From Mustelus asterias (Eukaryota): a stretch of DNA of 64,000 nt. Under the pieces are notes generated by a model. It saw nothing but the letters and a program-made list of their open reading frames with translations, had not been told where the DNA came from and searched no databases. Made by a program: the position numbers and the translations under genes. Below are positions 1 through 64,000 of the stretch, piece by piece; the stretch's first letter is position 1; each line of letters opens with the position of its first letter. The stretch spans positions 186,001-250,000 of the forward strand of contig NW_027590159.1 of the NCBI RefSeq assembly GCF_964213995.1, given 5' to 3'.

Positions 1-157
1 GAATTAGAACGTTTTCGCATCAACCAGTAACTGGATGAAATTTGCTGAACTTACTCAGGGTAATCACTGAATTAATTAGCGCCAATCCACCTTAATTCTG
101 TACTCTATCTCAATTTGGAGCGCTGGATCTCTAAGATTGAGGTTTATTTTTTATGGC

Positions 158-450
158 TTTTTTTTATTAGTGTCACAGTAGGCTTACGGTAACACTGTGA
201 AAAATTTACTGTGTAAATTCCCTAGTCGCTACATACCGTTGCCTGTTCGGGTACACTGGGGAAGAACCTAGCGTGGCCAATGCATCTAAAAAGCACGTCT
301 TTCAAACTATGGAAGGAAACCGAAACAGTCAGAGGAAACCCACGAAGACACGGGGAGAATGTGTAAACTCCACACAGATAGTCACCCAAGCCAGGAATCC
401 AACCTAGGTCCTTGGTGTTGTGAAGTAGTAATGCTAACCACTGTGCCATA
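158..450 (-). mobile_element. tRNA-derived shark SINE (HE1/V-SINE-like), tail subtype 2
   Basis: Reverse complement reads GGCACAGTGGTTAGCATTACT...GGTTGGATTCCTGGCTTGGGTGACT...CCCCAGTGTACCCGAACAGGC...CTAATAAAA; many near copies in window. Confidence 0.85.
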
Positions 451-568
451 GGGAGGCAAGACACTGGTAAGTATCTGCTGTCGGAGGAGCATTTATGCCC
501 ATAGCAAACAGAGGAATCAAAATGAATTAGCAGGTTGGATGTTTAACTCATAAGCAGATGAAAAAAGC

Positions 569-574
569 TTTATT
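569..574 (-). terminator. Polyadenylation signal of secretory IgM mRNA
   Basis: AATAAA on minus strand ~36 nt after the secretory-tail stop codon. Confidence 0.8.
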
Positions 575-610
575 ATTTTTCTTGCAGCTCGAAATATAAC
601 CAATAAATTC

Positions 611-1002
611 TCATTGACATGAACTAACGGGGTCCACCAGTACAGGAGAAATGTTCACAAAACTGGGTTTACCGCTGGATTTGTCAACTGTTTTGTTGAT
701 GATCTTCAAGGGGAGTGCTTCATGTCCCACCACGCAGGAGTAAGAAGTGCCGCTGGCCCACTCCTTCGCTGCAATGGATAACAGGCTGTACATGAAGAAG
801 GAGCCATTCCCGTTCTCCGCCACCACCTCAGTGTTCCTGTAGTTCCCGGGATTCACGGGCTTGTCATTGACGGTCCACTTGACGAAGACCTCTCGGGGGG
901 AGAAACCTCTCACTAAGCAGCTGAGGGAGACGAATTTCTGAGCGGATATTTGTTCTGCCGAGGGCAGGAGGACAGAGACGGACGGTTCCCGTGGATTTGG
1001 AT
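611..1002 (-). CDS. IGHM: IgM CH4 exon plus secretory tailpiece
   Basis: ttttctgcag acceptor; (D)[42 protein letters not shown]...[43 protein letters not shown]; closely resembles shark Cmu4; internal donor AGCG|GTAAAC (GT at 672-671) for splicing to TM exons. Confidence 0.97.
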
Positions 1003-1480
1003 CTGCAGAAAATGTACAATAAATGTTACTAAACTGGAGAATTCTGTAGACAATGAAACGCTGGTTTGATATCAGAAAATTGTGCTTCGCTTTCGAATTT
1101 AAATGTTTCCACTTTTGATTTCCAGCTTGGAGGAGAGGGGAACACAATCGCTTTCTCAAATAACTCAGGGGGTTAGACTGGAAAGTTTCAGAAAGATTAC
1201 AACATAGAAACAGGATATTCGGCCCAACTGTTCTGCGTTGGTTTTTGTGCACGACATCAGGCTCCTCCATCCTTATTCGATCATAAACCAATACCATTCT
1301 CTTCAGATCACTTTTCATTAATCAACATCCCACGTAAAAATATCTACAGGTCCAGAGCGTTTAGTTCGTGGAGTTACCACTCAGAGGAGTGGTAATGCAC
1401 TGAATACTAACTATTGACCATTACACTTACAGTGGAAATAGACACAGTAACGCATTTATTGCTTCAATCTCCCAGCTCAC

Positions 1481-1789
1481 CTGTTTCCTTGTGGATGGAT
1501 TTTCTTAAAGGAGTCGGCAGATCCTGATGGCTCACCACGCAGTCAAACACAGCCCCACTCAGCCAGGCTTGTGTCGAGATGTTTAAGTTGCTGACCACGC
1601 TTTCAGGATCCTCTCCAGGCTTGTCTGCAATCTCTGATTTCAAATAATTCCTGTCTCGGATCCAGGACACGTTGACTCCATAAGGATAATTGAAAATGAT
1701 GCAGGTTAAGGTCACAGTCGCCTCCAGTAAGACTTGTTCTATTGGTGGTGGTTGTATTGTAATTGTGGAATCCGGGCAGTGGGAAGGAC
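1481..1789 (-). CDS. IGHM: IgM CH3 exon
   Basis: tttcattcacag acceptor, G|gtgagc donor, 309 nt, phase 1-1; (G)[29 protein letters not shown]...VSW...[22 protein letters not shown]. Confidence 0.97.
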
Positions 1790-2225
1790 CTGTGAATGAA
1801 AAATGAAAACCAACTCGAGTTCTCCTTCAGAAGCAGGACAGCAATATTCAGCCTAAAGGAGAAGAAGTCGCCTTCGAGTTATCAAACTCTAACTATCGCC
1901 TTTCAACTTCTATGGTGAATGGAAAACCAGGTTGCTCTGTGAAAGTATTCTCTTTATTAAAGTATTGTAGCAGCGGTATCATTCTCATGAATCAGCATTG
2001 CAGCATTCCCACACAAATAGACCATCCTGAACTCAGGAAAAATTAATGGCCGTTGGTTTATAAATAGGGTGGATGCACTTTCCAACATTTTATCCCTACG
2101 CTGTGACCTGTGAAACAGTCCGACATCTACTGTTTCTCCAAATCTTACCAGCTGTGTCAGGAGAAGCTGACATCAAGTCCGCCTCGGTCACTATATTACT
2201 TCAAATTAGAAGGGCGCATTGTTTC

Positions 2226-2520
2226 AAGGAGAGGCAGTGGCATGGTGGTGTTATCAATGGGTTTGTAACCTAGGGCAAAAGTCTGGGGCCATAGATTCGA
2301 ATCTCACCACCAGAAATGATCAAATTTAATTATACTAAAAAACGATATTTAAAAGTCTAACGATCATTATGAAGCCATTGCTGTAAATGGTTCACGAATG
2401 CCCTTTTAAAATGTAAATCTGCTGTCTTTATCTGCTCTGGCATGCATGTGACTCCAGATCCACAGCAACGTCGTCGACTCTTAAGTGCTCTCAGGGAAGG
2501 GCCATGAAGAACATGTCATG
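2226..2520 (+). mobile_element. Second tRNA-headed shark SINE family (degenerate)
   Basis: GGAGAGGCAGTGGCATGGTGGT...ATTCGAATCTCACCAC head and GTGACTCCAGATCCACAGCAAC core; related copies at 16815-17165, 26635-26968, 28530-28882, 42860-43170. Confidence 0.65.
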
Positions 2521-2680
2521 AAAGAATAAAAATAATTGCTGATGTGATGAAATTCTGTATGAGGCGCTATCCGACTGCAGCAAACTACATGACAGCTCTA
2601 TGCTTCGCACGAACTTCAATAAATCTCTAATTCCGATTACCAGATGAATGATTTGTTTTCCCTCGGTTTCCATCCCTTAC

Positions 2681-2986
2681 CCAGAGATCCGGTGATGTTC
2701 TGACTCTGAGTGAGTCCTTGATGAGTGACCTGGCAGGTATAGACCGTTTTGCTGAACCATTCCCCAGCGGAGACTGTCAGCCGACTGCTCGCCGAGAAGT
2801 TTCCGTTCACTTCACAGGCAGGAGAGGTGGCAATTCCTGAATCCATGGGCTGCCCATTCTTCAGCCACTCCACCGTCATTGACTTTGGCTGGAAATCGAT
2901 GATTGAACAGACGATGGTTGCAAATTTCCTGCTTGTGATTTCTTCACTGGAACTCACGGTGAGGATAACGGTTGGGGGGATGTCGC
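2681..2986 (-). CDS. IGHM: IgM CH2 exon
   Basis: Branch-like tctaaac plus tgtttgttgaag acceptor, G|gtaagg donor, 306 nt, phase 1-1; (C)[44 protein letters not shown]...[21 protein letters not shown] second in-frame AG lies ~27 nt further upstream. Confidence 0.95.
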
Positions 2987-3051
2987 CTTCAACAAACACA
3001 CGTTTAGACGTTACTTGAAGGTTCAACTGACAACAATTAAAATTAATGCTT

Positions 3052-3815
3052 TTATTTTAGCACCGGAGCTGCCAATTTGGGAATTATATCCATGGTTTGG
3101 TTGAATTGGTAGGGAAATAGCGAATGGAATTCAACCGTCAAAAGTGCCACGCAATGAATTTGGGAGGGCAAACAAAGCAAGGGAATAGTCGATAAAATGG
3201 AAGATTTCGAGGGATTGAGGAAATGCAAGACCATGGAGTGCATGTCCACAGGTCCTTGTAGATGGTCGGGCAGCTGGAAAAGTTGATCAAGAAAGCATAT
3301 CGGATTAGTTCCTCTATTATGTGAGATATTGAATACAAAAACAGTGATGCAATGATGCAATAAAACGCTAGGTAGGCTACGTTTGGAGTTTGCTGTTCAG
3401 TTCTGGTCACCACGTTGCAGGAATGACGTAATGGCTCTAGAGAGAGATGACGCTGACAAGAATGTTGCCAGGGACTGAAAATTCCCGCCATGAGGAGAGA
3501 TTGGATAGGCAGGGGTTTTTCGCCTTAGAAAAAGAGGAGGCTGAGGCGTGACATAATTGTGGTTCACAAAATTAGAAGGGACGTAGGCAGAAATAATTCA
3601 TCCCCCAAGTCGAGGGCTCAATTACCAGGAAGCATGGTCATTTAAAAGGTCATTACGTCTGCATCTCAGGTGCTTTAACCTGCACGGCTACGGCGCAAGG
3701 GCTGGAAAATGGACTCCAAATGTCTGGCTAGTTTATTTGTTCTCCCTTTTGGCCAGCACAGACATGATGGGCTCAATGGCCTCATTCTGCACAGTAACAG
3801 TCCTGTTGTTCTTTG
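3052..3815 (+). mobile_element. Degenerate CR1 LINE 3' fragment in CH1-CH2 intron
   Basis: Relics of CR1 ORF2 C-terminus (CAGTTCTGGTCACCAC = QFWSP) and CR1-type 3' UTR (GATGGGCTCAATGGCCTC). Confidence 0.8.
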
Positions 3816-3961
3816 GTTCTGAACAACTTTTCAGTCAGTAGACACGTACTTGGATTTTGAATAATTCAATTTTTTTCAGAATGCTACATATCAGTTATAA
3901 CTAAAGCCTTATACAGTTCAATCACAGCGTTCCTGTCTTGCCCAAGTTCCACAACACTTAC

Positions 3962-4261
3962 ATTGCATTCCAATGCTCTTGACGGAGTCGCTGTGTCGAA
4001 CCTCACAGTCGATTTTGCTGCACTCTCCCTCTGACTGGGTGATGGTTAACTGGCTGCTCAGGGTATAGGTTCCCTTCGCGTTTCTCACTGACGGATAAGT
4101 CTTAAATCCAGTGGCGATCAGCTGCCCATTTTTCTTCCAGGTCAGTTTGGAGACATCTGGAGAGTAGTCCATCGCCAAACAGCCGTAGATGATGGAGCCA
4201 GCGGAGTTGTGTTGCTGACAGGAAGAGACGAGGCTGTAGAGAGTGGGCGGAGACGGTGTCG
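3962..4261 (-). CDS. IGHM: IgM CH1 exon
   Basis: ttctttcccag acceptor, T|gtaagt donor, 300 nt, phase 1-1; (A)[45 protein letters not shown]...[21 protein letters not shown]...DCEVRH; N-terminal Cys (probable light-chain link) present. Confidence 0.97.
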
Positions 4262-4357
4262 CTGGGAAAGAATAGTCGATTCAACAAGTTAGACTCTTAC
4301 TTGCGTTTATTAATTAGTCAAACATATTTATACAAGTAAGTTTCTATATTAGGTATA

Positions 4358-4495
4358 GCTCTTGGGGCTAAAAGGATCAATGGATATGGGTAGTAGACGG
4401 GGTCAGGATATTGATGAGCTGTGATCAAAGTGAATGGTAGAGCAGTGTCAAAGGGCCGAATGGCCTACTCCTGCTTCTATTTTCTATGTTTCTAC
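4358..4495 (+). mobile_element. CR1 3' tail fragment
   Basis: AAGGGCCGAATGGCCTACTCCTGCTTCTATTTTCTATGTTTCTA, same type of tail as the long CR1 at ~56400. Confidence 0.8.
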
Positions 4496-4789
4496 ATCAC
4501 GATTTGTCTAGAATTATGAACTTAACTTTATATTTCCCGATTAAGACCTACATACACCTTTCAGCTTTTGTTACTCCTATCATTTGAGAATCGCCATCTT
4601 TGTAGAAACTCACATCACTGTCTTGACCTCTATCAGATTGGAAAGACAAACACATTTTGATGTCATTGTAATGACATACCATTCATTGGATTAACAGAGA
4701 AGTGTAAAGAGTTTCTCCATTACTTCAGGCACGAGCTATTTCTCAAACAACAGCACTTTGTGATGAAGAAGTTGTCTCTTCATTCATAT

Positions 4790-4915
4790 CAGCCACTCGC
4801 CTGATGCAAGAGCTCCAAAAGCTCACGATTCCAAATAAGCCTGTTGTACTTTAACCTGGTGTTGTGAGACTCCTTACTGTGCCCACCCCAACCTAGCGTC
4901 GGCATATCCACATTG
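4790..4915 (+). mobile_element. Penelope-like terminal repeat fragment (family A)
   Basis: CCTGATG..GAGCTCC-AAAAGCTC..CCAAATAAGCCTGTTG..TTTAACCTGGTGTTGTGAGAC; reverse-orientation copies at 43937-44060 and 53068-53130. Confidence 0.55.
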
Positions 4916-5237
4916 TAGTTTTGTATATTGCCTGTGTACAAACTAACTGATGTCCCTTCCTCTCTCCAACTCACTGCCTCTCACTCCACAAAACGAAGAT
5001 TAGTGACATTGCTTCAAAACTACCTTCGGAATGAATACTTACTGAATGACCAGGAAACTCTAAATGTGATTACAAATTCAAATAATTGCAACATTGACTA
5101 ATTGAAGGGTCAGACATTAATAGCAAGAGTTGGCCATTCGGGCCCTGACGTCTCCTCCATTATTCACTGAGATTACAGATGATCTGGTTGTGGTGCTCGC
5201 TCTAATTTGCACATTCTCACTCCGCCCGTCGATCACC

Positions 5238-5815
5238 CACTCTCTGCCCATTTTCCCCGACTCTCTGCGCTTTCCCCTGGCTCTCTGCTATTCCCTGTGG
5301 CTCTTTTCCCCTTTCACCTGGCTCTCTACACTTCCTTCCAGCTCTGTCCCCTCTCCCCCGGCTCCCTGCCCTTTACCTCAGCTCCCTACCCTTTCCCCCG
5401 GCTCTCTGCCCGGTGTCCCTGCTCCATATCCACTTTGCCCTTTCCCCTGGCTCTCTGCCCTTTCCCCCTGACTCTCTGCCTTTCCCCCTGACTCTCTGCC
5501 CTTTCCTCTGGGCTCTCTTGTCCTTTTCCTCGGCTCTCTGTCCTTTCCCCGGCCTCCCTGCCCTTTATCCTGGCTCTCCCCTCTTTCCCTGGTCTCTCTG
5601 CCCTTTCTCCTGGTTCTCTGCCCTTTCACCTGGCTCCCTGCCCTTTCTATTAGCTCTCTGCCCTTTCTTCTGGCTCTCTGCGCTTTCTCCTGACTCTCTG
5701 CCCTTTCCCGGCTCTCAGCCCTTTGCCCGGCTGTGGGCCCATTCCCCAGGCTCTCTGCCCTTCCCCCCGGCTCTCTGCCCTTTAGCACGCCTCCTGTTCT
5801 CCCCGGCTCTTTGCC
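5238..5815 (-). repeat. ~20-bp degenerate tandem array, G/purine-rich on the Ig sense strand
   Basis: Plus strand repeats CTCTCTGCCCTTTCCCC(T/C)GG about 28 times; sense strand CCAGGGGAAAGGGCAGAGAG. Confidence 0.92.
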
Positions 5816-5927
5816 ATTGTCCTTGGCCCTGAGCCCCCAGGGATTCCGCCCAGCTCTCCACATTCGCAGGGCAGCTCCCACATTTGAACACCAAACTGCC
5901 GCTTGGAATCGTTCTTCTCTCTCGTTG

Positions 5928-6080
5928 GGATGAGTGAGTTGGGATTTGTGAGTGGGGATGAATGAGTGAAAGTGTGTCAGCGAGGGAAGGTAGGTAAGTG
6001 AGGGTGAGTGAGTCAAGATCTTTGAGTGCGGATGAAACATTGAGGGTGAGTGAGTAAGTGTGGGTGAGGGTGAGAGAGTC
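5928..6080. repeat. (GTGA)n-like low-complexity tract
   Basis: Repeated GAGTGAGT/GAGGGTGAGT units. Confidence 0.8.
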
Positions 6081-6439
6081 AGTGGGCCACCTCCGCCTCT
6101 TCCTCTCCATCGATCTTTTCCCGATTCTCCACATTGATCAGCTTTCAGTCACAGGGATGTGTAAATCACCGGGCAGCTGCTTTAATGTCGATGTCTTTCT
6201 TTAAGAAACACGTACCAGTGAACAAATAGTCAGGCTGAGGGAGCTGTAGGGAAGCTGACAGCAAAACTAGGATGGGTCGCACAGGAATCAAACACCAAGT
6301 TTACACCAGTATTGGGGAGCCAGGCGGCCTTGGTCTCAGCCAATTCCCTTCTTATTTTTTGGGTGTTTGTGTCCGGCTTAACACATGGAAATTCCTACTT
6401 CTGACCTCATGTTGGATGGAATGTCACTGTTGAAGCAGT

Positions 6440-6632
6440 AGAAGATTGTTGCTCCCAGAACACTCCCCTGCCGAAATCCTGCAGTGAAATCTGAACTTAG
6501 ATGTTTGACCTCCAACCACCAATACCATGTTGCTTTGTGCTAAGTATGACTCCAAACAGAGAAGAATTTCCCGCCGATTCTTATTGACTTGAGTTTTGCT
6601 CGGGCCCCTTGATCCCACCCTCATTCAAATGC
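6440..6632 (-). mobile_element. Non-LTR (CR1/Jockey-group) RT fragment, second LINE family
   Basis: Translates as LESYLAQSNMVLVVGGQTS; same family as 19880-20620 and 35800-37925. Confidence 0.7.
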
Positions 6633-6636
6633 TACC

Positions 6637-6704
6637 GGGGTGGGGGTGGGGGGGGGGGGGGTGGGGGGTGGGGGGTGGGGGGGGGGGTCGGGTGGGGGGG
6701 GGGG
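6637..6704 (+). repeat. Poly-G tract (G-quadruplex-prone)
   Basis: ~68 nt of G runs interrupted by single T/C. Confidence 0.9.
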
Positions 6705-7010
6705 CATGGTGGCACAGTAATTAGCCCTGCTGCCTCAGAGTTGGATTCCCGACTTGGGTCACTGTCTGTGTGGAGTTTGCAAGTTCCCCCCATGTCTGTT
6801 TGGGTTTCCTTCGGGTGCTTCTGTTTCCTTCCACAGTTCAAAGATGTGTGGGTTCGATGGATTGGCCGTGCTAAATTGCCCCTTAGTGTCAGGGGGACTA
6901 GTTAGGGTAAATACATGTGGTTATGGGGATAGGGCTTTGGTGGGATTGCTATTGGTGCAGACTCGATGGGCTGAATGGCTTCCTTCTGCACTGTAGCATC
7001 CTATGATTTT
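6702..7010 (+). mobile_element. HE1-like SINE, tail subtype 1 (CR1-derived tail)
   Basis: GGCATGGTGGCACAGT...GGTCACTGTCTGTGTGGAGTTTGCA...GCAGACTCGATGGGCTGAATGGCTTCCTTCTGCACTGTAG..CTATGATT. Confidence 0.88.
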
Positions 7011-7051
7011 ACTCTATGGTGTCAAGGACAGACACTCGATGTGAGATTGAA

Positions 7052-7077
7052 AGTGTGTGAGAGAGAGAGAGAAAGAG

Positions 7078-7128
<51 letters not shown>

Positions 7129-7647
7129 GAGAGAGAGAGAATGTGTGTGTGAGGATGCCTGTGTATGATAGAATGCGTTTGCACGTGTGTGAGACAGTGG
7201 GCTGTGCGTGCAAGAGGGGAGAGTGTGTGAGAGAAAGGATGTGTGAGATAATGTGTGTGTGAGAGACAGAATGTGTGTTTGAAGAATTATTCTTTCTGTG
7301 TGAGAGTGTGTCCCTTCTTGAAAATGTATATGTGTGGAGGGGCGGGGAGAGTTTGTGTGGGGAGTCTGTGTGAAAGAGTACTTCTGTGTGTGATTGTGTG
7401 TATGTTGATGTGAAAGGGAGTGTGTCTATTTGAGATACACGATGTCTGTGAAAGAGAGTGTGTGTGCCTGAGAGGGAGGGTATGTGTGTGGGAGAGTGTT
7501 GTGTTCATGTGAAAGACAGTGTGTGTGAGAGGGAGTGCCTATTGGAAAGTAAAATAATATGTTCATCAGTGTGTGAAACTGTGCATGGGATGGCGTGTGA
7601 GTGCGAAAGATGTGTACAATGTGTGTGGGAGATAGAAGCAATGTGGG

Positions 7648-7695
<48 letters not shown>

Positions 7696-8732
7696 AGGGG
7701 CGGGGAGAGTGTGTGTGAGCGAGAAAAAGTGTGAAACTTAGACAGAGTGGATGCGTGAGTGTGTGTGAGTGAATTGACTGTTGAGAGAAGATGTGTCTGT
7801 GATAGGTGGAGTGTTTAAAGAGAGATACATTGTATATATATGTGTGTTCGTGTGTAAGAGAAGGAGAGACTGTGTGCGAGATTTTGTGCGTGTGAAAGAG
7901 AGGGTGTTTGTGAGAGACAGTGTTTGAGAGCAAGATTGTGCATGTGTGAGACAATGTGTAAGGGAGTGAGCGTGTGAAAGAGAGAGAAATATGTACCTGT
8001 GTGAGAGAATGCGTGTGCAAGTGTCCGTATGAGAGAGTGAGAGCATGGGAATGTGTGTGAGACGAAGTGAGAGTGTACGGAAGAGGGAATGTGAGAGGCA
8101 TAGTGCATGCGTGTGTGTGAGAGAGAGAATGGGTGCGCGAGACTGTGCTTATGTGAGAGACTGTGTCTGTGTGTAAGAGTGTGTGTTAGAGTGTGTGCAT
8201 GTGTCTATGTTTGTGAGAGAGTGTTTGTGAGAGAGCCAGTGTGTGAGAGCAAGAATGTAGAGGTGTGAGACAGTGTGTGCAAGAGAGATAGAAATATGTG
8301 CGTGTCTGTGAGCGAGAGAGATGCGTGTGCAAGAGGAATTGTGAGAGAGCGTGTGAAGAAATGTGAGACAGCTTGAGCATGTGTGACAGAGAGTGGGGGA
8401 GAGAGTGCATGTGAGAGTGCGTGTGCGAGAGTGTGAGACTGTGCTTATGTGAGAGTGTGTGTCTGTGTATAAGAGAGAATGCGTGGGTGTGTGGGGATGT
8501 GATTGCTTTTGTGTATAGGGGTGTGAGAGATTGATGGAGAGAGCGAGACGATGTATGTATTTGTATTTGAGAGAATGCATGTGTAACGTGAGAGAGAGAG
8601 ATGTGTATGGGTGTGTGAGAGGTCGTATGAGAGAGAAAGTAAGTGTGAGTATGTATGTGTGTGTGCATGTGTGAGAGTATATGAGAGTGTGTATGTGTGT
8701 ATTTATGTGTGTAAGAGTTTGTGTGACGTGTG
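7052..8732. repeat. 1.7-kb (GT/GA)n cryptic microsatellite
   Basis: Continuous GTGT/GAGA low-complexity sequence with pure (GA)n and (GT)n runs. Confidence 0.95.
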
Positions 8733-8934
8733 AAAGTCTATATCTAGTTAATTCAGTTTGGAAATGCGCCCTCACTCCAGACAAACTCACCCACTCTCAC
8801 AGTAAATGGGAGTGACAAGTGAGCACAATACGGAGCGCGGGGCAAGGGTTGGAAAAACATTTAAATCTTTCACAATCAGTCGCAATTGAATAATTTCCGC
8901 TTTTCTCAATGAGCGAAAACTGTAAAAACTTTAA

Positions 8935-9350
8935 AAAATTGACACAATCCAGGGCAAAGCCACCAACAAGATTATGCGCTCCCTCATTCACCCTATTCGC
9001 TCTCTCCATCACTAACAAGCAGTGACAGCAGTGTGTATTATATACAAGATGCACTGCAACAACTCACCAAGGCTCCGTAGAAAACATTGTCCAAACCCGC
9101 TGCCTTTATATCCTAACAGAACAAGGGCAGCAGCCACATATGAAGACTACCACCTGCAAGCTCCCCTCCAAGACACACACCATCCTGACTTGAAACAATA
9201 TCTCAGTTCCTTCACAGTCGCTGGATGGGTCAAAATCCTGGAACATCCTGCCTAACAGCACGGCGGATGCCTGCAGCATATGGACTGCAGTTATTCAAGG
9301 ATGCTTCATAGCAACACTTTCTCAGGTAGGATTAAAAATTCTGACCGAGC
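8935..9350 (+). mobile_element. 3' fragment of second LINE family
   Basis: GCAGTGTGTATTATATACAAGATGCACTGCAACAACTCACCAAGGCTCC...GTTCCTTCACAGTCGCTGG; homologous to 33040-33470 and 37540-37925. Confidence 0.75.
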
Positions 9351-9388
9351 AAATGACTCTAAAATGTCTTCAGAAGATTAAAAATAAG

Positions 9389-9396
9389 ATGCAAAT
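9389..9396 (+). promoter_or_regulatory. Perfect octamer motif in J-C intron
   Basis: ATGCAAAT at the CH1-side edge of the TE-free intron block; function untested. Confidence 0.3.
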
Positions 9397-9794
9397 GAAT
9401 TTGACCCTTCAACTGTCATACTAAACAGATCAGGGACTGCTATCGTACGGAGCACAATATAGTAAATCTCACTTTGCATTTGCTCATCGAACATTCCCAA
9501 GGCCGGTACATCACTGGTTAAAAATCACTCAAATCTCCCTCTACAGTCTGACGTTTCTGCTCTCTCTAACGGTCACAATATGCTTCAGGGATCTCATTTC
9601 TGAGACGCCGAGTCAAACGTCAAGTCAGACTGCCACATTTCTCACAGATAAAAGTTTATTGAAGAAATAAATCAAATTTCACTCCCTGAAATACAGCAGA
9701 AGGAACCAGAAGTTTTACAACCAGTCAGGCAGATTCCTGGTCCCAACACATTGACCACGCGCACAGAAACAGAACAGACACAAACGGTGCAACA

Positions 9795-11395
9795 ATCCAG
9801 TGCCCAGCAGATAGATCTGTTCAATCTGTCAATTTCATTCAAACTGTTGGATTCTAATTGATCAATGGCCAACTTACAACAACAGAAAATTAATAACCTA
9901 TTTTAAATTAAACTGATATTCATTTCAAAACTCCTATCGACTGTTAATTATTCCTCTGTCTCACTCCTCGAAAACTATGTAAAAATGCAATTTCGCCGAA
10001 AATGAGCAATCAAAAATAACAGATTCGGGACAGTTCAATGTCCCTAACAGAGATGCAGTGACACAGCAAGAAGTAACCAAACCAAGAAACATTTACATTG
10101 AAAATCATTACCTGATTAGATCTAATTTCTTAATTAAATGTAATCAACAAATTAATCAAAGCAAAACACTTTATCGAGTGAGCACAGCTGAGTAAAGTAA
10201 TGTTTTGTTTCTGAATTCATTTCCGATACAATTGAACATTCTCTAAAACGGATTGTATTTTGCACGCCTGTACAATATTCAAGGTAGTTTGTTTTGAATT
10301 AATCAGCAGCAATATTATATTTTACGTTATTGTTCATTACTAATTAGTTCTCCTGTCAGCTCATTTGTACTCTATAATGAAGTGAGTTTTCAATCATTCA
10401 AAATGTGCTTCTGCCTCCAACATTGTCAAATAATTAGGTTACAATTAAATCTTAGACAATGTTAAATATAATTTCAAATTACTGAACAGAAACATTCAGA
10501 CATCTGTCATTCATTTACTTAAATCTAATCACATTGTAATATTTTACTTTTTCACTTTAACTACAAATGTCTTATCAAACGTGTTAAAATTGCATACTGC
10601 TGAATATGGAGAGACTGTAACGGCCTGGCAGTTTGAAATCAATAATACTGCTTCCAAGATTTAGTAATTTAGAACATCCATATAACTTAATTACTGAGCA
10701 CATTGTTTAATTAAAGAAGATCTGAATTAAACCGTGCAAACACAAAGAGGACAATTGATTCAAATTCTCTGTAGCACTAAAACATGATGCAGAATGGAAG
10801 TCCAGACTTTTTCTTCATTATGATATTTAATAAGAATTAAACATAAGGTTCAGATAGAATCAATTCTTCTATTCTGTCATTTATTCTTCCCATAATTCTA
10901 TCCTGTGTTCAGCAGTAATGGGAGACATGATGTTATTATCAAGTGCAGAGATAACAGTATTTTTATAGTATTTATAATAGTATAATATTTTTATTTAAAT
11001 TAATCTTTTTGAATTTCAAGCATTAACTTGCCCATCTCTAGCCAGTTTCTGTTGACACTTTACTACAATTCAAACACAATTATGTGAACAATTGCTTGAG
11101 TGTCAGCGAATTCCACCTGTCAGAAAACTCTGTTCGCTCTGTCAAATTTATTCAAACTGTTTGATTCTAATTGATCTAAGGTCAAATTACAACTGCAAAA
11201 AAGTCAATAAAATTTTTTAAATTAACCTGATGTTAATTTCAAATCTCCCTTCGCCTTTTAACTATCTCTCCCTGTCTGTCTCAAATCATGAAATCTGGGC
11301 AAAAATGTATTTTTTCTGAAAATGAGCACCTCAAATATAACAGATTCAGGGTAGTGTAATGTCCCTAACAGAGATACAGTGTCTCTGTAAGAATT
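9795..11395. repeat. Diverged ~280-bp direct repeat pair (9795-10075; 11110-11395)
   Basis: Shared ATTCAAACTGTT.GATTCTAATTGATC and AACAGATTC.GG..AGT..AATGTCCCTAACAGAGAT.CAGTG. Confidence 0.85.
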
Positions 11396-11459
11396 GTAAT
11401 TCATGATTTATTTTAATATGTAAGCATCAGTTAACATGAATAAAAGCCTAAACATCTAA

Positions 11460-13545
11460 TTATTTTATTTTTCCGAAACCTTTTTCCTTTATCCCTGCAA
11501 GAATTTTCAAACGCAGTTTTATTTTCATTTAGCCAGAAAACGTGTAACCGCTCAGTATCACTGAGTTGAAACAATACAGAAACAATTGAGAAACACCAAA
11601 CCATTTCACAAATTTTGAGATGAGATTAGTAATTAATTATCTCGGTATCCAATTACAAATTACTTGGAAGGAATAATCTGATTGCGACTGCACAGAAAAA
11701 AAATGTAATAATCGGATACATAAATTGCCAAAAAGCAACGTCTTATTCTGCAAAACTCGTATTCCAGTGAATGCGAACTTAATCTGGGATATAACGACTA
11801 ATGCAAAGTATCTTGTTGAATTGAGCGCTGCTATGGAAACAGCACGTTATCATTGAAATAGTTTCTGGAATTATCACAGAATATTTCCAGCCCAGAAACT
11901 TTTCTGGTCATTTTAATTGTGTGCAAAGCAAACAGAACTACTAGAGGTGATTAATGAATAATGATATTAACATTAAAAAGTCTTTGGTGAATATGGAGTT
12001 ATATTACCGATCAATAATTGTTTGATTTATATTAATTTCATGATCAAATCTGTTAATGAGAAGTTTGTGATTGCAGCAATGACTTAGTGTCCAAATGAAC
12101 TTTGTAAGTCATAATTTATTTTAATTTGTAAACATTAGTTAAAATTTATAAAAATGTTGTGATATCTTTATTTCATTTTTTTCCAAAACCTGCCTGTTTT
12201 CTACTACAAGGACTTTCAAACTCAGAGATTCTTTGCATTCAACCAGAAAACGTGTAACCGCTCAGTGCTGCCGAGTTTAAACAATGCAGAAACAATGCGG
12301 AAACACCAAATCACTTCGCAAATTTTAAACTATCATAGTGGCCGAACCACAGAATCTCCTGAACATAAACACTACAAAGCACATCACTGAGGGAATTATT
12401 CCGCTTCATGAAGAAGCAGCTCAATTATTCCTTCAACATAATCAAATGTAACATTACAAGAAAATCTCAATATCGAATCCAGCAAAATAGCTCGTCACCA
12501 AATGTGTGAATTATTAAACAAAACAGAAATCTGGAATAATAGCAATAGCATTGTGAAGAGATAGAATATATCCAACACATTAAAATGGAAACTTTACCAC
12601 ATTTTATTCATATTGGATCATATTTCAAACATATTTAAACATTTGGATGGTAAAAGCTGCAGCAATCACTGAGATTTAACATTTCAGGTTAACCAAATAG
12701 TGAATGCAGTGGCAAACTATATTCTAAACAAACTGCGTAAACTGTGATTTAGTTTAACCTGCAATTATCAATTATGATTTTCAAAAATGCCAATGGAATA
12801 AAGCCTGCCTGATTTCAACATATAATCATGCGTCAAGCAGTTTCAGACGCGAAGACTGTTTGTATTCAATCACAAAGTGTGTAACAGCTCAGTGTCACCG
12901 ATATTAAATAATGCAGAATCGCCAAACCATTTCAAAAATTTTACTTATTCAAAGTCACCCAGACCCACAATCTCCTCAACAGAAAAAAATATACATCACT
13001 GAACCCCGCATAATGCAGAAGCAGCTCAATTCTACAAACACTTTCAATAGAATCAAATGTAACATTGACAGCAAATCTCAAATTTAAATCCAGCCAATCC
13101 GCTCATCACCAAACTAATCAATGATTAAATTAACAGAAATATGTCAGAACCACACCGGCATTGCGAGTAAGCGGAATATGATCACTCAATTAATACAGAA
13201 TCTTTAACACATTTTTAAAATATTGGGTTAGATTTCAAATGCGTGTGCAGCAGATGGTACAACCCGCAGCCACTAGATGTCACCGAGTTTATACACTGCA
13301 GAAACGTCGAACTGTTTAACAGAAGTTAGACAGTAACTTTTAAAGTAACCCAGCCACACAATGTCCTCAGCAGATAAAGACCAAAATACAACAACCAAGG
13401 ATTGAATCCCTCAGCATCGCCTTGTCAATTAACAGTATAATTTTATAACCCCCATTTTCAGCAGAATCACATGAAACATTGTTCAGATTTTTAGTACAGA
13501 ATCCGCCAAACCACATTTCAGTGAACGAATGAATTAATAAAATCG
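11460..13545. repeat. Diverged tandem units (~400-700 bp) immediately 3' of JH
   Basis: CCAGAAAACGTGTAACCGCTCAGT at 11533 and 12243, variants at ~12875 and ~13280; ACATCACTGA..GAAGCAGCTCAATT..AATCAAATGTAACATT at ~12380 and ~12993, weaker at ~13390. Confidence 0.8.
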
Positions 13546-13606
13546 ATAAAAAATATAAAACAAAAGCTCAAGTAAAACAGTTACTAAATAATTGCATGGT
13601 TCTGAC

Positions 13607-13654
13607 CTGCAGTCACCGTCACCATGGTCCCTTGTCCCCAGTAGTCCAAGTAGT
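13607..13654 (-). CDS. IGHJ: JH segment (YLDYWGQGTMVTVTA)
   Basis: WGQG motif; phase-1 donor G|gtcaga; unrearranged, with its own RSS. Confidence 0.97.
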
Positions 13655-13693
13655 CACAGTGTCACATTCGTTTGGCTGGATCATACAATAACT
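13655..13693 (+). other. JH 23-RSS
   Basis: CACAGTG (13655-61) + 23 nt + ACAATAACT (13685-93). Confidence 0.93.
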
Positions 13694-14019
13694 GGCCCTG
13701 CAAAAAATAGACAGAAAAGCCGCCATTATTTTAAATATTCACAAACCAGAGGAAAAGCAAAGTCAATTAATATTCATGAAATTATTATTGTATTTGTGGA
13801 TACCGTTCGCTCTACATAAATAACCCTTATGTTTTGTATTTCACCGGGTATAACATGAACATGTTATTGAAAACACCAAATGATAATTGAATAGTTATCA
13901 TAAATTTTCCATTTGATTCTCGCTGTTTGTACAGAGCTGGGCATAAATAATACAGCACTGCAAATAATTTTGGATTGCAAAACAGAGCACTGACCCAGTC
14001 TGGGTCAATTAGTGCTGAG

Positions 14020-14047
14020 GGTTTTTGTATTGACAGTAACTGTTGTG
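14020..14047 (-). other. D 3' 12-RSS (variant heptamer)
   Basis: CACAACA (14047-41) + 12 nt + ACAAAAACC (14028-20). Confidence 0.85.
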
Positions 14048-14060
14048 CCACCCCAGTTAT
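14048..14060 (-). CDS. DH segment (D2-type, 12/12 RSS), ATAACTGGGGTGG
   Basis: 13-nt segment flanked by two 12-RSS; frames ITGV / stop / NWG. Confidence 0.9.
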
Positions 14061-14088
14061 CACAGTGAGACACAGCATGACAAATACT
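14061..14088 (+). other. D 5' 12-RSS
   Basis: CACAGTG (14061-67) + 12 nt + ACAAATACT (14080-88). Confidence 0.9.
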
Positions 14089-14401
14089 GAGTCTGACTGC
14101 TGACTGTAAAATACAGAGATTTAATTTCACTGCTCTCTCAAAAATCTGATTCTGCCTCTTCTATGAGCGAATGAGTGAGATATTGTAGCTTGTCCAAGTC
14201 ATTATATTTACAAGGGGTATCGGAATGCTTTTAAACCCTCTATGTAGATTTAGCATATCGTTCAACACAGATTTTACGGGAAGATTTTTATACCTTTTCA
14301 CAAACTAATATTGCTTCTGCGCATTATTTCATTGAAGCCTCGTTTACTTTGAAACTCCTGCTGTGGTGCTGATCACCAATTTGAGCGATCTCTTCCCATG
14401 A

Positions 14402-14439
14402 GGTTTTTGTATGAGGATGTCGCTGTGCTCAGCACTGTG
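14402..14439 (-). other. RSS 3' of V(D1), 22-nt spacer
   Basis: Consensus CACAGTG (14439-33) + 22 nt + consensus ACAAAAACC (14410-02). Confidence 0.95.
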
Positions 14440-14752
14440 ACACACTGCTGTCTTGCACAGTAATAGATGGCGGTGTCTTCGGTCTTCAGCCTTGTCATCT
14501 CCAAAGAGAAGATGTTGGTTGAAGTGTCTTTAGACGCAGTAAATCGATCCTTAATTGCTGGGGCGTAGCTGTTGCTGGATGAAGTACCGTAGTAAACCAG
14601 CCACTCCAGCCCCTGTCCTGGAACCTGCCGGATCCAGTGCATGTTAGCGCTGCTAAAACTGAAGCCGCTGGTTTTACAGGTCAGTGTCAGGGAGCCTCCG
14701 GGACGCCCGGTCTCTGCCTCTGGCTGAGTCAACACAACCTGCGACTGAACAC
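14440..14752 (-). CDS. IGHV: VH exon, open, with 11-nt D1-like extension
   Basis: tttttcag acceptor; (G)[52 protein letters not shown]...[10 protein letters not shown] then CAGCAGTGTGT before the heptamer; both canonical Cys and the Trp intact. Confidence 0.97.
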
Positions 14753-14884
14753 CTGAAAAAATAGATTTAAAAACCCGAGGATTAATCCTGGTGTAATGAT
14801 TTTTGACTCTGGAATATTACACAGATGGACTAAAACTGAGAGTGTAACTTTGGGAGACTTAGACAATGAAAAATAACTCCTTAC

Positions 14885-14930
14885 CGGATAAGAAAGTCAG
14901 CAACAAACTGAGAGAAATCGCCGACCTCAT
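14885..14930 (-). CDS. IGHV: VH leader exon (MRSAISLSLLLTFLS)
   Basis: AGGATGA start context, hydrophobic 15 aa, 46 nt, G|gtaagg donor, 132-nt intron, in phase with the V exon. Confidence 0.93.
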
Positions 14931-15014
14931 CCTTCTGGTGATTTGGGGGAAATGGTTGTGTCAGGAACTCAATGAACAAACCAACTCCCGGACTGTTGGA
15001 TTCCGGTCCCAGTG

Positions 15015-15100
15015 AGCGGCATTTAAATACCCGGCAGAAGGGGGCGGCTTTCCAGGCGCCGCCGGTTGATTCCCTGCTGGAGGCGGCGACTGGATCCAGG
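15015..15100 (-). promoter_or_regulatory. VH promoter: TATA-like box plus GC-rich elements, no octamer
   Basis: TATTTAAAT at 15029-15021, ~90 nt upstream of ATG; GGGGCGG GC-box at 15041-47 (overlapping a CTCF-like GCAGAAGGGGGCGG); locally CpG-rich. Confidence 0.7.
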
Positions 15101-16814
15101 TCCCACCTTCCACACCCCAACAGAATGGACTTCCAGATTTACAATAGGTTAATATTAAAATGGACATTTTGTCTGTGTCGGGATATTTGTTTGGCTGAAT
15201 CTGTTCATTGTAATGTCTCCATTATTGCTGATGGTGATATTGCAGTTCATCATTTCTTTATTTAAAATAACGAATTCCATTGTAAATATGGTGATTTTAT
15301 TACCACGCCCCCAAGAAGAACACAAATCTAAAAATGATGAAATTACATTTTTGGAAAATAAAGAGACCGTCAGTCTATTTTGCAACAATTCCGGGTCTCT
15401 GTCAGATTACAATAATAAAACATCATTTATCAGAATAACTTTTACCGATTTCTGTAACTAAATGAGGGGGTATGAACAAAGTGATTGCATTTACAGTGTG
15501 GATGGCTATCACTGTACAATTTGGGTTTGGAGATGAGAAGAAACTCTCACACAATACAATGTTTCTCCTTATATTTGTCAAACTGCCCCAATCTCGAAGA
15601 CAGCCCTTTGAAAATAATAAGAATCCTGCCCTCCTGATAATTAAATAGTGAGTTGACAGAGAAACATAAAATTAACCTCGACTTTTGACAGAGAAGTTAA
15701 TGAATGGAACGGACACGGAGATCATTAAAGTTCTCCTTCAGCATCCAGATCATTGCAGCTCACTCTATCGGCCACCGACTGTCTAACATTCGCTGGTATT
15801 GCGAACACAAGATATCAGGGCTTTGCGGCAGATTGCACAATATCACAAGAATAAATGTTTTATCTTCCATTGAATCAGGTTATGAACTGATCATTTCTCC
15901 ACACATTGGCAGCTATGATTGGAACTCTTCAATAACAAGAATCAGATTATACTGTACAATAGAATAGGGTGTTAATCAGGTACAAGAGACGCTGCTGTTT
16001 AAATGCGATACAGAACGTTCAGAATATTCCAGGAATTCCCACTGTTCATGTCAGTTTTAAGATGTTCCCTTAATATTATTTCGATGCATTTTATGCCATG
16101 GCACTGATTTCAATTGACTGGGGAATTGGGACCATCAACATCTCTCTCTCGCATTTTATGAAGTGGTTAGCAAACAGAATTTAATTATTGGAATGGCATT
16201 TATTTGGAAGTTATACAAATGAAAAAGCATCTGGTCACTTTATTGTTTTGCGATACTATTTACTCACATAATGAACAGGACATTGAATGAAAATATTTGA
16301 TTAGAATGATTACGATTTAAAATGTGTCTTTCTTGTGCGAATGAAACATTTATTGTTTAAATGGCTGAATCCCATTTTGTCCATTTAGGTTCACGCTAAT
16401 CTGTCCCACACAGTATTTGGCAGCAATCCAGGCTGCTGTCAAATGCTCAAAGTTATTGACAGGAAGCATCTGGGGGTGTTTCTGCAGTAGATCAAAGATC
16501 TGTTTCCTCAGTACTGACCGCTTGGCTGCAAGCCAACTTAAAACCCTTCACATTGTCAATCAGGTCTATTTATAAATAAATCTACCCAGCAACAATATTG
16601 GAGGCACTTTAATTTTTTAAAGTTGTAAATCTGGATGAATTTTTCCCATCTCTAATGAAAGGAATTTCATGCAGCTTCTCTGGCACCCTGTTAGCAACAA
16701 TGATGATTTTTCCAACACATCAGGATATGGTGATAGATGGATAGAAAGAATTACAGGCAAACTGTGAAATGTCTCAGAGAGACGATACATGAACATGTAT
16801 GTTTGTATTTTCTT

Positions 16815-17165
16815 TCCCTTTATCTTTCCTTGGGATGTTTGGTTGCAAAGACCGGCACTTTTTGTCTGTCCCAAATTCCCTTGAACTGACTGGTTTTCTA
16901 GGCCACTTCTGAACATATGAAGGAGTCAGCTATTTTGCTGTCCGTCTGGAGTCACATCCGTGTGAGACCAGGTAGCGATGGCAGATTTCACTCATTGGGG
17001 AATCAGAGAGGGTCCGATGGTCGCCATTAGCATCTGTTCCTTATTTATTAATTGAATTCAAATTCCACCAGCTGCAATGCTCCGATTTAAATCCCTGTCC
17101 CCACATCATTGTCCTGGGCCTCTGGATCACTGGGCCACTTCAATTAATATTACGTCACCATCTGC
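16815..17165 (-). mobile_element. Second SINE family, shared by both duplicate copies
   Basis: Matches 28530-28882 at the equivalent position, so it predates the duplication. Confidence 0.75.
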
Positions 17166-17997
17166 GCAAACAATAAATGAATGACTGTGTTGATGCAAGA
17201 ATGAATGACCGTTGAATGAATGATACGAATATCAGTTGGATGCCTGAATATTTTGATTGAGGAATCAGTGAACGGATTGATGGATGTATTGTTAAATGGT
17301 ACTGAAAGATGCTGTTCCACATTCCCATATTTTTACTTGACTGGTTCATAAATTGAAACAGTTCCTTGATTCCATTTCTGTCAGTCTAATAACTTCAATA
17401 CTTCCAGAGGGCCTGGGTGATATCAAACCCGATTTTCGAGGGAGTTAGCAAGCTGATCCTCACGAAAAGAAGAGAGGATTTTGCTGCGGCAGGATGGTTC
17501 ATTTCTCTGCTGATGCTGGATATTCATATCCAAGATCGAAAGAGGGAACATGGTTTGGCTGAGGAGGGAGGATTGTAATATTTGAAACATGTGCAGCAAA
17601 TCACTCAACATGCCCTCACCCAAGTTAGTGAAGGTAACAAGCTGTAGATAAATAATGTGGCAACAGATATATTGTGAAACTCACTGGACAATTACAAGTG
17701 TTACATTATTTCCCAAAACAATGTAATAATGAATCGGGATTTAAAAATTCAGTAAAATCATATTAGGTGCAAGGTAGTGTAATTCATATCATTACTTTGG
17801 AAATCATCACACCAGTTACGTATCAGGAGTTTAAAGCGCAGAGACTGTTGGGTAGCGACTCCTGATCCTCAGTCTGAATTCGTTCAATTTCCCACTGCAT
17901 TCTGGGACAGATTTTTATCCTTGTTGACAAAAAGGTCAATACAGTGTCAAGAAATGTTAATATCAATAAATTATTCAAAGCAAAGTTGTACAAAATG

Positions 17998-18530
17998 AAA
18001 TACTGAAAACAAACAGAAAATGCTGGAAAATCTCAGCAGATCTGACAGCATCTGTGGAGACAGAATAGACCCAACGTTTCGAGTCTGGATGACGCTTCAG
18101 CAGAGTATTCCTAATGCGTTGGAGAGATTATCATTGTATCCAACAAGGTGTCAGACAAGCTGCATAACTTTCTTGTGAGATGTGAATAGTTCAAATAGGC
18201 ACTGTTTAATTATATGCACTATTTCGAGCCACACACAAGCTGCATGAACTTACATACCGATCCCAAATATCATAATCAACTTATCCATGCTAACTGACCT
18301 AATCAACGTCTCAATCACGAACTATATCCTAAAGAAACTTCCTAATCCCTTTCCACCCTCATCAGTTCCCAATGCCATCGCCCTCTTCAATTTTCTCCAA
18401 ATAAAAAAAGGGTCATCCTGATTCGAAACTTTGACTCTATTCTCTCACCACAGATGCTGTCAGACCTGTTGAGATTTTCAGAATTTATTATTTTTGTTTC
18501 AGTTTCCAGAATCCGCAATGTTTTTCATTT
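17998..18530. mobile_element. Penelope-like remnant with inverted termini (17998-18107 / 18408-18530), family B
   Basis: AAAATGCTGGAAAATCTCAGCAGATCTGACAGCATCTGTGGAGA...GTTTCGAGTCTGGATGAC pairs with GTCATCCTGATTCGAAACT...CCACAGATGCTGTCAGACCTGTTGAGATTTT. Confidence 0.65.
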
Positions 18531-18989
18531 ATTAAAATGCTGAATATAATTGGTGAAATAATTGTTTATCTGTATTAATTGATATTAATTGGTGAATTGG
18601 GACTACCCCGCCTGGATATTTCCCTCCAGACGCTCATAAACCTGACTTGGACATATATTACCGCTCCTTTAACGTCGCTGGGTCGGAATCCAGGAGAACC
18701 CTTCCTAACAGCACTGTGGGTGTACCTACACTGCAGGTTGTGCAACGGTTCAAGGTGGCGGCTAACTACCAGCTTACCGAATGCACTTCGCAATGTGAAA
18801 TAAATTATAGCTTAGACAGTCACCCACCTTCCATAAAGTAATTTTAAATAGACTAACCTTTGTGAATGAATGAGAATTGGTGAATGCATTTATTAAATTG
18901 TGAATGGACGGTCATTAGTGAAAATAATCACTATCTTTCTGAACATTTATGACATTCTCCTTATTTGCTGGAAGATTTAAGGTTTGTAG

Positions 18990-19277
18990 TTCATTTATTA
19001 ATGTCACAAGAAGGCTTACATTAACAGTGCTTTGAAGTCACTGTGAAAATCCCCGAGTCGTCTGTTCGGGTACACTGAGGGAGAATTTAGCCTGGCCAGC
19101 ACACATTACCAGCATGCCTTTTCGGACTGTGCAGGAAACTGGACCACCCAGAAGAAATCCACGCATAAACGGGTAGAATGTACAGACTCCGCACAGACAC
19201 TGACCCACGCCGGGAACCAAACCAGTGGCCCTGGCACTGTGTGGCAACAGAGCTAACCACTGTGCCACCATGGCACC
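18990..19277 (-). mobile_element. HE1-like SINE, subtype 2
   Basis: Full-length copy; absent from duplicate copy 2. Confidence 0.85.
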
Positions 19278-19329
19278 CACAATTCCATAAGACATGCATG
19301 ATTCAAATTTATCACACATTTTTGCAAAC

Positions 19330-19700
19330 TAAACCGATGGAAGAGACTGTTACAACTACAGGCATATCTCAGTCATAACATCACGGGAAAGATCTTTGCT
19401 GGGGTCACACTTGAAATACATCATCTGCTTGCAGACCGGGTATATCTGATGTGCAGTTTAGTGATTGTATTGGAAGATTTACTCCAGCCAACAACTTCTC
19501 CATGTTCCATATATGTCCATATCCTTAACGTACTTCGGTCAATCTCGCGAAGACATTCACCACCGTCAGCTGGGCAAAGAATACAGGATTTTGGTGATAA
19601 CTGGTTCTACACCAAAGCTCCTAATATCCATTCATGATACAAAAACGATAACACACAATGACGAATGGTAGCTTAATGGGCAGCACTTGTGGCCGAACTA
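19330..19700 (+). mobile_element. Ancient RTE-clade LINE RT relic (copy 1)
   Basis: Aligns with 33680-34010; retains CACCAAAGCTCCTAA..TTCATGA (PPKLL..FHD-like region). Confidence 0.55.
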
Positions 19701-19879
19701 ACTTTTCAAAAATTGGCCTCCTCAATCATCAGAAAAGGTGACATATGTAAAGGAAGCCAATCTGAATTGGATGTGTTTATTGTGTGTCCGTCATGTAGTG
19801 TAAATGGAAGGATGCACGTGATCATTGTGGAATTAATTTGTATCAAACACGGTGTATTTCACACAACACACACACACAC

Positions 19880-20620
19880 CAAGATGCTCAATGTGGGTCC
19901 CGCAAGGAGCACTCGATTCCAGAAATGATTTGGAAAGAGTCCAAATATGGATTTTAAAAAATAAATTAAAAAGGTGAATAGAGAGTGCCTGCCCTTGACA
20001 TGGACGCAGCGTCTGACCGTTTGTGGCATCAAGGAGCCCGAGCGAAACTGCAGTCAATGGGAATCAGGGGGAACAGAGTCCACTGTCTGAGTCATACTGA
20101 GCACAAAGGAAGATGATTGTTAATGGCCAATCATGCCAGTCACACGCATTGCTACAGGAATTCTTCAGGTTAGTGACCTATCCCCAAGCTTCAGCCTTCA
20201 TCAAATTTCAGAAGTGGGATTTTCACAGGTGATTGCACATAGTTCAGCACCAGTCGCGGCTCCTCAGATACTGAAACAGTCTGTGTCCATATGCAGTAAG
20301 ACTTCGAAAACATTTAGTGTTTGGCTAATGAATGACAAGGAACATTAATGCACCACAAGTGGCAAGCAATGACAGTCTCCAATGAGGGAGATTCCAAACC
20401 ACCCCCCATGACATTAAATGGCATTACCCATCGCTGAATTCGCCCACTATCAACATCCTATGAATTATAATTCGTGAAAATCTGAACGGAGACAGACGTT
20501 TAAATCATGTGGCCACAGGAGCAGGTCAGACGCTCGGAGTTCTGCTGTGAACAACGCACCTCCTGAATTCCCAACTCCTATCCATCATCTACAAGGCAAA
20601 AGACAGGAGTATGAACAAAT
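19880..20620 (+). mobile_element. Second LINE family RT fragment
   Basis: GACCG..TGTGGCATCAAGGAGCCCGAGCGAAACTGCAGTCAATGGGAATCAGGGG (WHQGA.AKL.SMGIRG); homolog at 36720-37480. Confidence 0.75.
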
Positions 20621-21340
20621 ATCACAGTACAGTCAACCACAGGAACAGGCCCTTCGGCCCACCAAGTCTGTGCCGACACAGATGATTGAATATTCTCTAC
20701 TTGCCTGACGTGTGCCACTCAAAAGCTCAATGTCATTCTGGAGAAAGTAGCTGGCTCGAAGAACACCCCACCCACCAGCTTCCCAAAGCTTGCCACCACA
20801 TTCTCAAAGGAATTCATGGTTTGGCAACAAAAGCTGACTTTCCCAGTGACATCAAAATCACAACAATTTTAAACATACCATATCTCTGCCTATATTCAGC
20901 TAGCTTCTGCCTCTGTCTGTATTACAGTAGGCTGTGCCTGGATCATATTCCAGGAGGTCATGTCTAAGCTATTTCCTGCACTTGGCTCAATATCAGGTGT
21001 TCGTATATGAGACACAGGCCCTGCTTATATTATAATTTCTAAGTTATGGCGGTACTGAGCCATGCTTCTGCTGATCTGACAAGAGGCCGTGTCTCGATTC
21101 TTGCTGCCTCAGAACATTTGCCACTGCATACTAAACTGGAGCAACTGTTTCATGCATGACACATGGTTCTGTCACAGTTATTATGCGAATAGTTCATTAG
21201 ATTTTGATAAATTAGATCCTGTTTACGTTAATGCTGCACCAGTCCATGTATTTATTTATTTAAGACTATGTCACGTCTCAGCTATAATTGCATTTTGCAA
21301 TACCTCCTAATTGCTGCATTGTCCGTATCTCTGTGTGTAT

Positions 21341-21640
21341 CAGTCTAGGCCCTGTACCAGTAATTGTTACAAATAAACTGGGCTCTGTCTCAGTTTACAT
21401 CAGTCTAGGCCCTGTACCAGTAATTGTTACAAATAAACTGGGCTCTGTCTCAGTTTACATCAGTCTAGGTGCTGTATCAGTAATCATTACTAATACACTG
21501 GGCTCTGTCTCAGTTGACATCAGTCTAGGTGCTGTATCAGTAATCATTACTAATACACTGGACTCTGTCTCAGTTTACATCTGTCACTGTCCTGTATCTA
21601 TTAGTAATTATTACTAATGCACTTGACTCCGTCTCAGTCT
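21341..21640 (+). repeat. 60-bp minisatellite (AABB pattern) inside a degenerate ~28-30-bp satellite
   Basis: Units at 21341 and 21401 are identical; 21461 and 21521 near-identical; more diverged homolog at 39905-40190. Confidence 0.95.
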
Positions 21641-22734
21641 AAAGAAATTTAGGTCCAGTATCATTAATTACTGGGCTCTGTCTCAGTTTATATGTATAAG
21701 CTCCTATGTCCAGTAAAACTGCACTAGACACTGTCTCAGTTTTATTTTCCTCGACGTTGTCATATATATTTGTAATGTTTGTTTCATGGGATGTGGGTGT
21801 CACTGAAAAGATCAGCATTTGGCCTTTGACCATCCCCACATGGCACTCGGAAAGAAACCCATTTCTATTTTGCTGGATCAGGACCCAGTTTATGTTAAAT
21901 TAGAGTCTGTCTCTGTTAATACACTGCTAGACTAGAAATCAGTTTATATTGCACTAGCCATACTCTCTGGGTAAGTAATATTTGATCCTGACCCTGTACA
22001 TATTTCACTAGACTGTGTTAGTGTTATGCCTGCACTTAACTTTGCCTCTATTTGAATGATGTCTGCATTTCTCCGCGGTTCTACGAGAAGAAGAGATATT
22101 ATGTTGGATGAAAAACAGTGGTCTCTGGCAGGATTCTGAAACAGGCAGCATTGGATCGACAGTATTTGGTCGGTGCGGGCTTCCAGTGCCGAAGGGCCTG
22201 TTCCTCTGCAGTAACTTTTCTTGTTCTTTGTTCTGTGTTGACAGTGCATGCTATACAGGTCTCAGTAACCATTTTCAATGCAGTCAGCAGAAGTAGATTT
22301 CAGATAACACTGCTTCTTTTCCTTATTTAAGAGGATGCAGAGAATTGTGTCCCCTTAAACACTTTCCTCATTACTGGCATTGTCCAGTGCAGTAAAAACT
22401 GAGACCATGTCCAATGCAATATAAACGTGGATAGGGTCAAGTGCAGAAATAAGACTCCATCTAGTTAAATACAAGCAGACAGGTCTAAATTAATACAAAC
22501 CGATACAGCGGCTAGTTTGATATAAACTGAAACATGTTGATGCATAATATAAACAGGGACAAGGTCTAATTTAGTATAGTCAGAGAAAGCATCTCGTTTA
22601 ATATGTGTAGAGATAGCGTCTCGTGCAACATAAACCGAGGCATGACCTTATGTAATAGAAGCTGACACAGGGTAAATTTACTGTCTAATAAAGAGACTGG
22701 TTCAATCTCCATGAAATTTGGAGAGACGGCCAAC

Positions 22735-23370
22735 TGCCCCATCAAAAATTCACAGGACAGGAGTAACATGGGGTTAGCTGTAAAGTTCCCCCATGCATTG
22801 CCAAATTTAACACTCCCAAGTCAGGAATAGCATGATTTAGATACAAAGTGAACCTCCCTCTCACTATCAAAATAAAACATTCCTGGAAAAGCGAGACTGT
22901 CTAGAAACAGAGTGAAACTCCGTCAACAAAGTCTGCTCAAACACAATGAAGGCATACAGACCAGGGAATCTCTTCTCGGTAAAACCACTTCTGCATTTTT
23001 CCTTCAGAGAATCGGGAGGCAAGTTTGAATTGGTGTTCGGTAGAGGGGGAAGATCCCGCGACACAGTCCCATAAAATACACCCAGGTCAGGTACAGCAGA
23101 GATTAGATACGGATTAAATCTCCCTTTACAAGTAATATCAAACATTCAAAGGGCAGGTACGTGAGTTTAGATGTAGGTTAAATATTCCTCTCCACTGTCC
23201 AGTCAAACAGTCCAAGGGCAGGGATAAATACAGGGAAAATTTCTTTGGTACTGCCACATCGAATCCTTGTTACGAGGTACAATACAGGTTAGATACAGAG
23301 GAAAATGTATAAAATATCCCAAAATCATAGATGCTCAAGAGATCTTTTAGAGTAAATCTCCCTCATGGAT
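22735..23370 (+). repeat. Degenerate ~65-bp tandem repeat
   Basis: Unit approx. CCCATCAAACACTCCCAGG.CAGGTACAGCA.GGGTTAGATACAGAGTAAA.CTCCCTCTACACT; also at 41150-41430 and 9430-9550. Confidence 0.75.
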
Positions 23371-24194
23371 TCCAATTCATTGTGTTGCATTCCTTACAAC
23401 TCCGGCTGAGAGAATACATTGGGCAACATTGAATTCAGATTGTGGAGGGAAGACGATGAACTATCGTGAAGAGACAAGACACAGAACCAGAAGGAGAAAG
23501 ACAGAGAGAGAGAGATGAAACACAGGGAATTTCCACGAACACATTTGCCGTGTTATCACATTTCGGGATCAAAGGGATTCTTTGCTAATTCTGAACATAG
23601 ATATTGTCATGTTTTTTTTCTTCATATAATTGATGAATAACTAATGTATAAAAACAATCATTTCTGGAATCCGTTGATCGATTTGCATGTTTGTCTCTAT
23701 TTCTGTGCTGTGTTGGTGGGGAAATATTTGTTGTGTTTTCGTCAGTCAACAATCTAATCTGGGATTTCTATTTCTGTGTTTATTTACATAAGCACCTCAC
23801 TGTTTCCAATGAAATGTTAATGGCAGCAAAAACAGATAAACCGTCACTTATTCATTCGTTTCAACTCAAAATAGCGGTTATTTTAAGAATATTAACAGTT
23901 GGTTCAAAAAGAATAGAAATCTTTTTAACATACATTACACCAGATGCTATTTAATTAAATGAATAAATACATTCTATTTAAGAATTTGTTCTGAAAGTTC
24001 TGATGTCACAATAAATAAAGTATCTGTGAACAGGCTGGTATTCCATTGAATGTTAATTTGATTGATGATCTAAATTGCTTCAACTCGACAAGTTAAAACA
24101 AAGAGAACTGATGTGTGAAATATTCCTGTCATAATTAGTGATCAGACTCACACGAGGGAAGAATAAAAAATCCAGTGTGGTTATTACTAAGTGA

Positions 24195-24668
24195 TACAAG
24201 TAGCATTGCTGCCTCACAGTGACAGGGAAGCGGGTTCGATTCCAACCTTGGGTGACTGTGTGTGGTTTTTCACATTCTACCATGTCCATGTGAGTTTCCT
24301 CCGGTGCTCCGGTTTCCTTCCACAGTCCAAGGATGTACGGGTTAGGTGGATTGGTACGATAAATTGCTCCTTTGTGTCCAAGGATGAGCAACGTAGAATC
24401 ACAGAATCCCTACAGTGCAGAAGGAGACCATCGCTTCATCAAGTCTGAACCAGCTGTCCAGCAGGGCATCATTCCCAGGCCCAAGGTGGATTGGCGATTC
24501 TAAATTGCCCCTTAGTGTGCAACGATGTGTAGGTTAGAGACATTAGCCTCTGAATATGTGAGGTTGTCGGGATAGGGTGAAGGCTGGGCCTGGATAGGAT
24601 GCTCTGCTGGAGAGCAGCTGCAGACTTGATGGACCGAATGGCCTGCACTGGATTCTATGATTCTATGC
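24195..24668 (+). mobile_element. HE1-like SINE subtype 1, interrupted by an inverted tail fragment (~24392-24482)
   Basis: Head 24195-24385; resumes with duplicated GGTGGATTGG..AAATTGC at 24485; ends GATTCTATGATTCTATG. Confidence 0.8.
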
Positions 24669-25411
24669 TGCTATGATCAGCAGAGGAATGAATATATTCG
24701 CATTAGTCTCTCAGCACTTCCAACGTATTACAACTTTCATTTTGGTAGAGCTTACATTTATAGAACCCTTTACCCGACCTCATGTAGTCCCAAAGTTCTT
24801 AAAACTCACTGATGTACCTTTGCTGAATTTAGTCACTGCTATCATGTTGCAAATACAACAGGTAATGTACGTACAACAAACTCCCACAAACCGAGATGTG
24901 ATAAATTCCAGTAAATTTGTGATTTTGTTTGAAGAATCAGTATTAAGGTAGGATATTGGGGAGGACAGCCTTGCTCTTTAGAATTATATCAATGAGATTT
25001 TGCATCCTGGCATCGATTTTAAATGTGAATCTGGTTCTCTATCTGCTGATGCACACTGACCTGCTGAGTAGCATTTGTGTTACTTTAGTTTTAGATTTCC
25101 AGAATCGGCAGCACTTTACACTGTTGTTATTGATCCTCTGGATGTGAGCATCACTGACAAAGCCAACATTTAGTTGTCTCTGCTGAGAAGGCAGTTGTGA
25201 ACCAGCTTGTTGAAACCTGCCCTCTGGATGATTTTATTATTTGTTTTTCCAAAGCAGCTTTGATACAACTGGATGGCCTGCCCGGCAATTTCAGTAGTGG
25301 CTAAGAGTCATTTTCATCATAGTTGAATTGGAGTCTATGCAGAACAGACAGGGTAAAGATAGGAATCTTCGGTTTTCAGTTATTTCCAAAGAGACGATTT
25401 CGTTTGAAGTA

Positions 25412-25640
25412 TAAAAGCAAATTACTGCGGATTCTGGAATTGAAACCAAAAGAGAAAATGTTGGAAAATCTCAGCAGGCCTGGCAATATCTGTGAGGAGA
25501 GAAAATAGCTGACATATCGAATCCAGATGACCTTTTGACAAAGTTTTGACAAAGGGTCATCTTTAATCGAAAAGTAAGCTCTTCTCTCTCCTTACAGGTG
25601 CTGCCGGACTTGCTGAGATTTTCCAGCATTTTCTCTTTAC
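25412..25640. mobile_element. ~230-bp palindromic Penelope-like element (family B) at the pseudo-VH breakpoint
   Basis: AGAGAAAATGTTGGAAAATCTCAGCAG... pairs with ...CTTGCTGAGATTTTCCAGCATTTTCTCT; centre GATGACCTTTTGACAAAG|TTTTGACAAAGGGTCATC. Confidence 0.75.
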
Positions 25641-25642
25641 TT

Positions 25643-25884
25643 TGTTTGAAGTGTCTTCGGGTGGAGTAAATTGATTCTGAATCCTGGGGCGGAGGAATTG
25701 CAGGCTGACCCAAGACTATCGTACTGAAGAAGACACTGTAAACACTGTTCAGGGACCTGTCGGACCCAGACCATTCAGTTACTGCCAACATTGAACGCGT
25801 TGGCTTTGCAGGTCAGTCTCAAAGAGTTTCAGGGACGCCCAGTTTCTGCCTCTCGCTGACTCAACACAACCTCCGATTCGACAC
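25643..25884 (-). pseudogene. IGHV: VH pseudogene (leaderless, 3'-truncated, no RSS/D/J/C)
   Basis: [50 protein letters not shown]...; acceptor AG mutated to AA, two TGA stops, 1-nt deletion after GCCCCAGG, ends at GAAGACACTTCAAAC in FR3. Confidence 0.93.
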
Positions 25885-25917
25885 TTGTAAAAATATCTAA
25901 AATCCTATGAAAATAAA

Positions 25918-26226
25918 ACGCCACGCACTCCGGACATACTCGCTCACCTTTTTCCATCGGGAACAAGATACAAAAGTCTGAGGACGCGTATAAACCGACT
26001 CAAAAAGAATTTCTCTCCTGCTGCAATCGGACGTTTGAATGGACCTACGTCGCATTAAGTTCATCTTTCTCTACACCCCAGCTATGACTGCAAAATTACA
26101 TTATTCACTCTCTCCCTTCCTTCCCTATATACGTTATGCTCTGACTGTATCGTGAGCAAGAAACAATAATTTGCACTGTGCACTAATATGTGCGATAATA
26201 ATAAGTCAAATGAAATCAAATGAAAT
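25918..26226 (+). mobile_element. Rex1/Babar-type LINE 3' end at the site of the missing leader/promoter
   Basis: Relic of HSGHT..HL.PSGTRYKSLRTRINRLKKNFSPAAIGRLN, followed by an (AAATC/G)n tail. Confidence 0.75.
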
Positions 26227-26634
26227 ATATCAAAAGCACCAAGGATTATTCCTGGTGAATTGATTGCTGGCAATGGAACATTCCAGAGACAGACTAACAC
26301 CGAGGGAGGAACAGTGAAATCCATTGTCATGTCTCTGCTCGTCCAAGAGTGAAATTGCATTCGAGCATCTGTTAGAAAAAATAAACAATTTCATTGTAAA
26401 TTAAGTGCCTTTATTTCATCACCCCTTCACAAGGGAATGGACAGACACAGATGACATTACCTTATCAGGGTAAAGATGTCAGTCTGATTTGCAATAATTC
26501 TGTGTCTCTAACACTTTACAGCGAAATATAATTCATTCGAAGAATTATTATCGATTTATGTAACTTAATGCTGGGATGATTGTGTTTCAGGTGTGGATAG
26601 CTATCATTGTAATTTGGGACTGGATATAAGAAGT

Positions 26635-26968
26635 AGGGAAGCAGTGGCCTCGCGTTATTATCGCTAGACAATTAATCCACAAACTCAACTAATGTTCTCA
26701 GGACCCGGCTTCGAATCTCGCCATGGCAGATGGTGGAATTTAAATTCATTAAAAACGTCTGGAATTAAGAATCTACTTATGACCATGACATAATTGTCGA
26801 TTGTGTAAAAACCTATCGGGTTCATTAATGTCCTTTCAAGCAGGAAATATGCCGTCCTTACCTCGTCTGGCTGACATGTGATTGCAGAGCCACAGCAATG
26901 TGTTTAGCTCTCAACTGCCCTCGACAATGAGTGGGCAATAAATATTGATCAGCCAGCGGCACCCATAT
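26635..26968 (+). mobile_element. Second SINE family copy
   Basis: GGGAAGCAGTGGC...GCTTCGAATCTCGCCATGGCAGATGGTGGAATTT...; copy-2 specific. Confidence 0.75.
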
Positions 26969-27246
26969 CCATAGAATCCCTGCAGTGCATTAGGAGCATA
27001 TCGAGCCCACACCGACAACGCTCCCACCCAGGCCCTATTCCCATCCCTGCTAATTCACTTGATTCTATGGGACAATTCATCATCGCCAAACAACCTAATT
27101 GGCATATCTTTGGACAATGGGAGTAAACAGGCAGACAATTGGAGAATGTGCAGACTACACACAGACAGTGACCCATTCCGGGAATTGAACCACGGTCCCT
27201 GATGCTGTGAAGCAGCAATGGTAACCACTATGCCACCGTGCCGCCC
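26968..27246 (-). mobile_element. HE1-like SINE subtype 1
   Basis: Reverse complement begins GGGCGGCACGGTGGCATAGTGGTTA. Confidence 0.85.
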
Positions 27247-29082
27247 ACGAATAAATTAACAAAATAAACTCCTTATCTGATACAATGTTACACCTTATAT
27301 TTCCCCAACAGCTCCTTAACCCTGTGAAAATTAACGGTGAAAGGAAACTTCTTGACTTACAATTAAGCATTGAGTTGACAGAGAAACAGAAATTGACATT
27401 GACTTTTGACAAAGAAGCTAATGAATTAGAACGGACACGGCAATCAGGAAAGTTCTCCTTCAGCATCCAAATCATGACAGTTCATTTTATTGGCGAGCAG
27501 CTGGTATTGGGAACACAGGACATCAGGACTTTGCGGCATAATGCACAATATCACAAGAATAAATATTTTATCTTTCACTGAACCAGGTTATGAACTGGTC
27601 ATTTCGTCACTCATTGGCAGTTATGAGAGGGACTGTTAAATAATCGAAACCAGATTATGCTGGACAACAGAACACGTTGTACATCAGGTATAAGTTTTTA
27701 ATGAGGAGCAGAACATTGAGAATTTTCCAGAAATCCCCGCTGTTCAAGGTAGATATATGATTTTCTTTTACTTTTAATTATTTTCATTTTTGTGCCTTTA
27801 CACTGACCTCATTGGACTGAGGGATTGGGGACATCAACATATTTTTCCTGCACTTCATGAAGTTGTTCATAAAGAGGCTTTAATTGTTGGAAGGACATTT
27901 CTTTGGAAGCTATACAAATGAAATAGCATCAAGTCAATTGGCTAGTTTCCGATACTTTTTAATCACAGAATGAAAAGTGCATTCATTTAAAATATTTGCT
28001 TAGAAGAAAAACCATTTAAAATGTGCCTTCCTTTTGGGAATAAAACATTTATTGTGTAACTGACGAAGTCCCATGTTATCCTTACAGATTCACGTTAATC
28101 TGTCCTACGCAGTATTTGGCAACTGTCCAGGCTGCTGCCAAATACCCAAAAATATTGACAGGAAGCATCTGAGGGTGTTTGTTCAGTAAATCAAAAACCT
28201 GTTTCCTCAGTACTGAACACTTGGCTGCAAGCCAACCTCAAACTCTCAGCATTGTCAATGGGGCCTATTTATAAACAAATCTACCCAGCAACAGTACTGG
28301 AGGCAATTTAATTATTTTTAAGTTGCAAACATCTATGAATGTTTCCCATTTCTTCGGAAAAGAAAGTATTCAGCTTCTCCGGCACCTTGTTAGCAACAAT
28401 GATGATCTCTCCAACACAACAAAACATTGATGGATGGATATAAAAACAAATACCGGCAGATTATGAGATTGATTCAGAGAGGTGATATATTTTATACTAG
28501 ATAAACATGTATGCTTGTGTTTTCTTTCACTTTATTCTTCCATGGGACGTGAGAATCTCTGGAAAGGCCAACATTTATTCCCTTTCCCTAATTTCTCTTG
28601 AACTGAGTGGTATGCTAGGGCATCTCAGAAGGCATTGCCCAGTTAGTTATATTGCTGTCCGTCTGCAGTCACATCCTGATGAGACCAGGTAGGGATGGCA
28701 GATTTCCTTCACTGGGGAATCAGAGAGGTTTATCTGGTCGCTGTCAGTATGTATTCCAGATTTATTGATTGAATTCAAATTCCACCAGCTGCCAGGGTCG
28801 GATTTAATCTCGTGTCTCCACATCATTGGCCTGGGCTTCTGGATTACTGGTACACTGGCATTAAGATTACGCCACCATCTACCCAACAATAAAGGAATAC
28901 TTGCGTTGATGCAGGGATGAACGATAGTTGGATGCCTGAATGTTTTGATTGAGGAATCAGTGAGTGGATGGATGGATCTGACGATAGCTTGTCCTAAAAT
29001 TTGCTGTTCTACATGCACAAATTTGTGATTTACTACTTCAAAAATCGAAGCAGGTCCTTTATTCCAAGTGTGTCAGTATATA

Positions 29083-31070
29083 AGACCATAAGTCCATAAA
29101 ACATAAGACATAGGAGCAAAATGAGGCCACTCGGTCCATCGAGTCTGCTCCGCCATTCAATCATGGCTGACATTTTTCTCATCCACATTCTCTTGCCTTT
29201 TCCCCATAAGCACTGATCCTCTTATTAATCACAAACCCATCTATCTTTGTCTTAAAAACATCCAATGACCTCGCCTCCACAGCCTTCTGCGGCAAGAGAT
29301 CCACAAATTTACCACACTCTGGCTGAAGAAATTCCTCCTCATCTCTGTTTTCAAGGATCGTCCCTTTAGTCTGAGGTTATGCCCTCTGGTTCTAGTTTTT
29401 CCTACGAGTGGAAACATCCTCTCCACGCCCACTCTATCCAGGCGTCGCAGTAGCCTGAAAGTTTCAATAAGATCTCCCCTCATCCTTCAAAACTCCAACG
29501 AGTACAGATCCAGAGGACTCAACCGTTCCTCATACAGCAAGCGCTTCATTCCAGGAATCATTCTTGTGAAACTCCACTGGACCCTTTCCATGGCCAGCAC
29601 ATCCTTCCTTAGATATGGGGCCCAAGACTCACAATACTCCAATTGGGTCTGACCAGAGCCTTGTACAGCCTCAGAAGTACATCCCTGCTCTTGTATTCTA
29701 GCCCTCTCGACATGAATGCAAACATTGCATTTGCCTTCCTGAACCTGCACTTTAACCTTAAGAGAATCTTGAACAATGACTCCCAAGTCCCTTCGTATTT
29801 TTGATTTCCTCAGCATTTTCCCATTTAGAAAATAGTCTATGCCTCCATTCCTCCTTCCAAGCGCGTAACCTCACACTTTCCCAAATTGTATTCCAGCTGC
29901 CACATCTTTGCCGACTCTGCTAACCTGTCCAAGTCCTTCTGCAGCCCCCCTGCTTACTCAATATTACCTGTCCCTCTACATATCTTTGTATCATCTGCAA
30001 ACTTAGCAACAGTACCTTCAGTTCTTTCCTCCAAATCGCTAATGCATATTGTGAAAAGTTGTGGTCCCAGCACTGACCCCTGAGGCACACCACTAGTCAC
30101 CGGCTGCCATCCTGAGAAAGACCCCTTTTTTCCCACTCTCTGCCTTCTGCCAATCAACCAATCCTCTATCCATGCCAGGATCTTACCCTTAACACCATGG
30201 GCATTTAACTTATTTAACAGTCTCCTTTTCGGCACCTTGTCAAAGGCCTTCTGGAAATCTAAATAAATCATGTCCACTGGCTCTCATTTATCTAACTTCC
30301 TTGTTACCTCCTCCAAGAACTCTAACAGATTTGTCAGATATTACCTCCCCTTCACAAAACTGTGCTGACTCATTCCTACTTTATCATGCCCTTCCATGTA
30401 CTCTGCGGTCTCATCTTTGATAATGGAATTTAATGTCTTGCCAATGAACGAAGCCAGGCTAACCGGCCTATAATTTCTCGTCTGCTGCCTCCCTCCCATC
30501 TTAAACAATGGTGTTGCATTCGCTACTTTGCAGTCCTCTGGTACATTCCCTGCCTCCAGTGATTTCTGAAAGACCACCACCAATGCCTCCACAATTTCCT
30601 CAGTTATCTCTTTTAGAACCCTGCGGTGTAGTCCTTCCGGTCCAGGTGATTTATCCACCTTCAGACCTTTCAATTTCCCCAGAACCTTCTCCTTAGTGAT
30701 GGCCACTACAGTCACCTGTGCCCCTGGACTCTCCTGGAGCTCTGGCATTCCACTGGTGTCTTCCACCGTGAAGACTGATGCAAAGTAACTCTTCAGTTCC
30801 TCTGCCATTGCTTTGTTTCCTGTTATTACTTCTCCAGTCTAATTTTCCAGTGGTCCAATGGCAATTTTTGCATCTTTCTTACCTTTTTTTATATTGAAAA
30901 AAACTCTCCCTGTCTTATTTCATATTACTACCTAGCTTACACTCATATTTCATCTTCTCCCCCTTATTGCTTTTTTAGTGTCCTCTGCTTGCTTTGAAAT
31001 GCGTCCCAATCCTCTGGCTTCCCACTAATCTTTGCCGCTTTGTATGCTTTAACTTTTGCTTTAATGCTGT
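29083..31070 (-). mobile_element. CR1 LINE, ~2 kb, frameshifted ORF2 (RT)
   Basis: ORF pieces [43 protein letters not shown]; short tandem tail at 29083-29112. Confidence 0.95.
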
Positions 31071-31179
31071 GCTGCAAAATTTAGTCCTTCCAGATTTTCT
31101 CGGTGAATTCAATCCCCGAGATATCGGGAACAAATGAACTAAGAGCAGTCTGATTTTTTTTCCATCTGCTGATGGTGAC

Positions 31180-31752
31180 TAGAGTCATAGAGTCATAGAG
31201 GTTGACAGCATGGACACAAGCATTTCGGCCCAACTTGTCCATGCCGTCCTTTTTATTAACCACTCAGCTTATCCCAATTTCCCGCGTTTGGCCCATAACC
31301 CTCTGTACCCATCCTACCCATGTAACTGTCTAAACCCTTTTTAAAAGACAAAATTGTACCCTCCTCTACCACTACCTCTGGCAGCCTGTTCCAGACACTT
31401 GCCACACTCTGTGTGAAACAATATCCCCTCTGAACCATTTTGTATCTCTCCACTCTCATCTTAAACCTATGCCCTCTCGTTTTAGACTCCTCTACCATTG
31501 GGAAAATATATTGACTATCGAGCTGATCTATGCACCTCATTATTTTATAGACAGCGATAAGATCCCCCCAAGCCTCCTACGCTCCGGAGAAAAATTCCCA
31601 GTCTATCCAGCCCCTCCCTACAACTCAAACCAACAAGGCCTCGTAGCATTCTAGTAAAACTTTTCTGCACTCTTTCTAGTTTAATAATATCCGTTCTATA
31701 ATAGGGTGACCAGAACTGTACACAGCATTCCAAGTGTAGCCTCACCGATGTC
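31180..31752 (-). mobile_element. CR1 3' fragment
   Basis: HLECCVQFWSPYY...TRGHRFK; (GACTCTAT)n tail. Confidence 0.9.
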
Positions 31753-32004
31753 TTCAAAATCTTCAAATCCAAGATGGAAAGAGGGATTAGGTTGAGGGGG
31801 GAGGATTGTAATATTTGGAACATGTGGCCCTTTCTAGTGCAACAAATCACTCAACATATCACCTATGTGAAGGTAACAGGCTAAACAGGTAACAGGCTAT
31901 GTGAAGGTAACAGGCTAAAAAAATAATGAGGCAATTGAAATATTGTGAAACTCACTGGACAGACTCAAATGGTAAATGACTTTCCAGTACTCTGTGAGTG
32001 TGCA

Positions 32005-32332
32005 AGGGTGGCATGGTGTCATAGTGGTTAGCCCTGCTGCCTCAGAAAGCCAGGGACCCGGGTTCAATTCCGTCCTCAGGTAACTGTATTTGTGGAGTTT
32101 GCAATTTCTCTCCGTGTCTGTGTGGATTTCCTCCGGGTACTCTAGTTTCCTCCTGCAGTCCGAACATATGCAGGTCAGGTTGATTGGCCATGCTGAATTA
32201 ACCCTCGTGTCAGGGGCATTAGTGGGGTTAATATGAGGGGTCACGGGAACAGGACCTGGGTAGGATTGAGGTCGCTCCAGACTCGATGGGCCCAATGGTC
32301 TCATTCTGCACTGTAGATTCTTTGTTCTATGA
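32005..32332 (+). mobile_element. HE1-like SINE subtype 1
   Basis: Head GGGTGGCATGGTGTCATAGTGGTTAGC, B-box GGTTCAATTCC, CR1-type tail. Confidence 0.85.
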
Positions 32333-32739
32333 ATAATTAATCTGGATCTTAAGATTCTATAACGTCATATTAGATATTATAAATTATATATAACATTAGA
32401 TACAGGTACTTTCAGTTATACAGTCACTTTAAAAATGGTTACACACTCCAGTTATATATCAGGGGTTTATGTGTGATGATGAGCTGATTACGTGTCAATA
32501 AAGCGCAGAGGCTGCTGGGTAGCTGCTCATTATCCTCGGTCTGATTTGATTCGACTTCCCGCTGAATTCTGAGACAGATTTGATTCTTTGGTGACAGAAA
32601 GGCCAAAGTGACCTCAATAAATTTGAATCTCAATAAACTACAATAAATAAACTGCAACTATATTTGTACCAAATAAAATGCTGAAAATAATTTGTGAAAT
32701 ATTTATTTATTTTTGTGATTTGAAGATTATTAGTTATAT

Positions 32740-33478
32740 GAGCGCCAGGCAATGACCATCTCCAAAAAGAGAGAATCTACCCATTGCTCCTTGTCATTCA
32801 ATGATATTACGATACTGAATCACCCACTATGAATATCGTCGGGGTTACCATTGGCTAATCGCTGAATTAACTAGATATGTAAATGCTGCGGCTGGAATAT
32901 CAGGTCAGCTTGCTGTGAGTAACTCACCTCCTGACTCCCCAAACCTGTCCACCACCTATAAAACAACAACTCATTAATGTAATAGAGTTCTCTCCACTTG
33001 CTAGAATGAGTGCAACTCAAACAATATTCAAGAAGCTTTATAGCATTCAGGACAAAGCAGGCGGCTTGACTGGCATAGCATTTGCAAATGCTCACTCCCT
33101 CCACCACCGACAAACAACAGCAGAATTGTACATCATCCACAAGTTTCACTTCAGGAACTCACCAAGACTTCTTATGCAACACCTTCCAACCACAGGACTG
33201 TCACCATTTGGAAGGACAGGGGTAAGAGTTACCTGGGAATATCACGTGTAAATTCCACTCGAAGTCAGTCATATAACTGACTTGGAAAAATATCGCCCTT
33301 CCTTCACTGTCGCTCGATTGAAATCCTGGAACACCCTCTGTAACAGCACTGTGTGAGTACATACACCAGAGGCTTCGAAGCAATTCAAGAAGGTAGCTCC
33401 CCACCAGCTTACTAAGGGCAATTAGGGATAGGCAACAAATGTTGACCTAGCCAGCAACGATCACATCCCTTAAATTAA
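32740..33478 (+). mobile_element. Second LINE family 3' portion
   Basis: GCCAGGCAATGACCATCTCCAA...GTAACTCACCTCCTGACTCCCCAAACCTGTCCACCA...CAATTAGGGATAGGCAACAAATG tail. Confidence 0.8.
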
Positions 33479-33679
33479 AACGTAAATATATGAATGTTTA
33501 TGAATGGTTGATAACTGGTGAACAAAATTATGCAACTTTGTGAATGGATGGCAATTGGTGAAAATAAATACCAACTTTATGAACATTTATGATCTTCTCT
33601 TTCTTGATGGAAGATAGGATGCGCGCCGCAGGAGATGCATGATTCAAAAGCACAACACTACCGGGGAAGAAAATGCTGC

Positions 33680-34010
33680 CAGAGGACATTGCAACAACTA
33701 TAGATATATATACATCATTGCCACTGACACATCTGAAAACATTCATCTGTTTGAAGATCCGGATTATCCTGAAGCACAATGTATTGTTTTTAATGGAAGA
33801 TTGACTCTGGAAAATATCTGCTTTATATGCCCTATGTACTTATCTTTACCTTCGTCAATCTGATCAAGACATACAACACCGGAAGCAGAGCAGGGACTAC
33901 CATATTTGGGAAAAAGGCGCTCTCCATCAAAACTCCTCAGTCTCATTCATGACACAGAAAACGACAACATAAAACCACAATTGGTAGCTTCATGGGCAGC
34001 ATTTGTAACA
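33680..34010 (+). mobile_element. Ancient RTE-clade LINE RT relic (copy 2)
   Basis: Translates CNNYRYIYII...YPEAQCIVFNGRLT...TFVNLIKTYNT, resembling RTE motifs CNNYRGISLL, YPESQCGFR.GRST, AFIDLTKAFD. Confidence 0.65.
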
Positions 34011-34724
34011 GAGCCAACCTCTCAAAAATTGTCCTTCTCAGTCATCAACAAAGGTGACATTTGAAAAAGAAACCATTCTGAATTTGATGTGTTTACTCTG
34101 CGTCTATTTTTTATTTTCAATGGAAGGACGCCGGTTATCATTGTGAAATTGATTTGTAAACAATATGACGTTTTTCAGAAAACGCACACACTCACACACA
34201 CACACACACACACACACACATTCACACACATTTTCCTTCAACTTAAGATTCCATCTTTGCTTCCTGGGGGGCTTAAGAGACAATTACCCCAACTGTCTTT
34301 CAGATGGAATGAAGAACAAATACATTTTCCCCAGCACCATGTTTGCTGAACTGAACATTAAAGGTCCCATTGTCTCCAACAGCGCCCTGGTCAGTATTCC
34401 TCCTTCTAACCAAAATGAACAAATATACATTACCATGGATTGAGGCATTATGCTTTGATGCTGACCTGGCATCATAGGAACATAGGAGCAGAAGTTCCCC
34501 TCCAAGCCACTCACCATCCTGACATGGAAATATATCGCCGTTCCTTCACAATCGCTGAGTCAAAATCCTTAAATTTCCTCCCTAACGGCATTGTGGGTCT
34601 ACCCACAGAACATGTACTGCAGCGATTCAAGAAGGCAGCTCACCATAACCTTCTCAAGGGCAACTAGGTATGGGGAATAAATGTTGACCAGCCAGCGAAG
34701 CCCATGTCCCAAGCATGAATAAAA

Positions 34725-35560
34725 AAAGCAGACGCAGGCCATTCAGCTTCTCGAACTCGCCACCCATTCATAAGATCATCGCTGATCTGTGGCCAAACCC
34801 TATGTACCTGCGCTTGGCCCATATCCCTTGATACCCCTGTTCAATAAAAAAATCGATCTCAGAGATAAATCTAACAATTGAACCAGCACCCACTGGCCTT
34901 TGCAGAAGAGAGTTCCAAAAGTCCACCACTCTCTGTGCGTAGAAATACTTTCCATCAGCTCTCCTGAACGGCTTGGCCCTGTTTTTTTTAAATTATGGCT
35001 CTTTATTCTAGAGCCTTCAACTTATTGATCCGCCCGATCCTACCCGTAATATTTTGTAGATTTTTGTCAGAACACCCCTCAACCTTCTGAATTCGAGAGG
35101 AAAAGTCCCAATTTGTCTAATTTCTCCTCGCAACTTAACCCCTGAAGGCCAGGTCTAATTCTTGTGAACGTGCGTTCAACTCCCTCCAGGACCAAAATCT
35201 TTGCAAAGGTGTGGTGCCTAAACCTGTGCACAGTACTCCAGGTGGGCTCTAACCAGGATTTTGCATAATTGCAGCATAACATCTGCATCCCTATACTCCA
35301 GTCCTTTCGATACAAAGGCCAGAATTCCGTTGACCTGCTTGACTATTTTCTGCATCAGTTCGTGGCATTTTAAGAAGCTATTCACTTGAACACCCAAATC
35401 TCGCTGGGCATCCACTAAATTTTACTTTCTGCCTTCTAAAAACTACCTTTATCTATTATTTGGATTATTTGACTTTTTGTGGCATTATCTGAGCCGTTAT
35501 GAATATTGTAAATAATTGAGACCTCAAGACAGATTCCTGCGGGACACAACTTAACCTGTA
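34725..35560 (-). mobile_element. Old CR1 fragment
   Basis: QRDLGVQV...NGILAFVSKGLEYR...LVRAHLEYCAQ. Confidence 0.85.
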
Positions 35561-35799
35561 TTATTCAGCAACGTTCATCTCATCTATAATTCGTTGCACC
35601 TTAAATTTGGGCACTTTCTGCAGAAGGGGATGTGGTCTTACATTTATGAATGTGAATTATTTGTATATTACTATCATAAATCATACCTGACAGCGATATA
35701 TTTACAGTAACTGTAATTGCAGAATTTTGCCAGCAGATGGAATTGGCATATTGATGGTTTACATTACATGAAGAAGGCACTGCCTCAATAAAGACTACA

Positions 35800-37925
35800 C
35801 TGGACCCTAACTTTGCAGTTCTGCCACATGCAGTCCTGAATGGTGATGGACATTTAAACAAATAACCGCAGCAGGAGCCTCAAACGAAACCCCCATTCTT
35901 GAAAGGGAAAAGAAACAAGACTGAAACAATTGCTCCTATGTTCAGGCAGAAGATGTTCCATCTCTGCCTTCCCCTGATGCCCCGAACATCACAGATGCCA
36001 GTCTCCAAGGAGGTCAATTCATTCAACATGCTACGAGAGGTCACAGGTTTAAGGTGCTGGGTGGTAGGTACAGGGGAAATGTTCGGGGTAAGTTTTTCAC
36101 ACAGAGGGCGGTGGGCGATTGGAATCGGCTGCCGTCAGTGGTGGTGGAGGCAAACTCAATAGGGTCTTTTAAGAGACTCCTGGACTCCTGTACATGGGAC
36201 TTAATAGGATGGAGGGTTACAAGTAGGCCTAAAAGGTAGGGATATGTTCGGTACAACTTGTGGGGCCGAAGGGCCTGTTTTGTGCTGTAGTTTTCTATAT
36301 TTCTATGTTTCTATAACATTGAGGATAGGAACAGGAGTAGACCATTCAGCCCCTGGAGCCCGCTCCGCCATGCAATATGATCATGATTGATCTGTGGCCT
36401 AACCCTGTGCTGAAAGCATTGGATACTGCAAAGATTATGGATCCTGACAATATTTCAGCAATAATAATAACGGTTTGTGCTCTGGAGCTAGCTGAGCCTC
36501 AGCCAATCTATTCAAGTATAGCTGTATCACGGTCACATACACAACAGTGTGAAAATTGGCAGACGTGACCTGTTTCTGAAGGCAGGACAAACCCAACCCG
36601 ACCAATTACCGCCCAATGCGTCCTCACTCGATCAACGTAATGGTAAGTATGAAGGATCATCTAAAAAAGTAATAATAATATAATAATATCAACACTGCTA
36701 CAACTACAAATAATAGTAATCTGCTCAATGATGCTCTGTTTGGGTCCCACTCGGAGCACTCAGTTCCAGAAATCATTTAAGCTTAGTCCAAATCTAATGG
36801 AAATAGCTGCTTTAATGAGGTGAGGTGAGAGTGCCTGCCCTCGGCATCAACGCAGCACTTGACCGATTGTGGCATCAATAAGCCCGAGCAAAGCTGCAGT
36901 CAATGGGGATCCGGGGGAAAACAAAACATTCCACTGGCTTCAGTCATACCGAGCACAGAGTAAGATGGTTGTGGCTGTTGAAAGCCAATCATCTCAGTCA
37001 CAGGGCATTTGCTGAAGGAACTCCTCAGGATAGTGCCCTCGGCCTAATATTCACGCTTCAATACAAGCTCAGAAGTGGGATGTTCACTGATGATTGCACG
37101 ATGTTCAGCACATTTACAACATCTCAGATACTGAGGCAGCCCGTGTCCGTAAGCAAAAAGACTTAGAAAACATTCAGGCTTTGGCTGTGAAGTGGCATGT
37201 GACATTCACGCCACCGAGGTGACAGGCAATGACCCTTTCAAGTAAGAGAGATTGCAATCATCTCCGCTTGCCATTAATTGAATGACTACAGCTGAAACCC
37301 CACTATCATCATTCTGGGAATTGCCATTGATGGAAAGTTGAACTGGGACAGCCATGTCAGTAATATTGCTACAAAAACAGGTCAGAGGCTGGGAATTGTG
37401 CGTGGAGTAACTCACCTCCTGACTTCCCAAACCCTATCCATCATATAAAGGCAAAAGTCAGGATTGTGATTGAATATTCTCCATTTACCTGGCGTGTGGT
37501 ATTGAAGCAACACCCAAAATGCTCGAAACCACCCAGCAAAAAGCAGGCGGCTGGATGGACACCCCACCAACAACTTTAAACATTCACTCTCTGCATCACA
37601 GATGTACAACTCTAGCCGTGTGAACCATATACAACTTGTATAGCAGCAACATAATCCTTTGGTAGCAACTTCCAAACACATGGCAAGGGCAGCAGATGCA
37701 GGAGAATACAATTGCCTGAAAATGCTCATGAAACCTCCACACCGTCTTGACTGGGATCTATATCACTATTTTTTCAGTGTCAGTGGATGAAAATCTTGCA
37801 ACTCCCTTCCCATCAGCACTGTATGTGTACTTGCTCATAGAGAATGCAATGATTTAAGAAGAGGGCTCACTGGCACATTCTCAAAGGAAAAATTAGAAGG
37901 GGCAACAAATCCTACGTTACCAGTG
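35800..37925 (+). mobile_element. Second LINE family, ~2 kb degenerate, with nested CR1 tails (36025-36400)
   Basis: AACCCGACCAATTACCGCCCAA (NP.NYRP), WHQ..AKLQSMGIRGKT, MFTDDCT motifs. Confidence 0.8.
36025..36314 (+). mobile_element. Young CR1 3' end
   Basis: TRGHRFKVLGGRYRGNVRGKFFTQR; highly similar to the inverted copy at 38043-38330. Confidence 0.9.
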
Positions 37926-38042
37926 ACAGCAAAACCTCATTAAATGATTTTGAACAGGTCATATATCTTATTACGTTCAACTAGCCCCCACGTCTGTTTG
38001 TATTGCAACAGGCCATGTCCCAGCCACATTACAGCATGTCCT

Positions 38043-39215
38043 AGAACATAGAAGATAGAAAAACAACAGCACAGACAGGCCCTTCGGCCCACAAGTTGTG
38101 CCGAACACGTCCCTACCTTCTAGACCTACCTATGACCCTCCATCCTATTAAGCTCCATGTACTCATCCAGGAGTCTCTTAAAAGACCCTATTGAGTTCGC
38201 CTCCACCACCACTGACGGCAGCCGTTTTCACTCGCCCACCACCCTCTGTGTGAAAAACTTACCCCTAACATCTCCCCTGTACCTATCCCCCAGCACCTTA
38301 AACCTGTGTCCTCTCGTAGCAGACATTTCCACCCTGGGAAAAAGCCTCTGAGAGTCCACCCGATCTATGCCTCTCAACATCTTATACACCTCTATTCGGT
38401 CTGCTCTCATCCTTCGTCTCTCCAAGGAGAAAAGACCGAGCTCCCTCAGCCTATCCTCATAAGGCATGCCACTCAATCCAGGCAACATCCTTGTAAATCT
38501 CCTCTGCACCCTTTCAATCTTTTCCACATCCTTCCTATAGTGAGGCGACCAGAACTGAGCACAGTATTCCAAGTGGGGTCTGATGAGGGTCTTATATAGC
38601 TGCATCATTATCCCCGGACTCCTAAACTCAATTCCTTGATTGATAAAGGCCAGCACACCATACGCCTTCTTAACCACCTCCTCCACCAGCGGGGCCGATT
38701 TTAGAGTCCTATGGACCCGGACCCCAAGGTCCTTCTGATCCTCTGCCGTACTAAGAGTCTTTCCCTTTATATTGTACTCCTTCATCCCATTTGACCTATC
38801 AAAATGGACCACGACGCATTTATCTGGGTTGAAGTCCATCTGCCACTTGTCCGCCCAGTCTTGCATCCTATCTATGTCCCTCTGTAACTTCTGGCATCCC
38901 TCCAGACTATCCACATCCCCACCAACCTTTGCGTCGTCGGCAAACTTACCAACCCATCCCTCCGCTTCCTCATCTGTGTCATTTCTGAAAATTACAAACA
39001 GCAAGGGTCCCAGAACAGATCCCTGGGGCACACCACTGGTGACCAACCTCCAATTAGAAAAAGACCCATCTATGCACACTATCTGCCTCCTTTGGGCAAG
39101 CCAGTTCTGGATCCACCGGGCAGCAGCCCCTTGGATCCCATGCCATCTCCCTTTTTCTAGAAGCCTTGCATGGGGGACCTTATCGAATGCCTTGCTAAAA
39201 TCCATATAAACCATA
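38043..39215 (-). mobile_element. CR1 LINE, 5'-truncated, 331-aa open RT frame
   Basis: [52 protein letters not shown]. Confidence 0.95.
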
Positions 39216-39344
39216 TAATCCATATGTCCTGTCTCTGTTAGTTCTCTACTCGGCTCATTATCAGTTGTTCATAAGTGAAGCCAAGGCCTGTTTTAACGAT
39301 GGTTTCTGAATTATGACTGTGCTGAAATATGTTTCAGTTAATCT

Positions 39345-39625
39345 GGGCGGCACGGTGGCACAGCGCCAGGGACCCGGGTTCAATTCCCAACATGGGTGAC
39401 TGTCTGTGTGGAGTCGGCACGTTTTCCTTATGTCTGCGTGAGTTTTCTCCGGGTGCTCCGGTTTCCACTCACCGTCCGAAAGAGGTGCTGGTTTGGTGCA
39501 TTTTGGCCATGCTAAATTCTCCCTCAGTGTACTCAAACAGGCACCGGAGTGTGACCACTCGGGGTTCTTCACAGTAACTTCATTGCAGTGTGAACGAAAG
39601 CCGACTTATGACACTAATAAATAAG
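39345..39625 (+). mobile_element. HE1-like SINE subtype 2
   Basis: GGGCGGCACGGTGGCACAG...AAATTCTCCCTCAGTGTAC...ACACTAATAAATAA. Confidence 0.88.
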
Positions 39626-42600
39626 CTTTAAATCTTTAATCTGGGAAGAGACTGTGTCTCAATTCCTACTGCAACAGAACCTTTATCTGTGACTCCCATA
39701 CTGGAGCAACATCCTTCTTGCGTTACACAAGTTTCGGTCACTGTCATTACTCTAATGGTTCATTAGATCTAATAAAGTCGACACTGTTTTAGTTAATGCT
39801 GCACAAGTGCATGTATTTGTTTATTCAACACTGTGCCCTGCCTCTGTTATTATTGCATCATGTGATCCCTCTAATTTGCTGCATTGTCCATATCTCAGTG
39901 TATGCCAGTCTAGATCACATATTAGTAATTATTCCCAATGCGCTAGACTCTTTCTGAGTTTATATCAGTCTAAATATCGTATCTCTAGTCATTAATAACA
40001 CACTAAATCCTGTCTCAGTTTTTATCAGTCTAGGTCCTGCATCAGTAATGACCACTAACACACTGGACTCTGTCTCAGTTTATGTCAGTCCAGATTCTGT
40101 ATCAGTAATTACTGCTAATGCGCTAAGCTCTGCCTCAGTTAATATCGGTTTAGGCCTGTATCAGTAATTGACACGATATGTCTCAGTTTATATCGCGCAA
40201 GTAACTGCATTCAGTTAAATTGCACTCGACACCATCTCAGTTTTTCTTGTATTCGTTGATGTCATTCATATTTTTAAAATATTTATTTAATGGGATGTGG
40301 GTGTCTCTGGTAAGGCCAGTATTTCGCATTTAACTTCCCACAAGGCACTCGGCACGACCTCGTTTCTATTTCACTGCATCAGGCCACTGTTTATATTAAA
40401 ATAGATCCTGTCTCTGATAATACTCCGCTTGACCAGAGCTCAGTTTATGATGCACTAGACCCAATCCCTGTTTATATGACATTTGATCCTGACTCTGTCT
40501 ATAATTCATGAGACCAGGTCACTGTTATTACTGCACTATAGTATTCCTCTGTCTGAACATTACTCAACGGTTCTGTGAGGTAGAGAGATAATATAATGCA
40601 TAAATATGCTGGGCTATAAACATCTGTATTCAGCAGGATCTTGAAACGGAAAATATTGGATCGACAGTGTATGCTGCGCAGGGTTTGATATCTATTTTCA
40701 ATGCATCAGTAGAATGAGCTTTCAAATATCACTTCTTCTTTTCCAGTTCCCAACACTTGTCTCCATCCGTCAGAGTTGTATCTGTAGGAGGATGCAGAGA
40801 ATCGTGTTCCCATAGCCACTTTTCACATTATTGCACATTGTCCAGTGCAGTAATAACTGAGTCCGTGCCCAATATAAAATGAACATGGACATGGTCAAGT
40901 GCATCCAGTTTAGTACAGAGACAGGTCTACATTAATAAAAGCAGAGTCATTGTCGATCTCAATATGAACAGAGACATGGTGATGTGTAATATAAACAGAG
41001 ACAGCATCTAGTTTATTATAAACAGAAAGTACGTCCAGTGTAATATGAACAGAGACAAAATCTTCTTTAATATAAACCGAAACAGGGATTAGTTAATTTA
41101 ACATCAGCAGAGACAGGTCACAGATGAGTGCAATATAGAGACAGGGCCTAGTGTCCCATCAAACATTCCAAGGGCAGGTGTAGCATGTGTTTAGGCACCG
41201 AATGTAAAGCTCCCTCCACAGTGCAACATTAAACACTCCCAAGCAGGTGTAGCACGGGATAGATAAAAAGTGAAACTCCATCCACACTATCTCAATCAAG
41301 CATTTCCAGCAAATGAAGACTGTTTAGAAACAGTAAAAACCTCTCTACACTGTCCATTGAAACAATTGGACGCTGGGACAGAAAGGGTTAGATACAGGGA
41401 ATGATCAGGAGAAAAGCTCCCTCTGTAGATTGAATTAAATCCATTTAGTTAGAGGCCTGAAAATAGGCCTGAGAGAATACATTGCTGGAGTTTGACTTGA
41501 AGTTGTTGAGTAAAAACAATGACCCATCATGGAGAGACAAAACAAGACACAGAATCAGAGAGGAGAAAGACAAAGAGAGATAAAGCACAATAAATCGCCG
41601 CAAATATATTTGCCGTGTCCTTATATTTTGTGATTAGAGGGAATCTTTCCTAATTTTGAACATTGATAATCATAGCTTGTTTTGCGCATATAACTGATGA
41701 AAACATATGTCCAAAAACAATCACGACTGAAATCCAATGATTGATTTGCATGTTTGTCTCTATTTCTGTGCTGTGTTGATGGGGAAATATTTGTTGTGTT
41801 TTTGTCAATCAATAAATCTAATCTGGGATTGCTATTTCTGTGTTTATTTACATAAACACCTCACTGGTTACAATGAGATGTTCATGGCAGCAAAACCAGA
41901 TAAACCGTCATTTATTCATTAGTTTCAATTCAAAATAGCGGTTTCTTTTAAGTATATTGGCAGCAGGTTCAAAATCCATAGAAGCTTCGTGAATACCCAT
42001 TAGACCAGACGCTATTTAATTCAAATAAAAAAATACCCTCTAATCAAGATTTTGTTCTGTAAGTTCTGATGTCAGAATAAGTAAAACATGTTTGAAAATG
42101 CTGGTATTCCATTGAATGTCAATTTGATTGATGATTTAGTCTACTAAAACTAGATATGTTAAAACATCAGGCGGAGGAGTGACGATAATCGCATTAATCG
42201 CAGAGCTTTTGACATATCAATTCTTGCATTTTATAATAACATTTGGAAAGGCCTTGCATTTTTATAACGCTTTACCTGACCTGAGGTCGTCCCAAACCAT
42301 TTAAAACTCACTGATATATTTTGCTGAAGTTATTCACTGCTGTAATATTGGACAGACAGCAAGTATTTGGTGCACAGCAAGCTCCCACAAAGCGAGATGT
42401 GATAAACGAACAGTCATTTTGTGATTTTAGTTGAGGAATGAGTGGCCAGGTTACTGGGCAGAACAGTCCTGTTATATCGAATTTCATCAATGAGATTTTA
42501 CATTCTGTCATCGGCCTGAAATGAGAATCTGTTTCACCCACTGCTAATGCCCGCTGACCTGCCTTTTTTGTTGTTTTACTTTTAGATTTCCGGAAGTCGC

Positions 42601-42859
42601 AGTAGTTTGCACTGTTCTATTCATTCTCTGGATATGGGCATCACTGACAAAGTCAGCATTAATTGCCCATACTGAGAAGGCGGTTGCGAACTACCTTTTT
42701 GAAATTATTGCCCTCTGTTTGGTTTTATTTGTGTTTGACTTTCTGCAGCAGCTTTGAAACACCTGAATGGCTGTTTTGTCAATTTCAGAGGCACGTAAGG
42801 GTCAGCTTCATCACTGTGGAACTGGAGTCACATGTAGGACAGACAGGCTAAACATAGCT

Positions 42860-43170
42860 TTTATTTATTGATTCGTGGGACTTGCACATTACTGGTTGGC
42901 CAGCATTTGTTGCCCATCTCTAGTTGCCCTTGCAGGGCAGTTGAGAGTCAACCACATTTCTGTGACTCTGGAGTCACATGTAGGTCAAACAAGGTAAGAA
43001 CGGCAGATTTCATTCCCTAAAGAGACATGAGTAAACTAGATGGGTTTTTACAACTATCAACAATGGTCTCATAGTCGTCAATAGATTCTTAATTCCAGAT
43101 AGTTTTTATTGATTTCAAGTTCCACCATCTGCCGTGGCGGGATTTGAACTCAGGTCCTCAGAACATTGAC
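42860..43170 (-). mobile_element. Second SINE family copy at distal end of duplication
   Basis: GGAGTCACATGTAGGTCAAAC...TTCCACCATCTGCCGTGGCGGGATTTGAAC. Confidence 0.75.
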
Positions 43171-43179
43171 TGAACATTA

Positions 43180-46040
43180 GGTACATAGAAATTAGGAGCC
43201 GGAGGAGGCCAGTCGAGCCTGATCCACCAGTCTTCATGATTATGGGTTATTTCCTATCTCAAGGCCACATTATTGGATTCTGCCCACACCCCCTGATACC
43301 ATTAAAATCTAATCACAGATCGATTTATTTCTTGAATCTATTCAGTGGCATGACATCCAAAGCCGTCAGTGCTAGAGGACTCCGTATGTTCACTCGCCTC
43401 TGAAGTGAAGAAATGTTTCCTCATTTCTGTCCTAAATTGGCTACCCTATGTCTTGAGACTGCATCCCTGGTTTGAGACTACCTAACCAGCGAAAACGTCC
43501 TTCCTTCATCTCGCCTGCTCAGCCCTGTTAGAATTCGTTTAATTATTCATAACTTCATTTATTATTAATGCACAAATAGACATACACTGCAATGAAGTTA
43601 CTGTGAAAGGGCCCATGGCCACTCTCCAGCGCCTGTTCAGGCACGCTGAGGGAAAATTTAGCATTGCCAATGCACCTAATCAGCACGTCTTTCTGACTGT
43701 GGGAGGAAAATGGAGCACCCGAAGGAAACCCACGCAGATAGGGGGAGAATGTGCAGTCTCTGCACAGACAGTGACCCAAAGTGGGAATTGAACCCAGGTC
43801 CCTGGCAATGAGAGGCAGCCGTGCTAGTCACTGTGCCACTGTACCGCCCTCATTTGTTATGTTTTGAATGTTTCAATCACAATTTTATGTATTTCAATCA
43901 GATCTCTTCTCATCCGTCTAAACTCGAGTGAATACATGAGGTGGAGATGCCAGCGTTGCACTCGGGTGGACACAGTAAGAAGTCTCGCAACGCCAGGTTA
44001 AAGTCCAACATGTTTATTTGGACTCACGAGCTTTCCGAGTGCTGCTCCTTCATCAGGTCAGTCAAGTGAATACAGGTCCGGTCGAATCAATTTCGCCTTA
44101 TAGGACAGTCCCACCAATCCGGGTATCAGCTGCACTCGCCAGAGTCCCTTTCTTAGGGAGGGAGATCAAATCTACACGCATTACACCAGATGTGGTCTTA
44201 TGAAGACCCAGCATTGCTGCAGTAAGACTTCCCTAATTCCGAACTCAAATCTTCTTGCAACGAAGGCCTTCCTAATTGCTTGCTGCACATACCTCTCCGA
44301 TTTCATTGGTTGGTGTACAAGGATACCCAGATTCATTTGTAGATCACACTTCCAAATATATATTGTTTTGTGCTTTACACACGTATATAACTGTACATTG
44401 AACCACGTTGTACTGCAGCTGCCACATGTTCACCCATTCACACAACTTGTCCAGATCACATTGAAGCCCCCCTGCATCCTCCTCACAGCTCACAAGTCAC
44501 TGCACCCTCCTCATAGCTCACAGTTATATATCGCCAGCCGCTTAGGACATGTTACATTTGATTTCCTTATCCAGATCCCACGGTGGCACAGCGCCGGGGG
44601 GGACCGGGTTCGGTTCCCGGCTTGGGTCATTTACTGTACGGAGTCTGCACGTTCTCCCCGTGTTTACGTGGATTTCTTCTGGGTGCCCCGGTTTCCTCCA
44701 CCATCCGAAGGACGTGCAGCTTAGGGACATTGGCCATGCTAAACTCTCCCTCAGTGTACCCGAACAGGCGCTGGAGTGTGGTGACTCGGGGTTTTTCACA
44801 GTAACTTCATTGCAGTGTTAACGTAAGCCGACATGTGACTAATAAATAAATAAAATAAGTCGGGATCCTGAAGTACCCCATCACTCGCTGACTGCCACTC
44901 GGAAAAAGACCCATGTATTTCCATTCTCTGTTTCTTATCTGTCACCGAATTCTACAACAATGTCAATACATTATTCCCGATCCCACGTGCTTTAATTTGA
45001 CCTCCTAATATTGTACGAGGAACCGTCTCAAACGTCTTCTGAAAGTGCAAATGCACCACATAGCCTGGTTCCCTTCCCCCTCCCTATTCTATTATTTACA
45101 GCCTCAGAAAACGCAAGTATGTTTGTTACGAATTACATATCTTCCTTAAGCCCATTTTGGCTTCATCAAATTCCGTTAATGCTTTCCAAATATTTTGCTA
45201 TCATGTCTTTGATAACAGCCTCCAACATCTTCACTGATGCTAAAGTCAGGCTGTAATTCAACATTTTTACTCTCCCTTCCTTTGTACATGTTGGGATTTC
45301 ATTTGTCACCCTCCAATCTATAGGAACTTGGTCTGTGGAATTCATTGCCACAGAGGGCTGTGGAGGCCGAGACGTTGAGCGTCTTCAAGACAGAAATTGA
45401 TAAATTCTTGATTTCTCGAGGAATTAAGGGCTATGGGGAGAGAGCGGGTAAATGGAGTTGAAATCAACCATGATTGAATGGTGGAGTGGACTCGATGGGC
45501 CGAATGGCCTTACTTCCGCTCCTATGTCTTATGGTCTTATGGAACTGATCCAGAGTGTATAGAATTTTAGAGGATGACACCAATGCACCCAATATTTTCA
45601 GGGCCATTTCCATTCATACTCTGGGATGTAGATTCTCAGGCCTTTGTGATTTATCAGCATTTCACCTCATTAATTTCCCCAGCATGATTTGCTACTAAAG
45701 CTGGTGTTCTTCAATGCCAACCAGCTCTTGGTTCCCTAACATTTCTGGGAGGATATTTGTGTCCCCTTTTGTGAAGATGGAGTCAAACTTTGTGTTCTAT
45801 TCATCCAACATTTCTTTGTTCCCTATTATAATTTCCCTGGATTCTGACTGGAAGCTACCTAATTTGTCTGAACTAATCTTTGTCTCTTCAGATATTCAGA
45901 GAAGCTTGTACAATTAGTTTCTCTGCTTCCTGCCATTTTACTTTCATATTCTATTACCCCGCTCGCACATTGTGTCTTCTTTTGTTGAATTATAAAACGT
46001 TCCAAACCCTCAGGCTTGTTGCTTCTTCTGGCAATTTTAT
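43180..46040 (-). mobile_element. Old fragmented CR1 with nested SINEs (43555-43850 minus, 44578-44857 plus), Penelope-like piece (43937-44060) and young CR1 tail (45328-45542 plus)
   Basis: CR1 3' UTR at ~43185, RRNISSL relic at ~43410, GAAAAAGACCC at 44902, NYSLTLASVKMLEAVIKD at 45260-45200. Confidence 0.75.
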
Positions 46041-48804
46041 ATGCCTTAGAAATAAAAAGTAAAATTTCCTCTCCTAAAATACATCAGAGAAGACAATGAG
46101 CTTTGCCGAAATATGATTGTTACTAATTAGACAACGATGTTTGATTCAGCTTAATCAATTAATTGAAATGAAATTCCCCAGCTGCTGGGGTAGAATTTGA
46201 ACTCTTGCCCGCAGAGCATTACTTCAAGCTTCTGGAATACATTCTTAATAATAATATTGCTATGCTACACCTTGGACTGAAATATCATCACATCCAATAA
46301 TGGAACAACTGAACATTCAGCACTTGGTCACAGGTTGTACCATGAGCTCAGGTATCTGTTGTGGGAATTGAGCACATTACCAGTTGACTCAAAAATGACG
46401 TTGATTCCACTGGGATAAGACTGTTAACCGATCACAGTTTGTGTTTTGACATGACATTGAGCTCAGTGTGTCTAAACTCTGAGATCTGTGTCCAATATTT
46501 CACTGATGCATTTAATTGTCAGAAGCAAGTCTTTTCTTGGCCTTGAATCTTATTCTGACACGATGCCATTGATTACTGAGAATCCATGTGAAAGTTCCAT
46601 CAATTCCTAAAATGACATCGGGAAACATGCGAGGCAGAAGGTGGTGTGGAGCTTGACGTTCATCATGCGTGAGCTGCACTATCAGAACAGCTGAACGCGG
46701 AGTTTCTTTCCTTTAGAACAGTGCAGTTTATGGGAGATTTAGTACAGAAGTTCAAAGTTATGAATGAGAATGTTTTGCTCATTATGATGAAAACGCTATC
46801 CATTGGCAATAGGGTCAGTATGTAGAAGACCCTGCTATTTTGGTTATTAATTAACTGAATCAATCCTCTGATTACATGACATTGGTCCATACTTCTATTT
46901 ATGTTGTACCAGACCCAGTCTTTAATGATATGGCAGTGGACCCTGTCTCTCTTTATACTACATTCGGTCGTTTTTCTCGTTATGCTACACTCAGCCATTT
47001 CTCTATTTATGCTACATTAGGTCATCTCAATTAGTCCTACAGTGGACCACAGATCTGATTATATTACGTCGGATCCCAACTCTTTTTATATTACACAGGA
47101 TTTGTCTCTTTATATTACATCAGAGCCTGTCTCTGTTAATCCAACATGCGACCATGAATATGTTGTCTGTCGAGATATTATCAATCACGATATATGTGGG
47201 TGTGCCTGTCCGATACCAATCATTCTTGTTTGAAACAGTAGGTTTATTTTTTGCTAATATTTATAAGTAGCTGTGAGAAACGTCTAATCACTCTGCTATT
47301 GTGTGGGTAATATTTAGCGTGAACGTTATAACAATTTCTCAGTGATAAACTGGCATTGAGGGACAGGTCAATATGAACAATAGTGCAGTGCTCTTTGCAA
47401 TATATTTAGGAATCTCTGTTATGATGCATTTTATTCGTTGTAGATTGTGGTGCACTATGTCAATTTGCTGCAGATTTTAGCGATAAAGATTGTTTCGCCT
47501 GTCGTATTTTATTAATAGCATTCAACTGATACACTGGCGGTATGAGACAGAATTTTGTACTCGCAATATCGCCAGATGGGCTCCCACAGGCCAATTTTCT
47601 AACCAATGATTAATTGTTCATCTGTTTCAGAGAGAAATAAAACGAAATGGCCGCAGAACAAGTATGTTTGAATAGAATTTAAATATATATATTTTCTGCA
47701 ATTTCCATTCTTATCTTCAAAATTATTTTTCAGTTTGGGATGTGTTAATCTGCCCAGGCCCTAAGCTCTGTTATTCCCTCCCTAAATCTCCTTATCTCAC
47801 TTTCCTCGTCTAAATCAGTGCATAAAACTGTCCCTCTATTGATCGTCCTTTTAGTAATCTGTTCAAATATCTCCTTGCTCAAAAACAAGATACTGCGGAT
47901 GCATGGGATCTGAAAAATTAACTGCCAGAAACACTCAGCAGATCATTCATCATAAATGGAGTGACATTAGTGCACTTGTCCATCTGTCTCTCTCTCTCTC
48001 TCTCTCCTCCCTCAGTCAACACTGCAGTTCATCCTCCAGGATTCATAGCATTAGATCACATATCGTTATTACTGAATTAGGTTATGATTCCGAGGAACAT
48101 ATTAATGGCCATTTTTGTTCTATTGCTTACTATGGTACGACGATGTATATGCTTAAATTTCACTATATATTGAGGTTAGTTTTATTACACTGCCCCTCCT
48201 TCTGTTATTACTGCATTTAACCATGTAATTTTTTTTATTGCACAGGAGTTGTCTCAGTCATGTCTGTACGCCACCACATCTCGTTTTATCTTTCTTTCTG
48301 CACTATATAACGCAACCTGAAGTTTAATTTATTAACGAACTGGGCCTTGATCTATAAGGGCTACAATTAACCCTGTCTCAGTTAGTACTGTACTTGACGA
48401 TGTTCGCTGCAATAACCCATTTGGTGCAGTCGTATACAGTAATGCACTAGGCCATGCCTCTTTATATACTGCATTTGATTCATTTGAATCATTATTGCAA
48501 TATACCTTGTATCTGTTTACATTACATTACGTGCCGCTTCCTTTATGTTACATGAAGACATGCCGTGATATGTGCTACAATTAATCATTTCTGAGCTGTT
48601 GTTGCTCAGTCAATAGTCCACATATGTTACATTAGGTTCCATCTCAGATATTATTTTTGGTAGGTTGTATGTCATGCACTACTGAGTACACCGGTACCTC
48701 ACGTTGCATTACATTGGGTCCGAATAAAATAGCAGGCACTGCCTCAGTTACTAATTTTCTATAAAATGCGTCTGATGGATGGAAAAAGAGGAAGACCAAG
48801 CTAG

Positions 48805-49085
48805 CTGGATGGCGCAGTGGTTAGCAGTGGTTAGCACTGCTGCCTCACAGTGCTGGGGACTCGAGTTCGATTCCTGGCTTGGTCACTATATGTGTGGAGT
48901 TTGTACGTTCTCCCTGTGTCTGTGTCGGTTTCCTTCCACATTCCAAAGATGTGCTAGTTAGGTGCATTGGGAATGTCAAATTCTCCCTCAGTGTACCCGA
49001 ACAGCTGCCAGAGTGTGGCGACTGGGGGATTCTCAGAGCCGCTTCATTGCAGTGCTAATGCAAGCCGACATGTGACTAATAAATT
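48805..49085 (+). mobile_element. HE1-like SINE subtype 2
   Basis: GGCGCAGTGGTTAGC (locally duplicated) ...GAGTTCGATTCC...GTGACTAATAAA. Confidence 0.85.
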
Positions 49086-51065
49086 AACTTTGAATAAATA
49101 GATACTAACTTAAGAAATGAAACGTATTCGTGTGGATGAAAGGGGTTGGAAGTATGCATTTCATCTTGTTAATAAATATTCGGTGTTGCACATCATATCT
49201 AGTTGCTCACGTATTGTGTGCAATAATTTGTTGAAAGCTTGGGATGAATCTTGTAACATCCTCTTGTTCAAAAGAAATTGAGGAATACAATAAACGTATG
49301 CCACGTTGGACTGCAAATGGATACTAAGGGACAATTCAGCATGACCACTCCTCCTAACCTGCACATCTTTGGACTGCAGGAGGAAAGCGGTAAACTTGGC
49401 GGAAACCCATGCACACAATTTGCAAAAACCAGACAGACAGTTACACAAGGCCGAAGTGGACCCTATGCCCATAACAATGTGAGGTACCAGTCATAACTCC
49501 TTTGTAAATAATTGCAATTAGTGTTAAGCATTTTATGGTAATTTGTTCAGTATTTACTTGCACATTCTTTGCCTCAGTCAATGCCTAAAGTTAATGAACT
49601 GCTCTGGACGCTCTTGAATGTGATATACAGCTGGCCATTCCACTGCCAAGGCATTGCATCTTTCAAATGACTCACTGAACTTCTCTCCTCTCTTTCTCTG
49701 TCTCAGACAAGACCTAAATCGGAAAACCTCTCTTCTCTCTCTCAATCTCCTTTAGCTCACTTACACAGGTACCCATGAGCCGGATCTGGCTACTCGTTCA
49801 AAAATGTTTAACTTTCATGCTTAAGGCAACTTGTGACTGAAACGATGAAACACAACAATCTCAACAGAGGAAAATTCAGTGCCGGAAACAGACCAGTTCA
49901 CTCTTTTATACGCTCTCCTCGATTTCACTCACACAACACCTAACACACTTAAACTTTCTATTTTAGAACACCTGTGCGGGGAAAAATGTTGCTTTAATTT
50001 TCCATCTTTTCTCTCAGCGATAATCTTCAATCCATCTTCCTTTCAATTAACCTACCTAAACCCCAAATATGATCATTTTCTTGATTCATTAACATGGCAA
50101 TCGAAGTGAATGTAATGCTGCGACCGGCAGCAATTCTGTAACTGTTCTTGAAGCTTTCAGAATCAGTTCACCCTCGCAGGCAGGAAGACTGTTCACGGTG
50201 ATAACATTAAACTGGCCCCGTTTGTTTCATTCTCAGGTAATATAACTTCCTGATTCTTGTTGCCAGTTCCAAACCACACATCTCACTTCTGAGCAGAAAA
50301 TAAATCCAGGGGCCACAATCTGATGAGAACATCTGTCAGTGCGGCCTATATCTGTCCACAGAGCCAGGGCAGTGTTATAAAGATCGCATTGTGGTGACAT
50401 TTACAAATGAGTCTGGTGCGATCTGTTCAGAGTTTCCATTCCCGGACATAACTGGATTGTCAGTGGATCAGTCACTGAGCTCTCCCAGGTTTTGTGAAGA
50501 AAGGAAATGATAGCTGTTATCTTGCATTGTTTGATCATTTTCTCTCCATCTGCTATTTATTTTTTGTTCTTCAGCTTTTATCTGTCAGCACCCCGTTTTT
50601 CTTTCTCCTAACTCTCCCGGTGTCTCTCTCTCTCTCTCTCTATCTCCTTGCCAGTGTATTGAACACTTTTATTCGTGTTCAAAATCATGACGTTTTGAGT
50701 GGGGTAATTAAAGAGAGGATATTTCAACTGGGAGGACGGTCAGCAACCAGTGGGCACAGATTTATTTTATTGAGCAGAGAGACAGAAATGTAATTGTTTG
50801 CTTTTACACAAGAGTTGTTGTGGACTGGAATGAACAGCTTCAGAGTATGATCGAATCAGATTTCACAGTAACTTTGAAAATAAATGAGATATATCCTTTA
50901 TGGAGTAAAATGTGAAGGATTTTCGAGAATAGGTCCATTTTAATGGTTCTTATGCATCATTGTCCTAGCATCGTTTCTGAGTCTCCCCCTGTCCTTCATT
51001 GAGACTGAATAACACGCAATATTTATACAGCTGTCGTCTTATGCTAATCTTATCTTTTGACAGCA

Positions 51066-51168
51066 CGTGTGTGTGAGTGTGTGTATGTGTGTGCTGTGTG
51101 TGTGTGTGTGTGCGGTGGAGGGGGGGGGGGGGCGGCGGGGGTTGGGGGGGGATGGGAGGGTTGGTGGT
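51066..51168 (+). repeat. (GT)n followed by poly-G tract
   Basis: Direct reading; a poly-C tract lies at 51480-51511. Confidence 0.9.
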
Positions 51169-53242
51169 GGACATTTGCCAGGAACCATTCCGAAATTCAA
51201 TTATTCAATTCTATTTACAAGCCATCACTTTGAACAAATTAGCATTGGATCGAACTTGTTTCGGAAAAGTGCAATAATCCTTAACAGTTATTGCACTATT
51301 CGTTTTGCCTCCGATTATATTTTCATACTTAGTCTTTTCAGTCTTCACATGTCCCAATTCTGACTGTAAATGTGGAACCGTTTGTAAGAATGAGAAGGAG
51401 AATGTTATTTTCTGTTCCTCTGACAGATTCACCATTGTTACCTCAGATAACAGAATTGTTTGGAGTCCACCATGATTGACCCCCCCCCCTCCCCCCCCCC
51501 CCCCCCCCCCCGGGAATAACAGCTCTTAGTCAGGTGGAGTCAGTGACCCTTGCGGCTGTCATCGGTTTCCAATCCGTGTTTACCACACAAATCCCTGCAT
51601 CACTCGTCATGACATGGAAACCTGCGCAGGGCCCTCGAAAAGATTGCTTCCTTATATCAAGTCCCATTCTGACTCCGGGCCGAGCTGTCTCTGTTAGTGA
51701 AACACCGGGGCCGGCCATTCAAATTATAATATTCTAATTCTCTATGATTATTTTTGGAAACCGTTACCCAATCAGTTGTGAATTGGAACCTGTATCTGAT
51801 TTTGCTACGTTTGACACCTGCCAGTTATTATTGGACAATTTACTTTTTTCTAGAATGATCACACGGAAAAAATGTTTATTTAAATGTTATATCATGTTCT
51901 GTCTCTCTTATTGTATCTATCTCATACATTAGTTCACATGATTCTCCCGGCCAGTTTATGTTATCATTGCGCCAGCACATCTGTCTATATTAGATTAGAT
52001 TCTGTCTCTGTTGTTACTGCATAATGTTTAATCATTTATGGGATGTGGGCATCACTCGCATCTGTTGCCCTTCCGTAATTGCCCCTGACAAAGTGATGAT
52101 GAGCTGCCATCTCGAACAGCTACTGTCCATGTTCACCAGGCAATATCACTGTTTGTATCACACAAGGTCTGGCCACCCTCATAATATACCTGATCCTGAT
52201 TCATCGTGTTACCGAGATTGTACAACCTATACACAGTAGAAAATATTTAGGATGGTTACCATGGAATTGGCGAATGTAACGGTTAAACAGAAATATTGCT
52301 CCATCTCTGGAGAACAGCAGATGTTTCAATCCTTTGCATTAATAGGAATAAGAAGTTTGAGAATTACAGGTGTAATTATCTCCTGTCGGCTATATACCCA
52401 CGGTCATTTCCGCCATCATTTTCACAAATCAGCACATAATTGAGTCGAAAATCAGGAACTTTAGTGAGACACGAAGAAGATCAATTTCCAGTAATCTCCT
52501 CGTCATTCGAGATGTGATTTATCCATTTTCCAACAGATTTTTAAAGACAGATAAGTCAACGCTGGGAGCAAAATAGTCAGATTGAAATCGTTTTGTGTGC
52601 AAGAGCACACAGCAGAATGGTTGTCAATAAATAGTTACATATTAAATGTTCTTCAGTTGAAATACATGAACTGTCTGGTGTTTTCATACACTCATGGAAG
52701 GCAGAGATGGACTGCAGGTTATCACTTGGAAAACTGAAGGGAAATTGCTAAAAGAAATCATTTCTCGAAAGGGGGTAATTGGAAAAAGGAATATTTAAAA
52801 GAAATAAGCACTCAAATGTCTAAGCAAGGTATGATATGATAATTCTTAGACATAGAACCATAGAATCCCTCGAGTTCAGCAAAAAACCATCTGGCTCACG
52901 GAGTTTGCATCCCACCCAGGCCCTCCCCTCTGTCCTATCCCCGGTAGCCCCACACATTTACCATGACGAATCCACATACCCTATGGACAATAACGGGCAA
53001 TTTTGCACAGCCAATCCATCTAATACGATCTGTTGTATTATGAACGAAGGACGGGTTTTGTGCAGTAAGCACAGTAAGAAGTCTCACAACACCAGGTTAA
53101 AGTCCAACAGGTTTATTTGGTAGCAAATACCATGCAGTAATACAGTAATACAGAGAAAGTGTCGAGTGCACCAATTATTGATACAGCACTTGTACTAATA
53201 TGAATGCAGACTGGGTCCAGTTCAGTGCTTACTGAGAGCTGG

Positions 53243-54045
53243 GAAAGAACAAAGATAAATTACAGCACAGGAACAGGCACTTCGGCCCTCTAAGCCTGCA
53301 CCGACCATGCTGCCCGACTTAACTAAAAGCCCCTACGCCTCCGAAGACCATATCCCTCTATTCCCATCTCATTCATGTACTTTCCTAGACGCCCCTTAAA
53401 AGTCACTACCGTGCCGGCTTCCACTACCTCCCCCGGCAACGAGTTCCAGGCACCCACCACTCTCTGTGTAAAAAATCTGCCTCGTACATGTCTTTTAAAA
53501 CTTGCCCCTCACACCATGAACATATGCCCCCTCGTAATTGACTCTTCCACCCTGGGAAAAAGCTTCTGACTATCCACTCTGTCCATGCCTCTTATAATCT
53601 TGCAGACTTCTATCAGGTCTCCCCTCAACCTCCGTCGCTCCAGTGAGAACAAACCACGTTTCTCCAACCTCTGCTCATAGCTAATGCCCTCCATACCAGG
53701 CAACATCCTGGTAAATCTTTTCTGTACCCTCTCCAGAGCCTCCACATCCTTCTGGTAGTGTGGCGACCAGAATTGACCATACATTCTAAGTGCGGCCTCA
53801 CTAAGATTCTATAAACCGTCAACATGACTTGCCAATTTCTAAACTCAATACACCGGCCGATGAAGGCAAGCATGCGGTATGCCTTCTTGACTACCTTCTC
53901 CACCTGCATTGCCACTTTCAGTGACCTATGTACCTGTACACCCAGATCCCTTTGCCTATCAATACTCCTAAGGGTTCTGCCATTTACTGTAAATTTCCTA
54001 TCTGTATTAGACCTTCCAAAATGCATTACCTCACATTTGTCCAGA
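53243..54045 (-). mobile_element. CR1 3' fragment
   Basis: MHFGRSN..QRDLGVQVHRSLK, QFWSPHYQKDVEALERVQKRFTRMLPG. Confidence 0.92.
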
Positions 54046-54103
54046 ATTTGTATAGCGTAGTACTAACCAGCGTGATGTTTTCTCACATAGACAGAAACAT
54101 GAA

Positions 54104-56356
54104 TTGTGTAACGAGGTAGGTAGAATTAAGGATCTTATTGTGAAGGACCCTCTTGGGTCTAGTGACCACAATATGGTCGAATTTCTGATTCAGATGGAAG
54201 AGGAGAAAGTTTGGTCTCAAACCAGTGTCCTCTGTTTGAACAGAGGGAAATATGATAGGATGAGGGATGAATTGGCTAAGGTAGACTGGGAGAGCAGGCT
54301 GGCAGGTAGGATAGCTGAGGAACAGTGGAGGATTTTTAAGGAGATCCTTTTCAGTTCTCAGCAAAAATATATTCCAGCAAAAAACAAGGATTGTAAGAAA
54401 AGGGAGAACCAGCCGTGGATAACGAAGGAAATAAAGGAGAGTATTAAAATAAAAACAGCTGCGTACAGAGTGGCCAAAAATAGTGGAGAAACAAGTGATT
54501 GGGAAAAATTTAAGAAACAACAAAGAGAGACTAAGAAAGCGATAAAGAAAGGAAGGATAGACTATGAAGCTAGGCTAGCAATTAATATAAAAAATGATAG
54601 TAAAAGTTTTTATAAATATATAAAAAGGAATAGAGTGGCTAGAGTGAATGTTGGACCCTTGGAGGACGAGAGGGGGGAGTTAATAGTGGGAAATGAGGAT
54701 ATGGCTGAGTCTTTAAATAAGTTTTTTGTGTCGGTCTTCACGGTGGAGGACACAAATAGTTTGCCAAATATTAACGATAGAGGGTTGGCAGCAGGAGAAA
54801 TACTTAATACAATTAATGTTACCAGAGAGGCAGTGCTGGGTAGACTAATGGGACTGAAGGTGGACAAGTCCCCGGGTCCGGATGGAATGCATCCCAGGGT
54901 ATTGAAAGAAATGTCAGAGGTAATAGTGGATGCGTTAGTGATTATTTATCAAAACTCGTTGCATTCTGGGGTAGTGCCGGTTGATTGGAAAACGGCTAAT
55001 GTTACGCCGCTGTTTAAAAAAGGAAGGAGACAAAAGGCGGGTAACTATAGGCCGGTCAGCTTAACGTCTGTAGTAGGGAAAATGCTGGAATCCATTATTA
55101 AAGAGGAGATAGCAGGGCATCTGGATAGAAATGGTTCGATCAATCAGACGCAGCATGGATTCATGAGGGGAAAGTCGTGCTTGACGAACATGTTGGATTT
55201 TTATGAAGATGTGACGAGGGCGGTTGATGGAGGAGAACCGGTGGATGCGGTGTTTTTGGATTTCCAAAAGGCGTTTGATAAGGTGCCCCATAAAAGGCTG
55301 CTGAAGAAGATTAGGGCACACGGAGTTGGGGGCAGTGTGTTAAAGTGGATTGGGGACTGGCTATCCGACAGGAAGCAAAGAGTCGGAATAAATGGGTGTT
55401 TTTCCGGTTGGAGGAAGGTAACTAGTGGCGTGCCGCAGGGATCGGTACTCGGGCCGCAACTGTTTACCATTTATATAGATGATCTGGAGGAGGGTACGGA
55501 GTGTAGGGTAACGAAGTTTGCAGACGACACAAAGATAAGTGGAAAAGTGAATCGTGTGGAGGACGGAGAAGATCTGCAGAGAGATTTGGACAGGCTGAGT
55601 GAGTGGGCGAGGATATGGCAAATGGAGTATAACGTTGAGAAATGCGAGGTTATACACTTTGGAGGAAATAATAACAAATGGGATTACTATCTCAATGGAA
55701 ACAAACTAAAACATGCTACCGTGCAAAGGGACCTGGGGGTCCTTGTGCATGAGACGCAAAAGCCCAGTCTGCAGGTACAACAGGTGACCAAGAAGGGAAA
55801 TGGGATGTTGGCCTATATTGCGAAGGGCATAGAATATAAAAGCAGGGATGTCTTGATGCACCTGTACAGGGCATTGGTGAGGCCGCAGCTGGAATACTGT
55901 GTGCAGTATTGGTCCCCTTATATGAGGAAGGATATATTGGCATTGGAGGGAGTGCAGAGAAAGTTCACCAGGTTGATACCGGAGATGAGGGGTTTGGATT
56001 ATGAGGAGAGGCTGAGGAGATTGGGTTTGTACTCGTTGGAGTTTAGAAGGATGAGGGGGGAACTTATGGAGACTGAGAAGATAATGCGGGGGCTGGATAG
56101 GGTGGAGGCGGAGAGATTCTTTCCACTTAGTAAGGAAGTTAAAACTAGAGGACACAGCCTCAAAATAAAGGGGGGTCGGTTTAAGACAGAGTTGAGGAGG
56201 AACTTCTTCTCCCAGAGGGTCGTGAATCTCTGGAATTCTCTGCCCACTGAGGTGGTGGAGGCTACCTCGCTGAATATGTTTAAAGCGCGGATGGATGGAT
56301 TCCTGATCGGTAAGGGAATTAAGGGTTATGGGGATCAGGCGGGTAAGTGGTACTGA
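54104..56356 (+). CDS. CR1 ORF2, 5'-truncated (end of APE endonuclease, intact RT, C-terminus), 750 aa
   Basis: [64 protein letters not shown]; no stops; no true start codon. Confidence 0.95.
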   Translation: MCNEVGRIKDLIVKDPLGSSDHNMVEFLIQMEEEKVWSQTSVLCLNRGKYDRMRDELAKVDWESRLAGRIAEEQWRIFKEILFSSQQKYIPAKNKDCKKRENQPWITKEIKESIKIKTAAYRVAKNSGETSDWEKFKKQQRETKKAIKKGRIDYEARLAINIKNDSKSFYKYIKRNRVARVNVGPLEDERGELIVGNEDMAESLNKFFVSVFTVEDTNSLPNINDRGLAAGEILNTINVTREAVLGRLMGLKVDKSPGPDGMHPRVLKEMSEVIVDALVIIYQNSLHSGVVPVDWKTANVTPLFKKGRRQKAGNYRPVSLTSVVGKMLESIIKEEIAGHLDRNGSINQTQHGFMRGKSCLTNMLDFYEDVTRAVDGGEPVDAVFLDFQKAFDKVPHKRLLKKIRAHGVGGSVLKWIGDWLSDRKQRVGINGCFSGWRKVTSGVPQGSVLGPQLFTIYIDDLEEGTECRVTKFADDTKISGKVNRVEDGEDLQRDLDRLSEWARIWQMEYNVEKCEVIHFGGNNNKWDYYLNGNKLKHATVQRDLGVLVHETQKPSLQVQQVTKKGNGMLAYIAKGIEYKSRDVLMHLYRALVRPQLEYCVQYWSPYMRKDILALEGVQRKFTRLIPEMRGLDYEERLRRLGLYSLEFRRMRGELMETEKIMRGLDRVEAERFFPLSKEVKTRGHSLKIKGGRFKTELRRNFFSQRVVNLWNSLPTEVVEATSLNMFKARMDGFLIGKGIKGYGDQAGKWY

Positions 56357-56446
56357 TCCACGTCAGATCAGCCATGATCTTATTGAATGGCGGGGCAGGC
56401 TCGAGGGGCTAGATGGCCTACTCCTGCTCCTATTTCTTATGTTCTT
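54106..56446 (+). mobile_element. Young CR1 LINE insertion with 7-bp TSD
   Basis: ATGAATT at 54099-54105 and 56447-56453; (TTCTTATG)n tail. Confidence 0.92.
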
Positions 56447-56499
56447 ATGAATTACGCAACTGTAACAATGTCAAGGTTTATTCCAATGTAAGCAGAGAC

Positions 56500-58582
56500 A
56501 ATGTAGAAAATTACAGCTCAGAAACAGGCCTTTTGGCCCTTCTTGTCTTTGCCGAACCATTTTTTGCCTAGTCCCACTGACCTGCACTTGGACCATATCC
56601 CTCCACACCCCTCTCATCCATGAACCCGTCCAAGTTTTTCTTAAATGTTGAAGTGGCATTTACCACTTTATCCGGCAGCTCATTCCACACTCCCACCACT
56701 CTCTGCGTGAAGAAGTTCTCCCCTAATATTCCCTTTAAACATTTCTCCTTGCACCCTTAACCCATGTCCTCTGGTTTTCTTCTCCCCGAGCCTCAGCGGA
56801 AAAAGCCTGCTTGCATTCACTCTATCTATACCCATCAAAATCTTATGCACCTCTATCAAATCTCCCCTCAATCTTCTATGCTCCAGGGAATAAAGTCCCA
56901 ACCTATTCAATCGCTCTGTGCAACTCAGCTTCTCAAGACCCGGCAATATCCTTGTGAACCTTCTCTGCACTCTTTCAACCTTATTTACATCCTTCCTGTA
57001 ACTAGGTGACCAAAACTGTACACAATACTCCAAATTCGGCCTCACCAATGCCTTATATAACCTTACCATAACACTCCAACTTTTATACTCGTTACTCAGA
57101 TTTATCAAAGCCAATGTACCAATGTACTCTTTATACCTGTGACGTCACTTTTAGGGAATTCTGTACCTGTATTCCCAGATCCCTCTGTTCAATTGCACTC
57201 TTCAGAGTCCTACCATTTACCCTATACGTTCTACTTTAGTTTGTGCTTCCAATGTGCAATATCTCACACTTGTCTGCGTTAAATTATCCTATAAGAAGGA
57301 TGTGGAAGCGCTGGAAAGAGTGCAGAGGAGATTTACCAGGATGCTGCCTGGATTGGAGGGTAGGTCTTATGAGGAAAGGTTGAGGGAGCTTGGGCTGTTC
57401 TCTCTGGAGCGGAGGAGGCTGAGGGGAGACTTAATAGAGGTTTATAAAATGATGAAGGGGATAGATAGAGTGGACGTTCAAAGACTATTTCCTCGGGTGG
57501 ATGGAGCTATTACAAGGGGGCATAACTATAGGGTTCGTGGTGGGAGATACAGGAAGGATATCAGAGGTAGGTTCTTTACGCAGAGAGTGGTTGGGGTGTG
57601 GAATGGACTGCCTGCAGTGATAGTGGAGTCAGACACTTTCAGAACATTTAAGCGGTTATTGGATAGGCACATGGAGCACACCAGGATGATAGGGAGTGGG
57701 ATAGCTTGATCTTGGTTTCAGATAAAGCTCGGCACAACATCGTGGGCCGAAGGGCCTGTTCTGTGCTGTACTGTTCTATGTTCTATGTAAATTCCATTTG
57801 CCATTTTTCAGCCCATTTTTCGAGTTGGTCCAAATCCCTCTGCAAGCTTTGAAAACCTTCCTCACTGTCCACTCCACCTCCAATCTTTGTATCATCAGTA
57901 AACATGCTGATCCAATTTACCACATTATCATCCAGATCATTGATATAGATGACAACCAACAATGGACCCAACAGCGATCCCTGCGGCACACCACTAGTCA
58001 CAGGCCTCCACTCAGAGAAGCAATCCTCCACAACCACCCTCTGGCTTCTTCCATTGAACCAGTGTCTAATCCAATTTACTACCTCCCCATGTATACCTAG
58101 CGACTGAACCTTCCTAACTAACCTCCCATGAGGGACCTTGTCAAAGGTCTTGCTGAAATCCAGGTAGACAACATCCACCGCCTTCCCTTCATCCACTTTC
58201 CTGGTAACCTCCTCGAAAAACTCTAATAGATTGGTCAAACATGACCTACCACGCACAAAGCCATGTTGACTCTCCCTAATAAGTCCCTGTCTATCCAAAT
58301 ATTTGTAGATCCTATCCCTTATGACACCTTCCAATAACTTGCCCACCACCGACGTCAAACTTACTGGCCTATAATTTCCCGGATTTATTTTGGAACCTTT
58401 TTTTAAACAACGGAACAACATGAGCCACCCTCCAATCATCCGGCACCTCCCCCGTGAATACTGACATTTTAAATATGTCTGCCAGGGCCCCTGCAAGTTC
58501 AACACTAGCTTCCCTCAAGGTCCGTGGGAATACCCTGTCTGGTCCTGGGGATTTATCCACTCTGAATTGCCTCAAGACAGCG
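56500..58582 (-). mobile_element. CR1 LINE split by a nested opposite-strand CR1
   Basis: RT motifs at 57788-58582 continue into 57285-56500 once the insert is removed (..GCGTTAAATT|CCATTTGCC..). Confidence 0.92.
57286..57787 (+). mobile_element. Nested CR1 3' end with TSD TAAATT
   Basis: TAAATT at 57280-85 and 57788-93; YKKDVEALERVQRRFTRMLPG; (GTTCTAT)n tail. Confidence 0.92.
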
Positions 58583-59471
58583 ATGGATTATAGTACAAGG
58601 TGTACTATAATTTAAACTGAGACAGGTTCTAGTGTAATGTAATCTCACACGGACGCTATTAGAATATAATTATCTATTAGGGATATAATCTAGTGTGATA
58701 TAAACAGAGATGTGACCCAGTGGAATAAAAAGCGAGGCAATGCAGAGTAAAGCAATAATTGAGAGAGGATAATGTGTAAAATGAACAGTGGTATGGTTTG
58801 GCGCATTAATAAAGGACACAGCAGCTAGCGCAATAAAACTCCACCTGTTCAATCGGTTCAAATACTGTTGAATCTGATTCTGGGCATTGTATGATATAAA
58901 CTGAGACAAAGCTGATGCAATAATTTCAAACTAAGGCTTCAGATTGATAAAAGTTTTGACAGGGACATTAGAGCAATAAACGAGTCATGAAATAGAACAA
59001 TAATTAGAGACAGGATATTATTCGGTATAAACAGGGAGGTGGACTGGTGCAGCAGTGATTGAGGGAAAGTCGAGGTTTCTTTATACGTTGCAGGTTCCAG
59101 CAATGTAATATCAAATGGGACTTGGTACGGTATACTGACAACTGGTATTTTGCTGAGTATAGAATCAATTGAGAATTATTGTCATGTAATCAGAATTATG
59201 ATTTTGTGTCATATAAACTAGGTCTAGTTTCGGATGGATAAAGACTGCATCTATTGCAGCAATGACTGAGACGATCTGTTTCGCGTCGTGCCAAAGAGCA
59301 CGGTTTCACTGCCATCTCCTGGACGTCCTTTGATATAGCAGATGTTATGAAATGCTGATTTTCGTTGCCGTTTCTTATTCTTTCATGGGGTGTATACACA
59401 GCTGGCAAGGCCAGCATAATTTGGCAATCGCGAGTACTCTGAATTCATTGGTTTCCTAGATCATCACAGAA

Positions 59472-59670
59472 GGCTTCCTCCCACAGTCCAAAGATGTGCA
59501 GGTTAGGTTGATTGGCCAGGTTACAAATTGCCCCTTAGAGTCCTGAGATGCGTAGGTTAGAGGGATTAGCAGGTAAATATGTGCGGGTAGGGCCTGGGTG
59601 GGATTGTGGTCGGTGCAGACTCGATGGGCCGAATGGCCTCCTTTTGCACTGTAGGGTTTCTATGATTCTA
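59472..59670 (+). mobile_element. HE1-like SINE subtype 1, 3' half
   Basis: TTCCTCCCACAGTCCAAAGATGTGCAGG...GCAGACTCGATGGGCCGAATGGCCTCC..CTATGATTCT. Confidence 0.85.
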
Positions 59671-59959
59671 AGGCATGTAAACGCCAAACACGTGTGGCCT
59701 TGAGTCAGCTATGGGCCAAACTGGGAAATGATGGATGGTTTCCTTTTCTGCTGGGCATTAGAGGATCTGTTATATTACATGTATTGGCCGCAATTACGGA
59801 AACGAGGCTTAAATTCAAAATTGCAATTGCATTTTAAACCCACGTTCTTTTGCAGTTAGATTTGAACATGTACCTTGAGAAAATTGCCTCCCCTCAGAAA
59901 TCCTCTCCCAGTGATATTACCACGTTGCCACTGTCTTCATTTTCCACACTGATAGACTA

Positions 59960-61545
59960 TTTACAGGAGAGAAGAAGGCCATTTTGAAGCATCATGTATG
60001 TGCTGGTCCTCTAAAGGAGCAATTCATCCAATAACACTCTATACCCCACAGTCCAGCATTTTGTCAATTCCAGACAATAATCCAATCCCATTTTGAAACC
60101 ATCAATTGTCGCTCCCTGAACCATACTCTGAAACAGCAGATTGCAGGTCTGAATCAGTCACTGTCCGAAAATGTGTTTCGTTATGACTCCATGCTTCTTT
60201 CACCAATTAACTTCAACCCGCGCCCTCTGTTACAAAATCCATCTGCTATTGAACAATTCCTGACCCCTCAGGATTTTGAAGGCCTCAAAGGGATCACATC
60301 AGCAACTTCCTGTCAAGGAAATCAGTCCGAACCTCACCAATATATTTTCGTTACTGAAGTTTCTGATCTCTGGAACTAATCTCGTATTTTCCACCTGCAT
60401 CCAGCCTACTGGCTTTACATTTCTCCTTACGTTTGGTGCCCAGAATTTGACGCAATTTTTCAGTTGGCTATTTTCCAGTGCTTTTTACAAATTTAGCATA
60501 ACTTCCTTGCTTCTGTATTCTTTCCCCCAACAGACAAAGACTGTTAACTATTTTATTTTCCACTCTTTCAAACTGTCTTCCACCATGAATGATTTGTGCA
60601 CATATTCACTCAGGTCCCTCGGCGTCTTACCGCCACTTTCACAGCGTTTTCATCATTTCCCTTTGTCTCTTCACATTCTGCTTAACAAAACTAATCATGT
60701 AACTTTACATGCGATCAATTAAATCTCCCAATTGCAGGACAATTCCACAAATTAGTTTTTTTTCGTTCTGAAGTTCTGCTCGGTCTTCTGATGGTTGGCA
60801 ATGTTTCCATGTTTTGCATTATACACAGATTTTGAAAGTCTGACCTCCATACCAAGCTCTCGGCCATTACTATGCCGGGAAGATCAAGAGTCATGTAACC
60901 TATTCCTGGCACCTTCACTACAAACTTTGTTCCAGTCCGAAAAACAGCTATGAGTTGTTTCCTGGCACTCAGCCAATTTCCTATCCGTGTTGCTCCTATC
61001 CATTTTATTCTCTGATCTCCACATTTACTCACAAGCTGTGATGCAGCACCATATCACCTTTGGACGCCCATTAAGAGAAATACCCTCACAAACCATCTAT
61101 GTTGTTCAGCATTAAACTCAAGCAAGTTGAACGAAAACGATTTGACCTGAACAAATGCATTCTGGCTGAATTTGTCAAAAAGCATTTAAGTGGGATGATT
61201 TCTGCAGTGATGAAGGCAGTGAAGATATGGATGCTATATCTGCTGACGACACACGGGATAGAGCGGAAAATTGGGCATTGGCGAGGTCATTGGATATATC
61301 TCGAATATTGTGTACACTACTTGTCTCCTTATCTTAAGAAACATGTTAATGCATCAGAAAAAGTTCAGAGGAGTTTACGAAACCATCACCAGCTCTGAGC
61401 GAGTGATCTGATGAGGAAAGGATGTTGACGTCAGGTTTGTATCCACGGGAGTTCAGAAGAGTAAGAGGCAAATTGAGTGAAAGCTTTAAAACGCTAAGGG
61501 GTGCCAACAGTGTGGATGTTGAGCGGATGATTCTTCCTGTCCAGT
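59960..61545. mobile_element. Very old CR1 fragments in mixed orientations
   Basis: IGNWLSARKQ (minus); YLEYCVHYLSPYLKKHVNASEKVQR and EFRRVRGKLSESFK (plus). Confidence 0.65.
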
Positions 61546-62494
61546 GTTGTAGCTGTACTGGATATGTCTCTGGGTGTATATATTTGGTCTCTTGGTTCTG
61601 CGTCTGTTTCCAATGCTGTTGTACTGTCCACGGAGGGCGCTCTCTGATCGCTTACCGAAAATCATGGCATCCTTTTGCAGAAAGTGAATATTTGCCGATA
61701 TGCAAATGGGCGGAGAAAATAAATCCCATCCCATCACATTGTATCTTCCCGGTTCTTTTGATTCAACCTTTAACTTCAATACATTCATTTAACACAAATG
61801 TCCTCATTCTGAATTGAATATCTCTGAAATAGACAACATTGAATTGCAAGCATGGCTAATCAACAAAAGAGCGCGAGTCACTGGGAAATACACATATTAT
61901 TGTTGGCAATGTTTCCATGTTTTGCATTATTTTTTTGAAATTGACCAAAGTCAGCTTTCAAACAAAAGCAAATATCTTTCAAGGAAAGAGATTTAAGAAT
62001 GATCTGTTAGTTATACGTGATCCTTCTTTATTCGGTGTGTGAAACATTCTGGCGCTTAAATCTCTTTCATCGACCGGAGGCCCAGCAGTTCCGCACTGAT
62101 GCCCGATTTCCTCATCTGTCTGAGTGTTTTTCCCTCTTTCTTTATTCGGAAGAACAATTTTTAAAATAACCTTCAAAGCAATGTGTGCCATTTCCTCTCG
62201 TTCAGTTACACTTTCACTTGTGTCTGTCTTTATGAGCCCGCACTACTGGTAGACATGTTTCAGATGGTGATTAAATCTGTTAGTCTGCACCGGTAAACGC
62301 ATTAAATTTTGTTGCGGACTGAACGAGTTGAGAATATATGTACAAACAAGACAAACATTTATTTCCTGCCATTGCATCCTAAATAACAGCATTTCTGATT
62401 TTCCTAAAGGCAATTGAATTAATGTAAGGTCCGATTTTCCGAAAAGCATTTGAGTTGATGTAACATCGAGATTCACATAATGTTGAGCAATGAT

Positions 62495-62806
62495 GGTGGC
62501 ACAGTGGGACGGCACAGTGGCACATTGGTTAGCACTGCGGCCTCACAGACACCTGGGTTCGATTCACGGCTTGGGTCACTGTCTGTGTTGAGTTTGTACG
62601 TTCTCCCCGTGTTCCCCGGGTCCTGGTTTCCTCCCACAGTCCAAAAATGTGCAGGTGAGGAGGATAGGCCATGCTAAATTGCCCCTTAGTGCCAGGGGAG
62701 CGAGGTAGGTAAATACATGGGGTCATGGGGATAGGGCCTGGGTGGGATTGTTTTCGGTGCAGTCTCGATGGGCCGAATGGCCTCCCTCTTCACTGCATGA
62801 TTCTAG
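62495..62806 (+). mobile_element. HE1-like SINE subtype 1
   Basis: Full head, GGTTCGATTC B-box and CR1-type tail. Confidence 0.88.
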
Positions 62807-62857
62807 GAAGTTAAACCATGCAGGCTTCGCACTCCCTGAACAAGAATGGTCCAAAAG

Positions 62858-62930
62858 TGCTTCTGCCGGGTTTTGATCCGGGAATCATTCACGTGTGAGG
62901 CGAACGTGATAACCATGACATTACATGAAC
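62858..62930 (-). pseudogene. tRNA-Val(CAC) pseudogene
   Basis: GTTCATGTAATGTCATGGTTATCACGTTCGCCTCACACGTGAATGATTCCCGGATCAAAACCCGGCAGAAGCA, 73 nt, collinear with vertebrate tRNA-Val-CAC; B-box damaged (GGATCAAA), acceptor stem mispaired; TTTT just downstream, no CCA. Confidence 0.88.
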
Positions 62931-63196
62931 AGCTGACCGCATATTTTAGTTAATTGGTCTGTCTGCAATGTCCAACTGCGCTGCGCTGCTGCAGGTTCCA
63001 ATGGTTAAACTGAGAGCCCATGTCACTGAATTCAAGAAGAAAACCGGTATTTTCAACCTGATTTCTCAACTTATCTTGAACATCAAAATTTAAAAGCTTT
63101 CGTTTGGCAAATATCTAAGTGAGCACTGATTCTGCCCATTCATTAATGCATCATTTTCATCTTCCTTCGAATAATCTCAACAAATTGTAATCAGTA

Positions 63197-63333
63197 ATAA
63201 AAGTAAATTACTGCGGATGCTGGAATCGGAAACCAAAAGAGAAAATGCTGGAAAATCTCGCAATGTCTGACAGCTCCTGTTAGGAGAGAAAAGGGCTGAG
63301 CTTTCGAGTCCAGATGACATTTTGTGAAAGCTC
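63197..63333. mobile_element. Half copy of Penelope-like family B terminus
   Basis: AAATTACTGCGGATGCTGGAATC.GAAACCAAAAGAGAAAATGCTGGAAAATCTC, matching 25418-25475. Confidence 0.75.
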
Positions 63334-64000
63334 ATTGAGCAATTGTACTCAGTATTTGTTTTATTATTCAATATTTAGGATCAATGCATTATTTAACACA
63401 TATGTCTTCATTATGAATTCAATATCTCTGGAATTGAATATCACTGAATTGCAAACAGAACTGACTAACAGAACGAATCGAATCACCGGGTAATACAGAT
63501 CGCAGTTTTGAGATTGATCATAACCAGCTTTTAAACAAAGTCAACTATGTTTAAATGGAAGTGAGTCAAGAACTACCTGTTCGTGACACTTGAGCCTTTT
63601 TTATTATGGGCGTGAAATATTCAGGCGCATAAATTCCGGCCATTTATAGGAAAGTCCAGTAGATCTGCACTGAGTCCCGATTCCTTCATCAGTCTGAGTG
63701 GTTTTTTTTCTATTTCTTTGTTGTGAAGAACGATTTAAAAAAAGAATCGTCTGGGAAATGAACGCCATTTCTGATAGATCACTTACAATATCACTTGTGT
63801 CAGTCTTCTGGAGCAGACACTACTATTAGATATGTTTCAGACGGTGATTAACCATGTTAGTCTGCACCCATATACCCATTCAATTCTGTTGTAGACTGAA
63901 CGAGATGCGAATATGTGCTCGGTGTCAAAATCGAAACGTTACTTTCCTGTCAGTGCATCAAAAAAAATCAGCATTTCTTATTTTACAGAAAACATTGGAG

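Follow-up and report, generated by a model that had tools for sequence, protein, structure and literature searches.

The window, by which we mean the whole 64-kb stretch of DNA analysed here, holds a shark IgM heavy-chain cluster in which V runs directly into a remnant of the first diversity segment, D1. Is this fusion an inherited product of RAG recombination in germ cells, a lymphocyte rearrangement caught by the assembly or a deletion made by other means, and does it set the gene apart from its relatives? A sequence-only reading had proposed a germline RAG event that left an intact gene of unusual, possibly innate-like, use. We set this proposal against the other IgM clusters of the same genome, contigs from several runs and published systems.

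Architecture of the window cluster

All segments lie on the (−) strand, in the order leader, V with its D1 remnant, D2, J, four C exons and secretory tail. The leader exon (46 nt from its ATG, 14885..14930, read from the sequence) is followed by a 132-nt intron that one contig of run X1, possibly derived from a paralogue, skips exactly. The VH exon (14451..14752; Pfam V-set, E 4e-16) is an open frame ending in C-A-R, delimited by junction decomposition; its CDR1 includes SSANMH and its CDR2 YYGTSS. Beyond it come the 11-nt D1 remnant (14440..14450, recognized by its match to free D1 copies) and the D1 3′ RSS (14402..14439), which has a 22-nt spacer and no mismatch in heptamer or nonamer in our RSS scan and is identical to that of unjoined paralogues, for example L003–L009. 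A 313-bp stretch (14089..14401) that aligns to the D1–D2 interval of unjoined paralogues separates this RSS from a free D2 with both of its RSSs (14020..14088; coding 14060-14048). The D2 5′ 12-RSS (14061-14088) was found by the scan; the 3′ 12-RSS (14047-14020), not in the scan output, was read directly from the sequence, and its heptamer has two mismatches, the identical variant occurring in 17 of 65 loci. After 326 bp (14019-13694) follow the J 23-RSS (13693-13655, RSS scan) and the J coding segment (13654-13607, placed by comparison with paralogues). J has a private Phe-to-Leu change at 13647, and its splice donor a private A-to-C change at +3 (13604), giving a donor seen in 1 of 71 loci. 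Other private variants of the cluster are at 14657 and 14395. These measurements agree with what had first been read from the letters: one free D with some 310–330 bp on each side, no further heptamer/nonamer pair in the upstream interval (the RSS scan shows none there), and 11 extra nucleotides after C-A-R that lead into a consensus RSS with a 22-nt spacer.

The C exons lie at 3962..4261, 2681..2986 and 1481..1789 (each an open frame with a Pfam C1-set match) and at 611..1002, where an open frame with Pfam support continues into a secretory tail with a penultimate Cys. Their borders, AG/GT in exon 1, were placed by eye and preserve phase, the exons being judged singly. For C exon 4 the best PDB match is an IgG hybrid chain and the next seven are mostly Ig mu. 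The frame of a TM exon is found past the start of the window, in the neighbouring stretch (L080:6236-6442, (−) strand). Set beside the elasmobranch IgM cluster layout (leader and V, D1 with 12/22 RSSs, D2 with 12/12 and J with 23, within ~1.6 kb), the window cluster retains everything 3′ of D1. It also has four C1-set exons, a secretory tail with penultimate Cys and a TM exon, a layout that we take to mean IgM rather than IgW. With V and C exons open, the gene looks intact, as had been claimed, and by its sequence would be a complete-looking shark IgM heavy-chain cluster within a 1.09-Mb contig.

Two further observations concern the rest of the window. A truncated VH pseudogene fragment (25643-25882, (−) strand), with stops and without a 3′ end or RSS, lies ~11 kb upstream of the functional V, and the 3 kb around it recur in many clusters. 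The ORFs at 38231-39268, 54056-56353 and 57786-58514 resemble, by eye, pieces of LINE reverse transcriptase.

Anatomy of the V–D1 junction

Unjoined clusters have a V followed by a 23-RSS and, ~440 bp downstream of that V, a D1 flanked by a 12-RSS and a 22-RSS. Compared with the unjoined locus L003, the window cluster is missing 445 bp, composed of a 439-bp RSS-to-RSS signal segment and six coding nucleotides, of which ~3 nt come from the 3′ end of V and ~3 nt from the 5′ end of D1; junction decomposition finds the V 23-RSS absent. At 10 of its 11 positions the stub agrees with the D1 sequence that is commonest among the free copies of the genome (32 of 49); the remaining position is a private G>T that turns a Trp codon into Cys and is found in none of the 49 free copies. 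When aligned to unjoined paralogues, the check that the first reading had suggested, the RSS after the stub and the sequence downstream match the D1 3′ RSS and the D1–D2 interval (13 substitutions in 1220 nt against L003), not the V RSS and V–D1 interval. This upholds the identification of the stub as D1; an account in which D1 was deleted and the stub is a duplicated heptamer is ruled out by the same alignment. A pattern search for V–D1 junctions returned six matches against none for the reversed-pattern control, so the pattern does not arise by chance.

A 23-RSS, a 12-RSS and the intervening DNA are gone together with few coding nucleotides, and by its sequence the window junction is built like a RAG coding joint that obeys the 12/23 rule. 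It contains no N bases and no P nucleotides, both ends being trimmed, and shows microhomology of 1 nt (3 nt for a parent with the other common V end). Such microhomology, without a P base, would also suit removal of the V–D1 interval independently of RAG, by microhomology repair or replication slippage, as would a hexamer resembling a heptamer that lies within the 3′ end of V and repeats the D1 5′ heptamer. However, both breakpoints fall at most 3 nt from an RSS heptamer, and the longest exact repeat near both deletion ends, 6 bp, is not used by the junction: its use would delete the A-R codons, yet these are retained. The seven V–D1 junctions of the family, and all 20 junction strings overall, likewise lie at coding ends, some with P-type bases. 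A RAG-independent deletion is thus largely refuted, and we consider it highly improbable. As for the claim that RAG fused V to D1 in frame, D1 is indeed locked in one frame (C-A-R-Q-Q-C), but the frame of J is set by later joins.

Joined loci across the genome

Searching the animal's own genome with 13550-14760 gave 75 matches. Thirty loci were examined, 25 of them unjoined V-D1-D2-J and five, the window included, without the V–D1 interval. Pattern searches and extracted stretches yielded 93 loci, from which 22 were left out (10 duplicates, 2 flank stretches, 5 without a V end and 5 unclassifiable); the 71 classified are assembly loci, their number is a minimum, and some genes are probably represented by both haplotypes. 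Full, unjoined V-D1-D2-J order is kept by 46 of them, and 25 are joined in six configurations: nine VD-D-J, seven VDD-J, three V-DD-J, three V-D-DJ, two V-DDJ and one VDDJ. V-side joins are the most frequent class, with VD-D-J and VDD-J making up 16 of the 25.

Because the nine VD-D-J loci show seven different V–D1 junctions on separate branches, V–D1 joining must have been recurrent. The seven vary in length and frame, have no common motif and are scattered across unrelated subfamilies. A single ancestral V–D1 join, later duplicated, is rejected for the family by the seven junction types and their separate branches. Nor do the counts support a singular or specialized gene in the window, which is one of nine VD-D-J loci among 25 joined out of 71.

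The 25 joined loci contain 20 distinct junction strings. Seventeen need no untemplated base and three need 1–4, under a lenient rule that allows one mismatch per side (and by which the value of −3 for L041 is a double count); the window junction leaves 0 nt unexplained. P-type bases are present in sister junctions, one in L002 and, by eye, two in L041. Simulated junctions that do contain N bases were fully explained 15–66% of the time, and the probability that at least five of seven would be so ranged from 0.001 to 0.56 with the assumed N length. We therefore rejected the argument that a lack of N bases proves germline origin; the simulation shows it to be too weak alone.

Several other loci stand out. 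L041 (C166:443077-443130) is the fully joined VDDJ locus, with an untrimmed V end, its two P-type bases and an open V; it reads in frame to J by eye and is a candidate ready-made antibody gene. In L012, L042, L043 and L044, which have a D2 heptamer variant in common, J carries a 1-nt insertion just before W-G-Q-G, and their rearrangement would require deep J trimming or a compensating frame. The unjoined L071 (C166 ~171800-172700) has as its D2 a trimmed-D1 sequence, which the fused D of L052 also has; this D2 may be a germline D–D join that conversion has put to new use.

Germline or somatic origin

We judge the window V–D1 join to be an inherited germline RAG product, with a probability of roughly 0.85. 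This bears out the proposed fusion as far as the RAG-type joint anatomy goes; its germline origin is the likeliest reading and is shown indirectly.

The competing possibility is that a somatic VD-D-J intermediate from a lymphocyte, perhaps of the T lineage, was assembled instead of the germline allele. Nurse shark thymocytes have VD-D-J and other partial joins, with V–D1 the more frequent, according to the available text of PMC2435157. The window junction is bridged by no contig listed in six of 20 runs, X1, X2, X3, X5, X7 and X8 (at most 0.37 of words in each), and two VDJ joints in run X1 (2 contigs) do not use it. The assembly also has near-identical, allele-like pairs that differ in join state, and some of its joined contigs could be somatic. 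Against this, the unjoined parent of a somatic join should be present in greater number than the join itself, and comparisons of CDR2, flanks and V side found no unjoined parent copy of the window cluster in this assembly. A 35-nt CDR2 stretch matches exactly at the window locus only; the 3-kb flanks have a best other match of 97% each (40 of 2222 candidates were scored for one and 38 of 121 for the other); and the closest V side of an unjoined locus has 46 differences in 1001 nt. The change in the D1 stub, private among free D1 copies, and the position of the locus inside its 1.09-Mb contig also speak against a lymphocyte rearrangement, which we regard as very unlikely. A private 2-nt tandem change in the leader intron (14843-14842) is too little to read as somatic hypermutation.

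Recurrence of junctions elsewhere in the family bears on the same point. L039 and L040 have the same junction with flanks that differ at 39 of 3046 positions, as do L042 and L043 with flanks that differ at 16 of 3980; since the same junctions recur with different flanks, these joins are not one-cell events. L082–L084 have one common junction and identical flanks. In a run X3 contig, from a different animal, the V–D1 junction of L013 is seen by eye to be followed by a D2 join.

A search for an allele found no collinearity between the window and C306:1-140000; C306 resembles an allele of C127 near 490 kb. C242 and the 8.83-8.90 Mb stretch of C71, considered as alleles, were rejected as such and are paralogues. 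Separately, a run X1 contig over 14283-14465 is VD-D-J, with a junction 2 nt longer than that of the window and 11 other differences in 185 letters, and is a further V–D1 junction in another animal; run X1 also has spliced contigs.

Mosaic clusters and staged loci

The nearest neighbours of clusters differ between the V side and the J side, marking the IgM clusters, by their sequences, as mosaics; the window junction may therefore have arisen in, or moved between, other copies. Within the window, an 8.5-kb tract (21388-29842) is 99.7% identical to C242 inside 93–97% paralogy, which we read as recent exchange between clusters, by conversion or unequal crossover. The duplicated unit exceeds 50 kb.

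Some near-identical loci differ in how far they are joined. The VDD-J loci L039 and L040 have a V side identical (0/650) to that of the unjoined L017 and L018, and there are 13 differences in 600 positions between the J sides of L039 and L040, which suggests a very recent join followed by exchange. L089 (V-DD-J, G000:C104 ~1170400) and L037 (VDD-J, G000:C110 ~860100) have the same D–D junction and flanks that are 99.94% and 99.77% identical over ~10 kb each, consistent with a second join made atop an earlier one in an allele-like pair. The unjoined L049 (C127:490400), the V-DD-J locus L052 (C306:356757) and the VDD-J locus L038 (C667:195400) are 99.5–99.9% identical, and L052 and L038 have a D end in common; across both series this identity of the flanks extends over up to 20 kb. 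These staged loci give the appearance of joins added one after another on alleles or on very recent duplicates, and we take them as a hint that germline recombination has proceeded recently and in steps. Somatic carry-over is a possible alternative for both the L089/L037 and the L049/L052/L038 series. Tentatively, and with the odds somewhat against it, germline V(D)J recombination may still be running stepwise in this lineage, with some joins segregating as alleles and the window VD-D-J a live intermediate with a fixed C-A-R-Q-Q start. If so, one could measure the rate of germline RAG events in sperm or pedigrees.

Consequences for rearrangement

In the mechanism that we propose, RAG would have cut the V 23-RSS and the D1 12-RSS in ancestral germ cells with little TdT activity, the joined product would have been inherited, and clusters would later have exchanged sequence through conversion or unequal crossover. 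Two joins would remain for a B cell to make, as had been predicted: D1 22-RSS with D2 5′ 12-RSS, and D2 3′ 12-RSS with J 23-RSS. Under the 12/23 rule D1 could not join J directly, which would make D2 obligatory. The predicted CDR3 would have a fixed start, C-A-R-Q(-Q-C), trimmed from its 3′ side and keeping its Cys only if at most 2 nt were removed. One N site and two D1 frames would be lost, and the final frame would still be somatic. The suggestion of a shorter, semi-invariant CDR3 is thus a fair one for the 5′ end and is limited to that end. The J donor change at +3 is expected to leave splicing usable, although it may be weakened, and makes the competence of the gene doubtful on this one point; the Cys created by the D1 change is probably unpaired. 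The four private V-side changes all lie 3′ of the leader exon, and none is in the aligned promoter region.

Selection might in addition have retained a germline join as a source of innate-like or early IgM whose CDR3 is semi-fixed. All 19 joined loci examined have open V frames, the private V-side changes spare the aligned promoter region, and germline-joined genes are expressed in nurse shark pups, as reported in the available parts of PMC2193156 and PMC4279169. But the pup-expressed examples are fully joined genes (Lee 2000, PMC2193156, in its available text), and the same text reports that expression of joined horned-shark H chains was not detected. The variety of the seven V–D1 junctions in length, frame and motif and their dispersal over unrelated subfamilies also speak against it, and the window copy itself bears the private donor change and the probably unpaired Cys. 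We find selection of this kind unlikely, and the proposed innate-like or early role unsupported. Most likely, the window join is a by-product of recurrent germline RAG activity in a gene that is still rearrangeable, and not a selected innate antibody.

Comparison with known systems

Partial germline joining is a long-known trait of shark antibody genes, to which the window locus adds one example; the primary source on partly germline-joined IgM clusters is reportedly Kokubu 1988. In the literature searched, which did not include that work, the available text held VD-D-J as a somatic product and not as a germline form, and we do not claim the germline form as unpublished. Taken singly, the locus is one well-resolved case, and its value lies in the census around it, in which close unjoined paralogues make 20 junction strings readable as RSS-precise, mostly N-less joins and bring out staged, near-identical series. 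Should this be confirmed in germ-cell DNA, present-day RAG activity in shark germ cells would become directly testable.

Germline V DD-J, VDJ and V D1-D2J clusters are described in horned shark and little skate in the available part of Lewis and Wu 2000 (PMC2193153), and reviews give germline VD-J, VD-DJ and VDJ forms in the text available from them (PMC5192425, PMC4279169). The horned shark and skate clusters resemble the window cluster in having the V-D1-D2-J-C plan with one or more RSS-bounded segments gone and in being mixed with unjoined clusters, and their listed V D1-D2J form includes a V–D1 fusion; the window cluster differs in being joined at V–D1 only, with D2 and J free.

For the nurse shark, the accessible portion of Lee 2000 (PMC2193156) describes independent germline joins with trimming, P bases and little TdT activity, and calls heavy-chain junctions too varied for dissecting joining events. 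The NS4 light-chain genes treated there likewise derive from several independent joins of split genes, some of them recent, but they encode light chains and are fully joined. For NS4, the available part of PMC2193153 states that no polymorphism between joined and unjoined forms was found, whereas the present assembly has allele-like pairs in differing states.

The configuration of the window cluster is identical to that of somatic 1R VD-D-J rearrangements in nurse shark (Malecek 2008, PMC2435157), where, in the text available, V-to-D1 is the more frequent somatic join in sIgM+ and thymus clones. Those somatic clones are each unique, with N/P additions, whereas most junctions here lack N bases and some occur in duplicate. 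Nurse shark IgM1gj, as far as the available text of PMC5192425 and PMC4279169 describes it, is likewise an IgM-type heavy chain joined in the germline. Unlike the window gene, which is one-third joined, with D2 and J free, and has four C exons, IgM1gj is a full VDJ join without C exon 2 and is expressed in neonates.
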